32,000 nt of DNA, taken from the NCBI GenBank assembly GCA_000002975.1, contig AJ010592.2, forward strand, positions 30,001 through 62,000. Direction: 5' to 3'. How positions within the stretch are numbered: position 1 is the stretch's first letter; the number at the start of each line of letters is the position of its first letter. The notes beneath the pieces were generated by a model. It was not told the DNA's origin. It saw nothing but the letters and a program-made list of their open reading frames with translations, and did not search any database. Shown in pieces: positions 1 through 32,000 of this stretch. This DNA comes from Guillardia theta nucleomorph (lineage: Eukaryota; Protista; Cryptophyta). The position numbers and the translations under genes were made by a program.

Positions 1-1062
1 AATGAAGACGCAGCCAATAATTATGCAAGAGGACATTATACTATTGGAAAAGAAATAATTGAAATAGCTTTGGATAGAATAAGAAAATTAGTAGAAAATT
101 GCTCAGGTTTACAGGGCTTCTTGATTTTTAATTCAGTTGGAGGTGGAACAGGTTCTGGTTTAGGCTCTTTATTGTTGGAAAGACTAAGTCTAGATTACGG
201 AAAAAAATCTAAGTTAGGCTTTACAGTTTACCCTTCGCCACAAGTTTCAACTGCCGTAGTAGAACCATATAACAGCGTTTTGGCAACACATTCTCTATTG
301 GAACACACTGATGTTGCAGTTGTTTTAGATAATGAAGCAATTTACGAAATATGCCAAAGATCTTTAAACATAGAAAGACCAACATATACAAATTTAAATA
401 GGCTTATTGCTCAGGTAATATCATCTATTACAGCATCCTTAAGGTTTGATGGGGCCTTGAATGTTGATATTACGGAATTTCAGACAAACTTGGTACCTTA
501 TCCAAGAATTCACTTCATGTTGTCATCTTTAGCACCAGTTATTTCTTTAGAAATGGCTAATCATGAACAATATTCAACTGCAGAAATAACTAACGCAGCA
601 TTTGAACCAAACTCTATGATGGCAAAATGTGATCCAAGAAGAGGTAAATATATGGCTTGTTGTTTAATGTTTAGAGGAGACGTTGCACCTAAAGATGTCA
701 ATGGGTCTGTTGCTGCAATAAAAACTAAAAAAACCATACAGTTTGTCGATTGGTGTCCAACTGGTTTCAAATGTGGAATAAATTATCAGCCTCCAACTGT
801 CGTTCCTGATGGTGATCTAGCAAAAGTTGATAGAGCAGTTTGTATGATATCAAACAGTACAGCGATTTCAGAAGTGTTTAGCAGAATAAACAAAAAATTT
901 GATTTAATGTATTCGAAGCGGGCTTTCGTCCATTGGTATGTGGGCGAAGGAATGGAGGAAGGAGAATTCAATGAAGCTAGAGAAGATATGGCGGCACTTG
1001 AGAAGGATTATGAAGAAGTAGGATCCGAAAGTCAAGATTTAATTAGTAATTCATTCTTTTGA
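1..1062 (+). CDS. tubA: alpha-tubulin (5' truncated by window edge)
   Basis: Frame 1 is open from base 1 ([17 protein letters not shown]). It contains [27 protein letters not shown] and [17 protein letters not shown]; stop TGA at 1060-1062. Confidence 0.98.
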
Positions 1063-1309
1063 AAATAAAATCACGAATAAAATTGTAATGGCATTTTAAA
1101 GCTATTTTATTTAAAAATTTTGGGTATAAAATTAAAATTTTAACAAAATAAGATCTTAATGTAAAAACTCTTTTTTTAATTGTGAAAATTTTTCGAAATT
1201 TTGACTTAAGATTTTTGTTTACAAAATTCTTTTTACTAAAGTTTAAAAAAAGTTTTTTAATAGAATAGATTTTAAGTTATATCGAATTTTACATTTATTA
1301 AAATCAAAT

Positions 1310-3190
1310 TCAATATATTTTCTTTCTAAAAAAATTTTCTATTATAAAACCTTGAAATAAAATGTTGAAAAAATTGAGTTTAAATATTTTCCCAAAATTA
1401 TTTGTTAAATCATCTCTTTTATTGTATTTAAATAAAAATTTATTATCACAGAAGATAAGAGATTTCGAATTATAAAGAAAAAGGTAACCAGTTTTGTTCT
1501 CAATATTTTGAAAGTTTCGAATTTCGATGTTTGTTTTTGGATTAATATTACTACAAATCAAAAAGTTAAAATAATTTACTTGATTAAGAAAAACATAAGA
1601 ATTTTCTTTAATAAAACAATAATTTAGAATATAAGAATACAGAATCAATTCTAAATCTTTTGTAAATTCAAAATTTTTTATTTTTATATTTAAAAATATT
1701 TCTTTTGATATTGAACTTATTTTGATAAGCTCCATATATTCACTGAAACTTTTAAACAAAGGATTAAATCTTAATTTGCTTTGTTTTGGATAGAATAAAT
1801 TTTGAGTAAATAAGATTTTTTTTCTAGATAAATAATAATTTAATTTTTCATTAAAGTGCACGGAACTATTTCTCAATCTGAAATATTCTTTATTATTATC
1901 TTTGAAATTCAAATTATAATTATTTAAAAAGAAAAAATCATTAAAAACACAATCTTTTTTTTCACTACATAAAAAAATATCATTTAACGTAGATTTTTTG
2001 GACAATTTTGCTTTATAAAAATTTATATATTTTCTTAAAAAACTAAATTTTAATTCATATTTTTTATCTGAATAAGTTTTTTTAAATATTGTTAACATAT
2101 TTTTTTTTTTTTCATGATCAAAAAGATTCATCTTAATCAAGTTAAATTGGTAAATAAAACCATCTAAATATGTAAGCTTACAACAATTATTATTATGAAT
2201 TTTCATAACAAAGAAAAAACCTAAATCAATATCGATTTTTGATTTTTTATTTTTCTCCAATAAATTAGTATCTAAAATATCAAAATCATTACTAGTATTA
2301 AATGAAAGATTATTCGATAATGTTTCAAAAAAATAACTTTTATCGAAGTTTGTATAATTTTTAATTTTTTCGATATTCACAAGGAATAAAAATACAAAAT
2401 ACTTATGTTCAGATGTTTTATTTTTATACTTGCGAAAAAAATTGTTACTATTTAAGGAATTATAATAATATTTTTCAGGATATATTTCTTTTTTTTCTAT
2501 AAAAACAGTATTTTTATTTGTAATTTTGTTGTTTCTAGCACTATTTGATAGATCGAATATTTGGTTCTGGTTAATATTATTTAACAAAAATCTGAATAAA
2601 AAAATTAAAATCGAAAATAAATAAAATTTTATGTTTTTTTTGTAGTTTACTAAATTATCGTGATCTAAATTATTTTTTTTTAAAAAAAAATCAAAAAAGG
2701 TTATTAAATTTAATATAAAGCAATTGATTTTTATCTTGTTATAAAAATACTTTGTAAATTTAGAAAAAAATAGCTCAATTGTTATGAAAATGTGACAAAA
2801 ATAATTGATTTTATATATACAAATTGGATTAAAAAGATAAAAAGCTTTAATAAAATAGGTGAATTTTTTAATGAAAATTATTAAAGAGTTGTCAAATGAA
2901 TCAGTTTTAATTTTTCTTTTCTTTTCACATTTTCTTTTTTTATATTTTATTATTAAATTGATTTTCTTTTTTTTTTTTTTATATAAATTATACACCTTAT
3001 TTTCTTTAGAAAAAATTGTAAATCTAATAAAGATATCTTTTTTTTTAATTATTTTGTAATTAAATTTCTTAAAAAGTTTTTTTTTTATACTACCAAAGTT
3101 TTTAATATTTTTCTCAAATTGATTTGTTTTCCTATAAAACCAACTTTTATGTTTTCTAGTTGAAAAATTATGTTGTTTTTTTTCAATCAT
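1310..3190 (-). CDS. hypothetical protein, 626 aa, K/N/F/I-rich orphan
   Basis: Long ATG-initiated ORF in very AT-rich DNA, filling the space between recognised genes. No motif recognised. Confidence 0.75.
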   Translation of the reverse strand: MIEKKQHNFSTRKHKSWFYRKTNQFEKNIKNFGSIKKKLFKKFNYKIIKKKDIFIRFTIFSKENKVYNLYKKKKKKINLIIKYKKRKCEKKRKIKTDSFDNSLIIFIKKFTYFIKAFYLFNPICIYKINYFCHIFITIELFFSKFTKYFYNKIKINCFILNLITFFDFFLKKNNLDHDNLVNYKKNIKFYLFSILIFLFRFLLNNINQNQIFDLSNSARNNKITNKNTVFIEKKEIYPEKYYYNSLNSNNFFRKYKNKTSEHKYFVFLFLVNIEKIKNYTNFDKSYFFETLSNNLSFNTSNDFDILDTNLLEKNKKSKIDIDLGFFFVMKIHNNNCCKLTYLDGFIYQFNLIKMNLFDHEKKKNMLTIFKKTYSDKKYELKFSFLRKYINFYKAKLSKKSTLNDIFLCSEKKDCVFNDFFFLNNYNLNFKDNNKEYFRLRNSSVHFNEKLNYYLSRKKILFTQNLFYPKQSKLRFNPLFKSFSEYMELIKISSISKEIFLNIKIKNFEFTKDLELILYSYILNYCFIKENSYVFLNQVNYFNFLICSNINPKTNIEIRNFQNIENKTGYLFLYNSKSLIFCDNKFLFKYNKRDDLTNNFGKIFKLNFFNILFQGFIIENFFRKKIY

Positions 3191-3245
3191 TCTTCTCCTA
3201 TAAATAAAATTGTAATTTTTAATAAAATTATTTATATTGTTTTTT

Positions 3246-3974
3246 ATGAAAATTAATACAATTACAGTATTTTATATCAAACCATTTTTTATTGTTAAAT
3301 CAATTAATAGTTTCTTAAGTATAAGAAATAATTATAGAATTCAAGGAATAATTTTTAATTTTAAAGAAAATACTAAAACAGAAATAATAATTCTATGCTT
3401 GTCAAATGAAGAAATTTTTTTACTAATTGAATTAAATTTGATTAGTTTGTTTTTTATTACATCAAACAAAACTATTAAAAAAAAAGACAACAAGAATAAT
3501 TTTTCATATACAAAACCCGTAACAAGAAAATGTGGGATTTTTTTTTTTAATAAATTACATAATTGGAGATTTTTCAAGATAATATTAAAAAAAATTCGCA
3601 ACTTAAAAAAAAAATTAAACAAATTTAATCATAATATATTAAATTGTTCTTTAAATATAATTGCGATTAAAAAACTAAATTCTGTGAAATTTCACAAATA
3701 TACAGTCTTCAAAGACTTATGGAAAAAAGGTTTTACTATAGTATGCGGCTATAAATTTGGTGGAACTTATTTGGCATATGCCAACAAACTAGAAAAAGTA
3801 CATTCTTACGTCATGGTTTTGGTATGTCTTTCTTATGAATATTTTAAAACAATTGAAATAGTATCTTTAGGTAGATTATCGTGTAGCACAAAAAAAATAG
3901 GGATAATTTCTACAATCAATTTAGAATTCTATCCGATATATTTTGGAATACGATGGAAATCTGAATTACCCTAG
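3246..3974 (+). CDS. sen34: tRNA-splicing endonuclease catalytic subunit, Sen34-like
   Basis: VFKDLWKKGFTIVCGYKFGGTYLAY..VHS..GRLSCSTKK matches the EndA/Sen34 catalytic domain with Tyr/His/Lys triad candidates. First ATG is at 3246; the track starts at TTG 3237. Confidence 0.88.
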   Translation: MKINTITVFYIKPFFIVKSINSFLSIRNNYRIQGIIFNFKENTKTEIIILCLSNEEIFLLIELNLISLFFITSNKTIKKKDNKNNFSYTKPVTRKCGIFFFNKLHNWRFFKIILKKIRNLKKKLNKFNHNILNCSLNIIAIKKLNSVKFHKYTVFKDLWKKGFTIVCGYKFGGTYLAYANKLEKVHSYVMVLVCLSYEYFKTIEIVSLGRLSCSTKKIGIISTINLEFYPIYFGIRWKSELP

Positions 3975-4033
3975 CTAAACTTGAAATCAAAAGTAGATTT
4001 AAAGTATAATAATAAAACTATTTTATTATCAAT

Positions 4034-4417
4034 ATGGTTAATTATACGTCTACTAACTATGGACATTTTAGAAAAAAATGGAAAAATTTAGTTATTACAA
4101 ATTTCAATCAACCAATTTTGAAAATCAAAAGAAGAAAAATACGAAAAAATAAAAAAAAAAATTTTCTTAAAAAGGCTATTTTTTATAAAAAGCTTAAGCC
4201 ATTGGTAAAGTGTCCAACTAGAATGCATAATACTAAAATCAAGCTTGGAAGAGGTTTTTCTATACAAGAAATTAAAAAATCGATGATAAAATTAAAAACT
4301 GCAACTTCTTATGGTATCTCTATCGATAAAAGAAGAAAAAAAAGCAATATATTAGAATCAAACAATATAATTAGATTGAACAAACTTTATAACTTGTATA
4401 CAAAAGTTAAAGAGTAA
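4034..4417 (+). CDS. rpl13: 60S ribosomal protein L13 (eL13), C-terminally short
   Basis: HFRKKW, FNQP, LKPLVKCPTRMHNTKIKLGRGFS and GISIDKRR motifs. Confidence 0.95.
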   Translation: MVNYTSTNYGHFRKKWKNLVITNFNQPILKIKRRKIRKNKKKNFLKKAIFYKKLKPLVKCPTRMHNTKIKLGRGFSIQEIKKSMIKLKTATSYGISIDKRRKKSNILESNNIIRLNKLYNLYTKVKE

Positions 4418-4492
4418 TGATATTTAAAATCAAATTAATTGAAAATATGGTTTAAGATAATATGCATGTTGTCATTTCAATGAATAATTTTT

Positions 4493-6340
4493 CTAACTAA
4501 ACAATTTTCTTCCATGATATAAGACCCATTTAATATCTATAGATGAACAAAATTTTATATAGTTTTTCTTTGAGATCCACAATTCATAATAAGTGCAAAA
4601 CTTGGTATAATTAGTATTAACTAATGAGGAAGGATGAATTTCAACGATTAATTCAGATAAAATTTCAATATATTTATAATTTTCTCTATTAAATCTTGCT
4701 AAATTTAGGAAAGTTCCGGAACATATGTAAAATACTAAATCTTTATTATAGTTGATTATTTTAAAATCTTTTTTAACATTAAATCTAAATTTTTCGATAT
4801 TTCTATTTGTGATTTCATTTAATTGAGATTTAATTCTCTTAACGAAGTTAAAAAAGTCCAGATGATTTTGTTGAATCAAAATTTCATCAGAAAACAAATT
4901 ATAAAGATTGTATAAAAAAGAAAAATCGTCTTTAATGTAACTAGTACTTTTATTTTTTCTCGATAATAAATTTGAATATTCAAAAGGATAGTATCCTAGT
5001 GCAAGAAATGAAATGCAACTCAATATCTTGTCTTTTAATCTAATATTATTAGATTTAAATGTTTCGATTATTATTTTTGATAATTTAATATCTAAGGGAA
5101 ATTGAATCATAATGTATCCAAACAAAGTTATCTTTATTCGTTTAGAAATTGCATTCATTATATACAAAATTTCAATAGACCTAATTAAAATTTTTTTTGC
5201 AGGGTATGATATGAGATCAAGCTTTTTAAAAAAAAATTCTCCTAGTTTTAAAATTTTTAATATAAAATTCGATAAGTTTGTTTTTTGAATTTCTGGCTTC
5301 GAAAAAGATTTTAAATTTTTGTAACTAAAATAAGTGTATATTCTGTAGCAAATTCCATTATAATCTCTTCCAGATCTACCAGACCTTTGTTTTGCTTCAC
5401 TTTTAGAAATTGGAAGAGTTTTTAAAAACTCAAAACCACATTTAAAGTTAGTAATTTTTTGTTTACTTAAGCCAGAATCTATAACATAATAAATTCCTTT
5501 TATTGTTATACTTGTTTCTGACAAATTAGTAGACAGTACGATTTTTCTTTTTTGAGATAAATCTTGACTAATAATTTTAATTTGATTTTTAATTGGTAGT
5601 AGACTATGTAATATAAGTATATATATTTTTTCAGAAAATCTATAAAAAATTTCATTTAATGTATTTTTTACTCGATAAATTTCATAAAGACCTGGAAGAA
5701 ATACCAAAATATTTTCATTAACAGATTTTGTAAAATGTATTTCTGATATTAAAGAAATTATTGCAAGAATATAATTACTTTGAGGCTCTTTAGAATAAAA
5801 AATTTCTATTCTAAATTTTCTTCCTGGAATTTTTAATTTAATTATATCCTTCTTAAAATAATTGCTTATCACATTTGAATTTAGAGTAGCAGAGAGAAAA
5901 ATAATTTTTATTTTTTTTTTAGAAATAATTATCTGTCTAATCAAAGATATGAGTAGATCTGTATTAAGTGTTCTTTCATGAAACTCATCAATAATTATGC
6001 AGTCAAATTCTAATTGAAAGTTTTTCGATAAAATTTCATTAACAATTGTACCATCAGTCATATAGTGAATTTTTGTTTGATTATTTATGTTATTTTCAAA
6101 TCTAACTTTATATCCAGACATATTTGTGCTCTCTGCGAGTTTATTGACATAATTTGAAGCACTGATTGCAGATATTCTTTTTGTTTCACTTATTAGAATT
6201 TTATTGAAAAAATTTTTTGTTATTAAAAGATATGGCAAATAACATGTCTTACCTGACCCAGTCTCAGAAATTAATATAAGAATATCACAATTAGAAATAC
6301 ATTTTATAATTATTCCGAATTCGTTTACTATGGAATTCAT
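4493..6340 (-). CDS. DEAH-box RNA helicase (Prp22/Prp43/Dhr2-like)
   Basis: ETGSGKT, GYKVRFE, TDG, DEFHERT, SATL, LVFLPG, STNLSETSITI and QRSGRSGR motifs, plus a C-terminal IHPSS OB-fold segment. The paralog cannot be assigned by eye. Confidence 0.92.
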   Translation of the reverse strand: MNSIVNEFGIIIKCISNCDILILISETGSGKTCYLPYLLITKNFFNKILISETKRISAISASNYVNKLAESTNMSGYKVRFENNINNQTKIHYMTDGTIVNEILSKNFQLEFDCIIIDEFHERTLNTDLLISLIRQIIISKKKIKIIFLSATLNSNVISNYFKKDIIKLKIPGRKFRIEIFYSKEPQSNYILAIISLISEIHFTKSVNENILVFLPGLYEIYRVKNTLNEIFYRFSEKIYILILHSLLPIKNQIKIISQDLSQKRKIVLSTNLSETSITIKGIYYVIDSGLSKQKITNFKCGFEFLKTLPISKSEAKQRSGRSGRDYNGICYRIYTYFSYKNLKSFSKPEIQKTNLSNFILKILKLGEFFFKKLDLISYPAKKILIRSIEILYIMNAISKRIKITLFGYIMIQFPLDIKLSKIIIETFKSNNIRLKDKILSCISFLALGYYPFEYSNLLSRKNKSTSYIKDDFSFLYNLYNLFSDEILIQQNHLDFFNFVKRIKSQLNEITNRNIEKFRFNVKKDFKIINYNKDLVFYICSGTFLNLARFNRENYKYIEILSELIVEIHPSSLVNTNYTKFCTYYELWISKKNYIKFCSSIDIKWVLYHGRKLFS

Positions 6341-6379
6341 ATTATTAATTTATGTTTCGGGTTATTAATTAAATTATAA

Positions 6380-9196
6380 ATGATTTCTTCGAATTATGCC
6401 AAGGTTGTTATTCATGGAAATTATGGAATTAAAATAAAAAATTTATCAAATTTAATTAATCACGTAACTGATTTTAAAATATTATTTTTTTTGCTAACAA
6501 GAGTATTAAAAAGAAAAAAAAACTTTATTTTATATGTTAAAAAAAAATTTGAGAATAGCAAAATTTTTTATTTATGGGAACAATTAAGAAAAGACTTGAT
6601 TCAATTAAATTACTTGAAAATTGGATATACATCTGAATTAACTGAGCAAATTTTGAAAGAAATTGCAAAAAATTTTATGTATGGAACTAATCTTGATAAT
6701 ATAAAAAAATCTTTAAATATGAATTCTAAAGAAATTAACCATTTTTTGAATAATTTGTTAAATTTAAATTTGATTCAAAAGAGGAAAATTTATAGTCAAT
6801 CAAATAATAAAAATATATTTTACATAGCAAAGACATCGATAAAACATAAAGAATATGAAAAAATTAACACGATAAATAATCAAGATGAATTTTTAAGTCA
6901 AGATGACCATATAATTATTAGGAATTTGTTACAATTTTTACTGAGAACTAAAAATAATTTTGACAATCAAAAAATCGTAAAATATGGTTTAATGTATTCA
7001 AATATTTTAAATTTATACGAAAAGAGACAAATTCATAGATTGTGGCAGAAAATAAAGAAAAAACTATCTAAATCTGGAATATTAAAAACAAATACATATA
7101 TCAATAAAAATTATAATAATTTCAATTTAAATCTAAAAAATCAAAACTTTTTTAAAAGAAGATTCCCAAAAAAAAATTTTAATACTTTGATTAAAAATAA
7201 AAAAACATTGAATGAATTAAAGTTATTTTTTAAAAGTAATATTAAAATGATAGTCGAAAATATTAATTGTTTTTATTCCAAAAAGGGTTATAATTCTCCT
7301 TTTCTTAGAGACAAAATGAATGGATTTATAAATAAAAAAATTATTGAAAAATTTTTTTCTGAAATGGTCAATTTTAATTATTATCAAAAGATAATTGAAC
7401 AAAAAGGAAGACAAAGAATTATTAAATATCAGTTATTAGAACCAAAAGATTTTGAAATTTATGAGAAAAAATCATATTACAAAAATTTTAGCATTCAATT
7501 TTTCCTTAGAATTAAAACAGTTCTTGAATGGATAAAAAACAAAGTTATTTTATTAAAAGATTTAAGCAGAAAACTTGCAATTCATGAACAAAAAGGTTTA
7601 AGTAGAATAGATTCTAAAGTAATAAAAAAAATTTTATATGTTTTGATTAAAAAAAAAAAAATAAAAATAGTCAAATTAAAAATTACCACTAAAAAAACAA
7701 AAAATAGATATTTTGACATTATATTGAAGCCAAGTTTTGAAATAAAAAACCTTAAAAATATTTTCGAAAATGTATTTATCACTTCTGTTTATGAAAAAAA
7801 AGACCATATAAAGAAATATTCAAAAAATTTATCAAACGTTAAATTTTTTCAAAAATTTAATTTATTTTTTTCTAAAATTGTTTTTCTTAATTACAGAATT
7901 TTTTTTTTTGTGAAATTCAAAAATACAATTCATATTAAAAAAAAATATAAAAGATTATCAAAGTATAAATATATTCGACTCAGTATATTTAATATATTAA
8001 ATAAAATTAAAAAGTTTACTGAAATTTTTTTTTTAAAATTTGAAAAACAAAATATTCTGAATAGGAAAAAAAAGATATTTACTATTATATATAAAATTTA
8101 TATATATTCAAATTTATATCTCGAATTTATAAAATTTTATAAAAATTTTAAAATATTGATTTTTTCAACTGGTTCTTACCGAAAAAAATTTTTTAAACTA
8201 TCAATTAACACTGAAAATTTCATACAATTTAAAAACTGGAGTTCTGAAATTGATATTTATTTACTTAATAAGTATATTTATTCTTGGTCACGAAAAAACG
8301 ATAATATTAGCTTTTTTAAATCTAAAAAAAATATTAAACTCAATCGAAGAACGAAATCGAATCTTTCTATATCAAATGTAAAATCACTAAGACTTTTAGA
8401 ATTAAATTTATTGGATATCACAACTAAATTAATCAATAAAAGTTTTTGTACATCTGATTGGACAAAAAGATCAATGGAATTACCTATTGACTATCTAACG
8501 TTTTATTTAAATTTTATTTGTTTTTCAGAATTCAATTTTGATAAAGATTCAGAAAAATTTTTTTTGAAAAAATGTTCAAATATTATTAAGAGTAATTTGA
8601 AGTTCTTCTTCACCTTAACAGAAGATGAAAAGCTAATTTTACACACCTTTGGAAAATTGAAATTAAATTTATTTATTTTATTTAGTAGATTATTTCTGAA
8701 AAATATTTTTTATATGAAGACAAATAATCAAGATTTAGGAAGAAAAATTTTGGTAAAAACCTTTCAAAGATTCATACTTGAAATTTTTGGATTTTATCCG
8801 TTTTTCTTAATTAAAAATCAAATAAAATTCAAATTTAATATAGCAAATCAAACCATCAGCCTTAATAACTTGTATTCTAGATATCTGTCTAAATATTATT
8901 TCTATAATTATTGGGAATTTACTTTAAATCAAAAAACATTTAATTGTATAAACAATATAAAATCTGTCGAGAGAGACTCTTTTAAAAAATTTCGCAACAT
9001 ATCTTACAAAGTTTTGAATATGATTGGAAAATTTAAAAACCTAAATTTAATTCTAATAGGAAATATTGAAAAAAAAATTGGAGTATTGAAGCGTAACATC
9101 AAAATTTCAAATTCATCATATTTAAATTTAAGAATAGAAGAATTATTTTTAATTCCCAGAAACTTATCATGTTTTTTTTCTCGAAATAGTCTTTAG
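6380..9196 (+). CDS. probable divergent TFIIIC B-box-binding subunit (Tfc3/tau138/GTF3C1)
   Basis: Winged-helix-like ILKEIAK..GTNLDNIKKSLNMNSKEINHFLNNLLNLNLI, EQKGRQRIIKY (cf. recalled human EDEGRQRTTKY) and RIDSKVIKKILYVL (cf. plant MDRKTLDRIL), in the expected order. Confidence 0.68.
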   Translation: MISSNYAKVVIHGNYGIKIKNLSNLINHVTDFKILFFLLTRVLKRKKNFILYVKKKFENSKIFYLWEQLRKDLIQLNYLKIGYTSELTEQILKEIAKNFMYGTNLDNIKKSLNMNSKEINHFLNNLLNLNLIQKRKIYSQSNNKNIFYIAKTSIKHKEYEKINTINNQDEFLSQDDHIIIRNLLQFLLRTKNNFDNQKIVKYGLMYSNILNLYEKRQIHRLWQKIKKKLSKSGILKTNTYINKNYNNFNLNLKNQNFFKRRFPKKNFNTLIKNKKTLNELKLFFKSNIKMIVENINCFYSKKGYNSPFLRDKMNGFINKKIIEKFFSEMVNFNYYQKIIEQKGRQRIIKYQLLEPKDFEIYEKKSYYKNFSIQFFLRIKTVLEWIKNKVILLKDLSRKLAIHEQKGLSRIDSKVIKKILYVLIKKKKIKIVKLKITTKKTKNRYFDIILKPSFEIKNLKNIFENVFITSVYEKKDHIKKYSKNLSNVKFFQKFNLFFSKIVFLNYRIFFFVKFKNTIHIKKKYKRLSKYKYIRLSIFNILNKIKKFTEIFFLKFEKQNILNRKKKIFTIIYKIYIYSNLYLEFIKFYKNFKILIFSTGSYRKKFFKLSINTENFIQFKNWSSEIDIYLLNKYIYSWSRKNDNISFFKSKKNIKLNRRTKSNLSISNVKSLRLLELNLLDITTKLINKSFCTSDWTKRSMELPIDYLTFYLNFICFSEFNFDKDSEKFFLKKCSNIIKSNLKFFFTLTEDEKLILHTFGKLKLNLFILFSRLFLKNIFYMKTNNQDLGRKILVKTFQRFILEIFGFYPFFLIKNQIKFKFNIANQTISLNNLYSRYLSKYYFYNYWEFTLNQKTFNCINNIKSVERDSFKKFRNISYKVLNMIGKFKNLNLILIGNIEKKIGVLKRNIKISNSSYLNLRIEELFLIPRNLSCFFSRNSL

Positions 9197-9254
9197 AAAT
9201 AGTTTTCATTTTTGTTATTTTCTTCCGATTTATTATTTTTTATAATATCATTAA

Positions 9255-9644
9255 TTATAGTTCAGCATTTTTATTTTTAAAATAATCATTTGAAAAATTT
9301 TTTTTTTTTTTTTTTTTAACAAGTGTTATTTTATTGAGGAAACTTTGAATATTTTTTCGGTTTTCAAAAATTAATTTAGGATCTTTAAAAAACTTTTCAA
9401 GATATATATTATTTAAAAGATCGTTTATATTTATCTTTTCTCTATTATTTAACCAAGATGACTCAATTGCAAAACGACAAATTTTTTTCAAAAAAAAATT
9501 TATACAAAAATTGAAAATTTTTTTAAATTCTTCATGAAAGTGAAGGTTCATTTTTAAATTGCTTTTTTTTTCGATTAAATTTTCAAGCTTAATTCTTAAA
9601 AAATCAGCAAACACATTTGCCATAGTTTCGCAATTATGATACAT
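9255..9644 (-). CDS. small histone-fold protein (NF-Y/NC2/TAF-like)
   Basis: EEFKKIFNFCINFFLKKICRFAIESSWLNNREKININDLL fits the alpha2-loop-alpha3 pattern of histone folds (R..I...D). Confidence 0.55.
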   Translation of the reverse strand: MYHNCETMANVFADFLRIKLENLIEKKSNLKMNLHFHEEFKKIFNFCINFFLKKICRFAIESSWLNNREKININDLLNNIYLEKFFKDPKLIFENRKNIQSFLNKITLVKKKKKKNFSNDYFKNKNAEL

Positions 9645-9702
9645 ATAGTCAATTATTCTTTATTATTTGAAAATTATAGGACACCTGTTAATTACTTGAC
9701 AT

Positions 9703-10059
9703 ATGAGACGACATAATATTGAAATCGGGAGATTCGTAAAAATTAGATACGGTCATCAAATTAATAGTATAGGAGTGATAATTGATATAATAGACAATAA
9801 TAGATGTTTAATTGATGGATATTCAGGAAGACAAGTGATAAATTCTAATCGTATAATACCCACTTATTTAAAAATCCAAATCAATAGAAATATAAAATCA
9901 AAAAAATTAAATCAGATTTTATTAAATGATTCGATTTTGTTAAAAGTTTCAAAATTAAAATTTATGATAATAAATAAAATTAATCAAGAAAAAGACAAAT
10001 TCAATGATTTCGAAGCGTTTAAATTTTTAATTGGAAAAAAATTTAAGTCATGTAAATAA
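9703..10059 (+). CDS. rpl14: 60S ribosomal protein L14 (eL14)
   Basis: IEIGRFVKIRYG, VIIDIIDNNRCLIDG (KOW) and FNDFEAFK motifs. Confidence 0.93.
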   Translation: MRRHNIEIGRFVKIRYGHQINSIGVIIDIIDNNRCLIDGYSGRQVINSNRIIPTYLKIQINRNIKSKKLNQILLNDSILLKVSKLKFMIINKINQEKDKFNDFEAFKFLIGKKFKSCK

Positions 10060-10108
10060 ACTATTTTTTTTTTAAAATTTAATTTTTTTATAGTAAAATA
10101 GATTTATA

Positions 10109-11293
10109 ATGTTGTTGTTGCTAGAAACTATTAATGGTTATAGTATTTATAAAAAAATAAAAAAAAATAATAATCAATCAATATTTAATTTAAATTCAAT
10201 TTATGAGTTTGAATCTTCCAAAATTTCAGAAAATTCTTTTGTTAAAATACAATCAGGAAAAATGCCAAAGAATCTAAAGAAATTTTTGATAAATAATTCT
10301 AATAAAGATGAAATTTTAATTGTCGGAGATCCTTATATCAAAATGTATATTTCAAATAATTTACAATTGAAATTTAAAAAAATTGTAACTAATAAAAGCT
10401 CAATTTATAATTTGAAAAAAAAATTGAATGAAACTAAACTTGATAAAAATTATTTTTTTTCACCAAAATTATCTCATATAATAAGTCATAATATATATAG
10501 CATAAAATTAAAAATTAATTCTAAAAAATTGGATAATATGATAATTTATTCTATAAAATTATATGAGGAAATAGAAAAAGAAATATTTCACTATTACAAC
10601 ATTCAAAAAGAGTGGTATAGTTGGCATTTCCCCGAATTGTCAAAAATTGTGACAGATCCTGAAATGTATTCTTTATTAATCAAAAGAATTGAAAAAAAAG
10701 AAAATTTACACAAAATAGATATTAGTGATATAGTTGATGACAATATAAAAAAAAATATTTATCAAAATTTAAAAATTTCAATTGGAACAAAAATTCATGA
10801 TGATGATTTGAATGCGATTTTAATTCTAACAGATCATATAATATCAATGATAAGAATAAAAAAAATGCTTAACGAATATATTAAACATCGGATGTATTAC
10901 TCTGCTCCTAATTTATGTTCTATAATTGGTGAAAAAATAGGATCGAAATTAATAAGTGCAGCTGGATCATTGTTAAATTTGTCAAAATTACCAGCGTCAA
11001 CAATTCAAATAATTGGAGCCGAAAAGTCTTTATATAAGGCGTTGAAAACTAAAGGTAAAACACCAAAATTTGGTCTAATATATAATTCTAGAGTAATTCA
11101 AAAATGTTCTCCAAAATTAAAAGGTAAAATTAGCAGAATTCTATCAGCAAAAACTTCTATTTGTGTTAGGGTCGATGCTTTAGGTGAATCTAATCTTGGA
11201 GGGTGTATTGGAATTAAATATCGAGAAATTCTAGAAAATCGTCTAAAACAATTTGATTCATTTTTTAATTTATCGATAAACATCAAAAAATAA
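10109..11293 (+). CDS. nop58: box C/D snoRNP protein Nop58 (Nop5)
   Basis: N-terminal MLLLLET.GY, KLDNMII, KEWYSWHFPEL, APNL, PASTIQIIGAEK, TPKFGLIY and KGKISRILSAK motifs. Confidence 0.9.
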   Translation: MLLLLETINGYSIYKKIKKNNNQSIFNLNSIYEFESSKISENSFVKIQSGKMPKNLKKFLINNSNKDEILIVGDPYIKMYISNNLQLKFKKIVTNKSSIYNLKKKLNETKLDKNYFFSPKLSHIISHNIYSIKLKINSKKLDNMIIYSIKLYEEIEKEIFHYYNIQKEWYSWHFPELSKIVTDPEMYSLLIKRIEKKENLHKIDISDIVDDNIKKNIYQNLKISIGTKIHDDDLNAILILTDHIISMIRIKKMLNEYIKHRMYYSAPNLCSIIGEKIGSKLISAAGSLLNLSKLPASTIQIIGAEKSLYKALKTKGKTPKFGLIYNSRVIQKCSPKLKGKISRILSAKTSICVRVDALGESNLGGCIGIKYREILENRLKQFDSFFNLSINIKK

Positions 11294-11320
11294 TAATTTA
11301 TTATATATATCAAAAATTAT

Positions 11321-12730
11321 ATGAAATTTAACTTAAAGTTTTATGATATATCCGCATACTTTAATTTGCAATCAAACTGGTTGCCCTTATTGAAAAAATT
11401 TTTAATAACATTTCACACATTTGAGGTCTTTAAACTTTCCAAAATGACCATTTTCAAAATATTAGAAAATTCATTTACACATCTCACCAAAATTCAAAGT
11501 GTTAGTATACCTTTTCAAATTTGTGGTTTTGATATTATTGGATCATCTTCTACTGGATCCGGAAAAACTTTAGCATTCTTAATTCCATCAATTGAATTTT
11601 TGCATACAACCAAGTGGAAGTCTTCACTTGGTACAGCAATAATAATAATAAGTCCTACAAGAGAACTAGCAGTACAAACTTACTATATATTTAAAGATTT
11701 TTCCACAATCCATCAATACAGATATGGACTAATGATAGGAGGATCAAATAAAAAGTCAGAAACCGAAAAAGTGTCAACGGGGTTGGATATTGCAATTTGT
11801 ACTCCTGGAAGACTTTTAGATCATTTAAATACAAATAAAAATTTTAAATTTCACAATTTACAAATTTTAATTATAGATGAGGCAGATAGGTGCTTGGAAG
11901 TAGGTTTTGAAGATGAAATAAAGAATATTCTGATTTTGATACCTAAAAAAAAACAAACAATTATGTTTAGTGCTACTCAAACGAAAAGCATAAAAAATTT
12001 AACTAATATAACATTCATTTCTAAACCTATTTTTATAGGTGAGTACTATAAAATATCAAATAGTAGAAATCAAACTAATCAAGGATTTGTGATAACTAAT
12101 CAAGATAACAAATTTTTATCTTTAATTACATTTTTAAAAAAAAATTTTAATAAAAAACATATAGTTTTTTTTTCATCATGCAATGAAGTAAAATACTATA
12201 CTCTAGTATCAAAAATTCTAAATATTGAAGTAATAGAACTACATGGGAAACAGAAACAATATAAAAGAATTGCAAATTTTTTCAAATTTTGTAAAGCCAA
12301 AAATTCAGTTTTATTTTCAACTGATGTCTCTGCAAGAGGTTTAGATTTTCCATTGGTAGATTGGATTATTCAATTTTCTCCTCCTTTTGATTCTAAAGAA
12401 TATATTCATAGAATCGGAAGAACATCAAGAGGAATTAAAAATCAAGGATCAAGCGTAATTTTTATATATCCTTTTGAAATTGGATATTTAAAATACTTAG
12501 AAAATAAGCAAGTCAAATTATTTGAATATAAAATGGATATGTCAAATTTCAAGGTTTTTCAATCAAAAATTAGCAAATTGATTATTAAGTATCCTTTCTT
12601 AAACAAAATAGCAAAAGATGCATTTTTTAGCTATTTAAAATCTTATAAGAATTATCCAATTAAATCGATTTTCAACGCTAAGAATCTGAATTTAGAGTTA
12701 ATTTCCAAAAATTTTGGAATTTTAAATTGA
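11321..12730 (+). CDS. has1: DEAD-box RNA helicase Has1/DDX18-like
   Basis: TGSGKTLAF, PTRELA, TPGRLLDHL, DEADR..GFEDE, SATQT, LHGKQKQ, VDWIIQF.PP and YIHRIGRTSRG motifs. Confidence 0.9.
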   Translation: MKFNLKFYDISAYFNLQSNWLPLLKKFLITFHTFEVFKLSKMTIFKILENSFTHLTKIQSVSIPFQICGFDIIGSSSTGSGKTLAFLIPSIEFLHTTKWKSSLGTAIIIISPTRELAVQTYYIFKDFSTIHQYRYGLMIGGSNKKSETEKVSTGLDIAICTPGRLLDHLNTNKNFKFHNLQILIIDEADRCLEVGFEDEIKNILILIPKKKQTIMFSATQTKSIKNLTNITFISKPIFIGEYYKISNSRNQTNQGFVITNQDNKFLSLITFLKKNFNKKHIVFFSSCNEVKYYTLVSKILNIEVIELHGKQKQYKRIANFFKFCKAKNSVLFSTDVSARGLDFPLVDWIIQFSPPFDSKEYIHRIGRTSRGIKNQGSSVIFIYPFEIGYLKYLENKQVKLFEYKMDMSNFKVFQSKISKLIIKYPFLNKIAKDAFFSYLKSYKNYPIKSIFNAKNLNLELISKNFGILN

Positions 12731-12771
12731 AGATTTAATGTATATTAAAGTATTTATATATTATTAAAACT

Positions 12772-13009
12772 ATGTCAAAATTGTAAGTATTTTAAAAATA
12801 TAAAATATATTTTTGTTGATTTCAGAATTAAAGTTTGTAGCTTTTCAGGATACAGAATATATCCAGGCAGAGGAAACTATTTCATTAAAGTTGATGGAAA
12901 AAAGTTTTTTTTTTTATCGAGTAAATGTAAAAAAATTAATAAAAACCCACTTAAAATAAAATGGACACTGATATATATTAACATTAAAAAAAAGAAAGCT
13001 AAATTTTGA
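12772..13009 (+). CDS. rpl24: 60S ribosomal protein L24 (eL24), two exons 12772-12782 and 12826-13009, 64 aa
   Basis: Spliced translation MSKLIKVCSFSGYRIYPGRGNYFIKVDGKKFFFLSSKCKKINKNPLKIKWTLIYINIKKKKAKF*. Not in the ORF track. Confidence 0.95.
12783..12825 (+). other. 43-nt spliceosomal intron in rpl24
   Basis: GTAAGT donor and TTTCAG acceptor. Removing it joins ATG TCA AAA TT|A to the conserved eL24 frame. Confidence 0.93.
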
Positions 13010-13012
13010 ATA

Positions 13013-13085
13013 TGATCACAGCGGGAGTTGAACCCACAATCTTCAGATTCGAAGTCTGATGCCTTATCCATTTGGCTATGCGACC
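13013..13085 (-). tRNA. trnR: tRNA-Arg (anticodon UCG)
   Basis: Minus-strand sequence GGTCGCATAGCCAAATGGATAAGGCATCAGACTTCGAATCTGAAGATTGTGGGTTCAACTCCCGCTGTGATCA, a 73-nt cloverleaf with anticodon stem TCAGA/TCTGA and loop CT-TCG-AA. Confidence 0.96.
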
Positions 13086-13873
13086 TAGATTTTATCAATT
13101 AATTTTAATCTATTTTTGTCCAAAAATTTAAATAAATTATAATTTCCAAAATTTTCTATATTCACGGAGTCGTTAAATTTAAGTTCTTTCTTTTTACTTT
13201 CTAAATTAAATAAAGTATTTTTTTTTTCAAATAATAAATATTTATCCCAATTTTTAGTTTTGAAAAATTCATCATTCATTAATTTTTTTTTAATTTGAAT
13301 GTTTTTTAAATAAAAAATCGGATGATTATTTGTCATCGATTTCGTGATTATATTTATGCACCATTTCAAATCTCTAAACTTGCCCATACATGCTACGGTA
13401 TTCCCTTGAATTAAGATATAACATTTAGTTAGCAATTCAATTGTTTTGACTGTAACCCCATTATTACCTATTAATCTTTTTCTTTTTTTTAAAAAACTTT
13501 GCCTGCTAGAAGTAAATTTAGAAATTTTTATAATTTCACAAAATATATCATCTTTAAATATTTTACTAGCCTGAAAAATAGGAACCCCCCTGCATACTAA
13601 AGTTATGAAGTCTTTTGCTTTAATAATCGAGTAAGGATCAAAACCTTTTAAAGAATTCATTATCTCAACTAACCCTAAGTTAACGTTAATTGTGACAACT
13701 ATACTTCTAATTTTCATAATTCTATTAATTATATGCCAATTCTCCTTAATGTAATTTTCTTGATACTTTGGAAATTTTATTTTAAAACAAGAAACTTCAA
13801 TCAAATTAGTAATATTTATGCCATCAAATGATTTTTTGAATTTATTCATGGCATTTGATAGTATTAAGTTCAT
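13085..13873 (-). CDS. krr1: KH-domain 40S biogenesis factor Krr1 (Rip-1)
   Basis: FPKYQENYIK, DPYSIIKAKDFITLVCRGVP, KRLIGNNG.TVKTIELLTKCYILIQGNTV, HPIF and NWDKYL motifs. Confidence 0.93.
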   Translation of the reverse strand: MNLILSNAMNKFKKSFDGINITNLIEVSCFKIKFPKYQENYIKENWHIINRIMKIRSIVVTINVNLGLVEIMNSLKGFDPYSIIKAKDFITLVCRGVPIFQASKIFKDDIFCEIIKISKFTSSRQSFLKKRKRLIGNNGVTVKTIELLTKCYILIQGNTVACMGKFRDLKWCINIITKSMTNNHPIFYLKNIQIKKKLMNDEFFKTKNWDKYLLFEKKNTLFNLESKKKELKFNDSVNIENFGNYNLFKFLDKNRLKLIDKI

Positions 13874-13904
13874 TTGTAAAAGAACCGGTAATTGTGTAAA
13901 AATA

Positions 13905-14258
13905 ATGATATATAATTATTTGATTTCTATTAAAAATTCTACGAGTTTGTCGGATAAAAAATTTGTTTCCCTGAGTAAAAAAAAAATTGTTTTCGATTTA
14001 TATCATCACAAGAAAAATACAAATCGTAATGTTAAGGAGGAATATGATTCTGATAATAAGATTGATGATAACTTTAATCTATTAACATTTATAACAGAAA
14101 TATCATACGAAATCAAAAACATAGAGTGGCCTTCTTTCGAAAGATTGTTTAGACAATTTGTTGTAGTTATAATAAGTTTAGTTTTTTCTGGATTTTTTAT
14201 TTATTCTGTAGATGGTATTTTTGGATATTTGAGCAGAACTCTATTTGAAAATAATTAA
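13905..14258 (+). CDS. secE: plastid-targeted preprotein translocase SecE
   Basis: C-terminal EIKNIEWPS motif, a transmembrane helix and D.IF. The N-terminus from ATG 13905 is S/K-rich and transit-peptide-like. Upstream ATGs overlap krr1. Confidence 0.88.
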   Translation: MIYNYLISIKNSTSLSDKKFVSLSKKKIVFDLYHHKKNTNRNVKEEYDSDNKIDDNFNLLTFITEISYEIKNIEWPSFERLFRQFVVVIISLVFSGFFIYSVDGIFGYLSRTLFENN

Positions 14259-14283
14259 TTTTTAAACCGCAATATATTTAAGT

Positions 14284-15186
14284 ATGTTATTTGTGAAATA
14301 TATTTTAAATAAAAAATTTTATATTAAATTTAAGTTGTTTTGTTTGATTATTTGCAATCGAATTAGGAGCATCTTTATTTTTGCATATTTTAATTATAGA
14401 AATAAATTTGCACAATTTAGTCTAATTTTTTTTTCAAAAAATCTATCAATGGCTTTGTATAAACTCTTCAATATAAAATTTAAATTTAAAAATTTTAAAC
14501 AATTTACAAAAAATGAATTTGTACTAAATATTAAAATTCAAAAAAATTCTCTAAATTTTAAATTGATCACTCATATACATAAGATGCTTGCTAAAAGTTT
14601 TACTCTTTTATTCTATAATCAATTTTCCTCTATTGATAATAATAAAATAATAACAGATAAACTGATTAAAAATAGAATTTACTACGTTACTTGTAATTAT
14701 TGTAAAAAAAAATTTAGAAACATTGAAATTATCCATTCATATATAAATACTGATGAGTGTGTGTTCAAAGAATATTTTTTGTTTACAAATTTTAATTGTG
14801 TTTTTTGTAATAAATCAGTAAATATAACAATCCAAGTAAGAGAAAAATTTCGTAAAAATATTTATAATTTAGCTAAAATGATAATAATAGAAAATTTCTC
14901 CTTAAAATCATTAAAAAAAATGATTTTCAAATTTAAATTATGTTGTTTTGAACAATTTTATATTTTTATTTTTCCAAAATATATGATTTTGAATGATTTT
15001 AATGAGATGAAAAATCTTTTTTTTAGTATTTATAACTTTGAAACTTTTGTTATAAGTTATAATATATTTAATAAGAATTTAAATAGATCTATTGGTTTTC
15101 TTGATAATCGAATTTATTTAAAGAAATTTTTTAATTATAAAATTATAGAATTAAATAAAATAATTTTTGATTTATTTTCTAGTTAA
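14284..15186 (+). CDS. hypothetical protein with C4 zinc ribbon; candidate TFIIE-alpha (Tfa1)
   Basis: VTCNYCKKKF...FNCVFCNKSV in mid-protein resembles the TFIIE-alpha ribbon (CPxCxxxF...FxCxxC). Confidence 0.5.
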   Translation: MLFVKYILNKKFYIKFKLFCLIICNRIRSIFIFAYFNYRNKFAQFSLIFFSKNLSMALYKLFNIKFKFKNFKQFTKNEFVLNIKIQKNSLNFKLITHIHKMLAKSFTLLFYNQFSSIDNNKIITDKLIKNRIYYVTCNYCKKKFRNIEIIHSYINTDECVFKEYFLFTNFNCVFCNKSVNITIQVREKFRKNIYNLAKMIIIENFSLKSLKKMIFKFKLCCFEQFYIFIFPKYMILNDFNEMKNLFFSIYNFETFVISYNIFNKNLNRSIGFLDNRIYLKKFFNYKIIELNKIIFDLFSS

Positions 15187-15208
15187 AAGTGTCAATTTAT
15201 CGAGTATA

Positions 15209-17404
15209 ATGTATAATTTAAAAAAATTTTATTTTTTTTTTAAAAACTACTTAGTATCCGCAGATCTATTAAATTTTACAAAGTTTAATAAATTGAAAAA
15301 AAATAATATGATAAATAATAATAATTTTAATTCATTTTCAAAAGTTCACAGATCATCTTTGTTGAAAAAATTTAAATTATATTGCTTATTTGATTTTGTA
15401 ATTTATAAGTTTATTAAATTTTTCAAAAATATAAATAAAAAAAAAAGAAGTAAAATTAAAAAAAAGGCTTTAATACTACTTAATAACAACATTCATATTA
15501 TTAATATATTTGAAATTTTATTTTTGTCTCTAAAAATTAAAATTGCTTACAATAATAAGTTAAATATTATTTTCGATACAAAAATGTATTTCAGATTTAA
15601 CTTAAGAATTCTAAAAAGTTTTATACATAAATTTTTACTAACATCAGCAATTATTTCTAATATAAACTACTTCTTTATTTACAAACTATCATATAACTGT
15701 ATCCAAACTTTAAAGAAAATTTGTTTTAAAAAATTCATAATAATTTTAAATCAACATAGTGGAAAATTATCATTTGAGAAATCAAATAATATTTTTGTCT
15801 TTTATATATTTTCGTCCGTTCTAATTCTCATATTCTTTAATTATTATCTATTTTACAATAAGTTCATTCTGGATATGAAATCGCAGCTATTTAGCTCTTT
15901 TTTTTTTATTGATAAAAATATTATATTTTCTATTCCTCAATCAAATTATATAATAAATACCGATATTAATAATATAATTTACATATTGATTTTAAATTTT
16001 ACAAATTCAATTCTATTCAGTCTAAAAAAATGGATTTTTCTTCTTAAAAAAACTGAATACATGAGAAATAATATAATTTTAATACTCACATTTAGTAAAT
16101 TATCGAATAAATTGAACAAAAATGTTGTGTATAATTTATTCAACCTAAAGGTTTTTGAATTGTTAAAAAAAAGATTCATCGATAATAATCATTATACTCG
16201 TCTTCTTTTTGATTTTATAGTTGAGATAATTATCAAATCAAAAAATTATAAAATTATAAATCAAAAAATTTCAACAATTAATATTTGCTTTAGACTTTTT
16301 TTTATTTTTCATGAAAAATTAATCAAGATTAATGAGATAAAATTTAGATATTTTGGGTTTATAAAATGGCTATTAAACTTTAAATATAACAATACTGAAG
16401 TTTTGACAATTTATTTCATTCTTAGACTTATTAAATTTAAAAAATACATTAAAGATAATAAATTTAGTTTGTTTACTATCAAATTTGTATTATCAAAGAT
16501 TAATTCCGATGATAACTCCTTTGGGTTATTATACTTAAAAATTATATTAAAATATTTTAATAAAATCAGACATAATATATCTTATTATTTAAGATTAAAG
16601 ATCAGTACAGAAATTAACATTTTTTTTCATAAATATAATTCAGTATTACTATTGGAATTTCCTAGTTTTTTCACGAAATTTTATAATAAAGAGCTTATCA
16701 AATCTTTTCATCTAATAATAAAATACTCAAATTTCAATATAATAAATGTCAAAAACTGTTTAAATCTACTAAGCTTGAACTTAAAGTATATAGGTCCTAT
16801 ATTTATTATAAATTTATTCTTTAAAAATATACATGGAAAAAAAATTAAACCCAAATTAATAGGGATTATTTTGAGTTCTATTTTGAGTAATAAAAAAGAT
16901 ATAACACTATTTTCCTTGATTGTCATTAAATTTAATTATTTTTGTTACTCCGAAAAAAAAAAGATCCTTAAAGTTTTTTTTTTTATAATTCATTTGAGTA
17001 GTGACAATTTTTACATTAAATTTTCTAAGATGATAATAATTTTTATAAAAATGATATTCAAATATAAAACACTAATTAATACTGAAAACTATTTTTTATT
17101 ATTTAATTTAATTTTGGAAAAAAATATCAAGATTTTAAAAAAAATAAATTGTATTAATTACTATTATCTAATATCCAATTTAATAAATATTAATAAAAGT
17201 AATATCAAACACATAATTTTATTTATTAAATTATTATTTCATCTTATAGATCTAGAAAATACTAAAATTTTATATATATTTAAGATAACTATAAGCAAAA
17301 AAGTTAAATTAAGAAAAGTTTTCTTAAATTTATTATTTGCAATTTCAAAAATAAATTATCTATTTTTTCAAAATTTAAAAAAAAATTTAATTAATTATTT
17401 ATAG
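15209..17404 (+). CDS. HEAT-repeat protein, probable divergent splicing factor SF3B1/Hsh155
   Basis: LKYIGPIFIINLFFKNI (cf. AKAIGPHDVLATLLNNL), KKKILKVFFFI (cf. QNGVLKSLSFL) and KVKLRKVF near the C-terminus (cf. ARKVRDVY). First ATG is at 15209; the track starts at TTG 15167. Confidence 0.6.
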   Translation: MYNLKKFYFFFKNYLVSADLLNFTKFNKLKKNNMINNNNFNSFSKVHRSSLLKKFKLYCLFDFVIYKFIKFFKNINKKKRSKIKKKALILLNNNIHIINIFEILFLSLKIKIAYNNKLNIIFDTKMYFRFNLRILKSFIHKFLLTSAIISNINYFFIYKLSYNCIQTLKKICFKKFIIILNQHSGKLSFEKSNNIFVFYIFSSVLILIFFNYYLFYNKFILDMKSQLFSSFFFIDKNIIFSIPQSNYIINTDINNIIYILILNFTNSILFSLKKWIFLLKKTEYMRNNIILILTFSKLSNKLNKNVVYNLFNLKVFELLKKRFIDNNHYTRLLFDFIVEIIIKSKNYKIINQKISTINICFRLFFIFHEKLIKINEIKFRYFGFIKWLLNFKYNNTEVLTIYFILRLIKFKKYIKDNKFSLFTIKFVLSKINSDDNSFGLLYLKIILKYFNKIRHNISYYLRLKISTEINIFFHKYNSVLLLEFPSFFTKFYNKELIKSFHLIIKYSNFNIINVKNCLNLLSLNLKYIGPIFIINLFFKNIHGKKIKPKLIGIILSSILSNKKDITLFSLIVIKFNYFCYSEKKKILKVFFFIIHLSSDNFYIKFSKMIIIFIKMIFKYKTLINTENYFLLFNLILEKNIKILKKINCINYYYLISNLININKSNIKHIILFIKLLFHLIDLENTKILYIFKITISKKVKLRKVFLNLLFAISKINYLFFQNLKKNLINYL

Positions 17405-17416
17405 TTCCATAATATG

Positions 17417-18907
17417 TTACTTTCTTTTAGTCCAAAGAATTTTTATTGGTGAGCCATCGAACTTTAAACACGTTCTGAAATAATTTTCAACATAAGATTT
17501 GTAAGTTTCGTTAAAGTATTCAGGATCGTTTACAAAAATTGCAATAGTTGGTGGTCTTTCTGATACTTGGGTGCAATAAAATATCTTTCCATTATTTTGA
17601 GATTTTGAGGAAGGACGTTTCCACTTGACTGCTTCCTGAATTATTTCATTTAGTATTGACGTTGATACATATTTCGAGTATTGTGTAAGAGCTGAATCAA
17701 TCAAGTCAAATACACTTTTACAATTTTCACCGTTCAGAGCTGATGTGAAAATAATCTCAGCCCAACTTAATTTTGATAAAGAGGTTTTACAAAGATCGAT
17801 TAAAGTTTGTTTACTCATTTTTTTTTTAATTTTATCCCATTTGTTTAACAAAATTACACAACATTTATTTTCTTTAACGATAATGTCAGAAATTTTTACA
17901 TCTTGATCTGTTATTCCGTTATTAATATCAATCATGAAAAGGACACATTCGCTTTTCTGCACTGACTTCAAAGTCCTATTTACCATAAAATATTCTATGC
18001 CAAATTCAATTGATTTTTTTCTTTTTATTCCAGCGGTATCAATAAAATTATAAACATTACAATTTTTACCTCCACTTATATAAGAATCCACAGAATCACT
18101 TGTAGTACCCGGGGTATCTGATACAATTGAACGATATTGGCCTAATAATTTATTCACAAAAGTAGATTTACCAACATTAGGTTTCCCAATAATACTAACT
18201 TTAGTTGTATAGCTTTCTGATAATTTTTTTGAATTAGGTAGATATGAAACAATTTTTTCCAGTAATTCACCTGTATTAATCCCATGTATTGCTGAAATTG
18301 GAATCGGTTCGCCAAACCCTAAAGACCAGAATATCTTGGAATTTTCATTAAAAATATTAATATTCTCACACTTATTTACAACTAAAATTACAGGAATTTC
18401 TTGAAATTTAAGATATTCTGCCAATTCTATTTCATCTTGAGTAATTTGAGAAAAAAAATCTAAAACAAAAATGATCAGTGATGATTTTTCTATTGAAGAG
18501 AAAATCTGCTTTGTCATATTTTTGTAAATCTCATTTTTTTTATTATAATTAATAGAGAATCCTCCTGTATCAGTCATCAAAAATTCGTAATTTTTCCAAA
18601 AAGCTTTTCTCTGAATTATATCTTTTGTTACTCCTTCTGAATCATGAACAATAGAACCGTCTTTATTAGATTTTGTTATTCTATTAATTAATGTACTTTT
18701 TCCTACATTACTTCTTCCTACAACTGTAATAATTGGTATTCTCATTTGTTTATAATCATTAAAATTATACACTGTGCTATCTTTACACTTCAATGAGTTT
18801 AAATAATTTTTTTTGGTAAAAAAATTATGGGTGATTTTATCAAGAATTAGATCTTTATTAATTTTAATTTTATTCAAATGATTTAAGACTGTAACATTAA
18901 TAAACAT
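17417..18907 (-). CDS. engA: plastid-targeted double-GTPase EngA/Der
   Basis: Two G domains (GRSNVGKS/DTGG/NKCE and GKPNVGKS/DTAG/NKWD), a C-terminal KH-like RPPTIAIFVND..F.GSPIKI, and an ~55-aa N-terminal extension starting MF. Confidence 0.95.
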   Translation of the reverse strand: MFINVTVLNHLNKIKINKDLILDKITHNFFTKKNYLNSLKCKDSTVYNFNDYKQMRIPIITVVGRSNVGKSTLINRITKSNKDGSIVHDSEGVTKDIIQRKAFWKNYEFLMTDTGGFSINYNKKNEIYKNMTKQIFSSIEKSSLIIFVLDFFSQITQDEIELAEYLKFQEIPVILVVNKCENINIFNENSKIFWSLGFGEPIPISAIHGINTGELLEKIVSYLPNSKKLSESYTTKVSIIGKPNVGKSTFVNKLLGQYRSIVSDTPGTTSDSVDSYISGGKNCNVYNFIDTAGIKRKKSIEFGIEYFMVNRTLKSVQKSECVLFMIDINNGITDQDVKISDIIVKENKCCVILLNKWDKIKKKMSKQTLIDLCKTSLSKLSWAEIIFTSALNGENCKSVFDLIDSALTQYSKYVSTSILNEIIQEAVKWKRPSSKSQNNGKIFYCTQVSERPPTIAIFVNDPEYFNETYKSYVENYFRTCLKFDGSPIKILWTKRK

Positions 18908-18940
18908 TATTATTTGAGTAAATAGGATATAAATATTTTT

Positions 18941-20233
18941 TTATATACTATTTAACCATTTTGTGTCTAACGGTGTCAATATTAGTAATAAGTTTTTCAA
19001 TAATAAATATTTTTTTTCTAAATTATTGAATATATAAATTGGGGAATTTTTTTGGTGAACTTTGCTAAAAATTTTTTTCATTACCCACATACCATTAAAG
19101 GTTATTTCTTTTTTCTTAAACTTAGATAGTTCTAAAACAAATAGATTTTTTAAATAAATGTGATGATATAACATTAAATTATTATTTATTGTATTATATA
19201 GTAATCTATTATTAATTTTAGAAAAGTGTAATTCAATTTCAGAATAAACTTCTTTTTTTATAAAATTAACTACAAAATCTGACAATTTAATGTATTTTTC
19301 TAGAGACATATTAAATGAAATTATTGAAAATATAACTTGGTAAAAAAATATTTTACTGATAATATTCTGATTTATATTAGTTTGTTTACTATAAAAAATA
19401 TAATGTCTTATTAAAATTATAGCAATTTTCAAAAAATTATTTTTGATAAATTTATTTAAAAATTTTAATAATATTATTCTTGTAGAAAACGGAGGAGAAA
19501 ATAAGTTTAAATATAATAAAATCATAAAAAAGAGTATTTTTTCTCGATTTAATTTATTGATTTTCTTTAATACATATAAAAAGTTAAAATCCAACTCCAA
19601 ATTAAAATAACTTAAAAGCTTGTTAGTATGAAAATTATTTGATGCATATATAAAATCAAAAAAATTTCTTATATTTATTTTAAAAGTATTGTGTAGGAAA
19701 GATCTGGATAAATTTGAAAAAAACAAAGTAAAATAATCAGAATTTTTATGGTAATTTTGTTTATTTCTAATTTTTAATACCTTAATGTAGTTTTTTATTA
19801 GTTTTATTTTTAATTTGTTCGAAATGTGAGTTAGAATAATTCTCATCATAAAAATACTATTTAAACAATATTGACTTACGTTCTTTAAATAAAGTTTATC
19901 TAGTATCACTTGAAAATTAGTTTTACTTAGAAACAGTAATTTTAATTCATCACACAATTTTACTTTTTCTTTTTTTATAATAAAATTTTGCTGATTGATC
20001 ATTAAAAAATAAGGGTCAAAATTATAAGATAAACTTTCAGTATTAAAATTTTCGATATGAAATGTAATAAAAATTTTAAAGAAAAAATAATTTTTACATT
20101 TTATCTTAAATATATTCATTATGTTCTCCATTTTAATATTCAAAAAATTTTTGGAAAAATATTCATATTTCATTTTGAACACCAAAATGTAAAATAAGGT
20201 TTTTACATTTTCAGTAATATTTGCTAGACTCAT
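18941..20233 (-). CDS. probable divergent nucleolar complex protein Noc2
   Basis: Colinear segments PFSTRIILLKFL, LEKYIKLS, VLELSKFKK..MKKIFSKVHQKNSPI and terminal TPL resemble the Noc2 segments FYPLRxHCIR, ILKLS, VLQLKSF..LLGKVQENS and GTPL. Confidence 0.58.
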   Translation of the reverse strand: MSLANITENVKTLFYILVFKMKYEYFSKNFLNIKMENIMNIFKIKCKNYFFFKIFITFHIENFNTESLSYNFDPYFLMINQQNFIIKKEKVKLCDELKLLFLSKTNFQVILDKLYLKNVSQYCLNSIFMMRIILTHISNKLKIKLIKNYIKVLKIRNKQNYHKNSDYFTLFFSNLSRSFLHNTFKINIRNFFDFIYASNNFHTNKLLSYFNLELDFNFLYVLKKINKLNREKILFFMILLYLNLFSPPFSTRIILLKFLNKFIKNNFLKIAIILIRHYIFYSKQTNINQNIISKIFFYQVIFSIISFNMSLEKYIKLSDFVVNFIKKEVYSEIELHFSKINNRLLYNTINNNLMLYHHIYLKNLFVLELSKFKKKEITFNGMWVMKKIFSKVHQKNSPIYIFNNLEKKYLLLKNLLLILTPLDTKWLNSI

Positions 20234-20261
20234 ATGATAAAATCATATTAATGCAAAACTT

Positions 20262-20774
20262 TCAATATTTATTAGAATACTTCAAAAAAATACATAAAAA
20301 CAAAATTTGAAAACCTAAAACAAATTTATTATAATTAGATTTAATATTTTTTTTAAAATTCGAATAGAATTTATCATTATAAAACTTTTTTAGCTTAACT
20401 AGATTTGAATTAATTAAGCTAATTTTTAATTTTGTTTTGTTTGATTTTGAAAACATATTTTCTATATTACCTATAATGTTATAACCAAATTCTTTTACTG
20501 AAAATTCTTTATCGATATATTTATAAAATTTTGAATAATACGAAATTGAATTCAAATTGTTTAAATGATTCGAATATTTAAAAAAATAAGAAATAAATAA
20601 TTTAAATAACCTAGTATGATAGGAGTATCTATATTTTATAAATTTAAGATAAAAACTAATGTAAGTTTTACAAGACAAGTATGTCGTTATTATTTCATCA
20701 TGTATATTTGAATGACTTTTTAAAATATATATGATAAATAAACAATTTATTTTAAATAATTTTGTTAAATTCAT
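20262..20774 (-). CDS. hypothetical tail-anchored protein; possible degenerate Sec22-like R-SNARE
   Basis: C-terminal hydrophobic FVLGFQILFLCIFL, preceded by NIE...KKFYND with Sec22-like spacing. Confidence 0.4.
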   Translation of the reverse strand: MNLTKLFKINCLFIIYILKSHSNIHDEIITTYLSCKTYISFYLKFIKYRYSYHTRLFKLFISYFFKYSNHLNNLNSISYYSKFYKYIDKEFSVKEFGYNIIGNIENMFSKSNKTKLKISLINSNLVKLKKFYNDKFYSNFKKNIKSNYNKFVLGFQILFLCIFLKYSNKY

Positions 20775-20833
20775 TGAACGAATAATATATAATATTTAAA
20801 TTTATTATTATAAATTAGAATAAAAAAAAATTT

Positions 20834-21433
20834 TTAAAATTTTTCTATGAATGATTCGACACTTACATTCCATTCGCAATTTTTGGTTAGTTCTCCTTTG
20901 AAAATCAGTATTTTTTTAGTCAATAACCATATGATTAGAGCAAAAGAATATCGGTCTTTGTTATTACCTGGTATTGCAATGTCTATGTAACTTAAAAAGG
21001 AATCAGTATTACATACCGATATTACAGGTATATTTACGTACGATGCTTCCAATAAAGCTTGTTTGTCGAGAAGTGGATCTGATATGATTAATAAACGCGG
21101 TTCTTCGAAAAGTTTAGATGTTTTGTTTGTCAATTTACCAGGTATCCATTTGTCAACAATACAATTACATTGTATAAACTGGGAAAATTTTATAATTGCT
21201 GTTTGATGTATATTATTAGAACTCACAGCGATAATATGTTTAGGGTGTTCAATGGATATAATTGCTCTTGCAGCTAATTCTATTTTTTGAATTGTTTTAA
21301 GAATATTAATAATATAAATTCCATCTGATCTTTTCTTCCATACATAAACTTTCATCAATTGTGTGCATGCTGATAATCCAATGTGAACATTACAAATCAG
21401 TAATTTTTTAATATCATTTTCATTGTATATCAT
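20834..21433 (-). CDS. rps0: 40S ribosomal protein SA (uS2/Rps0)
   Basis: VHIG, YVWKKRSDGIYIIN, LAARAI, PGKLTN, FEEPRLLIISDP, EASYVNIPVI and DIAIPGNNK motifs. Confidence 0.96.
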   Translation of the reverse strand: MIYNENDIKKLLICNVHIGLSACTQLMKVYVWKKRSDGIYIINILKTIQKIELAARAIISIEHPKHIIAVSSNNIHQTAIIKFSQFIQCNCIVDKWIPGKLTNKTSKLFEEPRLLIISDPLLDKQALLEASYVNIPVISVCNTDSFLSYIDIAIPGNNKDRYSFALIIWLLTKKILIFKGELTKNCEWNVSVESFIEKF

Positions 21434-21474
21434 TTAACTAGAAAAGAATTCACGATACTAACATAAAATAACTC

Positions 21475-21717
21475 ATGTTTGGATCCAATTTGTTAATAAA
21501 ATCAAATTTACAAAAATTATTTATGATAAACAATAAAAAAAATCTATCTAAAAACCAAGTTATTAGAACGATGAGTGTAAAACATAATGGAAATTCTACT
21601 GAAAGTATAATTCATGGGAAAAAAATTAAAAGAAGATGTATAGTTATGTCCAAATTTAAAAAATTAAGATACAGAGGAAAATTTATTTTTTTTATTAATG
21701 GGTATAAAATATTATAA
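21475..21717 (+). CDS. small hypothetical protein, 80 aa
   Basis: ATG ORF divergent from rps0, filling an otherwise unusually long gap. No clear family. Confidence 0.45.
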   Translation: MFGSNLLIKSNLQKLFMINNKKNLSKNQVIRTMSVKHNGNSTESIIHGKKIKRRCIVMSKFKKLRYRGKFIFFINGYKIL

Positions 21718-21811
21718 ACGATAAATTAAATTATGATTGTTACATTATGTTTAATACTGAAATAAGTAAATTAAATATAATTTAAGATACAAGTTTATAT
21801 AGATTATTAAT

Positions 21812-22831
21812 ATGATTATAGATCGAGAATTTTTACAACTAAGGAAATATTATAGAAAAATAAAATTCGAATCTTCTGATAATGAAATAATTTATAGAAA
21901 AATAGTTAAAATCAAATCCATTATTAAAAATATATTAATTAATTTGTTATTTTTTATCAAATTAACAATTAAACAACCCAGAAAAAAAATAACTTTTAAT
22001 TTACTTAATAATATAATAAAAAATAAAATAAATTACATACCATCATTTAGTTATTTATTTGATACTATATCTAAGTCAAAAATTTTTAAGCCAAATACTT
22101 TTATACAACCAATAAATTACGAAAAAAATGTTATATTAAAAAAGGATATACTATGTTTATTAAACTATAAATATATCATAATTAAAACCGATAATACTTC
22201 TGAAAAAAAAAAAAAAAAAATTTACAATTTTAATAATATTCTCAAGAATAAATTTTTAAAAAATTTTCTTTCTACTCAAAATTATTCTTCTAAAGATAAA
22301 ATAACTTTAAATTTTAACCAGATAGTCTATATTATTGATCTAAATTTTAATTTAAAAAAAAATAAAAAAAAAGTTAATAATGTTAATTTAAATAAAATTA
22401 TAACAACATATTCGTTTAATCATAGAAAATATGATGAAACTTTTTTTAAAATTTTAATTTTTTTTGTTAGATGTTATGTTTTAACTATTGAATATTATAA
22501 GAATTCTAATATAAAATTTTTAATAATGTATGAAATGATTTTGTTTAATAATTCAAAATTATTAAACAACTCCTTTTATCAATTAAATAAAAAAATTAGG
22601 TATCATCTATTTAAAAATATTGTTAATCTTCAACCTAAATTAAATTATTTTATTTTTTCCATCATAAGAGTGATAAAACGTGGTTTAAATTTTATAGAAT
22701 TATGGATACATCCACATTCTAAAACATTACATGAAATTTTACAAAAAAAGATTAAAACAAAGTCTTTGAATGTAAAATATTTTAGATTCTTAACTTATAT
22801 CCGCACATTTATCATTAATATGGTAAAATGA
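21812..22831 (+). CDS. hypothetical protein, 339 aa
   Basis: Long ORF in AT-rich DNA. No motif recognised. Confidence 0.7.
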   Translation: MIIDREFLQLRKYYRKIKFESSDNEIIYRKIVKIKSIIKNILINLLFFIKLTIKQPRKKITFNLLNNIIKNKINYIPSFSYLFDTISKSKIFKPNTFIQPINYEKNVILKKDILCLLNYKYIIIKTDNTSEKKKKKIYNFNNILKNKFLKNFLSTQNYSSKDKITLNFNQIVYIIDLNFNLKKNKKKVNNVNLNKIITTYSFNHRKYDETFFKILIFFVRCYVLTIEYYKNSNIKFLIMYEMILFNNSKLLNNSFYQLNKKIRYHLFKNIVNLQPKLNYFIFSIIRVIKRGLNFIELWIHPHSKTLHEILQKKIKTKSLNVKYFRFLTYIRTFIINMVK

Positions 22832-22844
22832 CTTTTTTTTTTTT

Positions 22845-25412
22845 TTAATAATTTTTAGATAACAATATTGGTTTAATCCACAATCCAATATTTCGAAAAG
22901 AAAATTCTGTGGATAATTTTGATTCAATAATCAATTGAAAAATCCAAGATTTACCAATTAAATTTTTTGAAAATTCTTTAAAAGTTAACCTAATATCTCC
23001 AATAAGTCCTATTATTCCTTTTATAGTTGAATTTAATCGATTATTAACTACTAAAGATCTTATAAATTTTATCATTTCCAAAAATATAATTTTAAATAAA
23101 CTTTCCACATTTTTCAATTCATATTTATATAGAGATTGAAATAATGCAGTTATAAGTTCAATCATACCATCTTGGAAATCCAGAAACCATTCGATATCTG
23201 CATTTTTTTTATTAAAAGTATCAAAATATAAATAAATCAATTCTCTTAAAAACAATAAGTTATTGTTAAGGTTCTCTACATATTTTTTACCGTTTAGTAA
23301 AAAAATATCGCTAAATAAACTCAAAATTCTAGGTTTTTTTTCAATAATTTTATATTTATTTGAAATCAACTTGAACAGTTCGTTATCCAGATTATCGTTC
23401 AAGCCAACAGATATAAAATCACAGATTATGCCAACTGACACGGATAAAATATTATCATTTTCCGTTAAACTCAATATTTTAAAAACGATTGGAATCCAAA
23501 AAGAAATTTCATGTTTGAAATTATACTTTAAAATTTGAGAGATAGTCGCCAATGAAACTAAAATTTCTTCATCAATTTGTTTCAGACTTTCTTCATCTTG
23601 AAAATTGTAGGATTTTTTTAAAATATTATTGAATTCTAAAATAAATATTTTATTAAGTTTTTTACCGATTTTCTGTAAAAAACAGCTAATAATTCTAAAA
23701 TGATTTGTTTGAATTCTCAAGGAAAATGAATTTTTTATTCCATAGTTTACGAGAAATCCATTATTGATAATCTTTAGCAAAATAGGTAATGTGTATGAAA
23801 TACTCATCATTAGTCTTAGGTTCGAAGTTAATACAATGGAACAAATAATTTCAAATATCAAGTCAGCTCTATAATCTTTCAAATGCTGATTGTAAATAAT
23901 TTTTAATAATGATGGAAACATATTTGATATTTGATTGTCAATAACTCCTTCTTTTTCAAATGAAATTATGAACAAATTCAATAAAATAAAAAAGTTTTCA
24001 ACAAAATTTTTTTTGTATATTGTGTCATTTAAGATCTTAAAAATTTTATCTAAGTCATTCCTAAGATAAATTGAAGAAATGCTTAAAATTCTAATCAATA
24101 TTAAAAGAACTGAATTTTGAAATTCAAAAGAATTTGTATTAAAGATTGATAACCAGTATTTATTAAAAAAAAAAACTTCTTCGTATAAAAATTTAGCTCC
24201 GATACCATCCAATGTAGCAATGAATATTACAATATCATTTTGATTATATTTTTTAAAATAATTAATTTTTCTATGTTCTTTAAATGATTTTAAAAAAATT
24301 GGTACTAGATTTCCAGGAGATGCTTGGATCATATAATTTAAACAAATTGCTGAGTTAGAATATAAGTTCCACTCTTCGAAATCATAGAAGGATTTGCTAT
24401 ATTGTATCAATTTTACTATTTCTTTTAACAATTTATTCTTAGCTTTTTTAACATAATGTTTAACGTAAATTTCTGGAATTCTACCTTCATTGAACGCAAG
24501 TACATTGGATAAGTTTAATTCAAATTCTTTTTCAGCGATTGAAGACCAAAAATCAATGATTTTCATTAAATTTTCATCATTAATATTTTCAAACTCGTAA
24601 AGACTAAAATTAATTATTATTTCAATGTAATTATCAATTTTTGTGTAGAAAGTATTAACAAGTTTTTCTAGTATTTCAATTATTATGATCTTATGTTTAG
24701 TGTTAAAGACTATTATTTGATTTATTGTTAATTTGATTAAATCATCAATTTGGTTGTTATTTTCTATAAAACTTTTTAAGAAATTCAAACCGTGATTAAG
24801 GCAATTCAATGCAGATAATTTTAAACTAATTATACCATCTTCTGAACTTTTTAAAACAAAAAAGATAGTCTTAAAAATAATATTGCTTTCAATTTTTATC
24901 AAATTTAAATATATCTCATCATTATTCACTTCTTGAAAAAAAAAAGTGATTATTTCTAAAATAGATTCATACAAATTTAAATTAAAATTGTTTGATTCAA
25001 GAAAATAATAAAGATCTTTGAAAGGAAATTTCCAATGTTGATTATATATTTCAATAAGAAGTATTCGAGAGAAAAGTTGAGCAATACTTTTTTTAATTTC
25101 ATTTTCTCTTTTTTGTAATAAATTTATTAATTTTATTTTGATGTTATTTCTTATTATTGAATCTGTTTTGATCCATTTATTATTATTTATTACGAAAATA
25201 CCTTCAAAATTTGATGATAAACTATTCTTAAGAATTAAAATTGACAAGTTTCTTAAATTATTTGGTAAACTAGAGTCTATTATTATACTTAAAAGTTCCT
25301 CGAAAAAAAAATTTAAATGTTCTTTTTCTAATTTCTGGATAGTTTCTTCCCCTAAATTTCTCATATTATCATTAGAATTATTGATAAATTTCAAACAATC
25401 TAATAACATCAT
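22845..25412 (-). CDS. imb1: importin beta-1 (Kap95)
   Basis: IBN_N-like N-terminus (R..GE..I, LRNLS.L.LKN), IDFWSSIAEKE, EEWN and GLIGDI motifs; 855-aa HEAT protein of the expected size. Confidence 0.88.
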   Translation of the reverse strand: MMLLDCLKFINNSNDNMRNLGEETIQKLEKEHLNFFFEELLSIIIDSSLPNNLRNLSILILKNSLSSNFEGIFVINNNKWIKTDSIIRNNIKIKLINLLQKRENEIKKSIAQLFSRILLIEIYNQHWKFPFKDLYYFLESNNFNLNLYESILEIITFFFQEVNNDEIYLNLIKIESNIIFKTIFFVLKSSEDGIISLKLSALNCLNHGLNFLKSFIENNNQIDDLIKLTINQIIVFNTKHKIIIIEILEKLVNTFYTKIDNYIEIIINFSLYEFENINDENLMKIIDFWSSIAEKEFELNLSNVLAFNEGRIPEIYVKHYVKKAKNKLLKEIVKLIQYSKSFYDFEEWNLYSNSAICLNYMIQASPGNLVPIFLKSFKEHRKINYFKKYNQNDIVIFIATLDGIGAKFLYEEVFFFNKYWLSIFNTNSFEFQNSVLLILIRILSISSIYLRNDLDKIFKILNDTIYKKNFVENFFILLNLFIISFEKEGVIDNQISNMFPSLLKIIYNQHLKDYRADLIFEIICSIVLTSNLRLMMSISYTLPILLKIINNGFLVNYGIKNSFSLRIQTNHFRIISCFLQKIGKKLNKIFILEFNNILKKSYNFQDEESLKQIDEEILVSLATISQILKYNFKHEISFWIPIVFKILSLTENDNILSVSVGIICDFISVGLNDNLDNELFKLISNKYKIIEKKPRILSLFSDIFLLNGKKYVENLNNNLLFLRELIYLYFDTFNKKNADIEWFLDFQDGMIELITALFQSLYKYELKNVESLFKIIFLEMIKFIRSLVVNNRLNSTIKGIIGLIGDIRLTFKEFSKNLIGKSWIFQLIIESKLSTEFSFRNIGLWIKPILLSKNY

Positions 25413-25527
25413 ATTACTAATTACTTAATAAATTTATATATTACATTTACTAGAACTTTTAGGTTAAACTGCCGGATTGGAACTTTTAGAAGAACAAGAA
25501 AGTAAATCAAAAATTTTAATAAATTTA

Positions 25528-28500
25528 ATGCAAAAAATATTCTATGATGCTTTCATTCCTTGTATAACTAACAGGGATAAAATAGCTAATGTTCAAAAAT
25601 ACGCATTTTATTCCAAAAATAATAACAATAAAATTAAAAAATACAACATAGTCAAAAAAAATAATAAATCAATTTTAAATTTAAATTCTATAGAAAATGA
25701 TAATTTAAATAGAGAATTGAGTAAAAAAATTATTGATGAATTGAATAATGAAACTATACTACTAAACAATACGATTAATAATAAAAACTCACTAAATTTG
25801 AAAATCATTTCGTCTTTAATTATAATTTTTTTGTTTTTAATCGGTATTGTTTCGAATCCTTTTAGAAGCAAAACAGTCTCTTTTGGAATTTCAATATTTA
25901 CATTGGGTCTTTCTTTTACTTTGATTAATAAAATTAAAAATACCAAAAAAAGAAGTAACTTTGAATATATTATAGAAGTTATTAAGAATTCAGACGGTAT
26001 TTCAAATGATAAAAATTTAAATAAAATCTTAACTAATATTCAATTCAAAGATGATGTGTATTTAGTCTATTCCAAGTTTTTAGATCATTTTTCAAAAGAA
26101 AAAAATATTGGTGTCTCTGAAATCGAATTATTATATAAAATTAAAAATATCTTTGACCTTTCACCTCAAGAGTTAGGAAATTGCCATTTTCAAAGTGCAC
26201 AAAATTTATACAGAAACTCTTTGATTATGTCTGAGAGAAAAGAAAACAGTTCGGAAATGTATATTACAAATTTTTTGTTCTTGTCTGATGTATTATTGTC
26301 TAATGATAGTAAAAAAGGTTATCAATATGAAATGAATAGGTTAAAAAAAACATTGTTGTTAACAAAAGATAGTTTGATTAACGAAGCAAAAAACAAAAAG
26401 ATAAATGTTTATCAAAATTTATTATTAGAACTATTTTCGTCTGATATTAATGATAAGAAAAAGAAAATAGATTATTTTTCATCAATTCTTTCATTGGATT
26501 CTAATCAGATAAAATTTGTTCACACAAACTTAATAAAAATGAAAATTAATGAAATTATAAAATCTTACGGAAAGTTTGATAGTTCAACCAAAATCGAACT
26601 TTCAAAAATATGTTCATTTTTAGAAGTAGATGAATCGATGTTGAAAATTTTACTCAATGATGAAACTTTTGATGTTGCTAAAAAAATTCTTATGGGAACA
26701 CTTGAAGAATTAAATGAAGAAAACATCGATTTAATAGTAAAAAAAATTCAGGATATTAGTTTGGAATTTCTTCTTTCAAATGAATCATTAGTAATTATGT
26801 TCAAAGATATTGTTTCTAGAAGAATAAAAAAAAACTTAGATGATTTAATCAATATTAAACAATTATCACCATTTTCTTTTAACGAAAAAATTGAAAATTT
26901 TTTATTAGAGAATTCGAATATTGAAAAATTATCTATGAAATTAAATTTAATTTATTCTTCTGACAAAAATTGTGATTTTAAAATCTCTGTAGATGAGATT
27001 ATCAAAACATTTGATTTTGAAAGCTTAGAAACAATTTTGATTTCGTATTTAAAGAACGCAACGAATGAATTAAAAATTACAGATAAAATAATTGTTAATC
27101 TTTCAAATCTTGCTCAAAATTTTGGCTTTAATGATAATAAAATAAAAAGTATATTAAGAATTGTCATTGGTCCCATTTATCAAAATGAAATCTTGAAAAT
27201 AATCGAACAAAATAACTATAACAATTTTTCTTATGATATGTTAGAAAATGTCGAAAAAAGTTTAAAGATTGATCAAGAAACTATTTTTATAAACAAGAAA
27301 GCTTCATACTTAAAATTTTTAGAAAAAAAAGTTTCAAACAATTCTATTCTATCTAACGATGATATAATTGAGATAGATAATGTTATAAATTTTTTAGGAA
27401 TTAATTTTGAAATTATACAAAATATTAATGATACTACCTTAGAACCCATATTTAAAAAAGCAACAGAAGAAGCTTTGGGTGCTAACTATATAATTCCATC
27501 AAATTATTGGATAGGCCTTGAAAAATTAAGGAAGAGATTAAGAATTAGTGAAAGAAAATCAAAAGAAATATTTTATAGTTGTATAACTGATAAACTTAAA
27601 ACTATCTTAGAAAAGGCAATTATTGACAATAAAAAAAAGAATTCACCTAAAGAAAATGTTCCAAAAGATGTTGGTGAAGATCCGACAATTAATAAAGACT
27701 CAGGAACAACTTTAGGAATTGAAGTTGAAGAAAGTGAAAATAACCAAATGTTCAACTTAGTTGATATATATTTTAGAAATAACATATTTTCATTAAATGA
27801 ATCCTTAGCTAACAATCTAGTTCAAGAAACATTAATTGGTTTGTCTGGAAGAAATGTTCAAAGATTTCAATCTATTAATTCTTCGGAAATGGGATACCCT
27901 ATAAATTTAAGACATTATTTTGATGATAAAACTATCAAAAATATGTATAAAGAATATCTTATCAGTTGTTTTTCTGTAAAACAACAGACTCAAAAAAGAA
28001 GACTATTTAATAACCTTGATAAACTGGCGCCAATTTTAGGATTAAATAAAAATGAAATTTCAGAAATCCACACTGAAGTGGGCTCTTTAATTTTTAATAG
28101 ATATTTATCTCAGGTTTTATCTAAAGGTTATCTTGACGATTCTGATAAATCATTTCTTGGTAGTATTCAATCAACTCTTTCAATGAATAACAAGGATTGT
28201 GTTGAATTGATTAAAAACTCAAAGAAAAATATGGTCTCTTTGAACATAGAGAAGATATTTATGAGTCCAAAAGTAAGTCCTGATGGTGTTAAAAAACTAT
28301 TATTATTGATTAGAAATTTTGGAGTAAATATAGAATCCGATCTTTCTATATCTCTTGATCAAAGACAGAAATTATTTAGAGTAGCAATCGAAGATGCAAT
28401 TGAAAATGAAGAAATTAAAACAAATCAAAATATAATAAGTGATATTCAAAATTCGTTCGTTATAGACGAAGTAATTACAAAGAAAATATTATTAGATGTA

Positions 28501-28740
28501 ATAACCAATAAAAGCGAAGGCTATCTCCTAAATGCAATAGGATCCCTGAGACAAGGTAAACTGGATAATGCACTAATAGAATTGAGGAATATGTTGAAGT
28601 ATGGTAGAATATTTACAATTTCTCTGAATGATTCAGTAGGATCTACCATAGAAAGACAGAAATTAATCGAACTATTTAAGAACAATAATTCCAATGATTT
28701 TCAATCAATTAAAATTCTAGAAGACATGATGAATTTTTAA
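25528..28740 (+). CDS. tic110: plastid inner-envelope import component Tic110 (IAP100)
   Basis: Transit-like N-terminus, two hydrophobic helices, then a long helical domain with YPINLR, MYKEYL, ILGL...EI..IH, LLNAIGSLRQ and ERQKL, as in Tic110. First ATG is at 25528; the track starts at TTG 25477. Confidence 0.85.
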   Translation: MQKIFYDAFIPCITNRDKIANVQKYAFYSKNNNNKIKKYNIVKKNNKSILNLNSIENDNLNRELSKKIIDELNNETILLNNTINNKNSLNLKIISSLIIIFLFLIGIVSNPFRSKTVSFGISIFTLGLSFTLINKIKNTKKRSNFEYIIEVIKNSDGISNDKNLNKILTNIQFKDDVYLVYSKFLDHFSKEKNIGVSEIELLYKIKNIFDLSPQELGNCHFQSAQNLYRNSLIMSERKENSSEMYITNFLFLSDVLLSNDSKKGYQYEMNRLKKTLLLTKDSLINEAKNKKINVYQNLLLELFSSDINDKKKKIDYFSSILSLDSNQIKFVHTNLIKMKINEIIKSYGKFDSSTKIELSKICSFLEVDESMLKILLNDETFDVAKKILMGTLEELNEENIDLIVKKIQDISLEFLLSNESLVIMFKDIVSRRIKKNLDDLINIKQLSPFSFNEKIENFLLENSNIEKLSMKLNLIYSSDKNCDFKISVDEIIKTFDFESLETILISYLKNATNELKITDKIIVNLSNLAQNFGFNDNKIKSILRIVIGPIYQNEILKIIEQNNYNNFSYDMLENVEKSLKIDQETIFINKKASYLKFLEKKVSNNSILSNDDIIEIDNVINFLGINFEIIQNINDTTLEPIFKKATEEALGANYIIPSNYWIGLEKLRKRLRISERKSKEIFYSCITDKLKTILEKAIIDNKKKNSPKENVPKDVGEDPTINKDSGTTLGIEVEESENNQMFNLVDIYFRNNIFSLNESLANNLVQETLIGLSGRNVQRFQSINSSEMGYPINLRHYFDDKTIKNMYKEYLISCFSVKQQTQKRRLFNNLDKLAPILGLNKNEISEIHTEVGSLIFNRYLSQVLSKGYLDDSDKSFLGSIQSTLSMNNKDCVELIKNSKKNMVSLNIEKIFMSPKVSPDGVKKLLLLIRNFGVNIESDLSISLDQRQKLFRVAIEDAIENEEIKTNQNIISDIQNSFVIDEVITKKILLDVITNKSEGYLLNAIGSLRQGKLDNALIELRNMLKYGRIFTISLNDSVGSTIERQKLIELFKNNNSNDFQSIKILEDMMNF

Positions 28741-28767
28741 TATTAATTTGTGGGTAAGAAATAATTA

Positions 28768-28845
28768 ATGAGAAATAAATGGAAAAAAAAAAGGATGCGT
28801 AGACTTAGAAGAAAAAGAAGACAATTAAAGTTAAGGTCTAAATGA
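28768..28845 (+). CDS. rpl41: 60S ribosomal protein L41 (eL41), 25 aa
   Basis: Translation MRNKWKKKRMRRLRRKRRQLKLRSK*. Below the ORF-track size limit. Confidence 0.95.
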   Translation: MRNKWKKKRMRRLRRKRRQLKLRSK

Positions 28846-28891
28846 TAATAAATAAATGTATATATAATATCTTATAAACTGTCATTTTCAA

Positions 28892-29140
28892 ATGAACAGG
28901 TTTGAAGAATTAAAAAATTGTGTTGACAATTTGTTTAAAGATTTGAAGAAATTTTTTATAAAAAAAAATAAATCAGCAGGAGTTAGAGCTCGTAAAAAGC
29001 TTCAAAAATGTAAAAAACTGTGTCAAGAAATTCGTAATTATATTCAAAAAATTAAGTTGGAAGATTACCAGAAGCGAGCTGAAGTTTACTCTAGCAGAGC
29101 CGCCTTTTTGGCAGAAAATTTTTTTAGAAAAACTAATTAA
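28892..29140 (+). CDS. Hc1-family (histone H1-like nucleoid protein) homolog, 82 aa
   Basis: D..KFF.K.NKSAGVRARK.LQ..K.L.QEIR matches the recalled Hc1 core (K.NKAAGTR.RK...LK.LAQ.IR). Confidence 0.75.
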   Translation: MNRFEELKNCVDNLFKDLKKFFIKKNKSAGVRARKKLQKCKKLCQEIRNYIQKIKLEDYQKRAEVYSSRAAFLAENFFRKTN

Positions 29141-29217
29141 TTTATAGACATTCGTTCAAAATATTTAAAAAAATAAAGTGTATGTGTATATTATTTAATT
29201 ACAATCAATTAAAATAA

Positions 29218-29709
29218 CTAATTAATACTTATATTTTCATCACAATTATTTTTTATAAAATCAATGTTAATATTCCATTGAGGTAAACTTCTTAATTCTA
29301 ATTGTGTACCGTCATTTAACTTAACTACAACATCTGCAAATTTTCCTCCAAATCTAGTGATATAGTTAATTTTCTTTACATCTCTATAAACAATTTCGAC
29401 ATGTTCTTTACCCATAAAGCCTGAATCTACACAGATTCTTCTGTTCGTAATAGTATATTTCACCCAAAATTGTCTCATCAAAGTAGCTAGAAAAGGAATA
29501 ATACCCACAACCGTTAATATTGATAAAAAAGGTATAATTAGTTCATATTTGGAAGGTGGACCTTGAAAAAAGACTTTTTCAGTCTCAATTTTAGGTTTAT
29601 TGCTTGTTGTTTTGTCTAAATTATTAATTATCAAATTTCGTCTGTAATTATATATTAATTCTTTATTTAATTTTTTGTTTGTTTTAATTGGAATATAATT
29701 AACAAACAT
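29218..29709 (-). CDS. plastid-targeted bacterial PH (bPH_2/DUF304-like) membrane protein of cyanobacterial type
   Basis: N-terminal MFVN transit-like segment, E.VFFQGPP, a hydrophobic stretch, then WVKYTITNRRI.V.SG..G and DVVVKL.DG.QLELRSLP. Confidence 0.8.
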   Translation of the reverse strand: MFVNYIPIKTNKKLNKELIYNYRRNLIINNLDKTTSNKPKIETEKVFFQGPPSKYELIIPFLSILTVVGIIPFLATLMRQFWVKYTITNRRICVDSGFMGKEHVEIVYRDVKKINYITRFGGKFADVVVKLNDGTQLELRSLPQWNINIDFIKNNCDENISIN

Positions 29710-29729
29710 TATATAAATTATAAATTTAC

Positions 29730-29784
29730 TTATATTTTTATTATATTTTTATTATATTTTTATTATATTTTTATTATATTTTTA
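29730..29784. repeat. perfect tandem repeat (TTATATTTTTA)x5
   Basis: Five exact 11-nt copies starting at 29730, 29741, 29752, 29763 and 29774. Confidence 0.97.
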
Positions 29785-30340
29785 GGTTTTTTTTCATTAT
29801 TATGTAAATCCCATCAAGAAATTTTCGCAAATCTTTATTTTTTGCTTGACAAGATTGTTGAATACTAGCGGCATTCAAGGAAACTAAGTTTAAGTCACTT
29901 CCAAAAACAGAAATTTCATCTTTCTTAGCTTCATTTTTTTTTATTTTTACTCCTTGTCCCATATAAATTTTTCTTATTCTCTTTTCTCCTAAAAAGTTTC
30001 TTATCTCTAGACAACTCCCATCGTCTGTTATTGATAAATTAATCGGAAAATGAGCATAAATAGGTTGGAGAATATATTCAAATCCTAAACTTACACCTAC
30101 TATCATGTTTGTAATGTGTGATGCAATAGTATTTAATTTAGCTAATTGTTTTTTACCAGCCATCCATAGTAATAAAATAATTTCCTTTTTTTTTTCAAAA
30201 TAACGAATAGAAATCTGAGTTTTTTCAAAACTTCTTATAATACTACCAAGTGATCCTGTAGCTGATATTTTTCTTGCCTTAGTTTTGATCTTAACATTCT
30301 TGGGTATTTTGATCTTTCTTATAGTTTTAATTGTAAGCAT
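29774..30340 (-). CDS. rpl9: 60S ribosomal protein L9 (uL6)
   Basis: HITNMIVGVSLGF, YAHFPIN, EIRNFLGEK and KNKDLRKFLDGIY motifs. Confidence 0.97.
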   Translation of the reverse strand: MLTIKTIRKIKIPKNVKIKTKARKISATGSLGSIIRSFEKTQISIRYFEKKKEIILLLWMAGKKQLAKLNTIASHITNMIVGVSLGFEYILQPIYAHFPINLSITDDGSCLEIRNFLGEKRIRKIYMGQGVKIKKNEAKKDEISVFGSDLNLVSLNAASIQQSCQAKNKDLRKFLDGIYIIMKKNLKI

Positions 30341-30370
30341 AACAACAAAAAAGTGTATATATCTCTACAC

Positions 30371-30375
30371 AAAAA
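30371..30375 (-). terminator. Pol III oligo-T terminator of tRNA-Val
   Basis: TTTTT lies 2 nt after the tRNA 3' end on the minus strand. Confidence 0.6.
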
Positions 30376-30377
30376 GA

Positions 30378-30463
30378 TGTTAGTAATGAGATGTTTTGAA
30401 CTCATGACATTTAGTGTGTTAAACTAACGCTTAAGATATGCTACCATGCTGAGCTATACTAAC
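30378..30463 (-). tRNA. trnV: tRNA-Val (AAC) with two non-canonical insertions (about 9 nt in the D arm, 3 nt in the T loop)
   Basis: Acceptor GTTAGTA/TACTAAC, anticodon stem TTAGT/ACTAA with loop TT-AAC-AC, T stem ATGAG/CTCAT. The 86-nt gene becomes a standard 74 nt after removing 9+3 nt. Confidence 0.9.
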
Positions 30464-30503
30464 GATTTCAAAAGCCAAAATAGATATCATAAAGTTATTG
30501 TTG

Positions 30504-31694
30504 TTAATTAGTAACATTTAAAATTTCTCGCTTTAAGTTATAGATTTTATTTTTCCTCTCAATATTCTTAAAACTCAATTTACTTTCTAAGCTATATTTA
30601 TTATCAACTATAATTTGATTTTTAATAATATTTTCAGAATTTTTAAACGCACCCAAACACTTTTTATTCTGAAATTGATTTGATATCTTACCAATACTAT
30701 TTCTACTTATAAATCCTGAAATTAAGTTTTTAATATTGGTAACCCCGAGTTCATCATGATTTGAAAATTTTACAAAACAACAATTATAAAAATATTTTTT
30801 AAAAACTTTGTTTAATGAGGTTTTATCACTATCGTTGATTATTTTTTCCCATAATAAGTCAGTTTTTCCAAGGATCATTATAGAAAAAGGTTTCTTGAAT
30901 AAATTTTCTGAAATATTGAATGATAAAATTTGATACTGTAGTGGATTTACTCTTAGTATACTTGGATCCAAAAAAAATATAATAGTTTTATCTAAAGATA
31001 CGAATATTTCTTTAGTTGATCGAATTTTATTAATCACATTGTGTTTAAATTTAGTGTCAATAACTTGATATCGATAGAGATTATAGTCATAATGTCCAAC
31101 GTTAAATAGTATTAATTCATTTTGTTTTTTGAGCTTTTTGAATTTAAATCTAGTTAGTTTTTGAAATAGATTTGTTTTGCCTGACAATTTGGTACCAATG
31201 ATAATAATAGATTTTTTATAAGGATCAATCGCTGGAATAGCTTTTAAATTTAAACGAATTTGCTCTAAATATAATAAAGAATTATTTATCTTTTTTATAA
31301 CTTTACATATTTTTCCAAGAAAGGTTTTTTTAAGAATTTTACAACGGTAAAATTTCGTTTCTTTGTGAATCAATGATTTATAATTTTCTGTTAAATTAGA
31401 TATTTTTTTTAGTAACCAATTTATTTTTGATAAGTTAACCTTGTAGTAATTTCTATCAAAAATTCTAGTAAACAAATTTCTGTAGAAATGATGAAGTTGT
31501 ACAATTTTAGGAAAAAATTCAATAATTTTATTCAAATAATTACTCATAAAATTTTTAACAAAAAGTAATTTTTTAATATAAAAACTTTTTATTCTTGCAA
31601 TTGAAACATGTTTATTAATATATGTTGGCGTTTTTCTTTGTGTTTTAGACAATAGGTTGTCTATGAGATTTACTGAAGTTAAAATTTTAATCAT
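30504..31694 (-). CDS. nog1: nucleolar GTP-binding protein Nog1, degenerate and truncated
   Basis: LSKTQRKTPT, IARIKSFYIKK, LHHFY, YLEQIR..L..IPAIDP, VGHYDY and YQVIDT motifs. Confidence 0.9.
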   Translation of the reverse strand: MIKILTSVNLIDNLLSKTQRKTPTYINKHVSIARIKSFYIKKLLFVKNFMSNYLNKIIEFFPKIVQLHHFYRNLFTRIFDRNYYKVNLSKINWLLKKISNLTENYKSLIHKETKFYRCKILKKTFLGKICKVIKKINNSLLYLEQIRLNLKAIPAIDPYKKSIIIIGTKLSGKTNLFQKLTRFKFKKLKKQNELILFNVGHYDYNLYRYQVIDTKFKHNVINKIRSTKEIFVSLDKTIIFFLDPSILRVNPLQYQILSFNISENLFKKPFSIMILGKTDLLWEKIINDSDKTSLNKVFKKYFYNCCFVKFSNHDELGVTNIKNLISGFISRNSIGKISNQFQNKKCLGAFKNSENIIKNQIIVDNKYSLESKLSFKNIERKNKIYNLKREILNVTN

Positions 31695-31759
31695 TTATTA
31701 TACTATAATTTTGAATAATAAATAAACATATAATTGAATAATTTTAAATAAAGACCAAG

Positions 31760-32000
31760 TTAAAGATAATAATTATGTACTACAGAAGGCGAATTATATA
31801 AAACACATTTGAATTTTCTAAAATATTCTCTCGGTTTGATATCATTTGAAATTATTTTATAAATATTTAATGTTATTAATGAATCACTTCCTGCTTGATG
31901 CGATTTTCCAATTCTATTAATATTGAATTTTTCAGCTATTTTATCTAAACTTCCGTAAAAATTAGAAGAAAAATATCCTAAGTGCTTCAAATCAAAAAAA
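31760..32000 (-). CDS. caf1: CCR4-associated factor Caf1/Pop2 deadenylase (3' part only)
   Basis: FDLKHL, GSLDKIA..RIGKSHQAGSDSLIT; the frame is open to the window edge. Confidence 0.93.
   Translation of the reverse strand, partial: FFDLKHLGYFSSNFYGSLDKIAEKFNINRIGKSHQAGSDSLITLNIYKIISNDIKPREYFRKFKCVLYNSPSVVHNYYL

Follow-up and report, generated by a model that had tools for sequence, protein, structure and literature searches.

An Hc1-domain protein listed as 'h1' in cryptophyte nucleomorphs: probable red-algal descent and a possible role as a small DNA-binding architectural protein

We reread the nucleomorph gene known as 'h1' as encoding a tail-less Hc1-domain protein that has been remodelled in this lineage, and the reading that fits the Guillardia theta copy best is that it is neither a histone H1 nor a chlamydia-type condenser. 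The account that we prefer, and hold tentatively, is that the protein acts in the nucleomorph as a small architectural protein that binds DNA as a dimer; the dimer is predicted, while we infer its binding face, ligand and location. The gene and its family match already stand in databases, where the label 'histone H1' is misleading. New here, besides the rereading and the lineage-specific remodelling, are a predicted antiparallel homodimer, a putative basic stripe on helix 2 that runs through the family, a gain of charge specific to nucleomorphs and a conserved Ala/Lys helix extension. A previous reading, made from the sequence alone, had called the gene product a DNA-condensing Hc1 protein of bacterial or giant-virus type. 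Its observation is confirmed and its interpretation partly supported: the family holds, and condensation and a bacterial or giant-virus origin do not follow from it.

The gene lies in a stretch of 32,000 nucleotides that was analysed as a whole (the window), and its features are collected in Table 1. The Pfam Hc1 profile (PF07432) matched the protein along profile positions 1-55 of 57, with an E-value of 1.6e-15 and a score of 57.1 bits against a curated cut-off of 23.5, as the family call of the sequence-only reading had predicted. Its description of a basic ORF of 82 residues was also borne out in coordinates, length and composition, lysine and arginine making up 28.0% of the residues (rank 2 among the 25 correctly framed ORFs of the window) and net charge amounting to +17 per 100 residues (rank 3 of the same 25). 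NCBIfam and PHROGs gave no score near a cut-off. As a control for chance, we made a profile solely of bacterial and viral relatives (64 sequences). It yielded 73.3 bits for the protein, -2.2 bits for its reversed sequence and 9.6 bits for the best of 2000 shuffles (1944 scored); in a six-frame comparison with the whole window, the runner-up segment reached 6.7 bits. The residues that are conserved family-wide (D17, K20, F21, N26, A29, G30, R32, R34, K35, Q38, K41, Q45 and R48) are complete in the protein. A core beginning at about residue 1 had been proposed; this is correct for the domain, whereas the motif quoted for it occupies residues 20-48.

Table 1. Features at and around the Hc1-domain gene, in window positions.
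Feature	Position	Strand	Remarks
Ribosomal protein L41 (25 aa)	28768..28845	+	Pfam E 5.1e-8; 46 bases upstream of the Hc1 start codon
Hc1-domain gene	28892..29140	+	82-aa ORF
Hc1 domain (PF07432)	28892..29056	+	Residues 1-55
Nucleomorph-type helix 2 extension	29057..29137	+	Residues 56-82; no H1-like tail rich in lysine
Likely 3' untranslated end of transcript through the Hc1 ORF	29141..29364	+	Inferred from read peak; overlaps convergent gene
Bacterial PH domain protein (163 aa)	29218-29709	-	bPH_2, E 9.2e-11

The 82-residue protein is present in NCBI, UniRef and MMETSP records, and orthology with CMESO_300 and CPARA_2gp302 makes it very likely that its ORF is the gene listed as 'h1' by Kim et al. 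(2022; PMC9548191, Table S1). That table is reported to place 'h1' in each of the eight cryptophyte nucleomorph genomes that have been sequenced, three of them non-photosynthetic, which agrees with the earlier suggestion that the gene is retained in these reduced genomes. It files the gene under DNA metabolism, with loci CMESO_300, HAN_2g360, Cthechr2144 and CPARA_2gp302. In the accessible parts of that paper, the words 'histone' and 'Hc1' are absent from the main text and 'h1' occurs in the supplementary table only. These 'h1' genes and the nr entry 'histone H1 [Cryptomonas paramecium]' (UXY86892.1) belong to one orthologous group with the window protein; the label suggests a linker histone, but the window protein has the Hc1 domain only. 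Eukaryotic linker histone H1 has just its name and basic character in common with it, and differs in possessing a winged-helix globular (H15) domain and a long Lys/Ala/Pro tail. No Pfam linker-histone family matched the window protein, and in the alignment of red-algal and nucleomorph sequences 35 of 35 matched Hc1 and none a linker-histone family at E 0.001.

This rereading reconciles two statements in the literature, that no linker histone gene is apparent in any nucleomorph (Marinov and Lynch, 2016; PMC4822330, as far as accessible) and that eight cryptophyte genomes carry 'h1' (PMC9548191), since the nucleomorph 'h1' is an Hc1-domain protein and not H1. Nucleomorph histones have been reported to be imported from the host, as is thought for H2A (PMC4822330), and a distinct linker histone in a chlorarachniophyte nucleomorph has been left open (Marinov, 2022; PMC8887012, accessible part). 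The accessible parts of three other papers (PMC1403754, PMC1887533 and PMC8566409) hold nothing further on the Hc1 gene. Literature searches, with most subscription papers outside their scope, found no report linking nucleomorphs with Hc1 or treating a Bacteroid Hc1 as a nucleoid-associated protein, nothing on an Hc1-domain protein under red-algal Hc1 and histone, and no binding or localisation report for tail-less Hc1 members.

In chlamydial Hc1 the N-terminal domain dimerises and the C-terminus, rich in lysine, binds DNA (PMC2848022, PMC3469542). By Pfam and the literature, and not by direct alignment, the N-terminal dimerisation domain is common to Chlamydia Hc1 (HctA) and the window protein, which differs from HctA in being without the lysine-rich C-terminal DNA-binding domain. 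That tail is missing from all 34 nucleomorph-type sequences as well, and the word 'DNA-condensing' is not supported: with the N-terminal Hc1 part only, condensation is not transferable by homology.

The nucleomorph proteins stand out by the charge of their core and by what follows it. Median net charge of the core was +10 in the nucleomorph rows (n = 34: five so named, the window protein and 28 assigned by likeness), compared with +3 in named red-algal rows (n = 7, among them one 'Unidentified' MMETSP row assigned by likeness) and +5 in putative red-algal rows (n = 30, all assigned by likeness); it was +2 in both bacterial (n = 78) and viral (n = 68) rows. K36 is found in 97% of the nucleomorph rows, K/R39 in 79% and K/R42 in 91%; position 39 is acidic in 70-97% of red-algal, bacterial and viral rows. 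The extension of helix 2 is marked by Q60 (34/34), K/R61 (33/34), K/R62 (34/34), A/S67 (34/34), A70 (28/34) and A71 (31/34). The nucleomorph tails contain 2-16% lysine (34/34 sequences) and 14-35% K+A+P, with no long Lys/Ala/Pro-rich tail among them, and the 23 residues after the core of the window protein include two lysines and two glutamates. Most other nucleomorph copies have an extra 45-80 variable residues that are absent from the window protein. The red-algal nuclear proteins, some of which carry the UniRef name 'Histone H1', resemble the window protein in falling into one tree group with it, in their invariant residues and in having no lysine-rich tail, but they differ in a core of +3 to +5 against +10, in neutral or acidic tails and in the absence of the Q60-K-K...A70-A71 extension; their full-length net charge ranges from -16 to +9, and many have acidic tails. 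Lysine makes up 9-22% of the other window proteins, AT-driven enrichment being general in the window, and drift in an AT-rich genome may account for part of the nucleomorph Hc1 basicity.

Relatives were collected with a three-sequence nucleomorph-type profile (787 representatives at E 0.001, the best 150 listed) and a 35-sequence profile (375 representatives at E 1e-8, the best 120 listed). The cryptophytes named among the matches listed are Chroomonas mesostigmatica (CMESO_300), Cryptomonas paramecium (CPARA_2gp302) and C. curvata, together with two Cryptomonas nr entries called 'histone H1', and the red algae are Galdieria partita, Cyanidium caldarium, Gracilariopsis chorda, Agarophyton chilense, Rhodosorus and Madagascaria. 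No eukaryote beyond these two groups is named among the matches listed, which does not show absence because most of the listed rows are nameless. The closest named relatives are nucleomorph proteins, and in the window, compact, rich in AT and eukaryotic in kind, genes for tubulin, ribosomal proteins and RNA processing stand next to plastid-type ones such as Tic110, SecE and EngA; both points agree with the nucleomorph setting recognised earlier from the sequence.

Prokaryotic members of the family are stand-alone proteins of 57-60 residues. The best 80 of 558 confirmed bacterial loci (19 of 64 scan parts) come mostly from Bacteroidota, Rhodothermota and Balneolota and include no cyanobacterium; the family occurs in 122 of 201 sampled Bacteroidota genomes and in one of 14 control genomes, Bacteroides thetaiotaomicron. 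It was confirmed in 497 viral stretches (37 of 64 scan parts), and PF07432 has been noted, with function unknown, in jumbo phages (PMC12619734, accessible part). The window protein scored 0.80-0.83 against phage Hc1 clusters of the Atlas, which is a lead only, and its nearest Atlas clusters are mostly Uroviricota; the Galdieria protein scored 0.92-0.93 against Bacteroidota Hc1 clusters. The search with the nucleomorph alignment returned no viral locus and that with the 82-residue protein no match in annotated phages; a bacterial-type relative as query matched three unannotated huge phages. In a metagenome scan (10 of 64 parts) we found two bacterial loci and no nucleomorph locus, and a search for longer, tail-bearing relatives gave one protein and no chlamydial or giant-virus sequence. 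Like the window protein, the stand-alone 57-60 aa proteins named 'histone H1' in Bacteroidota, Rhodothermota, Balneolota and large phages match PF07432, have the invariant residues and lack a tail, but those of Bacteroidota and phages are near-neutral (median +2) and lie on the other side of the tree; as uncharacterised proteins they lend no mechanism. Near the bacterial genes the most frequent neighbour is an aminotransferase (44 loci), followed by a biotin carboxylase (36 loci); DNA polymerase III alpha (14 loci) and DNA ligase (10 loci) are rarer, and all these counts come from related genomes that are not independent. One Bacteroidota genome has a tandem pair of Hc1-domain genes (L044:2995-3442), and two family proteins carry the Hc1 domain twice per chain, an arrangement in keeping with a dimer.

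The trees support vertical descent of the nucleomorph Hc1 gene from the red-algal endosymbiont. In a careful 39-row tree, calculated without a mixture model, a branch with support of 100/99 sets nucleomorph and red-algal rows together apart from the rest, and in the AU test on these rows grouping of the nucleomorph sequences with viral (p 5.3e-5) or with bacterial (p 0.003) sequences was rejected. The split of nucleomorph and red-algal rows recurred in a quick 90-row tree with a mixture model (SH-aLRT 94) and, with two long-branch unnamed rows inside, in a 254-row tree (SH-aLRT 89). All are unrooted trees of 59 columns that hold no chlamydial or giant-virus rows, from a sample drawn from searches seeded with the nucleomorph, red-algal, bacterial and viral groups; five odd or redundant proteins were excluded beforehand, and 344 rows became 254 on removal of near-copies among bacterial, viral and unnamed rows. 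Because the gene groups with red-algal nuclear proteins and the bacterial and viral groupings are rejected, it appears to have come with the endosymbiont. The 'bacterial/giant-virus type', taken as immediate acquisition by the nucleomorph, gives way to red-algal inheritance; for the root of the red algae, a prokaryote or phage may reasonably be supposed as donor. Giant-virus proteins, which the trees do not include, gave weak fold matches only (Klosneuvirus, E 0.015 with 27% identity; Hokovirus, E 0.51). In the 254-row tree each of two distinct red-algal subgroups contains a Gracilariales sequence, so multicellular red algae may have a pair of paralogs, and some members of the red-algal subgroups have long Gln/His/Pro-rich N-termini.

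The predicted model of the protein is a two-helix hairpin (helices 2-23 and 27-81; pLDDT 96). An antiparallel homodimer through residues 4-55 was predicted with a score of 0.60, against 0.00 for the best of three controls, at least 92% contact agreement between runs and pLDDT of at least 76; in a calibration of the mark applied to such predictions, 21 of 30 solved microbial pairs passed it but 0 of 23 microbial single chains, and 17 of 29 eukaryotic pairs but 0 of 30 eukaryotic single chains; of eukaryotic pairs without an older solved relative, however, only one of seven did. This is the outcome that the sequence-only reading had looked for in a dimer prediction, and the predicted dimer is consistent with reports that the N-terminus of the chlamydial protein dimerises. 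Along one side of helix 2 runs a stripe of R34, Q38, K41, Q45, R48, Q52 and K55. Across four groups of sequences (34 nucleomorph, 37 red-algal, 33 bacterial and 31 viral rows), these residues are conserved together with K20, F21, N26, A29, G30, R32 and K35; R32, R34 and R48 stand at 97-100% and Q38, K41 and Q45 at 87-100% in all four, and Q52 and K55 are less conserved in the viral rows. Several stripe residues count among the interface contacts of the dimer model, so the stripe may be conserved for the sake of the dimer. Sequence searches gave no solved relative (best E 0.59 for the protein and 0.044 for a 57-sequence profile), and Foldseek against the PDB and a viral library gave no match at E 0.001. 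The best hit of a wide fold search, the ESCRT-III Snf7 core (Z 8.9, rmsd 2.7, 82 residues aligned, 8% identity), lies below the level trusted for helical models; the fold searches returned generic hairpins, from which nothing is drawn.

RNA reads were examined as raw counts from about 6 in 100 of a pooled dataset and compared with the immediate neighbours only. Plus-strand depth is 57-64 across 28939-29151 of the Hc1 ORF and peaks at 155-165 at 29152-29293, just 3' of the stop codon, compared with maxima of 204 and 207 for the ribosomal protein genes beside it; reads also cover the L41 gene (28768-28845). A missing transcript had been named beforehand as evidence against the earlier reading, and plus-strand reads over the ORF were found. 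The read patterns suggest a sense 3'-end library, and the reads over the ORF could come from its own transcript or from rpl41 read-through, both of which fit. At 29081-29364 reads on both strands overlap, and the convergent transcripts of the Hc1 and PH-domain genes appear to run together. By position, the PH-domain gene is probably the plastid-associated 'orf177' (Cm301, Ha2g361, Gt2g145), which is called functionally mysterious and comes after 'h1' in the locus numbering of three genomes (Kim et al., 2022; PMC9548191, accessible part). The adjoining genes had been taken for orphans, a description that does not hold: Pfam identifies Tic110, ribosomal L41, the bacterial-PH-domain protein, an L6-family ribosomal protein and NOG1. 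In the accessible text of Kim et al. (2022), main text and both supplements, a search for 'rpl41' found nothing, and L41 may accordingly be missing from nucleomorph gene lists.

In the architectural role that we prefer, the protein would form a four-helix antiparallel homodimer in which two copies of helix 2, side by side, present a two-fold symmetric basic and polar stripe. This stripe (R34, Q38, K41, Q45, R48, Q52 and K55), together with R32 and K35, would contact the backbone of duplex DNA, and the gained lysines K36, K39 and K42 and the two extension helices may strengthen binding or bridge neighbouring duplexes. Being without a leader, the protein would remain in the endosymbiont cytosol or nucleus, and at its small size it would presumably need no signal to pass into the nucleomorph. 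Several points weigh against DNA binding. The part of chlamydial Hc1 that binds nucleic acid is the tail and not the Hc1 domain, near-neutral red-algal and bacterial members and many acidic red-algal tails are atypical of DNA packers, and the bacterial gene neighbours offer no DNA-specific hint.

The basic face would suit RNA equally, and a less probable but serious alternative is that the dimer binds RNA: located in the cytosol or nucleolus of the endosymbiont, it would attach to structured RNA or to ribosomes and either dampen or aid translation or the assembly of ribosomes. Plasmid Rop, an antiparallel four-helix bundle that binds RNA with its symmetric basic face, serves as an analogy. By its title, Pedersen (1994) reports that chlamydial Hc1 binds both RNA and DNA and represses translation in vitro, most retained nucleomorph genes are reported to act in translation and RNA processing (Kim et al., 2022; PMC9548191), and the 3' read peak of the Hc1 gene comes near those of the ribosomal protein genes beside it. 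Solved ribosomal and RNA-binding chains, however, gave no sequence match, translation genes are not among the common neighbour families of the bacterial copies, and the adjacency to rpl41 is seen at one locus. We consider it rather unlikely that the Hc1 domain is a dimerisation or adaptor module for another protein and that its basicity in nucleomorphs is compositional drift. The literature does assign dimerisation and not DNA binding to the domain (PMC2848022, PMC3469542), charge is near neutral in bacteria, viruses and red algae, conserved residues run along the predicted interface and nucleomorph proteins are generally lysine-rich; yet R32, K35, K20 and N26 are conserved outside the listed interface contacts of the dimer model, and in the 34 sequences the gained lysines come close to fixation, where drift alone would not keep them. 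A stand-alone 57-residue protein that red algae and phages share with 122 of 201 Bacteroidota genomes would also need a universal partner, for which nucleic acid is the simplest candidate.

Retention of 'h1' in eight of eight genomes and the charge gain with an Ala/Lys helix in the nucleomorph lineage could also be read as functional replacement of linker histone H1 by a protein that compacts nucleomorph chromatin, an explanation that we regard as decidedly unlikely given that all 34 sequences lack a lysine-rich tail (2-16% lysine) and that no H1 globular domain was matched in the family alignment. A conventional H1 has moreover been reported in the red alga Cyanidioschyzon merolae (PMC1955436, PMC9871001, accessible parts), so the red-algal ancestor probably kept both H1 and Hc1; host H1 could be imported, as is thought for H2A (PMC4822330, accessible part), and small green algae are reported, in sources accessible in part, to be viable without H1. 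A plastid nucleoid protein seems highly improbable. The domain is of bacterial type and two plastid-type genes, Tic110 and the bacterial PH domain gene, adjoin it, but in 33 of 34 nucleomorph-type sequences it starts right at Met1 with no N-terminal transit peptide, as had been noted from the sequence; nearly all named bacterial relatives are Bacteroidota, Rhodothermota or Balneolota with no cyanobacterium in the best 80 of 558, and B. thetaiotaomicron is the single carrier among the 14 control genomes.

The DNA-binding architectural reading leaves the nucleomorph Hc1 protein as a concrete, testable and universally retained candidate for nucleomorph chromatin organisation, and any functional result would be the first for the Hc1 proteins without a tail that Bacteroidota and large phages carry. 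A bolder version, which we think fairly unlikely, is that a prokaryote-type Hc1 dimer was gained at the red-algal root and remodelled (from about +4 to +10, with a longer helix) to organise nucleomorph chromatin instead of H1. If true, a nucleoid-type protein of bacterial or phage kind would help to pack a eukaryotic nucleus, and a large uncharacterised family of Bacteroidota and phages would have its first function.

Elsewhere in the window, eight ORFs had no Pfam match (1310-3190, 9255-9644, 14284-15186, 15209-17404, 18941-20233, 20262-20774, 21475-21717 and 21812-22831), and that at 21475-21717 is small and strongly basic (net +22 per 100). A 938-aa ORF on the plus strand (6380-9196) has a weak match to the GTF3C1 extended winged-helix family (29.7 bits against a cut-off of 30) and is possibly a diverged TFIIIC subunit.
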